Positions 1 to 64,000 of a DNA stretch of 64,000 nt are shown here, in pieces. The translations under genes were made by a program, and so were the position numbers. This DNA comes from an uncultured virus (IMG/VR IMGVR_UViG_3300032245_001228) (Duplodnaviria > Heunggongvirae > Uroviricota > Caudoviricetes). Each line of letters opens with the position of its first letter. Within the stretch, counting starts at the first letter, position 1. Location: the IMG/VR virus record IMGVR_UViG_3300032245_001228, one strand, 5' to 3'. Under the pieces are notes generated by a model. It ran no database searches. It saw only the letters and a list, made by a program, of their open reading frames with translations, and had not been told where the DNA came from.

Positions 1-1056
1 TCCAAATACTTTACCTCTAGATTCAACTGTTTTATTAATTGCCTCTGTTGTTTCTCCAACTTTTAATATAGGTTGAGGTTTTTTATTTATTGGCAAGTTT
101 GCTTTAATAGATTCTCTTTCAGATAAAACTGATTCTCTAACTTCATCTATTGTTTTCATAGCTGATTGCATTGCGGGTGTTTGCGGTTCATTTAAATCAA
201 AACCAACACTTGCAAGAATATGATTTTTAAGAGCAGAATATTTATCTTGATGAACAAAATTTAATTTTTGTCTTCTACCTAAGTTTTGTAGTGTACTTTT
301 TGCATTAGACGAATCAAAAGGACTATCAACTATAGCTTGAGTTAATTCTTTGAATCTTGGAAAATCATTTATATTTGTTGTTATTGGACGATTTGCAGTT
401 GGTACAGGTAAGTTTATTACTGGAGAATTTGCAGCTATTCCAGGTAAGTGAAGCGGATAAGGGCTTTTGTATCCAGTTTTTCCAACCATCAATTCATAAA
501 CAGCTGGATGATTTTTTTGCAGCATTTTAATATCTTCAGCTATTTCATCATGCGATACTCTCATGCTTACAAAGCCCCTTGGCTTAGATGGCCAAGGACT
601 ATTCCAACTATCTTTAATAAAGTAATTAACTTCGCCCGTCTCACGTAATCTTATAATCGAATGCTTGCCTTCTTGAGCCCCTAAAGCATGTTTGGACCAA
701 TCAATCTCACCGGTTATTTCACTTATAAAATTATAACCAGTAGTAAATCTACCTGAGATTTTATCGGTAAATTTTACGTTCTGATGTAAATTTGCTGGGT
801 CCATTGGTGCTAGTAAATGAGATATACCCGTATCTTTATGATACAGAGCCGCTATTACTCTGTCTCTTTCTTCTAGCGACGATGGATAGGCTGTGTATGC
901 TTTACCTGGTCCATGATTGCCTCTACCACTGCCACCTTTGAATTCAATTTTAGTAACATTCCTTAAATTATCTTCTATCGCTTTAAAGGTTTCTGGGTTG
1001 TTATTTATTGGATCAAAATGCAATTTCCAACCGGTAGAAGTACTAATTTTAGCCAT
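1..1056 (-). CDS. Protein with N-terminal OspF/SpvC/LanKC-N-like phosphothreonine lyase domain (3' end runs off the window)
   Basis: Not in the ORF track. ATG at 1056 overlaps the upstream stop (TAATG) and the frame stays open to position 1. Manual translation: MAKISTSTGWKLHFDP...KIEFKGGSGRGNHGPGKAYTAYPSSLEERDRVIAAL...KISGRF, matching GWKxH / FK / GKxxTxYP / R[YF] of class III-IV lanthipeptide lyase domains. Confidence 0.6.
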   Translation of the reverse strand, partial: MAKISTSTGWKLHFDPINNNPETFKAIEDNLRNVTKIEFKGGSGRGNHGPGKAYTAYPSSLEERDRVIAALYHKDTGISHLLAPMDPANLHQNVKFTDKISGRFTTGYNFISEITGEIDWSKHALGAQEGKHSIIRLRETGEVNYFIKDSWNSPWPSKPRGFVSMRVSHDEIAEDIKMLQKNHPAVYELMVGKTGYKSPYPLHLPGIAANSPVINLPVPTANRPITTNINDFPRFKELTQAIVDSPFDSSNAKSTLQNLGRRQKLNFVHQDKYSALKNHILASVGFDLNEPQTPAMQSAMKTIDEVRESVLSERESIKANLPINKKPQPILKVGETTEAINKTVESRGKVFG

Positions 1057-2499
1057 TAGAATCTCTTACCTAAAATAGTTGCAGCAGCAGCAGCATCTCT
1101 TAATAAACCAGATTTAGCAATGCCTCCAGCAACAGCAGCAGATGCATCCATAGATGTTTCTAATAAACGACTAGATCCTCTATTCATAAGAAATCTCTCT
1201 ACTTTATCAGATTTTGAAATCGCACCTGCCAGGCCTTCGTCTAACCCTTTTGCTTTTTGTGCAACACGAGCAGTATAATGAGACATATCGTCTGTTCCGT
1301 ATTTCTGGGTTTGCTTGAAGATAAGCAAGCGCCGTTTCTCTGCCTCCCTTTTCATATTCATCTGCCATTCTAGAAAATCGATGAAACTGATGCCCTTCTG
1401 GAAGGCCAGCCATAAATGCTCCGCCTCTTGGACCTCTAGCTAATTGTCCTTCTAACGATTCAACAAGCTTTATATTTTTTCCAACTGCAACACTTTCAAT
1501 AGCATTGTCTACAGCTTCATGACCTCTTCCCATTAATACTGATCTATCTATAATCTCTCTGCCGATAGAACTTTCTTCTGCGAAAATACCATGTCTAGTC
1601 ATCATTTGTAACACTAATTTTTCAGATTCACCCCTAGACATTCCAGCAGGAATAGCTACTCTATCTAAGACATCTTGAGTTCCTTTAATTGCTCTAGCTG
1701 AGGTATCTGGTACGTTAATATCTGGAAAAACATTTTTTGTATCAGCTGAAGTTAAGTAAACAGAAAAATCATCACCTCTAGCACTAACTTGATTATTTAC
1801 AGAATCTTTAAATCCTGTTCTAGCATCCCATCCATATGAATGTCCCGCTAAAGAATCACCCGCTGTAACCTGTCCAAAACCAGTTGTTCTTATTTTATCT
1901 CCAATTTCAATAGTAGAACTTAGACTGTGATGCAAGAAATATGATCTTCCATCTGGTGCATAATGAATGCTTCCATTAGCAAAATCTACAGCTGTTTTAC
2001 CAGCAGCTTCTTTTTCTACTGGGGACACCACCCTAAATCCTTTGCTAGACATCCAACTAGAATCATCTGGGGCATCCATATCAAAAGCTAGATTTGTTAA
2101 ATCTACAGGTTCTACTCTATAAACTAAAGGTGATCCACCGGACCTTTTTGCGGCCTTTTCTGCGTATGCTCTTGCTCTATCTATATCTTGGGTGGCAAAA
2201 GCGTTGCTTGTTAAATTAGTTAAGTGTTCGCTATTATGGACAGAAGGAACGCCCGCTACTTCTGCTGGAGCAATAACATCTCCTAAATTAAAAGCACTTG
2301 AGGTTCCATGAAACATTGGCAGAGTGGGATCAAATGGTTTGCCTGTCATTGCATTGATTGGCAAATCACTTAAACTTGCTACTGCGTCACCGGCAATTGT
2401 ATTATCAACTGCACCTCTAGGCATAGGGGGATTAACTCTAATTCTGGGCCTAGGCGGATCAACTTTGATCCTAGGTCTTCCATTATCAAAAACGCCCAT
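1056..2499 (-). CDS. Arr-like ADP-ribosyltransferase domain protein, second degenerate ART-like repeat, frameshift near 1300
   Basis: MFHGTSSAFNLGDVIAP...AFATQDIDRARAYA...VYRVEP...SWMSSKGFRVV resembles the rifampin ADP-ribosyltransferase fold. ORFs 1207..2511 and 1056..1361 join near ANPE/KYGTDD. Likely start is ATG 2499 after GAGG. Confidence 0.65.
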
Positions 2500-2517
2500 A
2501 AAAATCCTCAAGACTTA

Positions 2518-2524
2518 TTACTAT
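2518..2524 (+). promoter_or_regulatory. TTACTAT motif (putative late promoter) upstream of 2561 gene
   Basis: Same motif recurs upstream of several genes in coding orientation. Confidence 0.4.
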
Positions 2525-2532
2525 TTGATTCT

Positions 2533-2540
2533 ATAGTAAC
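2533..2540 (-). promoter_or_regulatory. GTTACTAT motif (putative late promoter) upstream of ART gene
   Basis: ATAGTAAC on + strand; recurs at 8796, 15996, 22523, 24211, 24234. Confidence 0.5.
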
Positions 2541-2560
2541 TATATTTTAGGAGGTGTGTA

Positions 2561-2776
2561 ATGGCCGGCAAAAAACCAGCTAAAGTTAATTCGTCAAATA
2601 AAGTAAAACAACCAGAACAAATTGGTAAAATAATTAAATATATTGGCGCATTTAAAGGAGTTTTCCATATTTGCCCGACCTGCAATAGTAAAGTAAATAG
2701 AGGCTTGGTTTACGAGCACAATAATGTGACCTATTGCACTAGAAATTGCATACCTAAAGCTAACGTGGTACTATAA
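2561..2776 (+). CDS. Small Zn-ribbon protein
   Basis: AGGAGG RBS; CPTC...CTRNC. Confidence 0.7.
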   Translation: MAGKKPAKVNSSNKVKQPEQIGKIIKYIGAFKGVFHICPTCNSKVNRGLVYEHNNVTYCTRNCIPKANVVL

Positions 2777-2780
2777 TATC

Positions 2781-3170
2781 ATGCAAAACTATTGGCTTTC
2801 TGATGTTAATTATCAAAAAACATTAATTAAAAATATTAGTGAAGCTGCAAAAAAGGCCGTCCCTGAAGACAATGAGCCAGAAGACGATTCTGAAGATACA
2901 CCAAAATCAAACTTAACTGAACGTCAAAATATGATGTATGAAAACTACGAGTCAGTAGTCGAAATGCATGGAATGTTTGACCAATCCTCAAAAGCCAATG
3001 GTGCCCACTATGCTCCAGGTCAACTAAACCCTTTTAAGAATGAGGGATTAATTTGTGGTAATTGTGTATTTTTTCAGGGCGGCGGCGGATGCGAAATTGT
3101 TTCTGGCAGAATAGATCCTAATGGTATTTGCAAATTATGGATCATACCACAGGAGTTAATTAAAAAATAA
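2781..3170 (+). CDS. Protein with C-terminal HiPIP-like four-Cys domain
   Basis: CGNCVFFQGGGGCEIVSGRIDPNGICKLW follows the Cx2C...C...GxC spacing of high-potential iron-sulfur proteins. Confidence 0.6.
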   Translation: MQNYWLSDVNYQKTLIKNISEAAKKAVPEDNEPEDDSEDTPKSNLTERQNMMYENYESVVEMHGMFDQSSKANGAHYAPGQLNPFKNEGLICGNCVFFQGGGGCEIVSGRIDPNGICKLWIIPQELIKK

Positions 3171-3415
3171 TGAGAGTATGGATTGACCAAGACTTATGTA
3201 CTGGAGATGGACTATGCGCAGAGATAGCACCAGATGTATTTCATATGATGCCAGATGGTCTTGCGTATGTAAAAGAAGGAAACAAGATTTATGCGGACGC
3301 TGTGGGGAACCCCCAAGGAGCCGCTGGTCTCGCTTCTTTTCCAGACGATAGACTTTCAGACGTTATCGAGGCAGCTGAAGAGTGCCCGGGTGAGTGCATT
3401 TTCCTAGAGCCATAG
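3170..3415 (+). CDS. Single-cluster ferredoxin (3Fe-4S/4Fe-4S), actinobacterial type
   Basis: MRVWIDQDLCTGDGLCAEIAPDVF...AAEECPGECI; Cx2Dx2C...CP. Confidence 0.92.
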   Translation: MRVWIDQDLCTGDGLCAEIAPDVFHMMPDGLAYVKEGNKIYADAVGNPQGAAGLASFPDDRLSDVIEAAEECPGECIFLEP

Positions 3416-3416
3416 A

Positions 3417-3424
3417 TTACTATA
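3417..3424 (+). promoter_or_regulatory. TTACTATA motif upstream of 3452 gene
   Basis: Recurrent motif, followed by a GGAGG RBS. Confidence 0.4.
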
Positions 3425-3451
3425 CCAATTATACAAAATTGGAGGTTATGT

Positions 3452-3709
3452 ATGGAACAAATTAAGAATATAATTATGCGTATTGTGGCTACTTTTGCGG
3501 CTTCAGGTCTTGGAGTAGTAGGTGCAGGAACAATTGCCGGAGTTCCTCTTTGGAAAGCTGTTTTTATGGCTGGTATTGCGGGCGTTGCCACAGTAGTAGA
3601 GGGTCTATCAAGAGCATTTCTTGATGACGGAAAATTATCTGTCGCTGAAATAAATCAAGTTTTTAATGGTATAGACAAGAATGCCAGAAAAGCTGCAGAT
3701 GCCAAATGA
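3452..3709 (+). CDS. Small two-TM membrane protein (holin-like)
   Basis: GGAGG RBS; two hydrophobic segments and a charged C-terminus. Confidence 0.65.
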   Translation: MEQIKNIIMRIVATFAASGLGVVGAGTIAGVPLWKAVFMAGIAGVATVVEGLSRAFLDDGKLSVAEINQVFNGIDKNARKAADAK

Positions 3710-3945
3710 AGAAACTAGCTTTAGTAGCTGGAATATTTCTTTTATCCGCATGTGGCTACGATGGAGGCTACAGGTACTCGTGTCAAGATCCAGAAAATTG
3801 GGAAGCACCAGAATGCAATCCTCCGCTTTGCAATGTAGATGGCAATTGCACAGAAGCATTGCTTGGATTCGATCCAAACTTACAAGATTTAGTAAATCCA
3901 GATTTACAAGAACTACTTCCAACAGAGGAGACGACCATACCATGA
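3706..3945 (+). CDS. Small Cys-containing lipoprotein
   Basis: MKK, hydrophobic stretch, lipobox LSAC; ATGA overlaps at both ends. Confidence 0.75.
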   Translation: MKKLALVAGIFLLSACGYDGGYRYSCQDPENWEAPECNPPLCNVDGNCTEALLGFDPNLQDLVNPDLQELLPTEETTIP

Positions 3946-4223
3946 AGAAAAAGCTTACACCACAAGATTTAGACGCACGCTTAAAGTTCGTTGTTGGGTG
4001 TGTTTTAGCAGGAGTTCTCACACTTACCACAGTTGGTGTATTATATGCTTTGGTATTTGTTACACAACCGATTGGTGCTCAAGCTGAAAATGATAAGATG
4101 TTCTTTAGCGTTCTTTCTTCAGTGGCAACATTCATTACTGGAACACTTGCTGGTTTAATGATCTCAACTGGACGCAACGCAGAAGATAAGAATGGAAATG
4201 GAATTCCTGACGATCAAGAATAG
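3942..4223 (+). CDS. Two-TM membrane protein
   Basis: Start MKKKLTPQDL at an ATGA overlap; two TM helices. The longer 3681 start is unlikely. Confidence 0.75.
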   Translation: MKKKLTPQDLDARLKFVVGCVLAGVLTLTTVGVLYALVFVTQPIGAQAENDKMFFSVLSSVATFITGTLAGLMISTGRNAEDKNGNGIPDDQE

Positions 4224-4231
4224 CTAGTAAA

Positions 4232-4864
4232 ATGTCTATAGAATCTAGTGCTTGGAAAAATTGTAAAGATGAAGATCTTTGGATATTTGATAAATTAATA
4301 GTTGCTAGACGTTGTGGTTATTTATGTGGACCAAGTGGTCTTGAAGTTCCTTCTCCTGGTCAATACTTTGTTAAGCCAGTGACCAATATTGAAGGAATGA
4401 GCAAAAACGCTCGAATTGAATATATTGAAAAAACAACCGATCATCTACATCCCGGTGAATTTTGGTGTGAGATATTTACCGGTGATCACATCAGCATTGA
4501 CTACAATGGCTATAATCCAGTATTATCAGTAATTGGAACTAAACACGAAAAACATCCACATACCAGATTTACTCATTGGAAAAAAACTGAACAAGTTTAC
4601 AAGCTTCCATCTTTTATTGGATTAATGCCATTGCGATACAAAACCATTAATTGTGAATTCATCGGTGGAAATTTGATTGAAATACACTTGCGCGAAAATC
4701 CTGATTTTGCGTATGGCAATTCAGAAATTATTCCAGTATGGAAAGATGAAAGCAAAGATTCTCCAGAAACATCCTTTGCCAATACTCGCTTAATAAGAGA
4801 TGGTTATAGATTCATAAGCGATGATGGACAAGAAATGGACAGATTAGGAATCTGGGTCAAATAA
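4232..4864 (+). CDS. Phage ATP-grasp-like protein
   Basis: LWIFDKL...GYLCGP...YFVKP...FWCEIFTGDHISID...INCEFIGGNLIEIHLRENPD resembles a family seen in T4-like aquatic phages. Confidence 0.6.
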   Translation: MSIESSAWKNCKDEDLWIFDKLIVARRCGYLCGPSGLEVPSPGQYFVKPVTNIEGMSKNARIEYIEKTTDHLHPGEFWCEIFTGDHISIDYNGYNPVLSVIGTKHEKHPHTRFTHWKKTEQVYKLPSFIGLMPLRYKTINCEFIGGNLIEIHLRENPDFAYGNSEIIPVWKDESKDSPETSFANTRLIRDGYRFISDDGQEMDRLGIWVK

Positions 4865-4963
4865 TATTTTTATTTTAATTTTCCTATATAGGTAAAAAAT
4901 GGGAAAAAATTTTTTAGGCCAAATTGGTTTTTAACTTTTTTTTATGGCTGGGAAATTATATTA

Positions 4964-7900
4964 TTATTCTGTGTCGTCGTTCTTTAAAAGAACATGTATG
5001 TAATGAACAGCTAATGCAACACCTGTTGCTATCATGGCTGTCTTTCTTGTGTCGCCGGACAATGTAATGAATACTACAACGCTACCAGCTAATGTAAATG
5101 ATAGTGCTGCTGTTTCGTTGACAAACTTCCTTACCAGTCCGAGCCAACTTATTTTTCTTTTCCATGTACCCTCCTCTAGGTAGTAATTAAATATGCTATT
5201 TCTTGTGTACTCTTTATCGTCTTCGTCGTCCAAACCAGCTATTTCTCCTGCTGGTTCTTCGCCTTCTTCTTCTCTTCTACTGCGTCCTTCTGGACTAGTA
5301 CTGCCAGATCCCCCTGAACCACCACCAGATCCACCTGTAGAGCCTCCAGAAGGCCCTCCAGTGGCTGCAGCTCCAACAACGCCAGCAACAGCTGTAGTGG
5401 CTGCTATAAGCGTTCTACGGCTTCCTACGTCAACCTGTGAGCCAACTGGAACGTAGTCATCCAGACCCTCACCATAGATGTCAATGGTAGCTTCAAAAGT
5501 ATTTTTAATTTCTTCAGGAGCATTAGTTACAGCCTCAACAAGTGCTGCCTCTTGCTCCTGGGTCAGGTCTCCAACAGGAATAGTTTCGAACACAGCTTCA
5601 GCTTGAGTAGTATCAATACTTTCGAGAACTTTAGAACTGCTGGCAAGGGCGGTTGCCTGGTCTTCTGTTACGCCGTTTTCAAGTACTGCATCAACAGCTT
5701 CAGCAACTTGTTCTTCAGATACAGTATCGGATTCAAGAACATTTAAAACTTCAGCAAATTGCTCATCAGTAATATCTTCGGTAATAATAGAATCTATAAC
5801 TGCAGTGAATTGTTCATCAGACAATGGCTCATCAAAAACCGCATCAAGAACTGCAGCAAATTCTTCTACAGAAACGTCAGCTGACAATATCGCATCAAGT
5901 GCTGCCACTAATACTTCTGGATCTGCGTCTGCAGTAAACACTGCATTCAGAACTTCGGTCAACTGTTCAACAGATATATCAGAAGTAAAAATATCTTCTA
6001 GTACTGCGGCCACTTCCTCTGAAGAAGTAGTATCTATATTATCTATAATATTATTTATTTCTTCATCAGTAAAATCAGTTGTTTCATCTGGTATAGTATC
6101 TACAGGAGGTTCAGTTGATTCTGTTTCAGGTTCTGTTGTTGTTGTATCTGGCTCTGTCGTTGTTGTTGTTGTTTCTTCAGGCAGCGTCGCCTCTGTGGTT
6201 GTTGTGGTCTCTTCTGGGATTGTGGTCTCTGGCTCAGGCGCTACAGGGACGACTACTGCCACTGGCTCTGTGGTCGTTGTTGGCGGTTCCGTCGTTGTTG
6301 TTGTTGAACTACTTGTAGAAGTTGAATTTGGATCAACAGTAGTACTCGTAGAGTTTGGGTCAATCGTACTACTTGTAGATGAACTTGTTGTATTTGGAAC
6401 AGTTGTTGTAGTAGTGGTTGTTGTGGTTGTAGTAGTAGTCGTAGTTGTTGTGGTTGTAGTTGTGGTAACTACAGTATTTGAGTCATCTACGTATGAATAT
6501 CCACCAACAATATCTGTTCCGTTGTCGTCAAATGTATTATTGCGTGCAGTTGACCATGAGTTTACATCTACGCCATTATAAGACTTTGTTCCATTATTGA
6601 AGTAGTTGTCAAAGACTATTGCAATTGTGTTATTTCTAAATGTGTTTCCCTCGATTAATTGGTTGTCAACACCAGGGGTCCACGAGGTTGGAATCCACGA
6701 AAACGTCTTTACTGCATATGTATTTCCTGTAAATGTTGAATTCAATACCTGTAATCGGTTAAGTCCCTGAAGCTGGAGGGCTACACCGTTGCTTCTAAAT
6801 GTTGAATTATTAACTTTTACAAAACGTTCTGTCCCAACAGCTGTTCCATTGTTCTCAAATAAAGAATTATTTATATAGATGCGGTCTGAGTAGTCTGAAT
6901 CTGTCAAACTTTTTGTACTTGGTGTTGAACCATAGTCTGAGTTAAGTCCGCCGTTTAAATATGTAAATTCACAATTATTAAATGTTGAGACAGCACTATT
7001 TCTTTGATGCCATATGTAACCATTTGAAGCTGTGAACTTGACATTATTAACTACAAATGTTCCATTATTTGTCCATACAATTCCGCCAGTTGCGTTCTTG
7101 CCTCGCTTAAATGTCATATCTTCTATGGTTATAGTTCTTGAACCATTGTTATAAATAGAACGATATAAATTATCTCCATCAATGATTGTAGTTGTCATGC
7201 CTGTACCTGTGATCGTCACTGCATCAGTGATTGCTGGAAGATCAGATGTAAGCGTAATCGTCCCGGTATTATTTGCGTCGAACGTAATCGTATTTATCGT
7301 TGCAGAGGCATTTGCCGCGTTGATTGCCCAGCGCAATGAGCCAGCGGAGCCATCATCTAATAGATTAGTCACCTTGACAAATGTTGGAGCTGGGACTGTG
7401 ATAGAAGCTGGTGAGTTCGCTGTAAGTGATCCGATTGAATTTGTCTTTGTTACTTGGACTCGGATCTGCTTACCAACTTCTGTTGAGTTGACGACGTATG
7501 CAGAAGCTGTTGCACCAGAGATATTTGCCCATGTGCACGAAGCTGGGTCACAAGACTGCCATTGATATGTGGTTGATGTGACGGCTGAGCCACCATCTCC
7601 CCAAGTTCCATCGTTGGCTGTAAGGGTTTCGCCATACGCAATGTCTCCAGATATTGATGTTCCACCAGATGTGGTTGGGGCAGTGGCTCCCTGGAGGATT
7701 GCAAAAGATTGAGCAACTGTTGCTGCTGCTACATAAGAATTATTTGAGGAACTATTTGCAGAAATAATGCAAGTTCCAGTTTGATTAGCCAATACTGTAA
7801 CTGTTGCAGTAGACACTCCGTTGGCATTTGTTGATGAGCCAACCGTGCATTTGCTAGTGGTGCTTGAGGTAAAAGCAACTAGTTCCCCAGATGATGCCGA

Positions 7901-8779
7901 AGCTGTGATGCTAAACGTCTGATTTGATCCTGAACGGATTACGTCTGAAGGCTGAGCAAAAGTAATTGTATTTGGACTTGCAACAAAAATTGAAGGGTCA
8001 ATATACATTGATGCTCCAAGTGCTTTTCCGCCAGTTGCATCGTAAGTTCCGTTTACAAATCGGAATCTGTAATAACCACTACTAGGGACTACTCCTGTTG
8101 ATGTAGTCCAACCCTGGAGTTGTCCACGACCATAGGCAACAAGTGTTGATGTTGAATTAGAGCCGTAGTTATATCCACTCCCAGTTGATTGAACTTCTAC
8201 GAGATATCCATACGATTCATAGTCATCTCCGCCACCAGCAGCAGCCCAGTCAAATGAAATTGCTTGGCCCTGTGTTGCCGGAAATGCTTCTGTCCAAATC
8301 TCTGGACCAAATGCAGAACCATACGTTGCATGTCCGTTACATGAGTTTGAGTACGGACCAATATTTCCAGAAGAATAAAGTTGTAATACCCCAGAACGGT
8401 TATCATAAGCCTGATTTTGCCAAGTTGCATAGTACATCGTCTGCTGATTAGCCGCAGCTTCACCGCTTTCATACATTTGTGCAGTCTGTGTGTAGTTCTT
8501 ATTTGTTACATAAGAATATGGGTCACCAGATAATGCGTCAGTTCCAGACATTGTGTATGGTCCAATACCCTGCTTTGTCAATGCACCACACTGACTTCTA
8601 CTGGCCATAGAGCCAAGAACAACTTGTCCTGCTGTGGTATTTTCAAAAACTGGGGAAAGAGCATGAGCTGGTTTAGCCGATCCAATTGGCGGAACAAAAG
8701 ACCCTATTAAAAATAACGGAACAAAAATCCATGCGGCTTTGCGCGTAAAAGCATAGCGTAATCTATTAGTAATTTTCAT
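4964..8779 (-). CDS. Large exported, membrane-anchored surface protein (Ig-like domains, right-handed beta-helix, mucin-like Thr stalk, acidic repeats, C-terminal TM pair)
   Basis: N-terminal signal ending AHA; GSLRWAI plus xFxxN beta-helix repeats; poly-Thr; 17-aa acidic repeats; two C-terminal hydrophobic helices. Confidence 0.8.
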   Translation of the reverse strand: MKITNRLRYAFTRKAAWIFVPLFLIGSFVPPIGSAKPAHALSPVFENTTAGQVVLGSMASRSQCGALTKQGIGPYTMSGTDALSGDPYSYVTNKNYTQTAQMYESGEAAANQQTMYYATWQNQAYDNRSGVLQLYSSGNIGPYSNSCNGHATYGSAFGPEIWTEAFPATQGQAISFDWAAAGGGDDYESYGYLVEVQSTGSGYNYGSNSTSTLVAYGRGQLQGWTTSTGVVPSSGYYRFRFVNGTYDATGGKALGASMYIDPSIFVASPNTITFAQPSDVIRSGSNQTFSITASASSGELVAFTSSTTSKCTVGSSTNANGVSTATVTVLANQTGTCIISANSSSNNSYVAAATVAQSFAILQGATAPTTSGGTSISGDIAYGETLTANDGTWGDGGSAVTSTTYQWQSCDPASCTWANISGATASAYVVNSTEVGKQIRVQVTKTNSIGSLTANSPASITVPAPTFVKVTNLLDDGSAGSLRWAINAANASATINTITFDANNTGTITLTSDLPAITDAVTITGTGMTTTIIDGDNLYRSIYNNGSRTITIEDMTFKRGKNATGGIVWTNNGTFVVNNVKFTASNGYIWHQRNSAVSTFNNCEFTYLNGGLNSDYGSTPSTKSLTDSDYSDRIYINNSLFENNGTAVGTERFVKVNNSTFRSNGVALQLQGLNRLQVLNSTFTGNTYAVKTFSWIPTSWTPGVDNQLIEGNTFRNNTIAIVFDNYFNNGTKSYNGVDVNSWSTARNNTFDDNGTDIVGGYSYVDDSNTVVTTTTTTTTTTTTTTTTTTTTTTVPNTTSSSTSSTIDPNSTSTTVDPNSTSTSSSTTTTTEPPTTTTEPVAVVVPVAPEPETTIPEETTTTTEATLPEETTTTTTEPDTTTTEPETESTEPPVDTIPDETTDFTDEEINNIIDNIDTTSSEEVAAVLEDIFTSDISVEQLTEVLNAVFTADADPEVLVAALDAILSADVSVEEFAAVLDAVFDEPLSDEQFTAVIDSIITEDITDEQFAEVLNVLESDTVSEEQVAEAVDAVLENGVTEDQATALASSSKVLESIDTTQAEAVFETIPVGDLTQEQEAALVEAVTNAPEEIKNTFEATIDIYGEGLDDYVPVGSQVDVGSRRTLIAATTAVAGVVGAAATGGPSGGSTGGSGGGSGGSGSTSPEGRSRREEEGEEPAGEIAGLDDEDDKEYTRNSIFNYYLEEGTWKRKISWLGLVRKFVNETAALSFTLAGSVVVFITLSGDTRKTAMIATGVALAVHYIHVLLKNDDTE
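5650..6030 (-). repeat. About seven 17-aa acidic amphipathic repeats
   Basis: e.g. ISVEQLTEVLNAVFTAD / VSVEEFAAVLDAVFDEP / LSDEQFTAVIDSIITED; boundaries approximate. Confidence 0.7.
6401..6466 (-). repeat. 22 consecutive Thr codons
   Basis: (NGT)22 on + strand with mixed synonymous codons. Confidence 0.9.
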
Positions 8780-8795
8780 TGACCCTCCGCCAATG

Positions 8796-8803
8796 ATAGT
8801 AAC
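8796..8803 (-). promoter_or_regulatory. GTTACTAT motif upstream of surface-protein gene
   Basis: ATAGTAAC in the intergenic gap before the GGAGG RBS. Confidence 0.5.
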
Positions 8804-8838
8804 ACCTAACTTTTTTTTATAAAACTAAATATTTTATG

Positions 8839-10950
8839 TTAGTCATTTATACCACTTAACCAAGAAGAATATAATGTCTTTTTGCCTGGCTCCATTACAT
8901 CTAAAAGAGATCTTAAATAAACCATAGCATGATCTTTAGCTTGACCAATTGGAACTATTGTTTCACCAGATCCAACCAACCTTGTTTTATTGGTTAAATA
9001 ATTGACAATAACATTGAAAGCTACATTTACATCTGCTCCATTTTTCCATGTGTTTGGCCCAGAAGCGTTCCATGGATCGAACAAGAAACCCTTACCTCTC
9101 CAAGGTTTACTTATAATTTTTTCATTACTAACCTGAGGCATATAGGGCAACTGTATTGTTTCGTTTGAAATATTAAAATAATCATTTGGTAAATGAAATT
9201 TTGATTTCATCATCCAAACTTGATTGGCTGGTATCCTTGCCCAATCTGCTATATATTTAGAAGAAGCCGCAACATCCTCTGGCCCATATTGATTTGGATG
9301 TTTTGGCATGTTGTTGTACAGTATTGTTTTTGCTTCTTTTTGTGCGGATGGATTTCCTGCGGCTTTTATTTTTATTTGTTTTATAATATTTTGGTCTTGT
9401 ATAAAAGCTTCCCATGCATATTTTTTACTTAGTTTATTTATATTGTTTGTGCTATTTACAGAAGTTTCATAATATACTTGCCCATCAGCAGAATATGGAA
9501 CAGTCCAAAGTAGACTGGTTCCTATCCATCCATTGTTTTTAGTAAAATCACTTAAACTTTCTGGCCTACAACGAAGTTGCAAAAAACCCAAGTGACAATC
9601 ACCATTAGCTGTAGCTATTGATATTTTATTTTCTTCAAGATTTCCTTCCCTCGAAGCTATAGCAGTAAATATTGCTGCTATAGGAAGAGAAAAGTTACCA
9701 ACCAATGGATGTATCATCATTTCAAAAAATTCATCGTATGTTAAAAATGTTCCTGGATCATTAAAACCATTGTAAGGTTGTGCTTGTTCAAATATCTTTG
9801 GCGAAAGGCTACCAGTGTTTTTTATATTTGGTAAAGAATTTATTTTTTTTGGTGTAATTTTATTTGGAGAAAATTTTTCGGCAGAAAGAACTGTTGCCTG
9901 ACGGCCAAATGCTCCTGCTCCACCTTTTGCTGGAGAACTAAAGACTGGCGGTTCATCTTTTATTCTATCTCTGAATTGATTCATAATAGTAGATGGAAAC
10001 CCATTAAGTATTCCTGCTCCTAAACTATTATGTAACCCCAACATAAAAGTTGCAGATTTTAAAATAGTATCAGCTAATCCCCCATTGTTTTTAACCTTTG
10101 ATTGCCATTCTTTCAACACTTCAGGCGGTACATAATTTAATACATCTTGTCCCGGTTCTCCACCAAGTTTTTGAGAAAATTTTTGTAAAACTTGCGGTGT
10201 TACATCTGTTACTTTGTAATATGTTATATGCCATCTATCATTTTCATTATTTGGTTCTCTTGCAAAACCATATGATGCCATATTATTAGCAAGCCAATCT
10301 ACAGCTTTAGCATTTTTAAAAACATCGTTGTGTAGATCTACGGAAATTCCCCAACCATGATTAGAAAGACCAGGTGTTGCTACTGGTTGTTTACCGTAGT
10401 GTTCTTTCTTTCTATACCACCACTTACCACTATCGTTTGGATATAGGGGATCAAACCACCAATATTTTATATAATCATTTCCAACAAAGCCTGGACCATA
10501 AACAACGCTTAGATTTATACCTTGTTCAAGTTGCGGCGTTGATGGAAGTGGACCGTAGTTATGTCCATTAATTTTTAAATGTCCATTTACATCTTTCCAA
10601 AGTGGTTTATCGGAAAAATATTCTGGATACTTTCTATCCCATTTTTTAGCCCATGGAACTGGTGTATATAAATTTTTGAATTCAGTTACGTTTTCTTTTA
10701 TTCCTACAAAAGAACTAGTCCATCTAAGTTTATAACCTGTAGCTTTTTGTAAATCATCTACCATAAATTTAAAAGCTGGACCAGCATAAAGAATTAAATT
10801 AAATCCTTTACAGTATTGCTTTTCAAAAAGTGGAGCAAAATCTTTTGCGTGTCCGTTCAGTGGAGCATATGAAAGATATCCTCTGAGATATATAATTGGG
10901 TCTTGTTCTAGTTCTCTTATCGGCCAATCAGTAAATCTTTTTAAAGTCAT
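8839..10950 (-). CDS. Cell-wall hydrolase: M15 (VanY-like) peptidase plus probable lysozyme/SLT-like domain
   Basis: ATPGLSNHGWGISVD...WLANNMASYGF...DRWH; C-terminal AIASREG...GFLQ. Confidence 0.7.
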   Translation of the reverse strand: MTLKRFTDWPIRELEQDPIIYLRGYLSYAPLNGHAKDFAPLFEKQYCKGFNLILYAGPAFKFMVDDLQKATGYKLRWTSSFVGIKENVTEFKNLYTPVPWAKKWDRKYPEYFSDKPLWKDVNGHLKINGHNYGPLPSTPQLEQGINLSVVYGPGFVGNDYIKYWWFDPLYPNDSGKWWYRKKEHYGKQPVATPGLSNHGWGISVDLHNDVFKNAKAVDWLANNMASYGFAREPNNENDRWHITYYKVTDVTPQVLQKFSQKLGGEPGQDVLNYVPPEVLKEWQSKVKNNGGLADTILKSATFMLGLHNSLGAGILNGFPSTIMNQFRDRIKDEPPVFSSPAKGGAGAFGRQATVLSAEKFSPNKITPKKINSLPNIKNTGSLSPKIFEQAQPYNGFNDPGTFLTYDEFFEMMIHPLVGNFSLPIAAIFTAIASREGNLEENKISIATANGDCHLGFLQLRCRPESLSDFTKNNGWIGTSLLWTVPYSADGQVYYETSVNSTNNINKLSKKYAWEAFIQDQNIIKQIKIKAAGNPSAQKEAKTILYNNMPKHPNQYGPEDVAASSKYIADWARIPANQVWMMKSKFHLPNDYFNISNETIQLPYMPQVSNEKIISKPWRGKGFLFDPWNASGPNTWKNGADVNVAFNVIVNYLTNKTRLVGSGETIVPIGQAKDHAMVYLRSLLDVMEPGKKTLYSSWLSGIND

Positions 10951-13900
10951 TGTTCTTCATACCTTCCTCTTAATCCTTCAGCATTGAAACCGAGTGGGTT
11001 CGTGAAGTTCGAAGATGCTTTTCTTTCAGCGGTATTTGTTTTTCCAGATTCTGGCCCAGAATATTTTACATAGTCTTTAGTTGCATCTATGTTTGTATAA
11101 TTAGATGGAACAAAGATATTACCTAAAGGATAAGTTCTTCTTAAAGTTTTGTTCCAAACCATACCCGACCACCATGTACCATTAACTATGAATGTATTTG
11201 GATTTTCAAATGTTTTACCTTGCGCAATATTTAAAGTAGCATCTGCCAATTGCATCCAAGCTAAACCTGTCCAAACATAAATGTCATCAGTGTCTGATTC
11301 ATATATAGTATCTCCAACGGCTGGATCTATTGGTCTAGTTGTTGAAGTGCAAAGTGTTTTAACAACATACTCTTGAGCTTCTGCAGAGACATACGACACT
11401 CTAAACTCAAATGTATCTTTAACTCTCCATATCAATTTGTTTCTTAGCGTCATTCCAGGACCATAGTCACTAACTGGATTAGCACAAGGTGCCTGTCTAT
11501 ATCTATCAACTAAAGTATCTGGAGCTGCTTTAAATCCACCATACATTGTAAAGAAACATACGAATGGAGACACTTCATCTCCAACACATTTAGGAACATC
11601 TCTTTCTAAACCTATTCTTCCTATGTTTTTAATCACTCCAGCGTCATCTAAAACGTTAAACTCAAATACCCAAGATGTATGCGGTGCTATCTGAACTATT
11701 TGCACATCTTGTTTAAGAGAAGTTATTTTTGCATCAACAAAATCAACGCCTCTTTTCCAGAGTCCATCATTTGATTGTAGATTCTTTTCATTTTCTACTG
11801 GGTCAGCTATTGGTTTTGGTTTCTCTGGCATAACTACTGGGCCAGATTCTATTGGTGGAGTAATTATTGGAACCTCTGGAATCTCTGGATCCTTTGGCTT
11901 AGGTTTTGGTTTTGGCGCAGGAACATCTGGAGATGTTAGATTAGGATCTTTAATTGTTGTAAAGCTAATATAATTATGGTTGCCAGGATTTCCACCCCAA
12001 CTCTTATTAGCTTTAGATTTAAATATGTTAGCTGGGAATATAACACTAACTTCAGTATCATATGGCAATACGTTTTTAGGAGTTATGGAAATTGTTTTAG
12101 AATCTACAAAGTCAATCTCTGCACTGTTGATACCAACTTTAGCCAAAGCTTTTGTAGTATTTTTTTTGTAGAAGATAACTGTGCCAACATTTCTTACCAT
12201 TTCTTGATCAAAATTTAATACAATACTTACATCTATATTTGTTCTATTCGGATCATTTTCTGCGGTAAGTGAAATAATATCAAATGAATTTAATTTTGGT
12301 ACAGGTACAGATGGAGGAGGGTTATTGTAATCTGGGTCTCTTGGTCTTGGAGGAATTGTTGTTCCAGGAGAAACTACTGTTGTACTTGTTGTTGGCGGAA
12401 TAGATGTAGTGGGACTAGTTGAACCACCGCCTTCAATAGTTGGTGGGACAACAATTGTTGTAGTTGTTACTCCATTTGATGCAACTACTGTTGTGGTTGT
12501 TACTCCATTTGGAGTTGTTGTAGTAGTTGTGCCTGGAGTATACGGAGGTAACACTGGTATTTTTGGTGGGAAAACAATAGTTGTTGTAGTGGTAACGCCA
12601 TTTGATCCGACAACTGTTGTAGTAGTTGACTGTTGCCTTGGAATAGTAGTAGAAGGAGTACTTGTCGATGGTACTGTAGTTGTTGGTGCAACAATTGGCC
12701 TTGGAGCACCTATGCCAGCAGAACCGGCTCCAGGTCTAGCTCCTGGTGGAGCTGGAACCCATGTTCTTGTTGTTGTTCCAGTAGAAGGAATTGTAGTAGT
12801 TGGTGCTGGGACAGTTGTTGTTGGCGGTATAACTTCAACATCAGTAGGAAGATCTGGCACAAGTGGACCATACGATGGAGGATGTACGCCATCTCCACCA
12901 GCTCTAAACCTACCAATAAATGTATAATTATATTTCTTACAAAGATCTTCCATATAATTATTCATATAATATGAATATAGGTTATCTTGATCCGATGAGA
13001 TACCAAAGACTGTAACAGTAGCATTATATGATTTTAATAAATCAAATTGCTTAATTATCCATGATGTCATGTCAGTCTTTTTACCTTGCGCAGCATAGGT
13101 CTGACCAATAGAATTTGCAGTTCCTGTTGAGAGCCAAACTATTCTATTCCTAGCTTGATTTTTAATATTTAAATAAGCTAAAGCCTTAGTCATTCTATTA
13201 AAAACAGCTTTTAAGTTTTCTCCCTGTCTTTGAAATTTGCCATCCCATTTAGTTGGGTCAGTTACTCCAGAAAAAATGTTTGGAACTATATTGTTTGATT
13301 CATTTCCGCTTTCATTTTCATAAGCATTTGCTACACCTAAAGCAATACTGTCTCCAATGATTAATGGTATTGGATTTGCAACTGGAACTGGCTTAGGTAT
13401 TATTAAAGGAGGATTGTATTTTGGATCATCAGGCCTTACCTTAGGGGGCACAACAATAGGTCGAGAAGGTGTTGTTGTAGATGGAGCAATTGTAGTGGAT
13501 GGATTTTTAGGAGTAGTAGGTTTAGTAGGAGTTGTAGTTGAAGGATATTTAGGGACAGTTGTAGACGGAATTGTTGTGGTAGGTATAGTTGGACTAACAG
13601 CTGTAACATCTGAATCTAAAAAACCATCCCAATCTTTACCCAAAAGAACTATTAGATTGGATGGACCATAAGATGAACCTCTATATGATAAAAGTTTATT
13701 GATTTTAACCCAATATTTTTTATTGTTTTTTATTAAAGAATATGGTGTTGTCTTGTTGTATCTAGAGTTCCAATATATTTGATCTTGTTTTGAATCTGGC
13801 CTTAGATAAACTTCATAATCACTTAAAGAATTTGTTATTACGGCGTTCATTGGTAAGCCAAATTTATTACCGACGAAAACATCAGCTCCAAGTTCACTGT

Positions 13901-15960
13901 AATAATCAGTTATATTTCTTTTAAGAGCATCGTTAGGTAATGCCTTTGTAAAATCGTAAGCTATCCATTCTTCTGGTCTAGGATATTCTGAGTCAACTTG
14001 ATTACTTTTAGGTCTATGACCCCAAGCTAAATCTAAATTATTTTTTTGAGTACCTAAAGGTTTTCTATAAATTACACCACGAACCATTGAATTATAAGTT
14101 GTATCATCGTTTATAACTGCTGGTAATCTTTGATCATCTTTATATTTTTTAGACATTTTTCCAGCACGAACTTCAGTTAATCCTATATTTATATTTTTAT
14201 TTTTAGATATCTTTAATAAGATATTTTTTAACTCAGTTGCCGATTGCTTATGTCCAGGTAAGTAAAAAATTGTAGTGTATTCTAGAAAATTAGTTACTAT
14301 TCCACCAGGTTTTTCATAACCAAATGTTCCATATTCGTTAAGAATAAGACGTACAGCTGGACCTTTTAGTCCTATGTTTTCTCCAACAATACTATCAACC
14401 GAAGTTTGATCACTAGGTGGATAGTGATAAGCCCATCTGGGATTCCCTGCTCTAACAAAATCTATAGCTGCTGGTGTATAACCACTTAAGTCCATAGTGT
14501 TTTCTATGTATATTTGTCCAACTACTCTTTCAGTTATTGGAAATCCTACTCCATTATTTCCTCCAACACTTTCATCATAAACATTTTGTCCTGTAAATAT
14601 TTTACCTGGAAAAATTTTTGCTAAGGCAACTAATAAATCTATGGCTGCGTCTGGGCTGTACACAGTCCCCGAATAGGATCCGGCAGCGTCTATTGCTTTA
14701 ATTCCTTTAATGTCTTGAGATAATCCAGGACCAACAGTTATTTCAACTGATCCTTTAGGCGGTAATGTTGTTGGAGTTACGGTTCCTGGACCTGGAACTG
14801 GGATAACGCTAGGATTATCTGGGCCATTTTGAACTGGGGGAAGCGATGGATTTGGTGTGTTTTTAAATTTGTCAATTAAAAATTGTGGTCTTTCAAGACC
14901 CTTGTAATAATGTAGAACATATGGCAAACGCGGGTCTCCAACTAATTTATCTGTCCAAGCAAAGCCATAGTAATTTGCATTTGTTTTTAACCAGTTCATA
15001 AAAGAATCTGGAGGAACAGTTCCTTCAGTGGCATTAAACAAGGTTGCAACTAAACCAGTTCCAAAAATAGAACGCCCAGGATATGGGATGTATGTTAGGC
15101 CTGAAAAAGATTTTTTACGATAATAAAATTCTGTGCTTCTTAATTCAACAACAGCTGAATTGCTTTTTGCAAATTTTTTATTTAAGTTTTTTACAGGGTA
15201 ACGATCTGTTCTAGTTGTATCTAACCAATCATAATCAGGAAGAGATGGAACAGTAACCTTTAAATTGTAGACTCCTCCAACTGCACTATACATTACAACA
15301 TTAAAAATACTATTAATATAATCAATGTTATCGCCTAGATCTATCTGCTTACCTTTGCTGTCTACTGGTAAGTTTATAGTTATAAGATCTCCTACTTTTG
15401 TAGAAAGAGGACCGATATAAAATAATCGTTAAAGAGTCTTTAGCTCTCACCATTGACTTTATATTTGACGTTGCATTAACTCCAATAGGAGGATAGGCGA
15501 TTGCTGGAGCGTTATATGTATTGGATGATTTGCCTTTTTGATGAGCTATTAAAAATGCTTGAGTCTGAAATGATAAAGGGTGGTAGTTTCCCAATCCTTT
15601 ATAACCATCTTTTCCACCCCAGTCAATATTTTTGTCCATCTTTTTTAACTCTTGTATACCACTATTTTTAACTGGAGTATACTTCGGTGCGGCTTTGAGT
15701 AATTGTTGCCACATCTGTGCTGCTACCGACCACATATTATATCTTGCATAATTTGGCACATTATAAAATTGTTTTTCATCTAATTTGCCATTTTTTTCAA
15801 AACCTAAAGGAAATTCAACTAGACTCTTGCAAATATAACTGCCGTCGTTACTTAATACTCCACCATTAACATCATACTCAGACCCTGAAGCTGTGGTGAT
15901 AGAAGGCAGTTTAAAATCCTGTATAGGATATCCAGATATAGAAGATTTTCCTGCGCCCAT
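10947..15960 (-). CDS. Giant multidomain envelope-targeting protein (degenerate M15, LytR_C-like, SGNH hydrolase, Pro/Thr linker, Big_5-like Ig), frameshift near 15420
   Basis: ORFs 15349..15969 and 10947..15293 join via YIGPLSTKVGDLITINL. Motifs: IIGDS...GTAN...DGVHP (SGNH); TTIFYLPG...IVLLGKD (LytR_C-like); IVLNFDQEM...ISITP (Ig); many TTT[VI]P. Confidence 0.65.
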
Positions 15961-15995
15961 AAATAACAAACCTTAATTTAATTTGGTATACCTAA

Positions 15996-16003
15996 ATAGT
16001 AAC
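15996..16003 (-). promoter_or_regulatory. GTTACTAT motif upstream of giant protein gene
   Basis: ATAGTAAC in the intergenic gap. Confidence 0.5.
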
Positions 16004-16017
16004 CAATTGTTGGGCTT

Positions 16018-16770
16018 CTATCTATAATTTTTATAGACCCAGTCTGGATAGGTATCGTCTATCTCATAATACTTTAGGGGGAATCTGTCAAATGGATCAA
16101 TCCCCTCATTGATTCTACGCATAATTTCTACGTCATTTTTATATTCTTCTGCGTCGTATTCTGTATGAGCAAAGGACTCTATTTTATTTTTAACGTTTTC
16201 AATTTCAGTAAAAAATGAGAAGTGCCAACCAGCATCGGGGATAGTATCCCAAGGTGCCGATCTGAGCTGTTGACAAGAGTATTCATCTAAATCTTTAACT
16301 CTAGCTATAACAGGTCTTGCCCCTTGGTTACAATGATCTGGGGCTTGCCAATGATAGTTCCAAAAATATTGCTTGACATCTAATCTAGCTGGAGTATCAA
16401 ATGTTTTGGCTTGTTTAATTATAGAAGATTTAACTATTTCATCTGCGTCAGAGATAATAATAATATCATCTGGCTCGGCTTTGTCTAAGCCAAACTTAAT
16501 AGCATTGCGTTGGTAATGTTCTTTTTCCCAGGCATCTTTAAGCATTGAGAGATTAGGAGAATTAAAATGTATCTTAATTCTAATTATCTTATGCTCCCAT
16601 TTATTAGCCCACTCAGGAAGTGTGTCTAGATAAAATGGTTTAGGCTTGCCAGTAAATGTTTCAGAAGCCTCAACTATAACAAAGTGGTCAACAAGATCAC
16701 CAAGTTCTTCAAATCTGACGCGAAGGATATTTTCTTCGTTGTAATATGTAAAACAATCAAATATTTTCAT
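16018..16770 (-). CDS. Glycosyltransferase family 17 (beta-1,4-GlcNAc transferase-like)
   Basis: MKIFDCFTYYNE...VDHFVIVEA..TFTGKPK...E.YQRN...ISDADEI...GWHFS...KIESFAH. Confidence 0.88.
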   Translation of the reverse strand: MKIFDCFTYYNEENILRVRFEELGDLVDHFVIVEASETFTGKPKPFYLDTLPEWANKWEHKIIRIKIHFNSPNLSMLKDAWEKEHYQRNAIKFGLDKAEPDDIIIISDADEIVKSSIIKQAKTFDTPARLDVKQYFWNYHWQAPDHCNQGARPVIARVKDLDEYSCQQLRSAPWDTIPDAGWHFSFFTEIENVKNKIESFAHTEYDAEEYKNDVEIMRRINEGIDPFDRFPLKYYEIDDTYPDWVYKNYR

Positions 16771-17215
16771 AGACTAATATATCCTCGTCTCTAAACATAG
16801 AGTATCTTCTTATTTCTTTTTCAATGTCTAATCTTCTAGATAAGCATTCGCTAAGACCGTTAGCCCATTTACCTGGGTTAACTAAGAAAACCATGCCATT
16901 GATCTTTAAAAAACTTTTCAGTTGCTGTGCGAGGAGATCATAATTATCATTTAATAAATTAGTATCATAATTAAAAGATAAAAATAAATCACATTTATCT
17001 TCTCCAAAAAAGATGTTGTCAACTCCAGCTTCCCACGGCCAACTGTAATCAGGAAGCTCAACACCTTCTGCTTGAGTGACTAGAATAAAAGCACCAATGC
17101 CATGCTCACTAGTTCTAAGTGTTTCAGCTAGTTTTACATTAGGTCCATATATTGTTGTAAATGTTTTCTCAACAAATATATCTCTAATTGCATGTGTAAC
17201 GTAGTGCCAATTCAT
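16757..17215 (-). CDS. Hypothetical protein, possibly a degenerate methyltransferase fold
   Basis: Coupled in the operon; LKSFLKINGMVFL resembles the post-II MTase motif. Confidence 0.55.
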   Translation of the reverse strand: MNWHYVTHAIRDIFVEKTFTTIYGPNVKLAETLRTSEHGIGAFILVTQAEGVELPDYSWPWEAGVDNIFFGEDKCDLFLSFNYDTNLLNDNYDLLAQQLKSFLKINGMVFLVNPGKWANGLSECLSRRLDIEKEIRRYSMFRDEDILVYENI

Positions 17216-17216
17216 A

Positions 17217-17756
17217 CTACTTTAATGGCTTAAAAGCATCTACCTTAAGCCAACCCCAGTCATCACCACGTCTGATATCAGCTATTTCAAATCCTAAATT
17301 CTTGAAATCATCTTCCAACATTCTATGTGTCAAGCCAACAAAATGAAAGTCAAAAGGATTTAACTGCTCAGCAAAGAAGATCTGTTGCATTCTTCTGTCG
17401 CCGTCAAGGCTATCCCATTCAAGAATTTGTTTACAGGCAAGCAAGAAGTCGGGAACTTCTATTCTAATCATTCCACCTGGCTTAACTATTCTGCACCACT
17501 CAGCTAAGACAGCTTGATATTCTTTCCATGGAAAGTGTTCAAGGCACTCTGAGTTATAGACGATATCTGCAAAATCATCTGGAAGATTTATCTTGCGAGC
17601 ATCACATACAACATCTACTGGAACATATGTTTTATTAACATGATCATACAATGGGGTTGGGTCTATATCAATATGAATCCAATCTGGACCAAGATAAGTT
17701 CTAGTGCCAATTACAACTTTTGTCCCAGCACCTTTGGGTATTGTTTCTAATCTCAT
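17217..17756 (-). CDS. Class I SAM-dependent methyltransferase
   Basis: WIHID...CDARKINLPD...SECLEH...EWCRIVKPGGMIRIEVPD. Confidence 0.85.
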   Translation of the reverse strand: MRLETIPKGAGTKVVIGTRTYLGPDWIHIDIDPTPLYDHVNKTYVPVDVVCDARKINLPDDFADIVYNSECLEHFPWKEYQAVLAEWCRIVKPGGMIRIEVPDFLLACKQILEWDSLDGDRRMQQIFFAEQLNPFDFHFVGLTHRMLEDDFKNLGFEIADIRRGDDWGWLKVDAFKPLK

Positions 17757-18614
17757 TTAAATTATTCTTCCTTTATAAAAATCTTTAAATCTTGGAACTT
17801 TTATTAGATCGTATTCTCTACCCTCTAATACTACAACTTCTGGATTAGAATTCAAATCTGGCATTCTTATCTTCCAGTATTCTTCTAGGTATAAAGCGTT
17901 GCATGGCCAGTCTTCAAATCTTAAAACATTTGTACTGTGGTAGCCCATTCCTTTTCCGCAGAAGTAAGGAACCCATTTATTCATCCACTCTACAACGCCA
18001 CGACCTATTCTAGCATGAGCTTCTGGATCTGTAGTTTGTTTGGCTACGTGATGAACTGCAACTTCTTTAGCTACACCCATCTTCCAGCCAGCAAGACGCA
18101 TTCTAGTTTGGTAGTCAACTTCATTTTGATGTCCTATTTTTTGATCGAAATATCCTACATCAGCCATAGCTAACTTCTTTAGCATCCAGAAACAACCGGT
18201 GCCCCACAAACATTCTGTGTACTTATCTCTTTTTATTTCATAGGCGTTGTATCCACCGCTGAACACCATGCCTAACTCTAAGTTTCTAGCAAGGTATCCC
18301 CACATGATTTCATCCCAGCCTCTAGTGTGAACTGTGGCATCATTATCTGAGTAAGCAACATATTCTGTTTCTGCCCATTCTAAAATCTTATTAACTGCTC
18401 CAGAGTACTTTATATTAACATCTAAGTGCATTGGAATAATTCTAGAATCTTTTGCAGAATAATAATCTAAGAGCTCTTTTACTCTTGGATCTTCTGAAGC
18501 GTTGTTAACAAGAAGTAGGCGCCAATCAGTCGTAGAGTTTTGAATGATATGTTCTACTGCTGCCTGAATTCCATCAGGATTATTGTAGCATGATATACCA
18601 ATATCTAATCTCAT
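17757..18614 (-). CDS. Glycosyltransferase family 2
   Basis: ISCYN...LVNNASED...SDND...GCFWM...VGYFD...EVDYQTR. Confidence 0.88.
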   Translation of the reverse strand: MRLDIGISCYNNPDGIQAAVEHIIQNSTTDWRLLLVNNASEDPRVKELLDYYSAKDSRIIPMHLDVNIKYSGAVNKILEWAETEYVAYSDNDATVHTRGWDEIMWGYLARNLELGMVFSGGYNAYEIKRDKYTECLWGTGCFWMLKKLAMADVGYFDQKIGHQNEVDYQTRMRLAGWKMGVAKEVAVHHVAKQTTDPEAHARIGRGVVEWMNKWVPYFCGKGMGYHSTNVLRFEDWPCNALYLEEYWKIRMPDLNSNPEVVVLEGREYDLIKVPRFKDFYKGRII

Positions 18615-19348
18615 AGCTTAATCCACCATGAATTGTTTTCATGTCTAACAAAACCTATCTCAACTAATAGTGGATCCCAATCCCATTCAAATCTATTGTT
18701 GATAGACAAATGCATGGGGATAGAGTTGCCATGTTCTGCGTCACCAATTCCAAAAGCATTGTGAGGGATAAATACTCCACCCTTTTTCAAGGCTTTATAA
18801 ACAGCGTTAGCCCAATCTTCTACGTTAACCACATGCTCAAAGAAGTCTAGGGCAACGATTGCATCAAATGTTCTGCTTCCAAGTTTAGGTTCAAAATTAT
18901 TTGTAAACAATGTATTGATAACTAATTTTTCTTCAAGCTTGAATCTGTACTGTGCAAAGTTTGCAGTCTTGCTATCTTCCAAATCATGGTAGGTAGTTTC
19001 TAGACCCTCTTGTGCTAATCTGATACTTAGAGATCCAATGCCATCACCTAGTGACAGAACTTTATTCTTGTTTGAATTTCTCAAACCAAGAGCAATACCT
19101 TCACACATTCCAGAGTAATTAAAACCCTTATCTAAATGGTAGGCAGATAGCTCCCAGATATATGCATCTGTATTCTTGTACCAGCTCAACAATGAATCTG
19201 AATTGTTTACATCAGTCCCTGCGTTGAGAAAGTCTTGAGCCACTTCATGATGGTTATAGTGGAAACCTTTATTCAGTCTTTCAGTTGCATATCCCTCAGG
19301 GACTTTAAGAAAGGTTGATATATTTTTAGCTTGTGATTGTAAATCCAT
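18611..19348 (-). CDS. Class I SAM-dependent methyltransferase
   Basis: VLSLGDGIG...FDAIVALDFFEHV...LKKGGVF. Confidence 0.85.
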   Translation of the reverse strand: MDLQSQAKNISTFLKVPEGYATERLNKGFHYNHHEVAQDFLNAGTDVNNSDSLLSWYKNTDAYIWELSAYHLDKGFNYSGMCEGIALGLRNSNKNKVLSLGDGIGSLSIRLAQEGLETTYHDLEDSKTANFAQYRFKLEEKLVINTLFTNNFEPKLGSRTFDAIVALDFFEHVVNVEDWANAVYKALKKGGVFIPHNAFGIGDAEHGNSIPMHLSINNRFEWDWDPLLVEIGFVRHENNSWWIKL

Positions 19349-19380
19349 TTAATTGCCCGTCTTGTAAAATGTATAAGTAT

Positions 19381-19389
19381 ATTATACCA
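19381..19389 (-). promoter_or_regulatory. Extended -10 promoter TGGTATAAT
   Basis: Consensus TGnTATAAT upstream of the MTase/GT operon. Confidence 0.6.
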
Positions 19390-19394
19390 TCTTA

Positions 19395-20165
19395 TCAGTC
19401 ATAAAATCGAGTAGTTATTATATGTCCATCTATTTGATCTGATGGAGGTAATTCTTTTCTCACCAACAATCTTTGCACCCATCTATCGGTGCCATCGTAT
19501 CTTGCCTGGAAAGGCTTTCTTCCGTGAATTGTTTTATTGTTATCTATAACTAAGATGTCTCCGGTCTCTAAAACAATTTCCTCTACCGAATCCTCTACAG
19601 CTTCTTTTAATTTATCTAAAGCTGCTGCAGCTAAAGGATCTACACCCTTTACTACTGTTGAATCATATAAGAAACTATAATCCTCACCGTGTTTTTCTAA
19701 CACAGTAATTGGAATTTGTTTATCTTTTTCTCCACGAGTACGGAAGCTAATATCTATCCCAGTGGTAAACCATTTTTTTTGTAGGGTTGCAATCACCCAT
19801 AGATCTAATTTCTTAATAATCGTGTCTATGTCAGCATAGGTTGTTACCGCAGTTGGATCGCCCCTAAGACAAGATAATATTACATAGTCTGGCTTGTAAG
19901 GATGGAATGCAGTCTCAGTATGCATTGCGAGTTCTACTTTAGAAGAGGTAGATATCTGTTGATACTCTGTTTTATGTACAGGTAAAACATTTTGAATTAA
20001 CTGTCCACCCTGTTCTTGTGCGTAACTGATTGGATACCCTAAAGATTTACCATGATTAATAATCACGTTTGACGCAGTTGAAAGTGCCATCGTATCTATA
20101 TATGGCGTAGCAGGTGTACTTGGAACATGTCCAAAGTTATTATTTTTATGTAATGTAATTCCCAT
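19395..20165 (-). CDS. Fe(II)/2-oxoglutarate dioxygenase, clavaminate synthase/AsnO-like (TauD/TfdA fold)
   Basis: LAMHTETAFHPYKPDYVIL.CLR...DN...HGRKPFQARYDGTDRWVQR; HxE...H triad. Confidence 0.9.
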   Translation of the reverse strand: MGITLHKNNNFGHVPSTPATPYIDTMALSTASNVIINHGKSLGYPISYAQEQGGQLIQNVLPVHKTEYQQISTSSKVELAMHTETAFHPYKPDYVILSCLRGDPTAVTTYADIDTIIKKLDLWVIATLQKKWFTTGIDISFRTRGEKDKQIPITVLEKHGEDYSFLYDSTVVKGVDPLAAAALDKLKEAVEDSVEEIVLETGDILVIDNNKTIHGRKPFQARYDGTDRWVQRLLVRKELPPSDQIDGHIITTRFYD

Positions 20166-20174
20166 AATTATTAT

Positions 20175-20384
20175 TTATGACGATAAAACTTTTAATATTA
20201 AAAAATATAACTTAGACAAGTCGCCCGGATGCATACTAAATATATATTCTTTTTCTAAAGTTTTTATTGTAATACAATGTACGTCGACTAAATCTCCGTT
20301 TGATGTAATAGATTCTCTAGGTTTTGAAATAGACACGTCAGTAATAGTTGGCATAAAGCCTTCGAAGACGCCATCTTGATCCAT
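20175..20384 (-). CDS. Hypothetical protein
   Basis: ORF directly after a TGGTATAAT promoter. Confidence 0.65.
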   Translation of the reverse strand: MDQDGVFEGFMPTITDVSISKPRESITSNGDLVDVHCITIKTLEKEYIFSMHPGDLSKLYFLILKVLSS

Positions 20385-20389
20385 ATTAC

Positions 20390-20398
20390 ATTATACCA
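20390..20398 (-). promoter_or_regulatory. Extended -10 promoter TGGTATAAT, likely leaderless
   Basis: Ends 5 nt before ATG 20384. Confidence 0.6.
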
Positions 20399-20406
20399 CG
20401 ATATAA

Positions 20407-20679
20407 TTATTTTTTCTTTTTAAAAGTACTTACGTTCTTTGGAGCCTGACCCTTGACTCCCTGTTGAGGAGTCCCTGATCTTCTTTTTCTTTGAACAGCA
20501 CTTTTCTTTTGGGCACCAGACATGGATTTTGCTTTTGCAACAGGTACGCATTTAGCGTAACCTCCACCTGCGCCAGATGTACCACAGGGCTGATACTTAC
20601 CCTTCTTTTTAGGAGCACCAATGTTCACCCATTTTTGGTCAAACCATTTGGTTAACCCAACTCCCTTGGGGCCTGGCAT
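20407..20679 (-). CDS. Small basic phage protein (DUF5872-like)
   Basis: GLTKWFDQKWVNI...PCG...KCVP; Lys-rich. Confidence 0.7.
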   Translation of the reverse strand: MPGPKGVGLTKWFDQKWVNIGAPKKKGKYQPCGTSGAGGGYAKCVPVAKAKSMSGAQKKSAVQRKRRSGTPQQGVKGQAPKNVSTFKKKK

Positions 20680-20858
20680 TATTTACTCTTCTTTGCCTTT
20701 TTGGTAGAAACAGTTTTCCACCCGCCACCCATTGACTTATATTTTTTTGCAGCCCATGCATTTGCATAAGCTGACGGATAGACATCAAACTTTGATTTAG
20801 CTTGTGACTTTGCTGAAGACCAGAGTCCTGGTTTTGTCGGCTTGTTTTGCTTTGCCAT
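20679..20858 (-). CDS. Small basic phage protein (DUF5872-like), 59 aa
   Basis: Manual translation MAKQNKPTKPGLWSSAKSQAKSKFDVYPSAYANAWAAKKYKSMGGGWK...; TAATG overlaps at both ends. Confidence 0.75.
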   Translation of the reverse strand: MAKQNKPTKPGLWSSAKSQAKSKFDVYPSAYANAWAAKKYKSMGGGWKTVSTKKAKKSK

Positions 20859-21007
20859 TATTTTGCCAATCCTATAATTAAAATCATCTGTATTAAATGC
20901 AATACAAAATAAATTGTATGAGTTAACTTGTCTCTCTTGGACATCTTAGTTGACTCAACACAATTGCAAACATTATTATTGTGACAGTGGCATGAGCACG
21001 ATGTCAT
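20858..21007 (-). CDS. 49-aa Cys/His-rich membrane peptide
   Basis: MTSCSCHCHNNNVCNCVESTKMSKRDKLTHTIYFVLHLIQMILIIGLAK fills the gap exactly. Confidence 0.55.
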   Translation of the reverse strand: MTSCSCHCHNNNVCNCVESTKMSKRDKLTHTIYFVLHLIQMILIIGLAK

Positions 21008-21008
21008 A

Positions 21009-21212
21009 TTATTTCTTCTTACTTATTTTTCTAAGTGTCTTGGCAAGATTTGCTTGCTTAACAGTCAAAGGACTATACTTGCTTGGATTCTTGGAAACAG
21101 CTGCAGCCATACCTGCTACAGATTTGCCAGCCTTCTTAGCCTTGGCAGTGAATGCTCCGGGTCTTTTAATAGCACCTTGGATCCATTTCTTATCAGACTT
21201 TTTTGCTGCCAC
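21009..21212 (-). CDS. Small basic phage protein
   Basis: KKWIQGAIKRPGAFTAKAKKAG...QANLAKTL; AGGAG RBS. Confidence 0.75.
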   Translation of the reverse strand: MAAKKSDKKWIQGAIKRPGAFTAKAKKAGKSVAGMAAAVSKNPSKYSPLTVKQANLAKTLRKISKKK

Positions 21213-21414
21213 TCTTTATCTCCTTTTTGTTTTTGATTTCAGTAAGTCTACCAACAACGTGATCTCTCACGTGAGTATCTATCTTATGTTCAATTCTGTC
21301 AAGATGATCGCGAACATATCCGTGATCTTCTTTATTTTCTCTTCTAGCTTTTTCTAAAAGAGTAACAATAACAGCACCGACAACACCAATGAGAGCAACA
21401 GTAATTTGTTCCAT
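21193..21414 (-). CDS. Single-TM protein next to the endolysin (holin-like)
   Basis: MEQITVALIGVVGAVIVTLL followed by a coiled coil with DH...H. Confidence 0.7.
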   Translation of the reverse strand: MEQITVALIGVVGAVIVTLLEKARRENKEDHGYVRDHLDRIEHKIDTHVRDHVVGRLTEIKNKKEIKSGSKKV

Positions 21415-21421
21415 TTTATTC

Positions 21422-21964
21422 TCATGCAGGGGGATTGAAGGCGGCAACTGCTTCAGGAAGCGCATCACCAGCTACATAACGCAAGTGCCACGGTTCTTCT
21501 GGGACTACTTCCCAGCTAAATCCAAACTTCTTAACATTGGCAATAAGCCAGTTCAAACGCTTTGGTTCTCCTGCGTTGGCAATATCAACGGCGATGCCGA
21601 GGTTATGCTGAGACTTACCAGGTGTTGCCAAGGTCGCCATACCCTTCTTCAAGTACCAAGTCTTCCCTTCAAAGGTCTTGGTCTTGCCAGTTCCAGTATC
21701 CTCAAGGCTGTAGCGTTGTAGGAATCCTTTTTTCTGCAACTCGTATTCACGATATGTATCGCCTGCAGAAGTCGGCTTGAGTTCAATGCCATCAGCTTTA
21801 GCTGCGGCAACCATTGCCATCCAAGCTTTTGCTGCAATGTGGTGCATTCTTCCACCACCAGGAACCTTAACAAGAAGATTATCCGGGAGCTTTCCAGGGG
21901 TAACACCTTTAAGATCTTTTGGTAAAACTACTGGAACAATATAGTCCCAAGCTACTTTGCTCAT
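21422..21964 (-). CDS. M15-family Zn peptidase, probable endolysin
   Basis: YR...Q...ATPGKSQHNLGIAVD...WLIAN...FGF...EPWH. Confidence 0.88.
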   Translation of the reverse strand: MSKVAWDYIVPVVLPKDLKGVTPGKLPDNLLVKVPGGGRMHHIAAKAWMAMVAAAKADGIELKPTSAGDTYREYELQKKGFLQRYSLEDTGTGKTKTFEGKTWYLKKGMATLATPGKSQHNLGIAVDIANAGEPKRLNWLIANVKKFGFSWEVVPEEPWHLRYVAGDALPEAVAAFNPPA

Positions 21965-21976
21965 ATTAATCTCCTG

Positions 21977-22144
21977 TTATTTTTTCTTTTTATTTTTTTT
22001 AGCCGATGATATAGCTATGGCTATAGCTTGCTTCCTTGAATTGACAACAGGTCCGCCTTTGCCAGAATGTAAAGATCCTTTACCAAATTCACCCATTACG
22101 GATTTAATTTTTTTCTGATAAGCGGTTTCTTTTTTCTTAGCCAT
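21977..22144 (-). CDS. Small basic protein (DUF6496-like)
   Basis: KSVMGEFGKGSLHSGKGGPVVNSRKQAIAIAIS; start MAKKK at 22144. Confidence 0.75.
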   Translation of the reverse strand: MAKKKETAYQKKIKSVMGEFGKGSLHSGKGGPVVNSRKQAIAIAISSAKKNKKKK

Positions 22145-22172
22145 GGACGGACCTGCTATCTTAAAGTAATAA

Positions 22173-22406
22173 TTACTTCTTACCCTTGCCGGTACCAATC
22201 TTACCCAGCACCTTAATTGGACGCTGTGCAATTTTTGCCTGACCAGCTGAAGCTGTTGGCTTTGGTGCAGTTGTACCCTTGCCACCAGTTGCAACTTTCT
22301 TGAGGGTTGCAGGATTCTTTACTGGGCGTTGTGCCATTTTCATTTGACCGCTTGTTGCGGTTGGTTCTGGAGCGGATACTCCGCCACCTTTTTTCTTCAT
22401 AGCCAT
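22173..22406 (-). CDS. Small basic protein with internal duplication
   Basis: MAMKKK; APEPTATSGQMKMAQRP / APKPTASAGQAKIAQRP. Confidence 0.75.
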   Translation of the reverse strand: MAMKKKGGGVSAPEPTATSGQMKMAQRPVKNPATLKKVATGGKGTTAPKPTASAGQAKIAQRPIKVLGKIGTGKGKK

Positions 22407-22410
22407 GAAT

Positions 22411-22524
22411 TTATTTCTCCTTGTTTTTGCTAGCTTTTTTAGAAGCAGTTTTTTTAGTCACTGCTTTCCTTTTAGTTGTTTCCTGTTCTTCAACAGGTTT
22501 AACGTTTTGTACGTACTTAGACAT
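22411..22524 (-). CDS. 37-aa basic peptide
   Basis: MSKYVQNVKPVEEQETTKRKAVTKKTASKKASKNKEK; GAGG upstream; fills the gap. Confidence 0.5.
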   Translation of the reverse strand: MSKYVQNVKPVEEQETTKRKAVTKKTASKKASKNKEK

Positions 22525-22548
22525 AGTAACGATAATCCTCTATTTATT

Positions 22549-22782
22549 TCATTTTTCTATCTTGCGCTTCATCCTAGCAATTGACATTGGATGTGTGCCC
22601 TTTGGTGGTTTTTTATCCTTGTGGGAAATATTGTCAACCTTTTTTCCAGTAAAATGATTCAATGTAACATCGTCATCATTTTTATTATTACCTTTTACTC
22701 TTAATTGTCCAGATATAGGATCATACCCTACGCCTTTAGTTTTATTTTTAGACTTAGATTTAGAACCCTTTTTGCTGGCCAT
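22549..22782 (-). CDS. Small basic protein
   Basis: MASKKGSK; Lys-rich; packed in the array. Confidence 0.65.
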   Translation of the reverse strand: MASKKGSKSKSKNKTKGVGYDPISGQLRVKGNNKNDDDVTLNHFTGKKVDNISHKDKKPPKGTHPMSIARMKRKIEK

Positions 22783-22784
22783 AA

Positions 22785-22979
22785 CTACATCTTGTGGGTG
22801 CGTGCTGATTTTTTAGGAGCATGGTCCACATTATAAGAACCAGTCTTTTTCTTAGGACGAGCCTTTGTTCCATCTATTGATGGGGTACTCATACCCTTCT
22901 GCATAACGTTGGTCACTTTTTGCTTCTTAGAAGCAACAACCATTGGATCTGCTTTGCCACTCTTTTTTTTCATAGCCAT
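22785..22979 (-). CDS. Small basic protein
   Basis: MAMKKKS; AGGAG RBS. Confidence 0.7.
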   Translation of the reverse strand: MAMKKKSGKADPMVVASKKQKVTNVMQKGMSTPSIDGTKARPKKKTGSYNVDHAPKKSARTHKM

Positions 22980-23005
22980 AATATTCTCCTATTGTATAAT
23001 ATTTA

Positions 23006-23131
23006 TTATTTCTTTTTCTTTTTAGCTATAGCTGCCTGTATAAACGGTGGAAGCTTTTTCTGAGCTGATGTTAAGCCAGCTTTTGGAGCTGGAGTCTTTG
23101 TCATTTTTTTTGGTTGCTTTTTCATTGCCAT
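23006..23131 (-). CDS. 41-aa basic peptide
   Basis: MAMKKQPKKMTKTPAPKAGLTSAQKKLPPFIQAAIAKKKKK; AGGAG RBS. Confidence 0.7.
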   Translation of the reverse strand: MAMKKQPKKMTKTPAPKAGLTSAQKKLPPFIQAAIAKKKKK

Positions 23132-23168
23132 TTTATTCTCCTATTTTTGTAGATTAATTTAATTGTTA

Positions 23169-23432
23169 TTAACAATCCCATTTACGCAGAGACAAAGCCT
23201 TGCGAGTAGGACGACCTTTAGAATCTTTCATCGGACCGGGCATGCCGCCCATACGTGCGCAAAACGACTTACGTCGAGCTGCCGCCTTTGGTGATTTTTT
23301 TGCCTGCTTAGACGACACTGGTGGCTTTAGTGTGCCACCCGTCTGAGCCTTGTATGATGCACGACCTTTGGCGTTTAAACCGCCAGCAGGATTCTTACCT
23401 TCTTTACGTTGCCATGCAGGTGATTTAGCCAT
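23169..23432 (-). CDS. Small basic phage protein (DUF6321-like)
   Basis: MAKSPAWQRKEGKNPAGGLNAKGRASY...RRKSFCARM...SLRKWDC. Confidence 0.8.
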   Translation of the reverse strand: MAKSPAWQRKEGKNPAGGLNAKGRASYKAQTGGTLKPPVSSKQAKKSPKAAARRKSFCARMGGMPGPMKDSKGRPTRKALSLRKWDC

Positions 23433-23650
23433 TTTTCTTTCCCTTCTTGTGAGGGTTATTTTTATGCCATGCCTTAGAGCTTTTTACTCCTTGACTAACA
23501 GTTTTAACCCCGGCGACCTTGGTTAAGTTAGCTTTCTTCCAAGCTCCGCTTCTTAATGCCTGGATGATTTACCTGAACGTCACCTTTTTTATCAACAGTG
23601 ATAACGTGAGTGACTCCAGTAATTTTTAATTTCTTTTTTGAAGAAGCCAT
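23425..23650 (-). CDS. Small basic protein, one frameshift near 23550
   Basis: MASSKKKLKITGVTHVITVDKKGDVQVNHPGIK / SGAWKKANLTKVAGVKTVSQGVKSSKAWHKNNPH; overlaps both neighbours. Confidence 0.55.
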
Positions 23651-23793
23651 TATTTTTTCTTCCTCTTTTGCTTAGAGCTATTAACACGCGGTGCTTTAAC
23701 CGGCTTAGGAGCATTTTTAAGCTCAATGCCATACATAAAATTATTTTGGCCCATCCTTGGACCACTGATATAACTAAACCTTTTTATTACCAT
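23650..23793 (-). CDS. Small basic protein
   Basis: MVIKRFSYISGPRMGQNNFMYG...KQKRKKK. Confidence 0.55.
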   Translation of the reverse strand: MVIKRFSYISGPRMGQNNFMYGIELKNAPKPVKAPRVNSSKQKRKKK

Positions 23794-23890
23794 CTTCTTT
23801 TTCCTTTGGTTTTGGTGGAGGTGGTTCTCCAAGAACTTTGCTAGGGGCTGCATTGCCCTTGGAGATCGACCTAAACTTAGCTAAAGACAC
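23774..23890 (-). CDS. 38-aa peptide
   Basis: GTG start; MSLAKFRSISKGNAAPSKVLGEPPPPKPKEKEDGNKKV; fills the gap. Confidence 0.4.
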   Translation of the reverse strand: MSLAKFRSISKGNAAPSKVLGEPPPPKPKEKEDGNKKV

Positions 23891-23895
23891 AAGTA

Positions 23896-24177
23896 TTATT
23901 TGGCTGCCTTCTTAGGGCGACCCTTCTTAGCTGGAGAAGAAGAAGCTGGCTTCTTTTCTGCTGGCTTCTTTGCTTTTGCTGCTGCTTTTTTTACTTCTTT
24001 CTTTGCATCAGCAACAATGTTTTCAGCTGCTTCTTTTGCTGCATCAGCAACAACTTCAGCTTGATCTGCAAGCTGGTCGATGACCTTAGCTTGAGCCTTA
24101 GCAATTGCGCTATTTGCATCGATCTTCTGAGCCTTGAACAAAACTGCCTTGATCTTACTTGCTATCTTTTTAAACAT
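23896..24177 (-). CDS. Ala/Lys-rich protein with histone H1-like tail
   Basis: ...KKAAAKAKKPAEKKPASSSPAKKGRPKKAAK; GAGG RBS. Confidence 0.75.
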   Translation of the reverse strand: MFKKIASKIKAVLFKAQKIDANSAIAKAQAKVIDQLADQAEVVADAAKEAAENIVADAKKEVKKAAAKAKKPAEKKPASSSPAKKGRPKKAAK

Positions 24178-24210
24178 ATCAACCTCTATTTTTATTTGTT
24201 TGGATAATTA

Positions 24211-24241
24211 ATAGTAACATTATACTATATGTTATAGTAAC
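24211..24241 (-). promoter_or_regulatory. Two GTTACTAT motifs heading the basic-protein array
   Basis: ATAGTAAC at 24211-24218 and 24234-24241. Confidence 0.55.
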
Positions 24242-24260
24242 TGGCAAAAAGATTCTTTAT

Positions 24261-24584
24261 CTATTTACCCTGTTGAGATTCTTTAATTAAAGAATATCTA
24301 TCTCCGGTCTCCTTGGAGACTACAGAAAATCCATAGGCGGCTGCTTCCTCTATAGAGGCTCTCAACTGCTCTTTGTCCTCAAAGGATACCCCAGCCAAAG
24401 GAATCGTTATTGCAGCGTAAACATCTATATTTTCAAAGTTGCCAATATTTACTTTTCTATTAACACCACAAATAAATACAGGAGATGTAGTAAGAGAAAG
24501 TTCTCCTGGAATAGAGCTAACTATATTATCTATTGGTGAATCAAAAGATGATGATTCTTGTGCTGTTTTATTAATCTTAGGCAT
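24261..24584 (-). CDS. Hypothetical protein
   Basis: ORF coupled to the kinase gene; RKVNIGNFENIDV. Confidence 0.7.
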   Translation of the reverse strand: MPKINKTAQESSSFDSPIDNIVSSIPGELSLTTSPVFICGVNRKVNIGNFENIDVYAAITIPLAGVSFEDKEQLRASIEEAAAYGFSVVSKETGDRYSLIKESQQGK

Positions 24585-25368
24585 TTGTTTTTGTTCCTAT
24601 TCCAAGGCTATTTAATGTAGCCTCTACTTGTTCTTCTAAGGTCATATTATCTGTATTTATTATAGCAGAAGAGATTTGTTTTATCTCATCTATCTGTTGC
24701 TCAGAACTGTGGTTCAACTGCTCAGCGTTCATAAGCTTTCCGTCTCTCTTCATTATTCTTTCGTTTAAAACATCTTGTTGTGCGTCAAACGTTATAACAA
24801 TTCCATTAGGCTGCTTAAGGATACTCTTTGCCTCATTGACATATCTAACATCAGAAATCAAAATGCACATAGGTACTGCGTTATCTTCTGAGTCTGACTT
24901 AACTAAATCTTTTATATATTGTCTGTATAATAAATTAGATTTAATTATTGCCCAGTTAGCAAAACAATTTGGATCATGTTCTCTACAAATATCTCCAGCC
25001 TTTTGCAAAAATGTTCTAGGCTTTATTCCCTCTGGCTCTATGTTGAGTTCGTAGATTTCTTTTACTTTTTCTACGAGTGAATAATAGTGTGGGATATTTG
25101 CTAATGTTGATCTTCCATATATTTCATAGAGTACATCATGAAGAGCATAAAGCTTTCTTAACTCTGCGTTGTGGCCCAATGTATTCTTTTTAATTGAAGC
25201 CATCTCGTATAAAGGAAGGGCATAAAAAAGATGGTCCCACTTCATTCCGTATTTATTTGTATCAAATGAACCCTTGGGAACAATTGATTCAGCTACAGAT
25301 GTTTTGCCGCTTCCAGCTTTACCTGCTAAACCTATGATTATTGGTTGGCCTTGTATAAAATTTTTCAT
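24577..25368 (-). CDS. Deoxynucleoside monophosphate kinase
   Basis: IIGLAGKAGSGKT...ALPL...PRTFLQ...ISDVRYVNE...HSSE. Confidence 0.85.
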   Translation of the reverse strand: MKNFIQGQPIIIGLAGKAGSGKTSVAESIVPKGSFDTNKYGMKWDHLFYALPLYEMASIKKNTLGHNAELRKLYALHDVLYEIYGRSTLANIPHYYSLVEKVKEIYELNIEPEGIKPRTFLQKAGDICREHDPNCFANWAIIKSNLLYRQYIKDLVKSDSEDNAVPMCILISDVRYVNEAKSILKQPNGIVITFDAQQDVLNERIMKRDGKLMNAEQLNHSSEQQIDEIKQISSAIINTDNMTLEEQVEATLNSLGIGTKTNA

Positions 25369-25374
25369 AGACCA

Positions 25375-25383
25375 ATTATATCA
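25375..25383 (-). promoter_or_regulatory. Extended -10 promoter TGATATAAT, likely leaderless
   Basis: Ends 6 nt before ATG 25368. Confidence 0.55.
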
Positions 25384-25804
25384 TGTTTTGTCTACGGATC
25401 TCCAAATCATCTAAGAAACTATTTGCTAGAGCATCTGGCTCCCAGACAAAAGCCCTTGGTACTTGCACAACTCTAAAATTATAATCTGATCTAATATCTT
25501 CTATAGTCATTAGAAGTGGTATCAATGATTTATTTTTACATTCCCACTTACCATTTATTTGATTTGCAACAACGGCAGAATCAGTATAAATAATTGGATC
25601 TATTAAATCCGCCATTGCACAAATTAATAACCCGGCTATGACAGCTTCATACTCTGCTTCGTTATTACTTCTAGGACCTAACCCTCTAGAAAATTGTGCT
25701 ATTTTTTTTCTATTTTTATAAACAACAACAGAGCAAGCTGCTTCACCAGTTTTCTTTTGACCCTGCCCTCTAGAGGCCCCATCGCAAAAGACTTCAATGC
25801 TCAT
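25376..25804 (-). CDS. rnhA: Ribonuclease HI
   Basis: FCDGASRG...SNNEAEYEA...TDSAVVANQING.W...DALAN. Confidence 0.9.
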   Translation of the reverse strand: MSIEVFCDGASRGQGQKKTGEAACSVVVYKNRKKIAQFSRGLGPRSNNEAEYEAVIAGLLICAMADLIDPIIYTDSAVVANQINGKWECKNKSLIPLLMTIEDIRSDYNFRVVQVPRAFVWEPDALANSFLDDLEIRRQNMI

Positions 25805-26013
25805 TAGTCTAGTTCAATATTATAAGGAATCCCGAGTTCAATTGCTCGTTCCTTAATATTGTCTTCCTGTTTTTTACTTGAGGCAAAGTGTGTTGTTACC
25901 AATAGGTATCTTTCTCCCATGTATTCGACTTGTGTAGGAAAATTTAAAGTTTTTCTTTTTTGCGAATAAAATTCTTTAGCTTTGTTTACAGCTCTATAGT
26001 AACCTATGTACAC
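25804..26013 (-). CDS. Hypothetical protein
   Basis: GTG 26013 after GGAGG is more likely than the 26043 start. Confidence 0.6.
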   Translation of the reverse strand: MYIGYYRAVNKAKEFYSQKRKTLNFPTQVEYMGERYLLVTTHFASSKKQEDNIKERAIELGIPYNIELD

Positions 26014-26023
26014 AAATACCTCC

Positions 26024-26539
26024 TTAGTATGTAGTAAAATCACTATCCAGGTAATGACCTTTATTTTCTCTGGAAGAAGCTATCTGCATAGATTGAACTT
26101 TGTCCATTAGTTTTCTAGATGATTCCGAAGCTATTCTAGCTGCGCCTTCCATTGATTCTGCTAGGCTTAAAATAGCTTCACAGGTTATCAGGGCTGAGTA
26201 TTCATCTTCTGCAGCTTCCATTGCAGCTGCTTCTCTTTCTGCTTCATTCTTTCCAACTCTGGAAGATTTATATTTCTTTTTATATTTACCTTCCATAATT
26301 TTATAATTTGCTCTAGCCATACCAGCAAATCTTGCAGCTCTGCCATAAACATTTGAGCTCTTAGCAACTAGTGAAGCTAGATTGTCAAGACCTAAATCTA
26401 TGGTATCTTCGTCTGGTATTTCTATAAAGTATCTTCCACCACCTGATGCTTCTGCATAGGATGTGATTACTTCTTGAATTTGTGGTCCTAAAAAATCACT
26501 AAGTAATTGTTGCAACTTTTCTAGGTTTTGATTGTTCAC
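26024..26539 (-). CDS. Helical coiled-coil protein (possibly UvsY-like recombination mediator)
   Basis: KNEAEREAAA-type helix; replication context. Confidence 0.55.
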   Translation of the reverse strand: MNNQNLEKLQQLLSDFLGPQIQEVITSYAEASGGGRYFIEIPDEDTIDLGLDNLASLVAKSSNVYGRAARFAGMARANYKIMEGKYKKKYKSSRVGKNEAEREAAAMEAAEDEYSALITCEAILSLAESMEGAARIASESSRKLMDKVQSMQIASSRENKGHYLDSDFTTY

Positions 26540-27408
26540 TTATTTATCCTTTTTATTTAAATTTAGATCTCTAACTAGTTCCGGCATGTCGGATTCTCTT
26601 ATGATTTCTTCAAGCCTTTTTTTGATCTTAGCTAGATGCTCTCTTACTGTGTTTGGGTGTTCGTTTATTTTTTGGGATATTTCACTAGATCTTTTTCCAT
26701 CTATGTATCTCCATTTTATCAGCTGTCTCTCCTGTATTGTCAACTTATCGAATGGAGGAAAATTTTTTTCTCCCATCACCCAAGATTCATCAAGATCTTC
26801 TGCACACAATAATGATTCGAGAGAATACTCTTGAGGCTCTGCTTTAAAACCTGTGTGATGAGTATCACTATCTGGATCATTTTCGGCTTCGTCATCCATT
26901 AATGCAAAAGTTTTTCTTCCTAATTGATCTATTAAAAAAGTATCTACATTTTTCTTCAATAAATAAAAGAAATAACTATATAAGAATCCGGCTAAATGGT
27001 ATAGGCCCTTTTGCCGAATCTTTCTTTTCATATCTATTAATACATTGAAAAAATGTAAGATCTATTGTCTGTCTAATGTCTTCTTCTATTCCATATCTTT
27101 TTGCCATATAGACTATTCCGTCCCATGACATCAGATATTTCTTTGTAGTCTTTCTTACTTAACTTATTTTTCATAAGAGCAATTCTTACATATGGATTTT
27201 TTACGAAAAGACTAATAAACCTTCGTATATCATAGTCACCAAGATTATATCTACCGTGATATATTAATGCAACATACTTGCTCAAAAAATTATTAAAAAC
27301 TTGTAACAGTTCTCGCTTTGCTTTAGTATCTCCAGCCTTAGCTTTAGCTATGAGATCTTGCATTTCGCTTTCTTCTAAATTATAATATTGCTCTTTATAA
27401 GCAGCCAT
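26540..27408 (-). CDS. Phage sigma-70-family RNA polymerase sigma factor (two frameshifts)
   Basis: LIAKAKAGDTKAKRELL, then in another frame EEDIRQTIDLTFFQCINRYE...IPFS, then GFLYSY...LTIQERQLIKWRYIDGKRSSEISQKI (region 4 HTH). Shifts near 27120 and 26990. Confidence 0.8.
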
Positions 27409-27972
27409 TTATTTTCCTTCCCAATAAGTTATATCATTGGCGTATTCTGACCTAATGTCTTCATAAAAAATTATGTTAGGTACCTCTAACTGATTTAAAA
27501 ATTCAACCGCATCTTTTGCGTACTTACTTATGATGCATGTAAACTTTTCAAATTCTTTTGGATAATATCTCTTAAACCTTTTTATTTTAGTTTTACTTTT
27601 ATTATCTAGATAGCCTTTCATCTCAACCCATTCATCAGTATTGGTGAGATAAAAATCTGGGGTATAACCTTTTACTCCTCTTTTTATAGGAAAGGAAAAA
27701 ACAGTTGGTTCAAATTCAAATTTAATTCTATAAGCCTTTAGTATGCGAACAAAATTTGCTTCCCAATTTGATCTTACATTTAATTCTATATCTTTTCTAT
27801 AACCAGTCTTGGTATGTTTATAAGCGTTGCCATTTTTTGTAGGCCTCTTTGCTTCATCAGTTAAAATTTCTTCATCTATTTTTTTAACATGAATCTTTTT
27901 AAGATCAGGATGTTTCTTCAGCTTTGACCTTGAAAGAAAAAATTCCCTTGATTTGACAACACTACTTTTCAT
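27409..27972 (-). CDS. PD-(D/E)XK endonuclease (endonuclease I / Holliday junction resolvase-like)
   Basis: RSNWEANF...FEFEP...YTPDF...WVEMKGY. Confidence 0.8.
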   Translation of the reverse strand: MKSSVVKSREFFLSRSKLKKHPDLKKIHVKKIDEEILTDEAKRPTKNGNAYKHTKTGYRKDIELNVRSNWEANFVRILKAYRIKFEFEPTVFSFPIKRGVKGYTPDFYLTNTDEWVEMKGYLDNKSKTKIKRFKRYYPKEFEKFTCIISKYAKDAVEFLNQLEVPNIIFYEDIRSEYANDITYWEGK

Positions 27973-28048
27973 CGTGTAACCTCTATTGCGTTATATCCAC
28001 TAAGTATATTATACTTTATATTTATCCGAAAAACAAGCAACTATTAAG

Positions 28049-28077
28049 TTGCAAAACCACAAAGGAAATGGTAGCAT
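28049..28077 (+). promoter_or_regulatory. Housekeeping-sigma promoter TTGCAA-N17-TAGCAT with extended TG, leaderless
   Basis: -35 at 28049-28054, -10 at 28072-28077, ATG at 28085. Confidence 0.65.
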
Positions 28078-28084
28078 AAGAGCT

Positions 28085-28261
28085 ATGACAACATCAACAG
28101 TAACAACAAGAACCTTATTGGACAGCATGCATCAGTCAGCCAAGGAGCAGTCAATTGACATCCTGGTTAACGAATACGCATACGCTCAAGAGACAGCAAT
28201 TAAGCTCGTCACAGAGATCGATGGAATTGATCTTGAATTGGATTCAAATTCCGCTTTCTAA
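28085..28261 (+). CDS. Small acidic protein in its own transcription unit
   Basis: MTTSTVTTRTLLDSMHQ...; flanked by a promoter and a terminator. Confidence 0.7.
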   Translation: MTTSTVTTRTLLDSMHQSAKEQSIDILVNEYAYAQETAIKLVTEIDGIDLELDSNSAF

Positions 28262-28270
28262 TAAGTAAAG

Positions 28271-28310
28271 AAAAACCCCCGCTAACTTAATTGTTGGCGG
28301 GGGTTTTTTT
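28271..28310. terminator. Bidirectional intrinsic terminator
   Basis: AAAAACCCCCGCTAAC-ttaatt-GTTGGCGGGGGTTTTTTT between convergent genes. Confidence 0.9.
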
Positions 28311-29107
28311 ATGCCCTAGCTGCTTTCTTATTTCTGAATACACCAGTCCCACATGCTCCAGACTTTGCGTGGTCGCAATAAGAACAGGCTCTAACGTTAG
28401 CTGTTGGTGTAAAGTTATTGTCTTCAATAATATTATTAATTAAAGATAATAATTTAATCTTTACATTCTCAAGATCTTCCTTGGTATAAAGATGGCCTTT
28501 TCTTCTACCTGATCTTAGGTAATGAAGCTCTGCGTATATTTCTTTATCAGGCATTATGTTAGACACTGCAAGTGCATATATGCCAAGCTGAAGATTATCT
28601 GCTATTCCCTTTTGGGTTACTTCCCACTTGCCTGTCTTGTAATCGATAATATTAACTCTATCGCCAACTACATCTATTCTATCTATAAAACCTATTATAG
28701 AATGGTTTCCAATAACAAAATTAAAGGCATGCTCTTTATCGTAGACATCAAATGTTGTATCTTGATTTTGATCATAGAATTCATCTATGATTACTTTTCC
28801 AACAGATATTAGTTCATCAGATATCTGATTGTTTGGATCAAGCTTAAATTTATTTTCCTCGTACTCTTTATGCATGTCTGCATAATCAAGAGGCTTATCT
28901 TTATCTACTACGTTTTCTAAGACAGCGTGGACTATATTTCCGAAGCGTTGCTGCCTCGCCAAACAAACGAGGTTCTTTCTTTATATAAGAAAAGAAATAT
29001 TTAGTTGCACACTGATTATATGTATCTATTCTTGAGTAAGAAAATTCAGTTAAAGCTAATCTTTGTAGGGGATCTAAATCTTCTATAGATTTTAATTGTA
29101 TTGTCAC
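28309..29107 (-). CDS. Cas4/RecB-like PD-(D/E)XK exonuclease with Fe-S Cys (frameshift near 28945)
   Basis: FSYSRIDTYNQC...GEAATL/GNIVH...GFIDRID...IIDYKTG...QLGIY...CSYC...C. Confidence 0.85.
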
Positions 29108-29281
29108 TTATTCCTCTTCGGGTTCGTACTCACCTATTAGAGCACCTTCTTCGTCGTACTCTTTTCCATTTTCATCTATAGAATGGCCAGTATTTATATT
29201 TATAAATCTACCTTCACCGACTGAAACCCAGCCGGTATTGCCTATCTCCATGAAATCGCCTTCAATATATGGCCAAGACAT
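29108..29281 (-). CDS. 57-aa acidic hypothetical protein
   Basis: MSWPYIEGDFMEIGNTGWVSVGEGRF...; AGGAG RBS; fills the gap. Confidence 0.6.
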   Translation of the reverse strand: MSWPYIEGDFMEIGNTGWVSVGEGRFININTGHSIDENGKEYDEEGALIGEYEPEEE

Positions 29282-29289
29282 TTTATCTC

Positions 29290-29496
29290 CTATGGTGTTG
29301 ATATTATCGTGTCGTGTATGGCATCGATATTATAATAGTAGCTTAACAATGCGTGTAGGTCACGCAGTTCTTCGCCAGAAGCATAGAAGCCAGCTATTCC
29401 GGATTGAAGAAAGAATTGATTCCCTCCTTCTTCTGTTCCGTATTCAATTAAAGTAATGTTATTTAACAACATTCTTCCGTTTTCTTTTTTGCTCAT
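29290..29496 (-). CDS. Hypothetical protein
   Basis: Packed ORF with GAGG RBS. Confidence 0.65.
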   Translation of the reverse strand: MSKKENGRMLLNNITLIEYGTEEGGNQFFLQSGIAGFYASGEELRDLHALLSYYYNIDAIHDTIISTP

Positions 29497-29497
29497 A

Positions 29498-29869
29498 TTA
29501 ATCCTCGTCTATAATTGTAATTGGATTCCATGTTGGGTCATTCATTTTCTCTCTCATATCTTTAACGTAAGAGTCCCAATCTCTTTCGTCTTCGGATTTC
29601 TTTTCATATTTAACTTGTCCCTTAAAAGGATTTGTTTTGAATTTAACTATGAAACTTCTTCCACCATTCTTTGGTGTCCAACGAAGATTGCCGTTCTTGC
29701 AATCACAGAAATCATTGTTGTTTACTTCTATCATTCCCTGTGGATCAAATCTTCCGCTGCACTTATTACATTCGGTATAACGACCCTTGTCTCCACATCT
29801 ACTACATGAAGCACAGTAGGTCCAGCATGTTCTTTCTGCTGGGTTTTTAAAACTGCCTGGTAAAGCCAC
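29498..29869 (-). CDS. Cys-rich metal-binding protein
   Basis: CWTYCASCSRC...CNKC...CDC. Confidence 0.7.
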   Translation of the reverse strand: MALPGSFKNPAERTCWTYCASCSRCGDKGRYTECNKCSGRFDPQGMIEVNNNDFCDCKNGNLRWTPKNGGRSFIVKFKTNPFKGQVKYEKKSEDERDWDSYVKDMREKMNDPTWNPITIIDED

Positions 29870-29870
29870 T

Positions 29871-32800
29871 TTATATCTCCAATTCTAATATCTGTTCAAT
29901 CAAAGGTAAAACTTTTCCTGATGCTAGTATATCAAATTTATATACAAATTTACGATTATTATCTATCATTTCTAAAAATACTGGTCTATTTCCCTTATTG
30001 TTTGAAATCAAATCATATATCTTTTCTACAGTTGTTTGAGATACTTCACTACTAATCTCCAGCATTATGGGCTTGCCACCAGAGAATATCTTTGCGTCGA
30101 CTTTTTCTGATGAGTTATAGAATAATTTAGTTACAGAATTTTCTTCATCACTTTCTTTATTCAAGAAACCATTTATTACAAATATATCTCCAGAATTAAA
30201 ATAGTCATCGCTTATATCTTTAGCATTCTTGGGGAAAATGATTACCTCTACGCTAGAAGTTATATCTTCTATTTCTAACTTATACATCTTTTGACCTTTT
30301 TTAGTTGTCATCTTTTTGTTAGAAACAATAATCCCACCCACCTTAACTGCAGATCCTCCAGGAAGTTCATTAAGATCAATAATCTCATTTGAGATTTGAT
30401 TCTTTAATATATCCCAAATGCCCAACACTGGGTGATTTGTAACGTAGATACCTAGCTTTTCTTTTTCTTTTTCAAGAACTTCTAATTCTATTCTTCTACT
30501 TAATTCTATATTTTGATCTCCAACTAGTTCATCTAACGCGCCAGATAAAGCTAAGTTTTCTAGTGTTGATTTTTTAAGAACTGATGGATGACATCTTCTA
30601 TAGAAATCATGAAGCGAAACATAAGGACTATTTAAATCTCTTGACTCAACTATTGCATCAGCAATTGATACACCAATGCCGTCGATAGCTGACAGACCAA
30701 AAATTATTGATTCTTTATTAACAACTTCAAAATCTATTCCAGAATAATTAACAGATGGTGGTAAAACTTCTACGTTTAATTTTCTACAATCCGAAAGATA
30801 CAACGCTTGTTTGTCTTTATTGCCTACCACCGAACTCATTAAAGCAGCCATATACTCAACAGTATAGTTAGCCTTTAGGTAAGCTGTAGTGTATGAGATC
30901 ATAGCGTAGCTTGCAGCGTGTGCTCTGTTGAATCCATAGCCACCAAAGTATTCAATATCCGAATAAATTTTATTAGCTTTATCTTCAGATATGTCTGATG
31001 TATTAACGCATCCATCAACAAACTTTTTTCTAAATAAAGAAATTTTATCCATTTGTTTTTTGCCAATAGCCTTGCGTAAGTCATCAGCTTCGGCAGATGT
31101 AAAGCCAGCTAACTCCCTAGAAACGCCAAGAACATCTTCTTGATACAGCATGATGCCAAGCGATGGACCCAATACTTTTTCTAACTTAGGATGATCGTAT
31201 GCTATTTTTGATCTTCCATGTTTTCTATCTATATATAATTTATCCATTCCAGAACCCATAGGACCTGGTCTATATAACGATATTAGAGCCATTATGTCTT
31301 CTATGTTTTGTGGTTGCATTTGAACCATTAACTGTCTCATTCCAGATGATTCCAATTGGAACACTCCAGCGGAATTGCCTTTACACAATTCTTCATAGGT
31401 TCTTGGATCATCTAATGGAATAAATTCTATATCAATAATTTCTTGTCTATTCTTTTCTATAAGCTTCAAACAAGAATCTATAACACCAAGGTTTCTTAAA
31501 CCTAAGAAGTCAATCTTTAACAAGCCACACTGCTCTACTCTTCCCATATCCCATTGGGTTACTAACGGAGCGTCTACGCCCTTTTGCATTACAGGCAGAT
31601 AGTCTGTTAGTGGGCCTTTAGAAATAACAACTCCAGCAGCGTGTATGCCTGTTTGACGGACTAGACCTTCTAGTCCAACGGCTGTATCAACAATTAATTT
31701 TGAATCACTATTTAAATTGTATTCAGTTTTAAACTCACTAACTTCCATACATTCTGAAAGGCTTTTTGATATGCCTAAAACAGGAGGTGGAACAAGTTTA
31801 GCTATCTTATCTCCAGATATAAAATCATATCCTAAAGCTCTAGCTGCGTCTCGCAAGGACTGTCTAGCTCCAGTTCTATTGAATGTGCATATATGAGCAA
31901 CTCTGTCATCGCCATATTTAGTTCTTGCATATTCTATTACTTTATCTCTGTGTCTATCATCAAAGTCTAAGTCAATATCTGGCATCGACTTTCTTCCTTC
32001 GACCAAGAATCTTTCAAACATTAAACCAAATCTAATTGGATCTAAGTTTGTAATATCAAAAGCATATGACAAAACACTACCTGCTGCAGAGCCTCTACCC
32101 CAGCCAACTCTAATACTGTTGTCTTTTGCCCACTTAACTAAATCAGAAACAACTAAGAAGTATTCAGAAAATCCCATCTCTTTTACTACTTTGATTTCAT
32201 GATTAGCTCTATCGATTATGTCCTGAGGCAATGGATTGCCATATCTTTTCTTCAATCCATCCCAGGCTAATCTTTCAAAATATTCGGTTGAATTTTCGTT
32301 GGTAGGTATAGGAAAATCTGGGAAGTGAATTTCACCCAAGTTCAAATTTAAATCAACCATGTCATTTACATGCATAGTGGTTTTTAACCACTCATCAGAA
32401 AATACTGAAGCCATGTCATCGTATGATTGAAGATAGAATTTATCTCCAGAAAAAGAAAATCTATCAGGAGTATTAATATTCGAGTTGGTAGCAACGCAAA
32501 GCATTATGTCATGAGCTTTTGCATCGTGCTGATGGACGTAATGGCAATCGCCAGTAGGAACTATTCTGGCCCCTATGGTCTTAGCTATCTTTATTAGATC
32601 TGGTATTATTTTTTTCTGTTCTTCTAAATCGTGGTTTTGAACCTCAATAAAATAATTGTCTTTACCAACTATAGCCTGCATGGTCGCAGCATGGTTTAAT
32701 GCCGTGTTGTAATCGTTTCTAAGCAGGGCTTGTGACACTTCCCCGTTCAGACACCCAGACAGCACTATTACGCCCTCTGAATGATCTGATATTAAATTGT

Positions 32801-33194
32801 GATCCAATCTAGGCTTAACGTAATACCCTTCCGTAAAAGCTCTAGAGGACATTTTAATTATATTATGATACCCAATATTATTCTTGGCCAATATAGTTAT
32901 ATGATATGGTCCTCTTTGCTCCCATTCGTTTTTTGATGGGCCGGATCTTTCTTCTTCATCTCTATCAAATCTTGTTTTTCTAGCTTGATAAAATTCAGAT
33001 CCTAATATTGGTTTAACGCCTACAGCCTTACCCGCATCGTAGAAGTCTAACCATGAGTGAATATTTCCATGGTCAGTTGTAGCTATCCCTGTCATACCAA
33101 GGGCCTTAGCTCTTTCTAGATATTCTTCTACTCTACCATGTCCGTCCAGCATGGAGAACACGGTATGATTATGTAGGTTCGTCCAATTCTTCAT
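29871..33194 (-). CDS. dnaE: DNA polymerase III alpha subunit (family C)
   Basis: PHP domain HNHT..SMLDG...TDHGN; GRGSAAGS; PDIDLDF; KIDFLGL; GYGFNRAHA; C-terminal OB fold. Confidence 0.97.
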   Translation of the reverse strand: MKNWTNLHNHTVFSMLDGHGRVEEYLERAKALGMTGIATTDHGNIHSWLDFYDAGKAVGVKPILGSEFYQARKTRFDRDEEERSGPSKNEWEQRGPYHITILAKNNIGYHNIIKMSSRAFTEGYYVKPRLDHNLISDHSEGVIVLSGCLNGEVSQALLRNDYNTALNHAATMQAIVGKDNYFIEVQNHDLEEQKKIIPDLIKIAKTIGARIVPTGDCHYVHQHDAKAHDIMLCVATNSNINTPDRFSFSGDKFYLQSYDDMASVFSDEWLKTTMHVNDMVDLNLNLGEIHFPDFPIPTNENSTEYFERLAWDGLKKRYGNPLPQDIIDRANHEIKVVKEMGFSEYFLVVSDLVKWAKDNSIRVGWGRGSAAGSVLSYAFDITNLDPIRFGLMFERFLVEGRKSMPDIDLDFDDRHRDKVIEYARTKYGDDRVAHICTFNRTGARQSLRDAARALGYDFISGDKIAKLVPPPVLGISKSLSECMEVSEFKTEYNLNSDSKLIVDTAVGLEGLVRQTGIHAAGVVISKGPLTDYLPVMQKGVDAPLVTQWDMGRVEQCGLLKIDFLGLRNLGVIDSCLKLIEKNRQEIIDIEFIPLDDPRTYEELCKGNSAGVFQLESSGMRQLMVQMQPQNIEDIMALISLYRPGPMGSGMDKLYIDRKHGRSKIAYDHPKLEKVLGPSLGIMLYQEDVLGVSRELAGFTSAEADDLRKAIGKKQMDKISLFRKKFVDGCVNTSDISEDKANKIYSDIEYFGGYGFNRAHAASYAMISYTTAYLKANYTVEYMAALMSSVVGNKDKQALYLSDCRKLNVEVLPPSVNYSGIDFEVVNKESIIFGLSAIDGIGVSIADAIVESRDLNSPYVSLHDFYRRCHPSVLKKSTLENLALSGALDELVGDQNIELSRRIELEVLEKEKEKLGIYVTNHPVLGIWDILKNQISNEIIDLNELPGGSAVKVGGIIVSNKKMTTKKGQKMYKLEIEDITSSVEVIIFPKNAKDISDDYFNSGDIFVINGFLNKESDEENSVTKLFYNSSEKVDAKIFSGGKPIMLEISSEVSQTTVEKIYDLISNNKGNRPVFLEMIDNNRKFVYKFDILASGKVLPLIEQILELEI

Positions 33195-33201
33195 TATATT
33201 T

Positions 33202-33414
33202 TTAGTTAATTCCTCTGTTGTTGTCTGAGTCTCTTAAAGATTCATCTCTAGCTTCTCGATAAACTATTACAACTACTCCGCCACAGTATTTACATGGCAC
33301 TACTTTGCCACCTTGAGCAAATGGACTATTATACATGTATGACATAGGCTGATCTGATTTGCATTCGCTGCAAACTCCTATTACATCATCTGGATCTTGA
33401 ATTGGTTTTGACAT
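33202..33414 (-). CDS. Zn-ribbon protein
   Basis: CSEC...CKYCGG. Confidence 0.7.
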   Translation of the reverse strand: MSKPIQDPDDVIGVCSECKSDQPMSYMYNSPFAQGGKVVPCKYCGGVVVIVYREARDESLRDSDNNRGIN

Positions 33415-34606
33415 TTTTATCTTCTCCTTTAGTCTTGTATGCGAATCTAATTGGCGATGGAGACAACTCCTCTGCGCTTTCTACGTATTTGTCGCCAACA
33501 GTTATCCATTTTTTCTTTTTTTCTAAGTGACAATCACCACATCCTACGCCAGCAGAGTTTGCTCTTTCGCAAGTGTATGGTCTGCCACCGATGCCTAATT
33601 GTCTTCTTTTAATCCAGTCATTAATATGACTAGTAGATTTTTCGTAATTAAAATCTTCACACATAGCAAGTATACTATATAGAAACTTTATAGAATCTTC
33701 GTTGTAAGTTAGGATTGAACACAAGAATAATCTAGCTTCGTGTTCTAGATATTTTTTTTCTTTAGCCTGTTCAATCAGTCTACGTATAGCACTACAGCCT
33801 TTTAGTAATTGGTCTGGAGTAAAATCTTTTTCTAATGGCGTCAACTGTTTAAATGCTGTTGAACCATACTTGTTAAAGTGGCTTAGAAAATCTGGAGAAC
33901 TATGCTTATCCATCTCCATGTCATAGGTAAACTCTCTAAACCATTCATTTGCTTTAAGATTAAATTCTTGATCTGCAACTACGTTTTCTTTTGGTTCGCT
34001 ACAATATACTCTAATTGAATTAAGATCAGAATAAAGTATTTCTTCTGGTATTAAATTCTTATACAATTTAGTTTCTTGATGCATACTTCCAGCTAGTCTC
34101 CACATTCTTCTTGGATCGTAGACGCTAAAATCTATAGACTCTATTTTTAGTTTGTCTTTAATTTTATTAGCTATATATCTAAATATATTTGGAAGACTAT
34201 TAGAAGGATTTATTCCGAGTGCAATAGCTTCACACTCAATATGGAAACCTTTTTTCCCAGTGAAATAAACCAACAGCGCATTGCTGGGTATGTACTGCTT
34301 GAGATATGAATGAAGTGTCTTGCATTCTTCATATGCTTTTTCTGGATCTTCATTATCTAGGTCAAAATATAACGAACCTAGTCTTACAGCTTTTGCAAGA
34401 TCCTCTGAGTTAAAATGCCAAACAGAAGTATACAAGCCATTATTATTATGCTGTTTTCTATATTTATCTATATCGAATATAGATACAAATTTAGGATTGT
34501 CTCCCTCTTTATCTCTTATGATTCTAGATAGAGCTGGAACATGTCTAGCTGTTTCAACTAGGTGCCAAGAACTAAGGTACTTGTCTTTGTCTTGTGGTAT
34601 TTTCAT
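33386..34606 (-). CDS. Archaeo-eukaryotic primase fused to a PriL-like Fe-S domain
   Basis: LYFDLD, FTGKKGFH, D.SVY..RR.WRL.GS; C-terminal CSAI...HEARL...YTC...GCGDC. Confidence 0.85.
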   Translation of the reverse strand: MKIPQDKDKYLSSWHLVETARHVPALSRIIRDKEGDNPKFVSIFDIDKYRKQHNNNGLYTSVWHFNSEDLAKAVRLGSLYFDLDNEDPEKAYEECKTLHSYLKQYIPSNALLVYFTGKKGFHIECEAIALGINPSNSLPNIFRYIANKIKDKLKIESIDFSVYDPRRMWRLAGSMHQETKLYKNLIPEEILYSDLNSIRVYCSEPKENVVADQEFNLKANEWFREFTYDMEMDKHSSPDFLSHFNKYGSTAFKQLTPLEKDFTPDQLLKGCSAIRRLIEQAKEKKYLEHEARLFLCSILTYNEDSIKFLYSILAMCEDFNYEKSTSHINDWIKRRQLGIGGRPYTCERANSAGVGCGDCHLEKKKKWITVGDKYVESAEELSPSPIRFAYKTKGEDKNVKTNSRSR

Positions 34607-34770
34607 AAGATCTTTTTTTTGTTTTCTAAATCCGAAATGTTGCAAATAATTTGTCTTGTTGATATGTCTATATTTTTAGAATTGTTTCTGTAGTATACAG
34701 ACTCTTCTATTATCTTTTCTATATTCTTTATAAGAAAGAATCTCTTCTTAATTCTTTGTTCCAGATCCAT
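34603..34770 (-). CDS. 55-aa hypothetical protein
   Basis: MDLEQRIKKRFFLIKNIEKIIEESVYYR...; ATGA overlap with the primase. Confidence 0.55.
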   Translation of the reverse strand: MDLEQRIKKRFFLIKNIEKIIEESVYYRNNSKNIDISTRQIICNISDLENKKKIL

Positions 34771-35437
34771 CTTTTCTCCATTTTGGATTAATTAAGTCAC
34801 TGTCTTCTATAATGAGGTGAAGCTTAGAAGCTATATTATCAGATAGATGAACAATATAATCTAAATAAGTTATAGGAAAAGTTTCTGGTACCGGCGACCA
34901 AGGACCCAAGTGACATCTAACTAGTCTAAGTATAGACTGAACAATATCTTCAGATAAAAATAAAGTAGATGATTCTGATTCACTAGCAAATTTTTTATCT
35001 TTCTCCTGACAGTATGATATAAACTTTCCAACTGTATATGGATGCATTGGATCATACTTTAGTTTGTTTCCGTCAGCATCGTAGATGCCCTTACATAGAT
35101 CGTGCAACAAACACGCAGCTAGAACTATATCTTTTTCTTCTTGAGTTAAAGCATACGACTCGCTCATGTAATGAGCTATTCTAATTACTCTTTTTGTATG
35201 AAGCACGTTGCCACCGTGACCATGCTCATCTGCTGGATGGTACTTACCAGAAAAACTTGAGGGAATTTCCCAAAAAGATTCACCTCTAACAAGAATTGAT
35301 CTAACAAAAGATCTTATTGACTCATCAACTATCAAATTGATTTCATCAAGAAGGGGTGCAAGAATTTTATTTTCTTCACCAAGAAATGATGCGTTCTTTT
35401 CTTCAATTAAGATATCGTCTAATATGCTCTTCTTCAT
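34748..35437 (-). CDS. HD-domain phosphohydrolase
   Basis: PSS.SGKYH...GG...HT...LLHDLCK...HP...HLGPW...HLSD. Confidence 0.85.
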   Translation of the reverse strand: MKKSILDDILIEEKNASFLGEENKILAPLLDEINLIVDESIRSFVRSILVRGESFWEIPSSFSGKYHPADEHGHGGNVLHTKRVIRIAHYMSESYALTQEEKDIVLAACLLHDLCKGIYDADGNKLKYDPMHPYTVGKFISYCQEKDKKFASESESSTLFLSEDIVQSILRLVRCHLGPWSPVPETFPITYLDYIVHLSDNIASKLHLIIEDSDLINPKWRKDGSGTKN

Positions 35438-36225
35438 TTTACACTTCCTTCTTTCTTCCATTCACTCCAATTGGAGCATGGTTCGTCAAATGGGCACTTC
35501 TTGCAATAAGGTATTAAACCTCTTTTGGGAATATAAACTTCTGTCTTTTCTATTTTGTCGCACCAATAATTATAATAATCTATGTCTTCGCTTCTTATTT
35601 GGAATTCATTAAACGCAAGACTCTGACTAAGTGGATCTATAAAACCAAACTTTACACTGCCCATGCGTTCAGGGTGTCTATTCTTGTAGGCCTGATACAT
35701 CGTGCAGAAATCTGTTCTATACAAATCGCGATTACTGAACTTATAATTAAAGATAAATTTTGTTACCAAATATTGTTTATTATTATAAAAAATAATATCA
35801 AAAGTATCTTCTATATTTAATTTGTTTTTTGGCAGATTATATTCTTCACTTATTGCTACAGGTATGTATGGTGACTCTGCGTATGTTTCGTGGAACGCCA
35901 ACAATATACCAGCAGCTTTAGATGTTAAGCTAGCGGTATTTCCATAAGCTGTTTCGTGCTGCTCAGTTACAATATCATACGAGTTTGTATTTTTTGGAAA
36001 CCACATTTTTTCCCATCGGTTTAACAACGATGCATAGGACGGTATGATTCCCCCCTGCTTCTTAAAGAAAAAAAAGTACATAATACTTTTAATCGTTGAT
36101 TCAAATTTTTCAGTATGAATATCTCGTGCGTATATTTTCTCTGGGACTTCTTGCTTATATCTATAATCAAAAAGTCTTTCACACATCTGAAAATCTTTAA
36201 TTGCTTCTATTGATAATTTTGACAT
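35434..36225 (-). CDS. Cas4/AddB-like protein with degenerate nuclease motifs
   Basis: LS...IKDFQMC...CKKCPFDEPC retained; DxK motif replaced by LVTKF. Confidence 0.65.
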   Translation of the reverse strand: MSKLSIEAIKDFQMCERLFDYRYKQEVPEKIYARDIHTEKFESTIKSIMYFFFFKKQGGIIPSYASLLNRWEKMWFPKNTNSYDIVTEQHETAYGNTASLTSKAAGILLAFHETYAESPYIPVAISEEYNLPKNKLNIEDTFDIIFYNNKQYLVTKFIFNYKFSNRDLYRTDFCTMYQAYKNRHPERMGSVKFGFIDPLSQSLAFNEFQIRSEDIDYYNYWCDKIEKTEVYIPKRGLIPYCKKCPFDEPCSNWSEWKKEGSVK

Positions 36226-37691
36226 TAATGAAAATCCTTTCCACTTAAAAGTTCGTCTAACAATGATGAAGATGATGTATAAGAAGAGTCTGTAACTGGA
36301 TCATAATCTTCGTATGTTTTTTTGTAGTCTACATATTTTACCAAAGGTGGATCATACATAAATGCAGAACCTGTAATTCTATTCTTTGGTATTTGAAGCT
36401 GCATGATGTTTTCATCTTCGGTCTCATCATCAGTCGCCAATCTTTTTTCTGTAATGAATATGGTTACAGCACACTTTTGTTGAATAGCAAGCGAACCACC
36501 AGTATCTGACTGTTGAACAACTTCACGTTTTTCTTTCATTCTATTTGCATTTTCTTGCGCAGTAATTATTAATGCGCAATTCATATCTCTAGCAAGCTTT
36601 TCTAAACGCACCATCATCTCTTCAAACTCACCCCAACGTGGCTTACCCTTGCCTGCTCCTCTGGTAAACATTGATTGGATGGTGTCGATTATAACTATGT
36701 CCGGCATATTAACATTGTGCCCGATTATATCTCTTAACCAAAATTCTAAGTCTTCAAAGTACGGAGTGTCTGGGTCATGTCTAACCATAAGGCGGTCACC
36801 CCATTCAGCTAACTTTGCTTTAAACGTTTCTAGATGCTTATTCTTTTCTTCATCTGACCACTTTGATGATTCTAAATAAACATTCTTTTCTATTATTTGT
36901 GTCATGAGAATTCTTTCCCAGTGACCAATTGCTTCTTCAAAGTTTACGTACAAAACTCTATAGCCATTATCCAACCAATTGTTACATAAGCACTTTACGA
37001 ACGTGCTCTTACCCTTGCCTGAGGCAGCGATTACAGCGTGTACAGCGCCCCTAAAGAACCCTCCGCTGTCAGTGTAGCCCATAGCTCTATTTAAGGCTTT
37101 AAATTGAGTTGGAAGAAAATTAGGTATATCTAATAAAGAATCAACTCTATTAGCTATGTCTGCGCTTGTTGTAATTTTATCTAATGGATTATATCTAATT
37201 TGATTTTCTAACTCTCTAATTTCAGATGTTAGAGTTTGTATCTTAGCTATATCTTCTTCGGTCTTTTGTCCCTTTTGGGTTAAGATAAACTGAAGCTCTT
37301 GAAGGTAGTTTATTTGTTTTCTTTTATTAGCTTTATACTTTATAAGTTCAGATACAGATTCTTCTGTGGATAGCTCCACGCCCATTAAAAGATCAACCAT
37401 TACATTAACGCCAGCATTGCCGCCTAACGCTTCATATATATCAGTATCTGTTTCTAACCAAGATTTAAAAGCTATTGGATCAACAATATCTAACTGAGTC
37501 GCATCTTGGAACGACAACAATGCCAAGTAAAATTCATTTATACCCTTTTCCCCATGGATTGTTCCAACAATTTCTTGAGGAAGATTGTCTTTAAAGTATT
37601 CTATTGCTCCCTTTTTTCTAAGGGACAGCGCAAAGATCTGATACTCTAAAGGAATATTATCTTTTACTTGTTCACTTGTTTCTGTCGTCAT
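36225..37691 (-). CDS. dnaB: Replicative SF4 (DnaB-like) helicase
   Basis: AASGKGKS Walker A; VNFEE; IIDTIQ; TAQEN; KNR. Confidence 0.88.
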   Translation of the reverse strand: MTTETSEQVKDNIPLEYQIFALSLRKKGAIEYFKDNLPQEIVGTIHGEKGINEFYLALLSFQDATQLDIVDPIAFKSWLETDTDIYEALGGNAGVNVMVDLLMGVELSTEESVSELIKYKANKRKQINYLQELQFILTQKGQKTEEDIAKIQTLTSEIRELENQIRYNPLDKITTSADIANRVDSLLDIPNFLPTQFKALNRAMGYTDSGGFFRGAVHAVIAASGKGKSTFVKCLCNNWLDNGYRVLYVNFEEAIGHWERILMTQIIEKNVYLESSKWSDEEKNKHLETFKAKLAEWGDRLMVRHDPDTPYFEDLEFWLRDIIGHNVNMPDIVIIDTIQSMFTRGAGKGKPRWGEFEEMMVRLEKLARDMNCALIITAQENANRMKEKREVVQQSDTGGSLAIQQKCAVTIFITEKRLATDDETEDENIMQLQIPKNRITGSAFMYDPPLVKYVDYKKTYEDYDPVTDSSYTSSSSLLDELLSGKDFH

Positions 37692-38322
37692 CTCGTTTTT
37701 CTTTTATCGATCTGTATAGTTTCTTTTTGTAATCTGAATTCTTTTTCTTTATACTTCTATAAATCTCACTAGAAGTAAAATCATTCTTATTCTTTTCTTT
37801 TGGTTTATATGGGCTAGTTCTAATTGCTTCAACCAGTCTATCAAAAACAGCTTGCTCAGTAAGACTATCATTATATCGGAAAACAATAAGAGCTATACCA
37901 TTATCTTTGCACCACTGAGCTTTTTTCTGATCTCTTTTTATAGCTTCTTCAAAATCATATTTTGAATCAAAGAATCTACTGGTGTAATAAAAGTGTTGTC
38001 TACCATGATACTCTGCAGCTATGGCATACTTTTGACAGTACACATCTAGCTTTAATTTATCACCTATATGGAATTCATTAATTACTTTTTCACCAGGGAG
38101 AAGTTTTTGCATCGCTAGAGTTAAAGCTGTTTGCCCTCTAGACATTTTTTTTCTACTGTTTTTAAGCCAAGTAAGACCAAGATTATTAATCTTTTTATTA
38201 ACTGTAGCGACGCTCCAACCAAGTTCTTTAGCTATATCAGATATAGACAAAGAAGTTTCTAGTAATAAATCTCTTAGAAATTCTAGATCATCTTCGTCTT
38301 TATCTTTACGGCTCCCATGCAT
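37672..38322 (-). CDS. HTH plus Vsr/DUF559-like endonuclease
   Basis: SISDIAKELG; LKLDVY...AAEYHGRQH...RDQKK...C...GI.L. Confidence 0.75.
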   Translation of the reverse strand: MHGSRKDKDEDDLEFLRDLLLETSLSISDIAKELGWSVATVNKKINNLGLTWLKNSRKKMSRGQTALTLAMQKLLPGEKVINEFHIGDKLKLDVYCQKYAIAAEYHGRQHFYYTSRFFDSKYDFEEAIKRDQKKAQWCKDNGIALIVFRYNDSLTEQAVFDRLVEAIRTSPYKPKEKNKNDFTSSEIYRSIKKKNSDYKKKLYRSIKEKRDDDRNK

Positions 38323-38323
38323 T

Positions 38324-38953
38324 TCATTCCGCCGTATTATATGTTCTTGAATAACTAATAGTTTTACCAAGATCTATAATAGACATATCTAATTTATTCC
38401 AAATTGAATTTGACAAAGCCAGTCCAAGAGAAGAACAATCAAAAAGACAATAGTCAACCTTTCCTTCAAAGGCAGCTATCTTTTCAAATGTTTCTTCTAG
38501 TCTAGTGTAATAGTTATTAAATGAAACATTTATAACATTTGTTTTAAATCCCATAAATTTATATATTGTTTTTTTATCATGGAACGAAACAATTACATTA
38601 GATGTATTTTTTATATAAAATTCAAAGATAGAATTATATACAGACTTATCATTTTCGTAATAGTGTTCAAATAAATTTGGACTAAAAAATCTTCCGTCAT
38701 TAATCATGCCGATGCCAGAATGTTTTTTATTCTCGACCTCTTCGACAAGAGATAATGGTATGTTCTTTAGTACTTTTTTATCAGTTAGATTTATGGAACG
38801 AATAATTTCTTTATTAAATTTAGAAGGAATATTGTTTTCATTTTTTTTATTTAAAGCAACTATTGCTGATTTAGAGATGTTAATGAATGCAAATTTTTCT
38901 TTCTTATTCATTAAATTTGTCAGCTCAATTGATGCTTGTACTTGATCTTTCAT
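38324..38953 (-). CDS. GT-D-fold-like protein
   Basis: C-terminal DYCLFDCSSLGLALSNSIW...SIIDLGKT resembles GT-D/DUF1792; adjacent to a GT2. Confidence 0.5.
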   Translation of the reverse strand: MKDQVQASIELTNLMNKKEKFAFINISKSAIVALNKKNENNIPSKFNKEIIRSINLTDKKVLKNIPLSLVEEVENKKHSGIGMINDGRFFSPNLFEHYYENDKSVYNSIFEFYIKNTSNVIVSFHDKKTIYKFMGFKTNVINVSFNNYYTRLEETFEKIAAFEGKVDYCLFDCSSLGLALSNSIWNKLDMSIIDLGKTISYSRTYNTAE

Positions 38954-38962
38954 TTGCTGCTC

Positions 38963-39676
38963 CTAGATTCCAAAATTACCCCAGTTAATTAACACTGGGT
39001 TTTCATCTACAATAGAATTAATATGATTTAAATTATGAAACTTACCACCGTCAAGATTTGAATATCTCTGGTATTTTGATTGCTTGTCTTCGTCTCTGAT
39101 GTATCCAAGATGTTGCATTACTAGATTTGAATTTACCCAAAAGTTTCTCTGGTTTACCCAATCCAATACATATGTTGGTTCTGCACCGCAGGCCAGGGCT
39201 CTATCTCTAAATGTTCCACCTGAAGCATATCTAAAGATTCTAGTACTGTTATTTGGAGTCCAAAGCTTGTCTACTCTATACTGAGTTTCATTCCACATAT
39301 GGTAGAATCTAACGTTTACTACATCTTTTTCTGATGCATTAAGAACTTTTCTTATATTAATATCTTCAATATCTGATGCATCGTACAGCATTTCATCACA
39401 ATCTATTGCGATGATCCAATCACCTTCAGAAGCATGGTTTTCTAAATTTAACCAGGCATACTTTCTTAGTCTACCTTCATGTACAGTAAACATTGGTTTT
39501 GGAGTTTTATATACGTGAGCAAAGTTTGAAGCTATCTCTGCCGTGTTATCGTCTGAGCAATCGTCAGTGAAAACTATTTCGTCTACTTGATTCTTTAGTC
39601 TTTCCAAGACTCTAGGAAGATACTTGCTTGCTTCATTTCTTCCTACTATTTGCGCAATTATTTTTTGTTGCGACAT
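38963..39676 (-). CDS. Glycosyltransferase family 2-like
   Basis: GRNEA...DDCSDDNT...E..LR...WIIAIDCDE...HLGY. Confidence 0.85.
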   Translation of the reverse strand: MSQQKIIAQIVGRNEASKYLPRVLERLKNQVDEIVFTDDCSDDNTAEIASNFAHVYKTPKPMFTVHEGRLRKYAWLNLENHASEGDWIIAIDCDEMLYDASDIEDINIRKVLNASEKDVVNVRFYHMWNETQYRVDKLWTPNNSTRIFRYASGGTFRDRALACGAEPTYVLDWVNQRNFWVNSNLVMQHLGYIRDEDKQSKYQRYSNLDGGKFHNLNHINSIVDENPVLINWGNFGI

Positions 39677-39690
39677 TTTTTTCCTATCTT

Positions 39691-39720
39691 AAAAGGGGTA
39701 GCAGTTTTACCTGCTACCCC
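39691..39720 (-). terminator. Intrinsic terminator
   Basis: GGGGTAGCAG-gtaaaa-CTGCTACCCC-TTTT on the minus strand. Confidence 0.8.
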
Positions 39721-39737
39721 GTGAATAAAAACAATTA

Positions 39738-39932
39738 TTATGATTCGATTTGTTCGCGAGCTTTTACAGCTGTGATTCTTTCTACGTCAACATCTTTAAA
39801 CAAGAGTTCACCAGCTACACCTGAAACAGTGCGACGACTACCGCTGGCAATCTTTTCTGCTTCTGACATGTTGCTAGCTTTCACAATTGAAGTTGTTGTC
39901 ACTGTAAAATACTTGAATTTATTTTCAGCCAT
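39738..39932 (-). CDS. Small hypothetical protein
   Basis: AAGGA RBS; followed by a terminator. Confidence 0.75.
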   Translation of the reverse strand: MAENKFKYFTVTTTSIVKASNMSEAEKIASGSRRTVSGVAGELLFKDVDVERITAVKAREQIES

Positions 39933-39947
39933 TATTTTTTTCCTTTT

Positions 39948-40361
39948 TTATTTATTGGATGGATAAGTATTGCTTATATATTCTACAGCTTCCTCTAGTG
40001 TGTCTGCAACTTTTGTTGCAAGAAACTTGAGATAAACACGATGCTGTAGTTCTTGATGTGCCCAAACAATAATCGGTTGATTATTTAAGTGAGCCCAAGT
40101 CATTTCAAAATCTGTTCCTATATATGCTCGATATAAAAGTCTATACTCAACGAGTAATATATCGCAGCTTTTTTGTAGGAAAAGATTTTTATCTACAATT
40201 TCTTTTGGTTCACAGTTTTCTTCTTCTAAAGCGTAGTCCATAGGATTAACTGCTTTAAAACCTCTATAGTTCAATAAAGCTGTTGCTTCATCTCTCCAGC
40301 TATATTTAAAATCAGACTTAACGTCTTCTATTGCTCCAGATAAAAAAACTCTAGTTTGCAT
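39948..40361 (-). CDS. Nucleoside 2-deoxyribosyltransferase-like protein
   Basis: VFLSGAIE...WR...NPMD...CDILLV...GTDFEM; start MQTRV at 40361. Confidence 0.75.
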   Translation of the reverse strand: MQTRVFLSGAIEDVKSDFKYSWRDEATALLNYRGFKAVNPMDYALEEENCEPKEIVDKNLFLQKSCDILLVEYRLLYRAYIGTDFEMTWAHLNNQPIIVWAHQELQHRVYLKFLATKVADTLEEAVEYISNTYPSNK

Positions 40362-40776
40362 AAGCAATCTCCTTGGCTGGCCAATAATAAGGAAGATTAG
40401 GATCTTCATTAAAAAATTGTGAATAATATTCGTAATCTTTGCGTAATAGATTCGACCTATGGGATACATGAAATTCTTCCAATCCAAACCATGGTGGCAT
40501 GACTATCGAACCAGGAATTATTTCTTCATACTGCATCGTGTTTTTGTATCCTCTAGATACCCACTCTTCGATAGTATAGTTCTGATACAACTGCAAAGCT
40601 GCTTCATACCCAGACCACATTAAAGTAACTGGATGATTACGCCAACCTTTTGTTGGTGTACGATCAAGTAATATATTTAAAACTTGGAAAGTTTCTACTC
40701 GTTGTTTTCCAAGTCTACGATAGTCTAATACCCGAACTGATTCCTGTAGATCTGGGTATGGTAAGAATGTTTGCAT
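40351..40776 (-). CDS. Pyrimidine-dimer DNA glycosylase (MSMEG_6728 / endonuclease V-like)
   Basis: MQTFLPY...LDYRRLGKQRVE...GWRNHP..LMW...SHRSNLLRKD...YYWP. Confidence 0.88.
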   Translation of the reverse strand: MQTFLPYPDLQESVRVLDYRRLGKQRVETFQVLNILLDRTPTKGWRNHPVTLMWSGYEAALQLYQNYTIEEWVSRGYKNTMQYEEIIPGSIVMPPWFGLEEFHVSHRSNLLRKDYEYYSQFFNEDPNLPYYWPAKEIAYAN

Positions 40777-41177
40777 TACGCCTTCTTAAATTCGTTAAAA
40801 GTTTTGTCACCTACACCAAAGTATTCTCTAGCTAGTCCAGCCTTAACAATTTCTGTGTTGAGACATTCGCCAGCTTCGTTCCACACTCTAGCAAGGATTC
40901 TACCATACTTCTCGTTCTTGTCCAAGATAGTTTCAATCTTAACTTTGCTATTAGCTTTCTTAATCCACTGATCAGTGAACTCTTTTGCTGCAAGTCCCAT
41001 CTTCTTTTCTTCAAGATTTGTAGTGCGGCTTTCTGGTGTATTTACTCCATAGAGTCTTACGCTTTTTGGTCCGATACTAACTTCAAAACCAAGATCTATA
41101 TTGATCTTAAAAGTATCTCCATCTACTACTTTAACAACTTCTGCGTTATAAAGATAAACATTAAATTGATCTGACAT
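40776..41177 (-). CDS. Thermonuclease (SNase-like)
   Basis: VVDGDT...VRLYGVNTPE...KYGRILA...LN..IVKAGLA. Confidence 0.9.
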   Translation of the reverse strand: MSDQFNVYLYNAEVVKVVDGDTFKINIDLGFEVSIGPKSVRLYGVNTPESRTTNLEEKKMGLAAKEFTDQWIKKANSKVKIETILDKNEKYGRILARVWNEAGECLNTEIVKAGLAREYFGVGDKTFNEFKKA

Positions 41178-41178
41178 A

Positions 41179-41982
41179 TTAATCTCTTTCTATTCCTAAT
41201 TGATCGCATGCTCTGCGAAATATTGATTGACTTACTTTAAATTGACTATCTGCATGGCTATATCCTTCTCCTGGTTTTGGAGACGATGCGTGCCAGCTGT
41301 GACCTATAGATACACTTCCATCATATACTACATTGTAACCACGATGACGTGCAAAATATGAACACCAAGTTTCTTCATAGTAGTGTGGGGTTGGCAAAAA
41401 AGCTCCCGTAGAAGATGGGTACATCTGCTTATACTCTGCGTCGTTTGCAAGAGATTCCCATACTGATCTTCTAATGAAGTATGCAGATCCGGATACTGTC
41501 ACGCAAGGTATTCTATCTTTAAACATTAGATCTTCCGGATCATGTTGTCTCCAACCCCTATGAGCTGGAGCTGTATTTGTTCCAATTATACCAGCATGAG
41601 TTATGAAACCTTTTTCGTCTCGTTGTTTTGGACCAAGTATATGTATACTTTCATCATTATCAAATATGTTATGTATAGCATTAATGTCTTCGTTAGTAAA
41701 CCAAACGTCAGAATTTAACAACGCTATTATTTCTCCATTGCCGTGAGCAGCGAGCTGGTTACATGCTCCTGAGTATCCTATATTTTTATTTATAAAAATC
41801 TTATCAATACTATAATTGGATTCGTTTTGATTCAACCATTGAACAGTGTCATCTTGGGAATCATTATCTGCAATATATAAATTCCATAATCTAGAATCTT
41901 TATCTACGTCAACATGCAACGTATTTAAAAGTCTCTCTAACAACGGTCTAGTGTTGTAACTTACTACGCATAAATCTATCAT
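41179..41982 (-). CDS. Glycosyltransferase family 2 (WbbL-like)
   Basis: VVSYN...ADNDSQD...NIGYSGACN...LLNSD...VSGSAYFIRR...YYEETW. Confidence 0.88.
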   Translation of the reverse strand: MIDLCVVSYNTRPLLERLLNTLHVDVDKDSRLWNLYIADNDSQDDTVQWLNQNESNYSIDKIFINKNIGYSGACNQLAAHGNGEIIALLNSDVWFTNEDINAIHNIFDNDESIHILGPKQRDEKGFITHAGIIGTNTAPAHRGWRQHDPEDLMFKDRIPCVTVSGSAYFIRRSVWESLANDAEYKQMYPSSTGAFLPTPHYYEETWCSYFARHRGYNVVYDGSVSIGHSWHASSPKPGEGYSHADSQFKVSQSIFRRACDQLGIERD

Positions 41983-41983
41983 T

Positions 41984-42238
41984 TTAAAATCTTTCTATTT
42001 CTGAATCCATTAATATCATAGCAAATGCGTCTTCTTTATTTATCCCATGATCTATATATTCAAACATTTTCTGCATCTTTGCTTCAATATTTTCCTCAAT
42101 AAAAAACTCTTTTAATCTATTTCTGTATTGATCAAAGGAAGTATTTATTTGTGGAGAAATCTTTTCATTCTTTCTAAAGATATATATAGCTGCACCAAAA
42201 ATAAATCCAGCTATAAATAATTTAGTCTTCCCATTCAT
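41984..42238 (-). CDS. Small membrane-anchored protein
   Basis: MNGKTKLFIAGFIFGAAIYIF. Confidence 0.6.
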   Translation of the reverse strand: MNGKTKLFIAGFIFGAAIYIFRKNEKISPQINTSFDQYRNRLKEFFIEENIEAKMQKMFEYIDHGINKEDAFAMILMDSEIERF

Positions 42239-42467
42239 TACTGTTGTCTGTATTTCTGCTGATGAATTGATTTTCATTTATGGCCTTTATTGCTTCTTCG
42301 CTTAGATGAAGAAGGTTCAATCTTTCTTTTTCATCTTTTATGGACGACGCTAAGTGTATCAGAGCATTTGATATCTGCAACATCTGATCTATTGATGTTA
42401 TCAAATATGTTTGACCCGATTCAAGCTTAATATTTACTTTTTTCTTTTCATTTATTTTCTTTGCCAT
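42222..42467 (-). CDS. Hypothetical protein
   Basis: Packed ORF. Confidence 0.65.
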   Translation of the reverse strand: MAKKINEKKKVNIKLESGQTYLITSIDQMLQISNALIHLASSIKDEKERLNLLHLSEEAIKAINENQFISRNTDNSNEWED

Positions 42468-42468
42468 A

Positions 42469-42735
42469 TTAATTTTTTTCTTTTTTTGTTGCCTTTTTTG
42501 GTTTATCTATTTTATCATCTAAGTCATACCCACCCAATTGGGACTGTGAATCAGAATATTTATATAAACAAATATTATCTGAATCCGGCTCAAATGTTAC
42601 AAAAAATATATTCTTATCTTCTTCTGTTAAACCTTCTGGCGGAGGAGAATCTAATGCTATCTTAGGCGATGAGCAACCATATACTTGACTATGGTTTTTG
42701 TATACTACAAGATAATTTAATTTTGATGCTGGCAT
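42469..42735 (-). CDS. Hypothetical protein
   Basis: Packed ORF with TAATG overlap. Confidence 0.65.
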   Translation of the reverse strand: MPASKLNYLVVYKNHSQVYGCSSPKIALDSPPPEGLTEEDKNIFFVTFEPDSDNICLYKYSDSQSQLGGYDLDDKIDKPKKATKKEKN

Positions 42736-43184
42736 TATTTAACCTTTATTGTCTTAATGTTTGCTTTGTTTAAGAAATTTTCTACGTTGTTCCAGTCTAA
42801 ATAACTTACGTCTTCTTTGTAGTATACAGTCTTAACTGTGCTATTTGCTATTAGCTTGGCACAAGAAAAACAAGGGGGTCCATTAACATAGATTTTTTCT
42901 GGATTTGAATTATAATCAGAGTGTAAGAATGCATTTGCTTCTGCGTGGATTGCTATGCAATTTTCATAGCTTGAACCACTAGCCGAATTCTGCTTTAATC
43001 GATCACATCCACCGTCCTGACAGTGTACAAATCCTCTTGGCCCACCATTGTAGCCAAATCCAACTATATGATTATTTGAATCAACAAGTATTGAAGAGTA
43101 CTTTCTTTTTCCGCAGGTGGAGAATATGCTTGCAGCCGACTCACACAATTGCATAAATTGATTATCTTTTTTTGTTATCATCAA
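42735..43184 (-). CDS. dCMP deaminase
   Basis: STC...GYNG.P.G..HC...HAEANA...PCFSCAKLI. Confidence 0.9.
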   Translation of the reverse strand: MMITKKDNQFMQLCESAASIFSTCGKRKYSSILVDSNNHIVGFGYNGGPRGFVHCQDGGCDRLKQNSASGSSYENCIAIHAEANAFLHSDYNSNPEKIYVNGPPCFSCAKLIANSTVKTVYYKEDVSYLDWNNVENFLNKANIKTIKVK

Positions 43185-43348
43185 TTTACCAGTAACAAAA
43201 ATCCACTTACAAAACCTAGTAGAACTGACATAATTGTTGATACAACTTTTACACTTTTATTCTTTGATACTTGGTTTAGTATTTGCATACTAACACACCA
43301 ATTAATTAACACAGAATAAACTAATGCTAATGCTAAATTTTTAAACAT
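43181..43348 (-). CDS. Small two-TM membrane protein
   Basis: MFKNLALALVYSVLINWC...; two hydrophobic stretches. Confidence 0.6.
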   Translation of the reverse strand: MFKNLALALVYSVLINWCVSMQILNQVSKNKSVKVVSTIMSVLLGFVSGFLLLVN

Positions 43349-44045
43349 TTCTAATATCAACCAATCCACTAATGCTTACTGGGAATATGGGCTGTATTAA
43401 TGATAGCACAGCTCTAGCATAGTCTCTAATTTCTACCTGAGCTGCTTCTTCTAATCTCTGATTAAGAAACAAGGCTATTGACTGTAAGCTACAAGTCCAT
43501 CTATAAACAACGTACATGCCGTATGCAGGCAAAAAGAGTCTAGCTTGTTCTGCGGCAACGTTGTTATCCATCGCCATTTTATAAAGTGCTTCACCTTGTT
43601 CTATGTATCTATTTAACTCATCTGTTAATATAGAACCAATCCAAGGTCCTATTGGACCACCAGATCCTTGCTTTTTATCCTCTGGTGCTAGTCTCCATTC
43701 TTCAACGCTTGGTATATAAAACTCTGGTTCCATAGTTACATATCTTCTTGAAGATTCGTTCCAAGAATCCATAGTATGATCTGAACCGACTACATACTTC
43801 CAGTGTTGACGCGCAACCATTAATGGAGCTTTAAACTCAAAGGTAGCAAACGCATGTCTAAAAGGAGACATATGATTTTCTCTAATTAAGAAATCAATTA
43901 ACTGAACATCTTTTTTTTCTAATTCTTTAGATTCTTTAGCAAAGGATGCGCGAGCAGCATTAACCACAGATAGATCACTACCCATTGTATCTACAAGTCT
44001 CACGTATCCTTTGTCAAGAACCTGAATTGTATTTTCTAAATCCAT
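43341..44045 (-). CDS. thyX: Flavin-dependent thymidylate synthase
   Basis: GSDLSVVNAARAS...HMSPF...VARQ...WNESSRRY...EQAR..LP...AQVEIR. Confidence 0.93.
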   Translation of the reverse strand: MDLENTIQVLDKGYVRLVDTMGSDLSVVNAARASFAKESKELEKKDVQLIDFLIRENHMSPFRHAFATFEFKAPLMVARQHWKYVVGSDHTMDSWNESSRRYVTMEPEFYIPSVEEWRLAPEDKKQGSGGPIGPWIGSILTDELNRYIEQGEALYKMAMDNNVAAEQARLFLPAYGMYVVYRWTCSLQSIALFLNQRLEEAAQVEIRDYARAVLSLIQPIFPVSISGLVDIRNV

Positions 44046-44051
44046 ATATAT

Positions 44052-44060
44052 ATTATATCA
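44052..44060 (-). promoter_or_regulatory. Extended -10 promoter TGATATAAT, likely leaderless thyX
   Basis: Ends 6 nt before ATG 44045. Confidence 0.6.
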
Positions 44061-44068
44061 CCAGATTA

Positions 44069-46174
44069 TTATTTAGTGTTATCCTTTATGAATTTAATTT
44101 CGCATGCGTCTGTAGTGCAATAGCGTTCTCCAATTGCGTCTGCAGCCATGCCAGCATATACCCCACTCAAATCTATAGGGAATAGATTAATTGTTGCATC
44201 AATATATTCCTGCTCAGTTATTTGTGTGTACGGCATTTGGGGGTAGGTATCGTTTCCGCTTGGGAGGAATGATACTGTCTTTAATTGACCATCATACATG
44301 TGGAGAACAGTCCCAACGTGCTGTGCTTCCTTATCTTTATCAAATGATATTGTAACAGAAACTGAATTGTCTGACCAATAACGCTGAGCGATTGCGGCTA
44401 GTGACATCTTTTCAAAGATTGTAACATCACGCTCTGCTCTTGCTGCCTGTGATTTGATAGGGAAGTATACTACGGATGTGGTGTCTGGTGATTCAGAAGC
44501 TGGTTCGACTCTATAGTTGGCCATTCTAAATAGTGGCAACATAGGATCATCATTAGAGAATCTAATTGTTCTATTGAAGAACTTCCCACCTGGTGTCCAG
44601 TGAACTCCTGGCGACTCACCAGCAAGAATTGAAACTGTTCCTGAAGGTTTAATTGTCGTCATCTTAATTGATTCACGAATACCTAGCCACTCAGAATATA
44701 CATTATCATAACGCTGAACAGTCTTGTATCCTTCGTCCATCCATTCGCGCAATGCTGGAACGCCAACGCGGTCAGCAAAGTTAGCTACGCCTGACATTGA
44801 TGCACCGATGCGACGATTGCGTTGCATGATTGCATTTGTTTCTTCCCAGTGTGTTGGGAGTAGAGTTACCGTCTTTGCATACAGATAGGCGAACTTTAAC
44901 GTACGCTTGTAATCCTCTAGTGAATCATGACGATTTAAGTATGTTTCAACCAACGTGCAGCACTCATAGGACTCTAATGACTGTTCTGCACATGGGTTGT
45001 ACCCAGCTACTCTATGGTCTTTATTATTTGCTGGATCAGCTAAGCGACCATATTTGCGTGACATGTCCATCCAGATTACTCCTGGTTCACCGTTAAGAGA
45101 AATTCCTTCTACGATGCTTGAAAGGTCTGCCCCAACTGCTGTTTCCACAGAGTTATTGGACATCCAACCCCAACCTGGTGCACTAGAATCGTATGAGTTT
45201 CTTTCTGGGAAACGTTCTGAGTTCTTTAAATTCAAGAAGTCTTGATCATCTAAGCGACCTATTAGCAGCTCAGCTGAACGACGCACATTGCCAGATACTA
45301 CACATACTCCTATGACGTTACCAATATCAGCAATGTCTACTCTTGTAAGTTTCTCGCCTTTTCTCCCGCTAAACATTTTTTTAATATGAACATGAAGCTT
45401 TTCTAGTGGTTCATGACCTGCTGCGACACCGCCAAATGTTTTAATTGGCGTACCTGCTGGTCTTATAAGAGAATAATCAAATTGTATTTCTTCTTGATCT
45501 GGCTTTAAGTATGAATTTAAAAGCATGGCCATTGAATCAACCCAACCTTCTCTAGTGTCTGGAACTAGATAAGGAACGCTATTGGCTGGTTGTTTTGGTT
45601 CGTATATTGCAAAGTCTTTGTCTGCGCCTTTGTCATCAAATCCTACGCCCACACCTAGCATCGATGCTTCCATTAAGAAAGCAAATGGCTTTGCTGGGTT
45701 AAACTTATTCATTTCTCCAGTAGAAACAAAAGCACAGTTCTGGAGTGCAGCTGAGTTCTTTTGTATGTTAACAATGTTTGTGCCCATTGCCCATAGACCA
45801 CGTCCTGGAGGTGTCCACTTTAGATTAAATAATCTATCAAATGCTTCCTTGGCTGAAGCCTGTGCCTTAGCGTCATTCCATGGAAGTCTATTCTTCTTGC
45901 AGTGATCTTTTTGTAAAGAGTACATTCCATTAATTACTCTTTCGCAAACATCTGACCATGTTTCTTTTGTGCCGTCTTCTTTAAGACGTGAATATGTACG
46001 AAGAAAAGTAATCTCTCCAACAGAGTTGCCACCTGCATCTCTATACCCAAACGGGGCAAATTTATCTTTGTAGCTTGAAATAAAGTCATCTGTTAACTTA
46101 AAAGAAAACATAGATGCAGATTTATTAGCTATTGGTGTTAGATCTGGATTACCATTTTCAATTTCTTCGGCCAT
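44069..46174 (-). CDS. nrdJ: Class II (adenosylcobalamin-dependent) ribonucleoside-triphosphate reductase
   Basis: RTYSR...PPGRGLW...NCAF...GNVRRSA...NPCAEQ...TTIKPSGTVS...CTTDAC. Confidence 0.95.
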   Translation of the reverse strand: MAEEIENGNPDLTPIANKSASMFSFKLTDDFISSYKDKFAPFGYRDAGGNSVGEITFLRTYSRLKEDGTKETWSDVCERVINGMYSLQKDHCKKNRLPWNDAKAQASAKEAFDRLFNLKWTPPGRGLWAMGTNIVNIQKNSAALQNCAFVSTGEMNKFNPAKPFAFLMEASMLGVGVGFDDKGADKDFAIYEPKQPANSVPYLVPDTREGWVDSMAMLLNSYLKPDQEEIQFDYSLIRPAGTPIKTFGGVAAGHEPLEKLHVHIKKMFSGRKGEKLTRVDIADIGNVIGVCVVSGNVRRSAELLIGRLDDQDFLNLKNSERFPERNSYDSSAPGWGWMSNNSVETAVGADLSSIVEGISLNGEPGVIWMDMSRKYGRLADPANNKDHRVAGYNPCAEQSLESYECCTLVETYLNRHDSLEDYKRTLKFAYLYAKTVTLLPTHWEETNAIMQRNRRIGASMSGVANFADRVGVPALREWMDEGYKTVQRYDNVYSEWLGIRESIKMTTIKPSGTVSILAGESPGVHWTPGGKFFNRTIRFSNDDPMLPLFRMANYRVEPASESPDTTSVVYFPIKSQAARAERDVTIFEKMSLAAIAQRYWSDNSVSVTISFDKDKEAQHVGTVLHMYDGQLKTVSFLPSGNDTYPQMPYTQITEQEYIDATINLFPIDLSGVYAGMAADAIGERYCTTDACEIKFIKDNTK

Positions 46175-46183
46175 TTTTGTCTC

Positions 46184-46882
46184 CTAGTTATTTATTTTTC
46201 TAATGTATTTTGAATTCATTTTTTGAATTTCTGTATTCTTTATCTTCAATAAATCTTGCAAAGAATATACTTTATGTATCTCTCTTTCAAAGAAGTATCC
46301 ACTTCTCCAATTGAAAACATTATTTACATTCTTTTTGTGGTTAACAAACATATTACAAACTACTGCTCCACCATACGATTTAACAATATTTGCAAATTTT
46401 ACTTTTAATTCTTCTACGTTTAAACTATCTAAATCTTCATTCTCTTTAGCTTTTTCATAAAGCCAATTAAAAGCCTGCCTATTTAATGGTGACACGTCTA
46501 TTGGATCTATGACACCTAATAGTATAGCCTGATTTCTATTATTTGCTATGTCAATATCTTCTTTTATAATTTTTTTAAAAAGATCAAACCAATCTTTTTC
46601 ATTAAACTGAACCCATGCAGTGCACCAGAATAAAAGATTTTCTGGCGGTGATGGAACTAAACTCTTTTCAGTATACGGCAGCAATACAGCGCAGCTTATT
46701 GCTCTCTTCATAAAAGCTTTTCTTGTTTCAGGATCTTTTGACTTTGATCCAGATATTTCCCAAAGTTTATTTATATTTTTCTTCCAATCAGTTGGACCCA
46801 AAAATATGTGCAGATACTTTTCTGCCACTTCTACTGGTATCGTATCTTCACTAATTACTTTTTCTAAAATATCTAAAGACAT
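46184..46882 (-). CDS. Hypothetical protein
   Basis: 232-aa ORF with AAGGA RBS. Confidence 0.75.
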   Translation of the reverse strand: MSLDILEKVISEDTIPVEVAEKYLHIFLGPTDWKKNINKLWEISGSKSKDPETRKAFMKRAISCAVLLPYTEKSLVPSPPENLLFWCTAWVQFNEKDWFDLFKKIIKEDIDIANNRNQAILLGVIDPIDVSPLNRQAFNWLYEKAKENEDLDSLNVEELKVKFANIVKSYGGAVVCNMFVNHKKNVNNVFNWRSGYFFEREIHKVYSLQDLLKIKNTEIQKMNSKYIRKINN

Positions 46883-46926
46883 TGATAATCCTTCATAAAA
46901 CTACTAAAACTTATAAAGTCACCTTA

Positions 46927-46965
46927 GAAAAAGATTATCCCGCCCTTGTGGGGGCGGGATATCTT
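46927..46965 (-). terminator. Intrinsic terminator
   Basis: TATCCCGCCC...GGGCGGGATA followed by ATCTTTTTCT on the minus strand. Confidence 0.75.
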
Positions 46966-46973
46966 CGTCTCAT

Positions 46974-47029
46974 TACTGAGCGTCGGTTTCCGTGACTACA
47001 AGTATATCACGAGAGACTAATGCTCAGTA
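46974..47029. other. Long imperfect hairpin
   Basis: TACTGAGCGTCGGTTTCCGTGA-loop-TCACGAGAGACTAATGCTCAGTA; most mismatches are G-U on the + strand. Confidence 0.6.
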
Positions 47030-47047
47030 GTATATTTTTGTAATTTA

Positions 47048-47680
47048 TTACAATGCTTGCGCTGAAGGAACACCTGTCCATCTCTTTGGATTAGATCTAC
47101 CATAGATTGTAGTTTGATTTGGTTGACCATAATCAGCCTTGAAAACTACTGCACTAGCAACACCGTGGAATTCATCTGGCCTAAACAAACCAAATGAGTT
47201 TGGAGCACCCTGTGCATCTGTTCTTGCTGCGTGGCCATATCCTGATGGCATAACTTCTGCAGATGTAACACCGTCAAATACAAAGTTACTATAGAAACCA
47301 TAATAGAGATTTCTTTGAGCGTGGCCTCCATTAAGAGCCTGTGCTCCTGCGATACCCTTGTATTCAAGAGGACGGAATCTTGCTCCAGGATATGTTGCTG
47401 TACCGTCTGCAAATGTTCCAGCCAAAGGTGTAGTGCCAGCATACAATGTTGAGCCAGTAAACAGTTGCGACATAAGTCTATTGCCAGGACGAGCTCCAGT
47501 TCCAGGGGTGTACGCATTGTCTGGTGCGCCTCTAAGTAACTGGCTAGTATTGCGCAGTGGATAGTATGAATACGTTCCCTTGCCCTTGGCTTTGCCGGTC
47601 ATTGTATAATATGGGTTCACCATATCATTGGTGTTTTGGCCTCTCAAAACAGGTCTTGGACCAACGTAAAATGTAGCCAT
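47048..47680 (-). CDS. Gly/Tyr-rich probable virion protein
   Basis: AAGGAG RBS; TTACTAT motif upstream; end of the structural block. Confidence 0.7.
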   Translation of the reverse strand: MATFYVGPRPVLRGQNTNDMVNPYYTMTGKAKGKGTYSYYPLRNTSQLLRGAPDNAYTPGTGARPGNRLMSQLFTGSTLYAGTTPLAGTFADGTATYPGARFRPLEYKGIAGAQALNGGHAQRNLYYGFYSNFVFDGVTSAEVMPSGYGHAARTDAQGAPNSFGLFRPDEFHGVASAVVFKADYGQPNQTTIYGRSNPKRWTGVPSAQAL

Positions 47681-47713
47681 TGTGTAATCTCCTTATAGAA
47701 ACTCGATGCTTAT

Positions 47714-47721
47714 ATAGTAAA
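47714..47721 (-). promoter_or_regulatory. TTTACTAT variant of the putative late promoter
   Basis: ATAGTAAA in the intergenic gap. Confidence 0.45.
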
Positions 47722-47770
47722 AATAAGTATGGTTTTTCAAACCCTTATTTGTTAAATTAAATATGATTTA

Positions 47771-49045
47771 TTAAGCTGAAATATAGTCGTAATCTACTAT
47801 TAAATCTGACAAAATTGGAGGGGTCTTATCGTCCAACATATTTAAGGTTACTTCAACCCAAATTTGGGTAGACGCTCCAGGGTTGTTTGTGCTGTAAGTT
47901 ACACCATCTTCATATATGACTCTGTATGAGAAGGCGTTTGACATCTGGGATCTTGGAACATTAAAGATGACTGGCTGTACTGTCACGGCACTTATTAGCT
48001 TATCACTTGGTGCTTTAAAGTTAAATATTGTTTTACCAGATGTTGCAAATTTATCATATCTAATATCTAAATCTGAAAGACCGTATGTATAGACGTATTT
48101 GCCAAGCTCTTTAAAATAATTTTCTTGACGCAAAACTATTCTTATTGCAGTCATATCTATGTCGGAGAAATAGAAGCAAAGTGGAGGTGAGTTTTCTACC
48201 TCGTCAGACCCAACCATAATCCAAGCTCCTGGAGGAACTTTTCCAATAGCCTGTTGCTCTCCATCGTATAAAGAATTAAAGTTCAAGGGTGTCCAACCAT
48301 CTGCATCTGTTAGGGTAGGATTTTCCTTATTAGTATATTCAATCGAATATACGTTTACTGAATGCATTGGATATGGATTTAGTTTTACGCAATTTGTTTT
48401 TAACGATCCAGTAAACTCTGCAGATATCTTGCAGTAGAAGGTAAGTTGTGCTGCGCCTAATGCATTTGTTTCACTGACTATAGTTCTGCTCCACACTTTA
48501 GTTGGATCATCTAAGATTGCATTGTAAACAGGTGTAGTATTTACGATTGCTCCTGGACTATCTATACCTCCAATATTGTTTTGGACATTAACCTTAAACA
48601 AGTCTGATATCACTTGTCCATTTGAAGGATTGTAGAATTTTATTTTTGAACTTGATGCGTTTGCTATCTTAGGGAGAGTAACAACATTGTAATGTGGGTC
48701 AATTGAAAGCAATTCTGAAGAACCAATTGAAAATTCAGTTCCAGTAAATCTAGCATAATCTATTTGGGAATAAGAATAAAGAGAAGTTGTTCCATCATTT
48801 ACCTCTAGTGCAGAGATTCTATTAGAAAGATCAACGATAGCGTTAGACAACATTGCATGGTCTTTTAGGACTCTTTCAAAAGCTTCTTGTAGCTTGGCAT
48901 CGATTATGTTTGCTTTATTATAAAGGAATAAAAGGTCTTGATAGTTTTCTTCTATTCTTGAATTATAATCATTGCTATCCACCGGACCTGCGTATTGTGC
49001 GTCCCTTTTTTTGGTGTTTATTATCTCTGTCATATTATCTGCCAT
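47771..49045 (-). CDS. Probable tail/baseplate structural protein
   Basis: N-terminal YAGPVDSNDYN...DLLFLY; beta-rich body. Confidence 0.65.
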   Translation of the reverse strand: MADNMTEIINTKKRDAQYAGPVDSNDYNSRIEENYQDLLFLYNKANIIDAKLQEAFERVLKDHAMLSNAIVDLSNRISALEVNDGTTSLYSYSQIDYARFTGTEFSIGSSELLSIDPHYNVVTLPKIANASSSKIKFYNPSNGQVISDLFKVNVQNNIGGIDSPGAIVNTTPVYNAILDDPTKVWSRTIVSETNALGAAQLTFYCKISAEFTGSLKTNCVKLNPYPMHSVNVYSIEYTNKENPTLTDADGWTPLNFNSLYDGEQQAIGKVPPGAWIMVGSDEVENSPPLCFYFSDIDMTAIRIVLRQENYFKELGKYVYTYGLSDLDIRYDKFATSGKTIFNFKAPSDKLISAVTVQPVIFNVPRSQMSNAFSYRVIYEDGVTYSTNNPGASTQIWVEVTLNMLDDKTPPILSDLIVDYDYISA

Positions 49046-49439
49046 TCTCTATTCTTGTTACTTTGGTTTCTAGCCTTGCTAAAATTGCTGAAAGTCTATT
49101 TGCTTTTGATAAATATAAAGACTGTTCTTCCGGAGTATTTAATTCGTATACGTCTTGATAAAAAACTCTTATAGGACTCAAGTCATAAAATAAACCATCT
49201 TCTGAAATTTCAAGAGAGCTTAAATTATTTAAATTTCCTATGAAATTTTTTTCAACATCATCTATACTTGTACTTATCGATGTTAATGTATTGTTAATCT
49301 TATTAACGTCAATTAGAAAAAAATTCATTTCCCTGTTTTCATCAACGCTATTTCTATGGCCTCTATATCTTTGTCTGAACCTTTCAAAGAAGGGTTGAGC
49401 CACTCTATATTTTGCCTTACTAGGATATGTTTTTGCCAT
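49035..49439 (-). CDS. Probable structural protein
   Basis: RYRGHRNSVDEN...D, related to the neighbour's N-terminus. Confidence 0.65.
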   Translation of the reverse strand: MAKTYPSKAKYRVAQPFFERFRQRYRGHRNSVDENREMNFFLIDVNKINNTLTSISTSIDDVEKNFIGNLNNLSSLEISEDGLFYDLSPIRVFYQDVYELNTPEEQSLYLSKANRLSAILARLETKVTRIENGR

Positions 49440-49479
49440 AATTAATCACCTTTAAATATAGTAGTAAAATTATACTATT

Positions 49480-51600
49480 TTATAAATCCTTATGTTTAAA
49501 TTTAATTCTTAAAGAATCAACCTTAGGGGAAACAAACGGATTTTCAAATCTAGAAAAATCTATCCTATACCTTATAGCCTTAGGGGCTGTAGCATTATTG
49601 GATATGTAAGAGAATCTTGACTGATTCTGAATATTTGAAGAGGCTATTATCTCTTTTCTTCCAAATGGATTATCTATAGTAAAATAAAAATTGTCATTCA
49701 TATTTTTATTCCTAAAATCAAATCTATCAAGATAGAAAAAATAATCAGTAAATATAGATCCATAAGTATTTAAATCAATTCCTTCAGTTAAGGAAAAAGA
49801 TATTTGACCAGAAGAAGCTTTATCATAAGTTACGACTATATCATTTATTCCTTCAAGGAAATTCCATTCAACACTTTGACTTAATTGCCCCGATGGTAAA
49901 TCCGCTATTCTAATACCATTTAGATATACCGCTAAATCAAATGTTGATACAGATTTTTTGATAGTGTTAATAACATTGTTTTCTGAATCGCAAATCATTT
50001 TTGTTTTTACATAACCAGAAGATGGAGAATTTATTCCTGGAGAAATAGTCCCCAATTGCTGATATAGAGTGTTGCTCAGTAGTGTGTTGTCTATTGCATT
50101 GATGTCACTATTCCAAGCTTCTATATCTTTATATCTAAATGGAATATTGTTTAATATATAAAAATGTTTAAATGAATTTGTATTTCCCAATAATACTGGA
50201 TTAATATATGTTTCATCATTATCTAGCGCAGCTATTCTATGAACTGTTTTATTTTCATATATTTTATCATTTGGATTTAAATCATTTATATTTTTTGATG
50301 TAGTATCAATAGGAATTAATTCTATTTCTTCATCTTTTGGAATTGATGAAAGATTAATTACATTTTTTGCAGAGCCATTAAAATTGACAACAGATGTAAA
50401 CCCAGCATTTTCTGAACCAGCTGGAGAAATTGGAATCCAATTAAAATCGGAAATAGTGTTTGCACTTGGATTGTCTTCGGCAATATAATAATTAATAACT
50501 CCATCGCTAACAAATTGCTCATCTGTTTCCATTGAAACAGAGTCAATTACCAATTGATCATTGGATTGAACGGGCAATGATATTGGCTTTGAAACTATAG
50601 TGCCGTACTTAGATCTAGTAGAAGCTCCTATAATAAGATCTCTAAGACCCATTCTATACACGTATGGCAGCTGTGAATTTTTATCGATAAGATCTGGTTC
50701 TTTTTTAAAGAAAGTTATTCTTATACTAGAGTAACTCTTTGGCTTTAAAGAAAAACTAAAAGAACTATAATCTCCAGAAGAAAGTTTAGTCAAAGTATCT
50801 TGAGGTGAACCATCTACAGGAGATACTACTAATTGAATGTCTAATGGACTAGATGTTAAAACATATCCCTCCACCTTTGATATAATTGAAGCATTAGATA
50901 TTGGCATATCAAAGCTCAATGCTACTGGAACTGGGGATGATGTCTTGTGCTCATACATCCAATAGGTATCATTTAGGCCATCAAAAACATTATTGAATGT
51001 ACTTGAATCAATAGTATTAGAAACTAGGGTTCCGTTTTCATAAAGAGAAATTGTAGGTCTAGAGTTTATAATATTATCTAAAGAAAATACTGTATATCTA
51101 TCTGAGTTTTCAGCACTTAGCATTGCGTATCCGGAAAGGATGTCTACATATGCTGAACTATAAAAAGTATCTACCTTATCTATATTTGAAAAGTTTTCCG
51201 TATAAGAATAAAAGTATCCTTCAGAATTATTATTTGCAAATAATAAATCGTCCACCTTTGCTTCAAGTGCTTTTCTTTTTGCCTTTAAGTTTTCAATATT
51301 TTTATTTAATGAAGTAACAACTTGGAATAATTCTTCATTGCTATCTAATATGGTGTCATATAAAACATCTAAATTAAATAAACTATTAACCATAAGCTCA
51401 TTCAATAAGTCTACGTTTGTTTTTGCTTCCGAATTCAACGCATTGTAATTTAACCTTAAAGGAAATCCTGGTTTATTTACAGAAAAATAATCACTAAAAG
51501 CTTTTTTTATTTGATGATCTGTTGGTTTGATTCCATTTGAATAATATAATTTATATATGTTTTCAAGAAACCTTGTTTTTTGAACCATAGATATGTTCAT
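49480..51600 (-). CDS. Probable tail/baseplate structural protein
   Basis: Helical N-terminus, coiled coil, NVFDG..DTYW discoidin-like segment, C-terminal SPKVD. Confidence 0.65.
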   Translation of the reverse strand: MNISMVQKTRFLENIYKLYYSNGIKPTDHQIKKAFSDYFSVNKPGFPLRLNYNALNSEAKTNVDLLNELMVNSLFNLDVLYDTILDSNEELFQVVTSLNKNIENLKAKRKALEAKVDDLLFANNNSEGYFYSYTENFSNIDKVDTFYSSAYVDILSGYAMLSAENSDRYTVFSLDNIINSRPTISLYENGTLVSNTIDSSTFNNVFDGLNDTYWMYEHKTSSPVPVALSFDMPISNASIISKVEGYVLTSSPLDIQLVVSPVDGSPQDTLTKLSSGDYSSFSFSLKPKSYSSIRITFFKKEPDLIDKNSQLPYVYRMGLRDLIIGASTRSKYGTIVSKPISLPVQSNDQLVIDSVSMETDEQFVSDGVINYYIAEDNPSANTISDFNWIPISPAGSENAGFTSVVNFNGSAKNVINLSSIPKDEEIELIPIDTTSKNINDLNPNDKIYENKTVHRIAALDNDETYINPVLLGNTNSFKHFYILNNIPFRYKDIEAWNSDINAIDNTLLSNTLYQQLGTISPGINSPSSGYVKTKMICDSENNVINTIKKSVSTFDLAVYLNGIRIADLPSGQLSQSVEWNFLEGINDIVVTYDKASSGQISFSLTEGIDLNTYGSIFTDYFFYLDRFDFRNKNMNDNFYFTIDNPFGRKEIIASSNIQNQSRFSYISNNATAPKAIRYRIDFSRFENPFVSPKVDSLRIKFKHKDL

Positions 51601-53519
51601 ATTTGTTTAACCTTTACTGCTAATTTATATGAATAGACTACAGGAACAATGTTTCCAGTTCCTTTAATCAATTTAATTCTAACACATATATTCTTAACTT
51701 GTTGAGGGATATTGTATGCAACTTTATTTATTGTTGTTTTTGGATAATCAACATACTGTACACCAGGTAGTTTAAATTCGTTTCCAATTTTTTGATTTAT
51801 TGAAAAAACTTCAGGAACGTAAGCAGTGCTCGTCTTGTTTGTGGAGTAGCCTGATTGAACTGGAGAAATCTGTATCCATTGTTTGCCAGAGTCAAAAGAA
51901 ATATAACCTTCTATATAAGCACCAGAGTTAGCTATCTCATTGTAGTTACTATCTATATCTAACATTACAGATTCGACAGGTAAATCGTAGTTGTATGATT
52001 TGGATATAATTTCAGCTGAATTTTCATATTGTTCATAAGTTAAAGATACATCTGAAATTGCTATTGACATTCTTTTAGCTGGCAAAACTTCTCTGTTAAC
52101 TTTAATTGGAACACTAAATGTTTCTTCTTTTAATTTAGAACCAACATTACCGCTAAGAGATTGAACGGTAATGCTAATATTTTGATTTAAAGATGTATCT
52201 TTTTTAAAGATATTTGGATTAGTTAATGGTGGTATAATTGCAGCTTTGTTATAATTAACTTTATTATACATATCTTTATTTAAAAGTTCTGGATTAAATC
52301 TAATGGTTCCATAGAACGGACTGTTGTCTTGATTTTGCAGTTGGTAATTTGTTGTCCAATAATTATGAAGAATTTCAACATCATTATAATAAGGCTGCTC
52401 CATAACAATCCTGCACTCTAAAATTGTTCTTTCTGTAAAACGAAAAGTTGCTGAATTAAGTGAGTAATTTTTAACTGATTCTTTAGTTAAATTTTCTACT
52501 GACAGTCCTATAAAATATTCTTCTGGAAGAATATCTTCTACTTGTTTAGAAGCATCTGTAATATATATATGTTTTACTTTTACGATTTTAGATGAATCAA
52601 AATTTGGAGTTATTGTAATTGAATTAGCTTTTTGTGTTGATCTGGATTTTAAAGTAAAATCTAATCTTAATGGATCATTCATATTATGATTTGACCAATT
52701 AACTAAAGAGTTTTTTGCTACGGTTGACAAAGTAGTATCATCAACTATGTAACAAAATTCATTTTGATGACGGAATACATTGTCTTTTGGTTCAACAGAA
52801 ATTGCTTCATAAACAAAAAATGAAGCTGGATTTAAATCTGCCATATGAACTGCATTAGAAGTGCTAGGTGGATTTAAAAATTTGTATTCATAATTAATAT
52901 CAGAAATATTATTTGTTTTTTTTACAGCTAAATTGTTATCGCCTATAAAACCATTAGATGGATTTATAATTATCTCATTTGGCTGCCATCTTACAGGATT
53001 GTCTTTTATTTTTATTGAAGCAAAGCCACCAGTAATCATCGGGTTTTGACTGACTGGAGTATTTGTCCAATCAATGTAATCTCCATTCTCAAATGAATCG
53101 CCATTATAAACTATGTCATTTGACGGACTTGAACTATACATCTGAAGTATTTTAGTTTTAGAAAAAATTCTTTCTGTATACTTTTTTTCGTTTTCTATTT
53201 CAGTAGAAAATAAATTAAAAATACTAATTGCTTTTGCATTTAAGAAATCTAATTGTTTTGCTGATACGTTAATGTCATCTCTTATTGCATTTATAAATTT
53301 GTTCATCTTAGTAGATGATGGCGGCTCTCCAAGAGTAAACAGCTCTAATGAAGCTTGTGGTGAATTTACCTTCTCGTGTATTTCTGTTAGATAGTTATGA
53401 AACTCTTGCAGGATGTCTTGTTTGGTAACATATTTTCCTTCAGACTGTTTCTTAGCAATAGCGGCAATACTGATCGCTATTTGATCATAAACTAATGTAA
53501 TTGGAGAAAGTTGTGCCAT
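51597..53519 (-). CDS. Probable tail/baseplate structural protein
   Basis: GEPPSSTKMN...D; ISFDSGKQWIQISP; C-terminal VPVVYSYKL. Confidence 0.65.
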   Translation of the reverse strand: MAQLSPITLVYDQIAISIAAIAKKQSEGKYVTKQDILQEFHNYLTEIHEKVNSPQASLELFTLGEPPSSTKMNKFINAIRDDINVSAKQLDFLNAKAISIFNLFSTEIENEKKYTERIFSKTKILQMYSSSPSNDIVYNGDSFENGDYIDWTNTPVSQNPMITGGFASIKIKDNPVRWQPNEIIINPSNGFIGDNNLAVKKTNNISDINYEYKFLNPPSTSNAVHMADLNPASFFVYEAISVEPKDNVFRHQNEFCYIVDDTTLSTVAKNSLVNWSNHNMNDPLRLDFTLKSRSTQKANSITITPNFDSSKIVKVKHIYITDASKQVEDILPEEYFIGLSVENLTKESVKNYSLNSATFRFTERTILECRIVMEQPYYNDVEILHNYWTTNYQLQNQDNSPFYGTIRFNPELLNKDMYNKVNYNKAAIIPPLTNPNIFKKDTSLNQNISITVQSLSGNVGSKLKEETFSVPIKVNREVLPAKRMSIAISDVSLTYEQYENSAEIISKSYNYDLPVESVMLDIDSNYNEIANSGAYIEGYISFDSGKQWIQISPVQSGYSTNKTSTAYVPEVFSINQKIGNEFKLPGVQYVDYPKTTINKVAYNIPQQVKNICVRIKLIKGTGNIVPVVYSYKLAVKVKQI

Positions 53520-53530
53520 ATAGTATCTTC

Positions 53531-56158
53531 TTAATTTGTAGAAATTGTTTTAGTTAATTTATCGTAATAAGGATCATAATTTTTAGTTTTTGCTTTTAAC
53601 AGAACTAAATCAGCTGCACCGCTAAATGTGGTGTCTGAAGTATTTTTTCTTATTATTAATCTGAATCTAATAGTATCCGCCAAGTAATCATAGAATGCAG
53701 TTATATCTCCATCAATTTGTTTATTGAAGATAATATTTTTTCCATTTTGAATAAAGTAATACAGATCAGTGGACTCTGGGAATTCTGGGAATTCTTTAGT
53801 TCCAGTATAGTTGGTTAGGTTTATCGCAAAAGACCCGTCCGGCATTTGTAGTTTTATTGGGCTATATCCTTGTTGACTGCCAGAAAATATAGTACCAACT
53901 AACTTACTGTATATAGCTGTGTTTATATTTCTTGTATCTATATGAGGAATCTGAGCTAGCTGTATTCTATTTAGCGCATCAGTTCCAGAAAAGGTTTCAT
54001 TAGAATTGCCAGATCCAGAAGAAGACTTTAATGTTTCATCTAATAAGCCAAGTCTAAAAAAATCTACATAATCAACATTATATAGAGATAAATCTATTGT
54101 ATATGAACAAGAATAAATTGAATCTCTTTCAAGTGTACTAATTATAATATTATTGCCATTTAATTTATATTGACTTGGATTTATTGTTGTCCCGTTTTTA
54201 AAAATTTTAATTGTATCTGTCTTGAAAGGAAATCTAGTCTTGCAAGAAAATGATTGTTGATCAAAAAACAAAACTTCTGAATCAATTACGTCAACTCCAG
54301 ATTCACATACTGGCAGCCAATCATCTTCAATTGAAGGGTTTTCTTTGTTTGATATTGAAAGCTCATAAGATACCGGATACTTTAAATCTAATGTTGAATT
54401 CAATAAATTAAATTGATTTTGATTTTTAATAACCTTTGCTTTAATAGCTAAAGGGTAACCATTAAAATTTATCTTCTTACTAACAAAACATGCTTTTGTT
54501 TTTTCATTTGGAGTTACTTCGCAAAAATCTATAGATTTAATAGAGAAAGAGTATTCATAGGCATTAGATACTTCTGTATTGAGTAACTCTTTGAGAAGCG
54601 GTTTTTTCCAAGGCTGCTTGCTTTCAACTCCTGTTTGATCAGAGAATGAAACATTATTAGTATTTTGAACTGGTAAAAATACTGGTTTATTAAAATTAAA
54701 GTTTGATCTTACGTTGCTATCTGAATTAATAAAAACTGATTTTTCAAAAATTTGTCCATTATCTCCCATTGAGTTAATAAAAATGTTTTTAAATAAATCT
54801 GATATAAGATTACTTGGTAAGACGCTAGTTGTATCCATGTCAAATTTTTCATAAATATAACTACCCTGATAATCCATTGAGGAAAAACCTTTATCAATCA
54901 CAGGATATTTATAACTATAATAATTATCTATGCTATTATATTCATTTTTTGATGTTTGATTATACGAATTGTTTTTTAAGAAAAGATTATACACAAGACT
55001 TTGAAGCTTGTCTGTATTCTTTTGTTTTATTTCTTTAATTATTTTAGCAGTGTTATACAGTCCCTTTGAATTTATCTCAGTTGTTACTGGCATATTTTCT
55101 GTTCTGATATAAGTTGGTTGATTAAAAATTAATATAATCATCTTAACAGTGCTCTTAGGAAACATTATTTCTGTCAAACCATCTATGGCTCTCGGAGCAG
55201 AAAGTACACCAAATTCTTCCCTAAATAAAAACTCTGATTCATTAGGGAGCGTGTCGTCATAGGTATCTGAATAATTATTTATATCCCAAAAATCTTTTTC
55301 AAAAAGAACAACTTGTAAAAGTTGTAATCCATTACTTAAGTTTGGATTAATTAAAATAGAATCCATTGTTTGTGGTGCATCAAATGAAATTTCTACTACT
55401 GTTTGTGCTCCGTTAATATACTTTGTTGAATAATTTATATATTTAGAATAATTAGATAATTTTGAAGTAAGTATTATTGGAGACTTTGCAGTTACCGACC
55501 AGGCATCTGCCGTAACATCATTTAATACTTTATCAAATCCAGTGTCTGTTGTTATATAATTATCATAGTTATTAACTATCGAAAATGTACAGTCTAATAG
55601 ATTCTTATTAAATACTTTTTCCCCAATTTTAAATATTCCCAACCTAGTATCAATAAAACCATTTCCTAAAGTATCGAAAAATTCTCCGTCTCTATCGGTA
55701 AGAACAATTGTATTGTTATCTGCCGTGTAGTCATTCATGAAGTTATCAAATTTTTCTATATAATTAGAATTAAACAAATCATCTTTTCCAGAAATGTATT
55801 CATAGTTATCTATATACAATTCTAAGTTTTCTATATCTTTTTCTATTTTTTGTATTTCTAAAGAGAAAACATCCTTTATAGAATTAATAAAAAGATTAAC
55901 TAAATTTGCAGAAGCATAGTAGTTTCTTATCCTGAGGTCAGCATCTCTAAATATGTCAGTGAACACTATCTTATTAAGTTCTGCAAATGATGAGAAGGTG
56001 GACGGAGAAAATTTAGAGTCTGCTTTAAATAAATTTAATCTTGAAACCAAAGACTGAATGTCTTGCTTGCTTGATTTAATTTCTTTTATCAAAGAACTAA
56101 CAGAAGCCTGTGAATTATTCGATAAGGTATTCATTATAGTTGGAAGAAATTTATTCAT
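53531..56158 (-). CDS. Probable tail/baseplate structural protein
   Basis: 875 aa with the same architecture as its neighbours. Confidence 0.6.
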   Translation of the reverse strand: MNKFLPTIMNTLSNNSQASVSSLIKEIKSSKQDIQSLVSRLNLFKADSKFSPSTFSSFAELNKIVFTDIFRDADLRIRNYYASANLVNLFINSIKDVFSLEIQKIEKDIENLELYIDNYEYISGKDDLFNSNYIEKFDNFMNDYTADNNTIVLTDRDGEFFDTLGNGFIDTRLGIFKIGEKVFNKNLLDCTFSIVNNYDNYITTDTGFDKVLNDVTADAWSVTAKSPIILTSKLSNYSKYINYSTKYINGAQTVVEISFDAPQTMDSILINPNLSNGLQLLQVVLFEKDFWDINNYSDTYDDTLPNESEFLFREEFGVLSAPRAIDGLTEIMFPKSTVKMIILIFNQPTYIRTENMPVTTEINSKGLYNTAKIIKEIKQKNTDKLQSLVYNLFLKNNSYNQTSKNEYNSIDNYYSYKYPVIDKGFSSMDYQGSYIYEKFDMDTTSVLPSNLISDLFKNIFINSMGDNGQIFEKSVFINSDSNVRSNFNFNKPVFLPVQNTNNVSFSDQTGVESKQPWKKPLLKELLNTEVSNAYEYSFSIKSIDFCEVTPNEKTKACFVSKKINFNGYPLAIKAKVIKNQNQFNLLNSTLDLKYPVSYELSISNKENPSIEDDWLPVCESGVDVIDSEVLFFDQQSFSCKTRFPFKTDTIKIFKNGTTINPSQYKLNGNNIIISTLERDSIYSCSYTIDLSLYNVDYVDFFRLGLLDETLKSSSGSGNSNETFSGTDALNRIQLAQIPHIDTRNINTAIYSKLVGTIFSGSQQGYSPIKLQMPDGSFAINLTNYTGTKEFPEFPESTDLYYFIQNGKNIIFNKQIDGDITAFYDYLADTIRFRLIIRKNTSDTTFSGAADLVLLKAKTKNYDPYYDKLTKTISTN

Positions 56159-59100
56159 AATTTTTTGTTGTCCATGTTATACCGTCTAAATTTTGAATCT
56201 CAAAGGAAACACCAGCTGTAATGTTTCTATTAACTATATCATAAATTTCTTCAATATTAGTAAAATTAGATTTGACTCCGTCTGGTATTCTGATGGCTAC
56301 ATATCCACCCTTTGGATAAGCCCTTGGACTTACTGAATACATATCCCAGTAAGCATGTGTTCCGTCTATCTGAGATAGGGTTGTGTATGAATCTATGTCT
56401 GATGTAACTCCGCCACCCTTAATTCTTACATCGTATATATCCACTGATTTTTGTTCAGGGTTATTAGTGGTGTAGATGATTCCTATTGGAAGTGCGATAG
56501 GGTTGTACTTGTGAGACATCTTATCAAATATACTTGGGTCATAAGTAAAATGAACAGGATATGAATTATTATATTCTGTTACTGGTATTTTTGTTGTAGT
56601 AGATGGTTGTGGCTCAAAACCTTCTAGCATAATATGAACTGGTGTATTCAGTATATTTATTTTTGTTGGCATTAAGTAAATGTACAGCGGCTTATTGTTG
56701 TCAATCTTATCTTTATTTAAGAATGGATTTAGAGGTATCTCTTCTCCTTCAACTTGGTACATCCAAATTGTAGAATCTTTTATAGTATAATCTACTTTTA
56801 TTAGAGAAGGATCTGATGAAATTATTTGTTCTTCAAATTCTATAATTCCATTTTCTGCGTCTATATCTTTTATTAAATAATTAGGAATCTTTGACCAGGT
56901 TGCCGATTCACTTGCTCTAATATAGATGCTTACGGCTGGAACTATTGCTGGAACTACAGATTCAACTTCATCTTCTATGGCCATAGTGTAGTGCAGTATT
57001 GGAGTATGGCGAAGTTTAATTCTGTCTGTAGATACTATAGTTGGAATTTCATTATTTATATCTTTACAGTTTTCTCCAAAAATTCTAGAAAATTTACCAT
57101 CTAATATTGCTTCAGATGTATCATATGTGCAATATAGATATTGATTTACATACTTAGATTTCCAATCCGTATAAATATAATCTCTAGTTATTGGAACAAT
57201 TTTATTAAATGATCCAACTGTTACTCTTAATGGCCAAGCTTCCTTGCCACTAGCAGCATCTGACATTTCTGCTACTTTTATAGCAGTAGAGTTTTTATAT
57301 TTTACGGAATAAACAGGTGTAATCATTTTGGGAGAAATGTTAACTGGCTTAAATGTGTTCGTGCTTTGTACGCCAACATAATCAACCTTATCACTTATAT
57401 TTCCATCAGCGTCATATGCCATGACTGCAAGATATATATTATTTACACCTCTTGTTATTATTTCATTATATGAAATAAGTTTTCCTATAAATTCTTGTTC
57501 ATTCTTATCATAAAATCCATAAAATAATCCTTCATCTTTAAATAATTTATTATTAACAGAAACATATCCGTAATTAATATCAAATTTAAGTGAAGGGTCA
57601 TATAAAGTAATGATCGCAATTTCGTTTCTTACTTCTCCTGGAGTTGGTATGCCAACAGGTTTGCCGTTTACGTCAGACAAAAGAACTATTCCATCATTTG
57701 CTGTAACTGAATCTAATTTGCCTATTATCCCACCATTAGTTGTAATCAATTGAAAATCATTAACAATTTTTTCTTCAGATATATAAGTTTTTGAATCACC
57801 GTAATATGATGCGGAAGTGGCTAAAGAAACACTAGTTGTTTGCTGTGATCCAATTGTGATCCTGTCAGGAATACTTCCTCCATACGTGATGGTGAGTACA
57901 CTGTTTGCATTAACTGTTTGACCATCTGAGGATGAATTTATTTCTAAAATTTGTACAGAGTTATTTATATCTATTGATGCACTTGAAACTTTAGTAAAGT
58001 CTACAGTTATTCCCTTGTTTGTTATGGTATCTATTGCATTTGGATCTTGGACAATTAACTTATTTACTAAGTTATTTAATGAGCTATCATTTACTGCAAG
58101 TTGTGGGTTAAACGTTCTGGTGTATCTCTTGCCCAAATATGTATACTCTATACTGTCTAATAAGATATTTTTTCCATTTAAATATGAAAGATTATATTCT
58201 CTATTAATTGGAGATAAGGCAGACAAGTTTTCAAAGCTTTCCGTTAAATACCCAATAGCATTTATTTTTAATTTTGTTGTTTGAATTTTATCTTTATAAA
58301 CTATGTCTCTTGATATTTCATCAAAATCTTTTACAACATTAACTATTTCTATAAGCTCTGGGTCAGCTTCACTTGGCTGTTCTATGTAAACAAGATCTTC
58401 TACCCATTTTGAATTGTCATTATCCCAACCATAAAACTTATTTTCTAAAGTAGTGTATATTAAATGCTTATCTAGAGATGTAGCTAAACTTGATCCATCT
58501 TCTCTAGGAGAACTTAACCAAGACAGATTCGGATCTGGGTTACCGTCTTTATCAAGTAACCAGAATTGAGCCAACTCTTCTATGGCTGGCTTATTAATAC
58601 TTGGGAAAGCTTGATGAATTTCGTTGAAATCAAGTATCTGATCTTCAATGATATCATCTGGTCGTTTTGTTGTTGCTGGTGTTGTTACATCTGCAGTTAT
58701 CGAAAGTATTCCAAATCCTTCAGCTAGGTTTCCATACTTGCCACCTAACTGTTTGCCGTTTGTTTGAATACGAACAAACATATATCTACATGTACTAGTA
58801 GGCGCATTGATTGGTATTGTTATATTGTTTGCAGAATCTATCGCCGGAGCATTTGCTTTATGTACTTTATATGATTTATATATCGCGTTTGATGCTATCT
58901 TAGTTGTTCCAACATTAATCGGATTTGAATCAGTGTATCCATATCCAACTATTTTAACTTTATTCCACGGAGCTCCTTCAAATTTTATAGTTACATTTCT
59001 AACTTTTTCATATTTTTCTGGTTGTGGGATGGCAAAGAATATAAAATCTTCTATTGTTGTAGGAGAAGCGCTAACGTTTCCTGTAAAAGAAATTCTTCTA

Positions 59101-62100
59101 TATGGATTGCCAGAATTGATTTCAGAAGCAGATATTTGCTTAAATACAGCTTCAGGAAACTGCGCGACTCCGTACTGTTGTGCTAAATTAATTACATTAT
59201 TATAATAAATTGGTTCATTTACTCTCCAAAATCTTAAGACATAAGCCATTAAAGATTTTGTTTCGCTATCAACAACTCCATCTGGTGGATACAATAGCTT
59301 AACTCTTGGAACTAGTCCTGCTCCAACTTGACCTGTGCCAACCTTGGTCTGAAACTGTTTTACAGCTGCGCTTAAAGCAGCCGTATATGTATTGTTATCT
59401 TCTGTTTTAGCCTTCATATTATAAAGGCCAGATACCTGCATCATTACTTTAATGTATCTTACATAAGGATGCTTTGATCCAACTCTCCAGGTTTCAAGTG
59501 GGTATCCACTTTGAGCTACATCTATATCCCAAGTATATTCAAAATTTTTAAAATTAGTTAAAGTCAAATCGCTTAATATATTTTGTCTTCCACTTATTAA
59601 TATTTCTCTAGCAGAAACTATATCAGTACATGGAACAGCTTCTACATCTACTCCAGGAACATTTACATCTGGCTCTGATGGTGAAGGGTGTGTTATTATT
59701 TTATTTTTAAAAGCGTAGTTTCTTGTAACTATTCCTATGATTGAAACAGATCTCAGTGCAGCATCTGCCGTGTATTCTAGGTTAAGTTTTGTTCTTAAAG
59801 TTCCACTAAAAGCAATTGATTTTTCACTTGTAGAAACTCTAGAATATCTAGTAGCTAAAGAGAATGGATATGATTTAAAATATGCGCTAGGAGTTATTGA
59901 AGAATTGATAGCTCTAGTTCCACCAACTTTTATTTCTTTCATTTCTCTTAGCGCATATGTGCCATAGCCGCTTGGAATGTGGAGTGGGTTAGACTTTTTT
60001 TCTGTTAACGCAAATATTTTTTGATCTTTATCTACAATTTTATATATAAAATAAGAAGTTGGAAAATTTTCTAAAGAAGAATTAGTAATTTTTACTTCAG
60101 AAAGATTGGATATTTTTGCCGGTGAAGAAACAATAACATCTGGATTTGTTATCTCTATATAAAAATCAGTATTATTAGCTAACACTGTTGGATTAATTAT
60201 ATGAGAAGATACAGAAGAAGGTATTGATTGTGTTACTTTTTCTAAATAATATTTTACAATAGAATCTTTATTCGGAATCAAGTCTCTTGCATATTTAATG
60301 ACTGATGAATTTGAAGAAACATTTGTAAAGTACTTACTCTTTTCATCGTCAAAAAGAACATCTTGATCCATAACCCAAGATGATTCCCATGGGCCAACAA
60401 AGTTATATAGAGAAGGTCTAATGTCAACTTTTTTAGATAGTTGAGAACTACTGTACAGTGCATAGGCTACTGAGTTATAAAGAAGCTTAAATGGACCCTC
60501 AACGAAACCCGGCATTTGTAGGTAATTTTGTTGATCGTAAGCTACCGGACCAATATTGAGATCTGTAATACTTGGTGTATCGGCTGTATTGTATACAGTA
60601 TTGCAGTATTCTAAGAATGAAAAAGAAGTAAATATGATATTACCTTGAGCAAGTTTGTCTCCGGTAGCTCCAAATGTGAATGTTGCTCCAACGCTATTTT
60701 TTGAACTTGAACTTATTCCTATATTCAAAAAAGATTTATCTGTGTTTGTTAAATCTAGATATCTATAGTTTGCTTTTTTGATTCCAAATAATCCATATTG
60801 TGGTTTATTAAATATTGTTGAATCAATGTTCCAACCACCATTTTTATTTTCATCAAGTACAGAAGATTCTATATACTCATAGTATGACGCTACTACTGCA
60901 GCTGATACATCTTGTTTTTTAATTTTAATGTCGCTAAATATAAATGGAACATCTCCAGGATAAGATGATGCATCAACAAGCAGTGTTCCGTTTTTAATGG
61001 TTATATAATTAGTTAATATATTTGTAGCTTTTTCAGAAAGTCTTGAAGTTGGCGCAAAAGAAAGAATGTCATAATCATCAAGATTATCTACAGATTGAAT
61101 ATCCACCATCCAATATCTTGCTTCAGACTTATTTGGTTTGCCGCCTTCTATAGATTGGATCCAGAATCCAGATTCAACTTTTGGATTTTGAAAAACATAC
61201 TTAGAAAGATTAAAGGAAGATTTTTCTAATCTATAAAAAACATAAGGTTTGATATTTTCTAAAGAAGTTGTATCATTGGAATCGTAAAGAACCCCAACAT
61301 TTATAGTCCTTTGCTTTATCTCTCCAGATTCTTCTGCGTTCTTTGAGTTATCAACGATATCAAAATTAACTGATTGATTAACTCTTGCAACTACTCTCCA
61401 GTTAAATGCTTCATATGTTCTATTATCAAACAAAGCTTTTCTTGGAACAAAAACTTGATGACTACTATAATCTAAGTTATGAGTAAATATATCTGAATAT
61501 TTTTTATTTAATTTTTTAATTGAAAATACTTTTTTATTATTCTTAGATATAACTTGAGCTTCTTCTGCTATTTGAGTATATAAAGAAACTGCGTTTATTG
61601 TTTCTGTATATCTTAAATTCTGTGAAAGAACTTCACCGTTAGAATCGCAAACTACTTTATCATAAACCAATTTAAGATTAACTGGATCGGATGAATCTAA
61701 TCCAATTATTATTCTATATGGTATTTCTGAGTTTGTAGAATTAGTCTCAGTTATATATGGCTCTAATAATATTTTATATTTTTTTCTTAAACTATTTTTA
61801 TCTACATATTCTTGATTTTGCGAATCTAATACTTTAATATTTATATTTTTATAAAAAGAAATATCATAATAATCATCTAAATCTATTATAGAATAACCGG
61901 TTGGAGCTATAACAAAAAATTTACTTACATAATAATAATGTAAAAAATCTGTTTCATTTATTTTGTCTGGATAAATTCTTTCTGTAATAAAATTTTTTGA
62001 AAGAGCTATATCGCTAATCGTAATGTCTGAACTATATACATCAGCATTACCGTTTTCGTCCTGGAGAATACCTAACTCATTGGCGTAAAGGAACTTTGTT

Positions 62101-62285
62101 TCTTCTTGATTTGATATTTTATTCTCGGCTATGGTTTCAGAAACATCTATAATTTTTAAGTTATCTTTTGGACTCAGTTTTTTATTTGCAAAATATGCGA
62201 GTCCCGCTGCGTTATAGGGTACGACATTGCCAATCTTTATAGCTTCTTCATTCCCTAAGGCGGTTATATTTTCAAATATTTTCAT
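56151..62285 (-). CDS. Very large structural protein with internal peptidoglycan-binding domain
   Basis: 2044 aa; WRVGSKHPYV...AAVKQFQ...DGVVDSET (PGBD-like, about 59245-59495). Confidence 0.65.
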   Translation of the reverse strand: MKIFENITALGNEEAIKIGNVVPYNAAGLAYFANKKLSPKDNLKIIDVSETIAENKISNQEETKFLYANELGILQDENGNADVYSSDITISDIALSKNFITERIYPDKINETDFLHYYYVSKFFVIAPTGYSIIDLDDYYDISFYKNINIKVLDSQNQEYVDKNSLRKKYKILLEPYITETNSTNSEIPYRIIIGLDSSDPVNLKLVYDKVVCDSNGEVLSQNLRYTETINAVSLYTQIAEEAQVISKNNKKVFSIKKLNKKYSDIFTHNLDYSSHQVFVPRKALFDNRTYEAFNWRVVARVNQSVNFDIVDNSKNAEESGEIKQRTINVGVLYDSNDTTSLENIKPYVFYRLEKSSFNLSKYVFQNPKVESGFWIQSIEGGKPNKSEARYWMVDIQSVDNLDDYDILSFAPTSRLSEKATNILTNYITIKNGTLLVDASSYPGDVPFIFSDIKIKKQDVSAAVVASYYEYIESSVLDENKNGGWNIDSTIFNKPQYGLFGIKKANYRYLDLTNTDKSFLNIGISSSSKNSVGATFTFGATGDKLAQGNIIFTSFSFLEYCNTVYNTADTPSITDLNIGPVAYDQQNYLQMPGFVEGPFKLLYNSVAYALYSSSQLSKKVDIRPSLYNFVGPWESSWVMDQDVLFDDEKSKYFTNVSSNSSVIKYARDLIPNKDSIVKYYLEKVTQSIPSSVSSHIINPTVLANNTDFYIEITNPDVIVSSPAKISNLSEVKITNSSLENFPTSYFIYKIVDKDQKIFALTEKKSNPLHIPSGYGTYALREMKEIKVGGTRAINSSITPSAYFKSYPFSLATRYSRVSTSEKSIAFSGTLRTKLNLEYTADAALRSVSIIGIVTRNYAFKNKIITHPSPSEPDVNVPGVDVEAVPCTDIVSAREILISGRQNILSDLTLTNFKNFEYTWDIDVAQSGYPLETWRVGSKHPYVRYIKVMMQVSGLYNMKAKTEDNNTYTAALSAAVKQFQTKVGTGQVGAGLVPRVKLLYPPDGVVDSETKSLMAYVLRFWRVNEPIYYNNVINLAQQYGVAQFPEAVFKQISASEINSGNPYRRISFTGNVSASPTTIEDFIFFAIPQPEKYEKVRNVTIKFEGAPWNKVKIVGYGYTDSNPINVGTTKIASNAIYKSYKVHKANAPAIDSANNITIPINAPTSTCRYMFVRIQTNGKQLGGKYGNLAEGFGILSITADVTTPATTKRPDDIIEDQILDFNEIHQAFPSINKPAIEELAQFWLLDKDGNPDPNLSWLSSPREDGSSLATSLDKHLIYTTLENKFYGWDNDNSKWVEDLVYIEQPSEADPELIEIVNVVKDFDEISRDIVYKDKIQTTKLKINAIGYLTESFENLSALSPINREYNLSYLNGKNILLDSIEYTYLGKRYTRTFNPQLAVNDSSLNNLVNKLIVQDPNAIDTITNKGITVDFTKVSSASIDINNSVQILEINSSSDGQTVNANSVLTITYGGSIPDRITIGSQQTTSVSLATSASYYGDSKTYISEEKIVNDFQLITTNGGIIGKLDSVTANDGIVLLSDVNGKPVGIPTPGEVRNEIAIITLYDPSLKFDINYGYVSVNNKLFKDEGLFYGFYDKNEQEFIGKLISYNEIITRGVNNIYLAVMAYDADGNISDKVDYVGVQSTNTFKPVNISPKMITPVYSVKYKNSTAIKVAEMSDAASGKEAWPLRVTVGSFNKIVPITRDYIYTDWKSKYVNQYLYCTYDTSEAILDGKFSRIFGENCKDINNEIPTIVSTDRIKLRHTPILHYTMAIEDEVESVVPAIVPAVSIYIRASESATWSKIPNYLIKDIDAENGIIEFEEQIISSDPSLIKVDYTIKDSTIWMYQVEGEEIPLNPFLNKDKIDNNKPLYIYLMPTKINILNTPVHIMLEGFEPQPSTTTKIPVTEYNNSYPVHFTYDPSIFDKMSHKYNPIALPIGIIYTTNNPEQKSVDIYDVRIKGGGVTSDIDSYTTLSQIDGTHAYWDMYSVSPRAYPKGGYVAIRIPDGVKSNFTNIEEIYDIVNRNITAGVSFEIQNLDGITWTTKNYE

Positions 62286-64000
62286 TATGATTCCTCATAG
62301 CCAATTCTGCCATTAGGCGTTGCAATTGTATTTGGAGTTGATCCAAATAACCCCATCTGGTATTGGTCGTAATAATTAATAGGAACCCACTTAGGAGGAG
62401 TCCAGTTGAGCTTCCCAGAAGGTGTTGCACTGTAATCTTGGTTAATTAAATTGTAAGTGAAATTTGGAGTAGCCATAATATCCAAATCGTTACTTGTGGT
62501 TATATAGTACCCAGGCAGCACTGTTTCTTCATTTAAATATTGAACGTTGTCAAATCTTTCATACCAGTATGAAACGTCTCCAAAATTAATATTTGGAGTA
62601 GATGACGGAGTTGCGGCCAACTCTGTTTCCAAGGCGACAAACCAATATCCTGGATTATTTCTTGGCTGACTATAGAAAGGACCAATTGAGAAATTGCCTA
62701 GATTATCTGCGTACACGTAGCCAGAATTAAGATTTCTTCCTGGAGTACTTGCGTTGACACTGTAATCTACGTTCTCAAGTAGGTCGTAGAATGTTCTAGC
62801 CTTTCTCCAGTAAATTATAGGAGTTGCAGACAATGGAGTATTCCCCTGTCTTATGTAACCCTTAATATAGTTATCGCTTAATCCATCTGCCTCTATTATT
62901 GGCTTAGCTGCAACTGCACTTAATTTATAATCTGGATTATAATTTTGAATAAATTCAATATTGGTTCCAAATATAAATGATCCAGAATCACTATTGTCAT
63001 GTGCATATAGTGAAGGGTATGAAATGCCAGACACAATTAGCGATGCGTATAGACTATTTGTTGGAACGCCTGTGAATCTTAACTTTGTTTTTGCTACACC
63101 ATATTTATTTGTAGTTAAGTATTCATCTTCCATTTCTAAAAGATCGCTAGAAATTCTAAAGGTTTGATATGGTTTAAAGTTACCAACTTGATCATAAGAT
63201 GTTATTGTTAAGTAAATTAAATCATCTGTATTTTTAGATATTCCATTTGGCGTAATTTCAACAACTGCAGTATAGAAGTCATATTCGTCATCTGATACAT
63301 AAACATAACCTTCTTCAACTGGAAGTTCTGCGTTATTTAAATAGAGACCAAGTGGAGTGGATGTTTCTTGAATTGCTGATTCATATGTTATTTCATATGA
63401 TGCAGTAGAATTTGGAGTAGCGGAGAAATATACTTTTGCAACATATTCATCTTTTGTTTCAGAATAAACATTTCTATCTATATAGAATGCTTTTGCAAGG
63501 GCATAGTTAACTGTGTATTCTCTTCCTGGAATAAGAATGCTTCCACCAGTTGCTGCGCTATTATAGACCATTATCCTATTTGCTGTATAAGAATACTTGT
63601 CTTCACCGCTAACTATAAAGTCTGCAGTAGTTATTAAGAATTCTCCCTCGGCATATAGTGGAATATATCCTGTTGTTCCTGGTGTAGCTGTTTCTGAAGC
63701 AATCGACCAGACATAATATTCTGGGTTAAGTGGAGATTTTGTTAAGACTTTTCCTGTATAATTATCTTTTATTGTTATATCTTTTATGTTCAAATGTGAT
63801 ACATACAAAGCTTTTTCATCTGAACCATACAGAATTTCTTCGTTGGCAAATATAATATTTCCAGGAGTTGCTGGATCAGAGAATGCCATTTGCTCAAGAT
63901 CAAAAGATAAGTCACCTTCCAGCACATTGACTAGAACTGGTGCACCATGTCTTGGTATGTTTCCTAATTCTATATTAAAGTAATTTCCTGAGTATGATTC
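62285..64000 (-). CDS. Structural protein with Ig-like segments and dispersed [AS]TP motifs (5' end outside the window)
   Basis: Frame stays open past the 63925 GTG to the window edge (ESYSGNYFNIELGNIPRHGAPVLVN). Confidence 0.7.
   Translation of the reverse strand, partial: ESYSGNYFNIELGNIPRHGAPVLVNVLEGDLSFDLEQMAFSDPATPGNIIFANEEILYGSDEKALYVSHLNIKDITIKDNYTGKVLTKSPLNPEYYVWSIASETATPGTTGYIPLYAEGEFLITTADFIVSGEDKYSYTANRIMVYNSAATGGSILIPGREYTVNYALAKAFYIDRNVYSETKDEYVAKVYFSATPNSTASYEITYESAIQETSTPLGLYLNNAELPVEEGYVYVSDDEYDFYTAVVEITPNGISKNTDDLIYLTITSYDQVGNFKPYQTFRISSDLLEMEDEYLTTNKYGVAKTKLRFTGVPTNSLYASLIVSGISYPSLYAHDNSDSGSFIFGTNIEFIQNYNPDYKLSAVAAKPIIEADGLSDNYIKGYIRQGNTPLSATPIIYWRKARTFYDLLENVDYSVNASTPGRNLNSGYVYADNLGNFSIGPFYSQPRNNPGYWFVALETELAATPSSTPNINFGDVSYWYERFDNVQYLNEETVLPGYYITTSNDLDIMATPNFTYNLINQDYSATPSGKLNWTPPKWVPINYYDQYQMGLFGSTPNTIATPNGRIGYEES

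Follow-up and report, generated by a model that had tools for sequence, protein, structure and literature searches.

A phage-encoded protein with a stand-alone domain remotely related to phosphoserine/phosphothreonine lyases

The first gene of the window, the whole stretch of 64,000 nucleotides that was analyzed, encodes P0001, a protein of a large uncultured phage. The open reading frame is on the minus strand (1..1056), starting with an ATG at 1056 and remaining open past the window start; thus, 352 of its 496 codons are visible, and the remaining 144, among them those of a hydrophobic/basic tail at the C-terminus, fall outside the window. That the ORF is a real gene is shown by homologs of 33-94% identity (17, 23 and 29 at E <= 1e-3 in three successive searches). 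The visible N-terminal part reads MAKISTSTGWKLHFDP...KIEFKGGSGRGNHGPGKAYTAYPSSLEERDR...DKISGRFTTGY and carries, in this order, the motifs GWKLH, IEFK, GKAYTAYPSS and SGRF. An ORF with these ordered motifs was described in the first-pass annotation, and the range given there (740-1056) corresponds to residues 1-105, exactly the motif-bearing part of the protein.

The lyase-like domain spans residues 1-212 (421..1056, minus strand), and this first ~210-residue portion is modeled by AlphaFold2 at a pLDDT of 91.9 and a pTM of 0.89. Three of its motifs, all on the minus strand, are assigned from alignment to the lanthipeptide synthetase ThurKC, published residue roles and conservation: G9-W-K11-L-H13, which forms strand 1 of the domain (1018..1032), F39-K40-G-G, ending at G42 (931..942), and G51-K52-A-Y-T55-A-Y57-P58 (883..906). 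The G102-R103-F104 motif (745..753, minus strand) is assigned from conservation and a low-confidence extended alignment, while H91-Q92-N93 (778..786, minus strand) marks the region where a catalytic Asp is expected, as placed by conservation and a low-confidence alignment. The codon positions of G9-H13, F39-G42, G51-P58 and G102-F104 were verified by hand against the sequence. The later part of the domain (residues ~110-210, including IKDSWN, EDI and ELMVGKPGY-SPYP) is peculiar to the family, and the confident alignments contain nothing that corresponds to it.

A linker of ~250 residues, which belongs to no recognized family, joins the domain to an Ala/Gly-rich hydrophobic segment that is followed by basic residues at the C-terminus. 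Most relatives share this hydrophobic-plus-basic tail, whose probable role is to tether the enzyme or direct it to either the membrane or the virion. A cell-wall/exosortase-type sorting signal fits the pattern of the C-terminus but was rejected, as a signal peptide is lacking at the N-terminus, where the lyase domain already begins at residue 9. Upstream of P0001 lies a gene for a 434-residue protein (1207..2511, minus strand) with an N-terminal region weakly similar to Arr-type ADP-ribosyltransferases (ART) (PF12120 at E 0.056, below the cut-off; phrog_2110 at E 4e-9); related loci show synteny of this ART-like neighbor with the lyase gene. A 101-residue ORF in another frame (1056..1361, minus strand) overlaps the end of the 434-residue ORF, and its Ala/Gly-rich C-terminus is similar to the P0012 and P0013 tails. 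The same two-frame arrangement of the ART-like neighbor occurs in the related locus L005, making a sequencing error a less likely cause.

The full 496-residue sequence, recovered as the first-pass annotation had proposed, has no Pfam match at E <= 1e-3; thus, the part of P0001 outside the window adds no kinase or cyclase domain. Neither a kinase nor a LanC domain is detected in P0001 (Pfam at E <= 1e-3, NCBIfam and PADLOC) or in the 55 other ORFs of the window, and no kinase, LanC or transporter is found among 66 ORFs that flank relatives in nine related loci. Likewise, no precursor, protease or transporter gene is found among the 56 window and 66 flanking ORFs, in a search that was not systematic for small Cys-rich ORFs. 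The sole transporter-like match in the window is a weak ABC2_membrane hit, below the cut-off, in a 180-residue ORF. The earlier observation that no kinase motifs, precursor or transporter are nearby is therefore borne out for the 56 ORFs of the window and the 66 flanking ORFs of the nine loci.

The P0001 family is small and wholly unannotated. About 45 family sequences were recovered, from uncultured, apparently freshwater, large phages, and, as no annotation exists, the 12-sequence alignment A3 or the whole-protein alignment A5 could serve to build a Pfam-type model. P0001 itself has no Pfam match at E <= 1 or E <= 10 and no PHROG, NCBIfam or PADLOC match. In a search of 5.8 billion proteins, 29 of the 30 matches are family members, and the sole other match is P0084, which carries RamC_N and kinase domains. 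Tblastn of P0001 and of its ART-like neighbor against 50,697 phage records finds no match, and the nearest viral record (G001) has no P0001 homolog. The nearest sister family (P0035 and 34 relatives) consists of small unannotated proteins from MAGs of Patescibacteria/Saccharibacteria. The phage and sister families, compared with no shared members, align by hhalign at 97.6% probability (E 3.7e-12); this value supersedes the 99.5% obtained for A3 against the sister-family alignment A4, which is inflated because A3 includes P0035. The two families have GWKLH, FK, GK..T.Y and GRF in common. The sister family differs in having an Asp (37/37 copies) at the position of phage N93 and in having neither the tail nor the C-terminal domain half specific to the phage proteins; its members are cellular and those of the phage family viral, and both families are uncharacterized.

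Profile searches link the family to the lyase domains of lanthipeptide synthetases. A 12-sequence profile (A3) searched against PDB sequences gives 10 matches at E <= 10, with a class III LanKC enzyme in each of the top six places (9wop and 9wj0 at E 7.5e-4; ThurKC 8sao, 8sap and 8sam at ~0.035; 8w7l at 0.39), and the LanKC matches all fall on lyase-domain residues ~57-139. By HMMER, the family motifs GWK-x-H, FK and GK..T.YP align with the lyase domain of ThurKC. In profile-profile comparison by hhalign, phage subfamily A aligns with 10 RamC_N domains at 94.2% probability (E 1.1e-7, 77 columns), while the whole phage family and the sister family reach 92.3% and 92.5%, respectively; the reversed alignment gives 0.2% and 30 column shuffles at most 0.9%. 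The confident alignment is limited to P0001 residues 6-86. The RamC_N set comprises P0084 and nine locus-derived domains (Pfam-verified at 114-172 bits, or 40-47% relatives of P0084), and it is small and mostly of one clade, since, of 301 genomes from the phylum to which G002 belongs, only 3 (and none of 14 control genomes) give a match in the RamC_N family search.

The sequence link varies with the choice of aligned sequences: the five PDB matches of a profile built from eight close relatives (A2) include no lyase, and the whole-protein profile A5 recovers the lyase link at E 0.027 only. Six of the 12 A3 members have weak RamC_N matches, the best at E 0.0044 and 17 bits versus a curated cut-off of 27. 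P0001 alone, used as a phmmer query against PDB, yields only a chance match to ACE2. The PDB matches of the sister-family profile A4, all to designed beta-propeller repeats, were rejected as artefacts of the G-rich FKIG-GGG motif. By ESM features, the four matches listed (the best three and the best of a further family set) carry RamC_N or VRP3 domains, with scores of 0.80-0.83; a second ESM Atlas look-up, with P0002 as query, returned no usable match.

Conservation was counted over 80 domain copies from three divergent subfamilies. K40 is kept in 79/80 copies, K/R52 in 76/80, T55 in 80/80, Y57 in 78/80, R103 in 79/80 and F104 in 80/80, while all 61 copies that have strand 1 within the aligned envelope retain K11 and H13, and GWK-x-H is present in every subfamily-B protein among those listed. 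Judged from these aligned copies, the conservation of the motifs exceeds chance. The ThurKC paper equates ThurKC K65, H67, K94, K117, D152, R163 and R191 with SpvC K104, H106, K136, R148, D201, R213 and R220, with mutant data. In the HMMER alignment, K11, H13, K40 and K52 of P0001 fall on ThurKC K65, H67, K94 and K117, i.e., on a phosphate ligand (SpvC K104), the general acid (SpvC H106), the proposed catalytic base (SpvC K136) and a second phosphate ligand (SpvC R148), respectively. R103 is likely the equivalent of ThurKC R163/SpvC R213, as placed by the low-confidence extended (greedy) alignment alone. No equivalent of the fourth phosphate ligand (ThurKC R191/SpvC R220) is identified in P0001. 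In the region of the catalytic Asp (ThurKC D152/SpvC D201), where the alignment is of low confidence, P0001 has H91, Q92 and N93; Asp is absent from these candidate positions, and N93 is Asn in 24/24 subfamily-A copies. The caution voiced earlier, that the Asp ahead of the final Arg is not obvious, was well placed, as its equivalent cannot be positioned in the alignments.

The spacing of the motifs follows both types of known lyase. H13 and K40 are 27 residues apart, identical to ThurKC H67 to K94, and K40 and K52 are 12 residues apart, identical to SpvC K136 to R148. A LanKC loop of ~13 residues (containing ThurKC K108), which faces the kinase domain, is missing from P0001. The SpvC-like spacing and the missing kinase-contact loop are consistent with a free-standing enzyme.

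The predicted structure points, with moderate scores, to the same superfamily. A first AlphaFold2 model, built from eight close sequences, had a pLDDT of 58.8, and its Foldseek result is taken as a lead only. With the model of pLDDT 91.9, Foldseek against PDB lists LanKC, SpvC, VirA or OspF in 12 of the first 13 rows, at E-values of 0.04 or worse and TM-scores of ~0.32-0.37, and in a second structural look proteins of the lyase fold fill all 12 top rows. Among the 48,161 chains compared by VIA-align, ranks 1-3 are SalKC (Z 5.5, 136 residues), ThurKC (Z 5.1, 139 residues) and CuvL (Z 4.8, 123 residues), with rmsd values of 4.7-5.3 over 123-139 residues. Ferredoxin-like folds follow at Z 4.0-4.7, barely below the top value of 5.5, and the program itself warns that a Z under 8 may reflect a common arrangement. 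The BFVD viral structure library gives no match (best TM below 0.3). The structural comparison to SpvC/OspF and to the LanKC N-terminal domain, proposed in the first-pass annotation as a check, has a mixed outcome: Foldseek lists both and LanKC/LanL enzymes take the first three VIA-align ranks, but the similarity is moderate (Z <= 5.5), and SpvC and OspF are outside the VIA-align top 50.

The pSer/pThr lyase superfamily includes, besides the OspF/SpvC effectors, the lyase domain at the N-terminus of class III/IV lanthipeptide synthetases. At the level of sequence comparison, the data establish remote homology of the P0001 domain to this lyase domain and conservation of the four aligned catalytic/phosphate-binding residues. 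The motif order that was first read as the scaffold of pSer/pThr lyases holds up in the HMMER alignment to ThurKC, with which hhalign, the predicted fold and the ESM features agree. The wider lyase interpretation is partly supported, by several weak concordant lines rather than by one strong match. The activity, substrate, tail role and biological purpose given here for P0001 are inferred. The best explanation, which we hold to have a somewhat better than even chance, is that P0001 is a phage phospholyase effector, a stand-alone member of the pSer/pThr beta-elimination lyase superfamily. As the lyase-like domain has no attached kinase or cyclase, P0001 may be a phage tool that erases host protein phosphorylation. 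By analogy to the characterized lyases, K11, K52 and R103 would bind the phosphate group of a host-protein pSer/pThr, with K40 abstracting the alpha-proton and H13 protonating the leaving phosphate; the residue would be converted to dehydroalanine or dehydrobutyrine, which could never be re-phosphorylated. The phage may deploy such an enzyme against host Ser/Thr phosphorylation, either in signaling or in kinase-based defense; kinase-dependent defense and Pkn signaling are the putative targets named in the first-pass annotation.

Of the explanations that compete with a phage phospholyase, one in which the domain shares the fold and ancestry of the lyases and performs another job has a small but appreciable chance of being correct. 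P0001 would then be a phospho-ligand/anion-binding module or an enzyme of other chemistry, with, for example, a phosphorylated lipid, nucleotide or small molecule as its substrate, and would not eliminate protein phosphate. The lyase fold is common to the non-lyases eIF4E and BLES03, according to PMC4159009, and such another job would accord with the acid/base Asp that cannot be placed (an Asn being invariant at the best candidate position in phage subfamily A), the lack of an identified fourth phosphate ligand and the family-specific C-terminal half of the domain (~110-210), which has no counterpart in the confident alignments. By contrast, near-invariance in three divergent subfamilies falls exactly on the lyase base Lys and acid His and on two of the phosphate ligands, and eIF4E lacks equivalents of K136 and H106 (same source). 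The resemblance could also be convergent or due to chance, with a fortuitous motif match in an unrelated ferredoxin-like alpha/beta fold. P0001 itself is without a Pfam match, profile A2 finds no lyase and the structural Z-scores are not separated from those of ferredoxin-like folds; however, independent methods converge on one superfamily, the hhalign controls of at most 0.9% stand against 94.2% for the real alignment, and the spacing is that of ThurKC (H-K, 27 residues) and SpvC (K-K/R, 12 residues). We hold this reading to be very improbable.

It is also highly unlikely that P0001 provides the lyase part of a split dehydration system, in which it would cooperate with a kinase from another phage locus or from the host to install dehydro-amino acids in a particular peptide or protein of phage or host (RiPP-like or virion-protein maturation) instead of erasing host signaling. 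No kinase, LanC or Cys-rich precursor is found in the 56 window proteins or in the 66 flanking ORFs of the nine loci, the conserved neighbor is an ART-like protein rather than a kinase and P0001 lacks the kinase-contacting LanKC loop. Set against this, the window covers 64 kb of a contig of ~153 kb, and lanthipeptide clusters with a stand-alone lyase and a separate kinase exist, as described in the discussion of PMC4159009.

The phospholyase reading can be extended to a set of modular phage effectors, in which lyase domains (single or in tandem) and ART-like or other unknown modules share the C-terminal Ala/Gly-rich hydrophobic and basic tail, which would act either as a membrane tether or, like encapsulin cargo peptides, in head/virion loading. 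The enzyme would reach the cell envelope as infection begins or shortly afterwards and would irreversibly eliminate the activation-loop pThr of membrane Hanks-type kinases, so that host kinase signaling or kinase-based anti-phage defense might be shut down in one step. This extended reading is speculative and, taken as a whole, rather unlikely. Were it true, the Patescibacteria sister family would suggest the same weapon in cellular parasites; some Patescibacteria are episymbionts.

To our knowledge, irreversible phosphate removal by beta-elimination is known only from lanthipeptide biosynthesis and from effectors that animal and plant pathogens inject. A full-text literature search found no paper describing a phage-encoded phospholyase, and the words 'phage' and 'virus' are absent from a 2014 genome-wide survey of eliminylating domains (PMC4159009). 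If the P0001 enzyme is active, phages have a previously unrecognized way to disable host Ser/Thr kinase signaling or kinase-dependent defense, and the family would offer a compact new phospho-eraser for protein chemistry.

Among known systems, the HopA1/LanY lyases (PF17914; 4RSW/4RSX; LxmY 9DK1-9DK3) probably share their fold superfamily with the P0001 domain (similar VIA-align scores, Z 4.5-5.0 over 90-128 residues) and have no sequence similarity to P0001. LanY enzymes function as part of a kinase complex (LxmKY). The N-terminal lyase domain of LanKC/LanL (ThurKC 8SAO/8SAM, SalKC 9UGQ, PneKC 8W7L, CuvL 8CAR; RamC_N PF25816) provides the best sequence-profile, profile-profile and fold matches, and the GWK-x-H, FK and GK..T.YP motifs of the P0001 family align with it residue for residue. 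LanKC/LanL enzymes carry a kinase and a LanC-like cyclase, whereas P0001 is phage-encoded, has neither domain and has no precursor found nearby. The P0001 domain further differs in that an equivalent of ThurKC Asp152 is not evident, its C-terminal half is divergent and the Pfam RamC_N score of the family is below the cut-off or absent.

The type III effector phosphothreonine lyases OspF, SpvC and VirA (VRP3 PF03536; 3I0U, 2P1W, 2Z8P, 3BO6) have no sequence-level match to P0001, yet they are among its top Foldseek rows and ESM-feature clusters. SpvC R148 is replaced by Lys in P0001, and equivalents of D201 and R220 are not identified. Unlike these effectors, P0001 continues after its domain into a long linker and ends in a hydrophobic tail, and the type III secretion context and MAPK-docking motif of OspF and SpvC do not apply to a phage genome. 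P0001 matches the compact K-to-K/R spacing of 12 residues (SpvC K136-R148), and OspF, SpvC and VirA have a free-standing lyase domain that a parasite uses against its host, a role that is putative for P0001.

The lyase-like ORF starts with an ATG at 1056 on the minus strand and is open at the window start, leaving 352 residues visible. Its product begins with MAKISTSTGWKLHFDP, followed in order by KIEFKGG, GPGKAYTAYPSSLEERDR and ISGRFTTGY; the motif order claimed for 740-1056 in the first-pass annotation is thus borne out in translation, the range being residues 1-105. The rest of the gene, which that annotation had sought, is recovered in P0001, a 496-residue protein of a protein collection (contig of 153,062 bases) that is 100% identical to the window ORF product and includes no kinase or cyclase. 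Searched by itself, this protein matches nothing in Pfam, even with the threshold relaxed to E <= 10.

In close homologues, a conserved N-terminal domain of ~210 residues (57-94% identity) is followed by a linker that varies and then by a C-terminal tail. Searched exhaustively with phmmer, 1.84 billion representatives yield 23 proteins at E <= 1e-3, and a profile search of longer proteins finds 29 members of the phage lyase-like family. Three subfamilies are apparent: (i) subfamily A, which is compact and includes the window protein, (ii) subfamily B, with an insertion of ~100 residues between GWKIH and FKYG, and (iii) a sister family from Patescibacteria/Saccharibacteria MAGs, made up of small proteins (P0035 and 34 relatives). 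The sister proteins (P0035, P0037-P0070, P0080, P0081) are mostly 170-340 aa, unannotated and retain an Asp at position 93; in one case, the lyase-like domain ends a 1017-aa Pro-rich protein. Pfam, PHROG, NCBIfam and PADLOC provide no annotation for the family, except weak sub-cut-off RamC_N matches in 6 of the 12 diverse domain sequences of profile A3.

Domain architecture varies among the phage proteins. Some (P0018, P0021) carry a tandem pair of domains, while in the middle regions of P0012 and P0020 the lyase domain is followed by another conserved module (…GYLYHYAPKS-RD-IAK-GI…GPGK-FFF…), which has no Pfam match in P0020, the one of the two scanned, and gives a polymorphic, multi-effector-like architecture. 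Split family genes, with two overlapping ORFs and the tail on the second, occur at L003 9980-12759, L004 683-3462, L002 4780-6727 and P0073; the ORF break is conserved, since P0071 and the otherwise divergent P0073 have an identical end point (…ITESTLV…ILDKE/EKQQ). An Ala/Gly-rich hydrophobic segment of 17 residues (Kyte-Doolittle 1.2-1.9), followed directly by basic residues, ends ~28 of 43 phage-family proteins, the exceptions being mostly short, truncated or split forms. Similar tails are noted on a few unrelated neighbours, namely one of 481 aa in L008 and one of 146 aa in L003. The tail may tether the protein to a membrane or act as a targeting peptide; its topology would be unusual for a classic tail anchor, with the basic residues at the extreme C-terminus.

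A link to the pSer/pThr lyases emerges from the diversity of the family. Against all PDB sequences, A3 has 10 matches at E <= 10, and class III lanthipeptide synthetases fill the first six places (9wop and 9wj0 at 7.5e-4; ThurKC 8sao, 8sap and 8sam at ~0.035; 8w7l at 0.39), and every one of these six alignments falls on the lyase domain. A search of 5.8 billion proteins gives a sole match outside the family, P0084 (E 5.9), a RamC_N-plus-kinase protein. The hhalign comparison used 10 RamC_N domains collected across bacterial genomes (loci L012-L025), vetted by the Pfam model (114-172 bits) or as 40-47% relatives of P0084. Subfamily A aligns with these at 94.2% probability (E 1.1e-7) over 77 columns spanning residues 6-86, compared with 92.3% for the whole phage family and 92.5% for the sister family; the reversed alignment reaches 0.2% and 30 column-shuffled alignments <= 0.9%. 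By contrast, the profile of eight close relatives (A2) finds no lyase among its five PDB matches, and the whole-protein alignment of 41 sequences (A5) reaches only E 0.027, amid low-complexity noise. Thus, judged by hhalign and its controls, homology to the lyase domain is real but remote and depends on family diversity. In ESM-Atlas features, all four matches shown lie in RamC_N or VRP3 clusters (scores 0.80-0.83), one mostly from Uroviricota, and serve as leads only.

The AlphaFold2 model improves from pLDDT 58.8 with eight sequences to pLDDT 91.9 and pTM 0.89 with the 41 of A5. Foldseek against the PDB returns ThurKC, SalKC, PneKC, SpvC, VirA or OspF in 12 of the first 13 rows listed, but with E 0.04-0.6 and TM 0.32-0.37. 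Among 48,161 representative chains, VIA-align ranks SalKC (Z 5.5, 136 residues aligned, rmsd 4.7), ThurKC (Z 5.1, 139, 5.1) and CuvL (Z 4.8, 123, 5.3) highest, each spanning model residues 1-210 and the target lyase domain. VIA-align itself cautions that values of Z below 8 can arise from a common arrangement. On a second look, proteins of the lyase fold (LanKC, LanL, LanY, HopA1) fill all 12 top rows. Since the Z values are modest and barely exceed those of ferredoxin-like folds (Z 4.0-4.7), and SpvC and OspF are absent from the VIA-align top 50, the modelled fold is consistent with the lyase superfamily but not decisive.

The window is that of a large phage, encoding a DnaE-type DNA polymerase, primase, helicase, class II ribonucleotide reductase, ThyX, virion structural proteins, a VanY-domain tail protein and several glycosyl- and methyltransferases. 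The polymerase (Pol III alpha, PHP-domain; 29871-33194, minus strand) has its best phage matches in Streptomyces phages (37% identity), which hints no more than faintly at an actinobacterial host. Next to the lyase-like gene, a 434-aa protein (1207-2511, minus strand), conserved and syntenic in L002 and L005, has a weak Arr-type ADP-ribosyltransferase (ART)-like region (PF12120 E 0.056, below cut-off; phrog_2110 E 4e-9). Within 1056-2511 (minus strand), its ORF overlaps by ~155 nt, in a different frame, a 101-aa ORF that is the source of an Ala/Gly-rich C-terminus resembling the P0012 and P0013 tails. The two-frame arrangement recurs at L005 2795-4190 (57-58% identity); instead of a sequencing error, it may reflect programmed frameshifting or a pair of overlapping genes. 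At 2781-3415 (plus strand), a small Cys-containing protein (MQNYWLS…, 129 aa), whose L008 relative has a weak HiPIP match, adjoins a 4Fe-4S ferredoxin (81 aa; PF13459, E 6.5e-18), and most related contigs preserve the synteny of this pair with the lyase locus. A 1271-aa protein (4964-8779, minus strand) has two hydrophobic segments at its end (in relatives, the end reads …LAFTLAGS…TLSG…HY…) and an L011 relative with an N-terminal legume-lectin domain (PF18483, E 3e-42); it may act as a large virion or surface protein that interacts with the envelope.

The predicted active-site residues are largely conserved. In the HMMER alignment, by counting, phage K11, H13, K40 and K52 fall on ThurKC K65, H67, K94 and K117. 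Over 80 aligned domain copies, T55 and F104 are invariant (80/80), K40 and R103 are found in 79, Y57 in 78 and K/R52 in 76, the remaining four forming a subgroup with the motif YGNWTAYP; K11 and H13 are present in all 61 copies with the first strand inside the envelope, and GWK-x-H in every subfamily-B protein. The Asp of the acid/base set is the weak point of the match. That the usual Asp before the final Arg is not obvious, as remarked earlier, is confirmed: position 93 is Asn in 24/24 subfamily-A copies and Asp in 37/37 sister-family copies, while subfamily B has N, A or S. In a greedy alignment of low confidence, the Asp of the RamC_N 'PFD' falls at position 91-92 (H and Q in the window protein) and R103 pairs with ThurKC R163, the Arg of 'YYRY'. 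No equivalent of ThurKC R191/SpvC R220 was found.

By analogy with SpvC and ThurKC, K11, K52 and R103 would bind phosphate, K40 would take the alpha-proton and H13 would protonate the leaving group, to yield dehydroalanine or dehydrobutyrine within a host protein. Homology and the conservation of these residues are shown directly; from the analogy we infer activity, substrate and purpose, and lean, if not strongly, towards the phage protein being an active phospholyase effector. A domain that shares the fold but carries out a different reaction or serves in binding would suit the lack of a placeable Asp, sits less easily with the near-invariant K11, H13, K40 and K52, and is rather unlikely. 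A split dehydration system would fit the stand-alone lyases that work with separate kinases in lanthipeptide clusters (PMC4159009); however, the 55 other window ORFs and the 66 ORFs flanking relatives at nine loci include no kinase, LanC or transporter ATPase, in agreement with the absence of kinase and transporter first reported, and this reading is improbable. Chance resemblance is given similarly little weight: the modest fold scores would allow it, while the hhalign controls speak against it.

By titles and abstracts among the matches listed, a full-text literature search revealed no phage-encoded phospholyase, none of the listed phage-encoded anti-defense matches contains OspF, and the main text of a 2014 survey of eliminylating domains (PMC4159009) is without the terms 'phage' or 'virus'. 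As described in sections of PMC10604976, ThurKC K65, H67, K94, K117, D152, R163 and R191 correspond to SpvC K104, H106, K136, R148, D201, R213 and R220; the K65A, K94A and R163A variants of ThurKC abolish turnover, H67A stalls processing and D152A retains partial activity. Going by these sections, the Asn therefore need not abolish catalysis. The same source describes a LanKC loop that carries K108, faces the kinase domain and is absent from SpvC and OspF; unlike LanKC, the phage domain is missing this loop. The spacing of phage H13 to K40 matches the 27 residues between the His and Lys of ThurKC, and that of K40 to K52 the 12 residues between K136 and R148 of SpvC.
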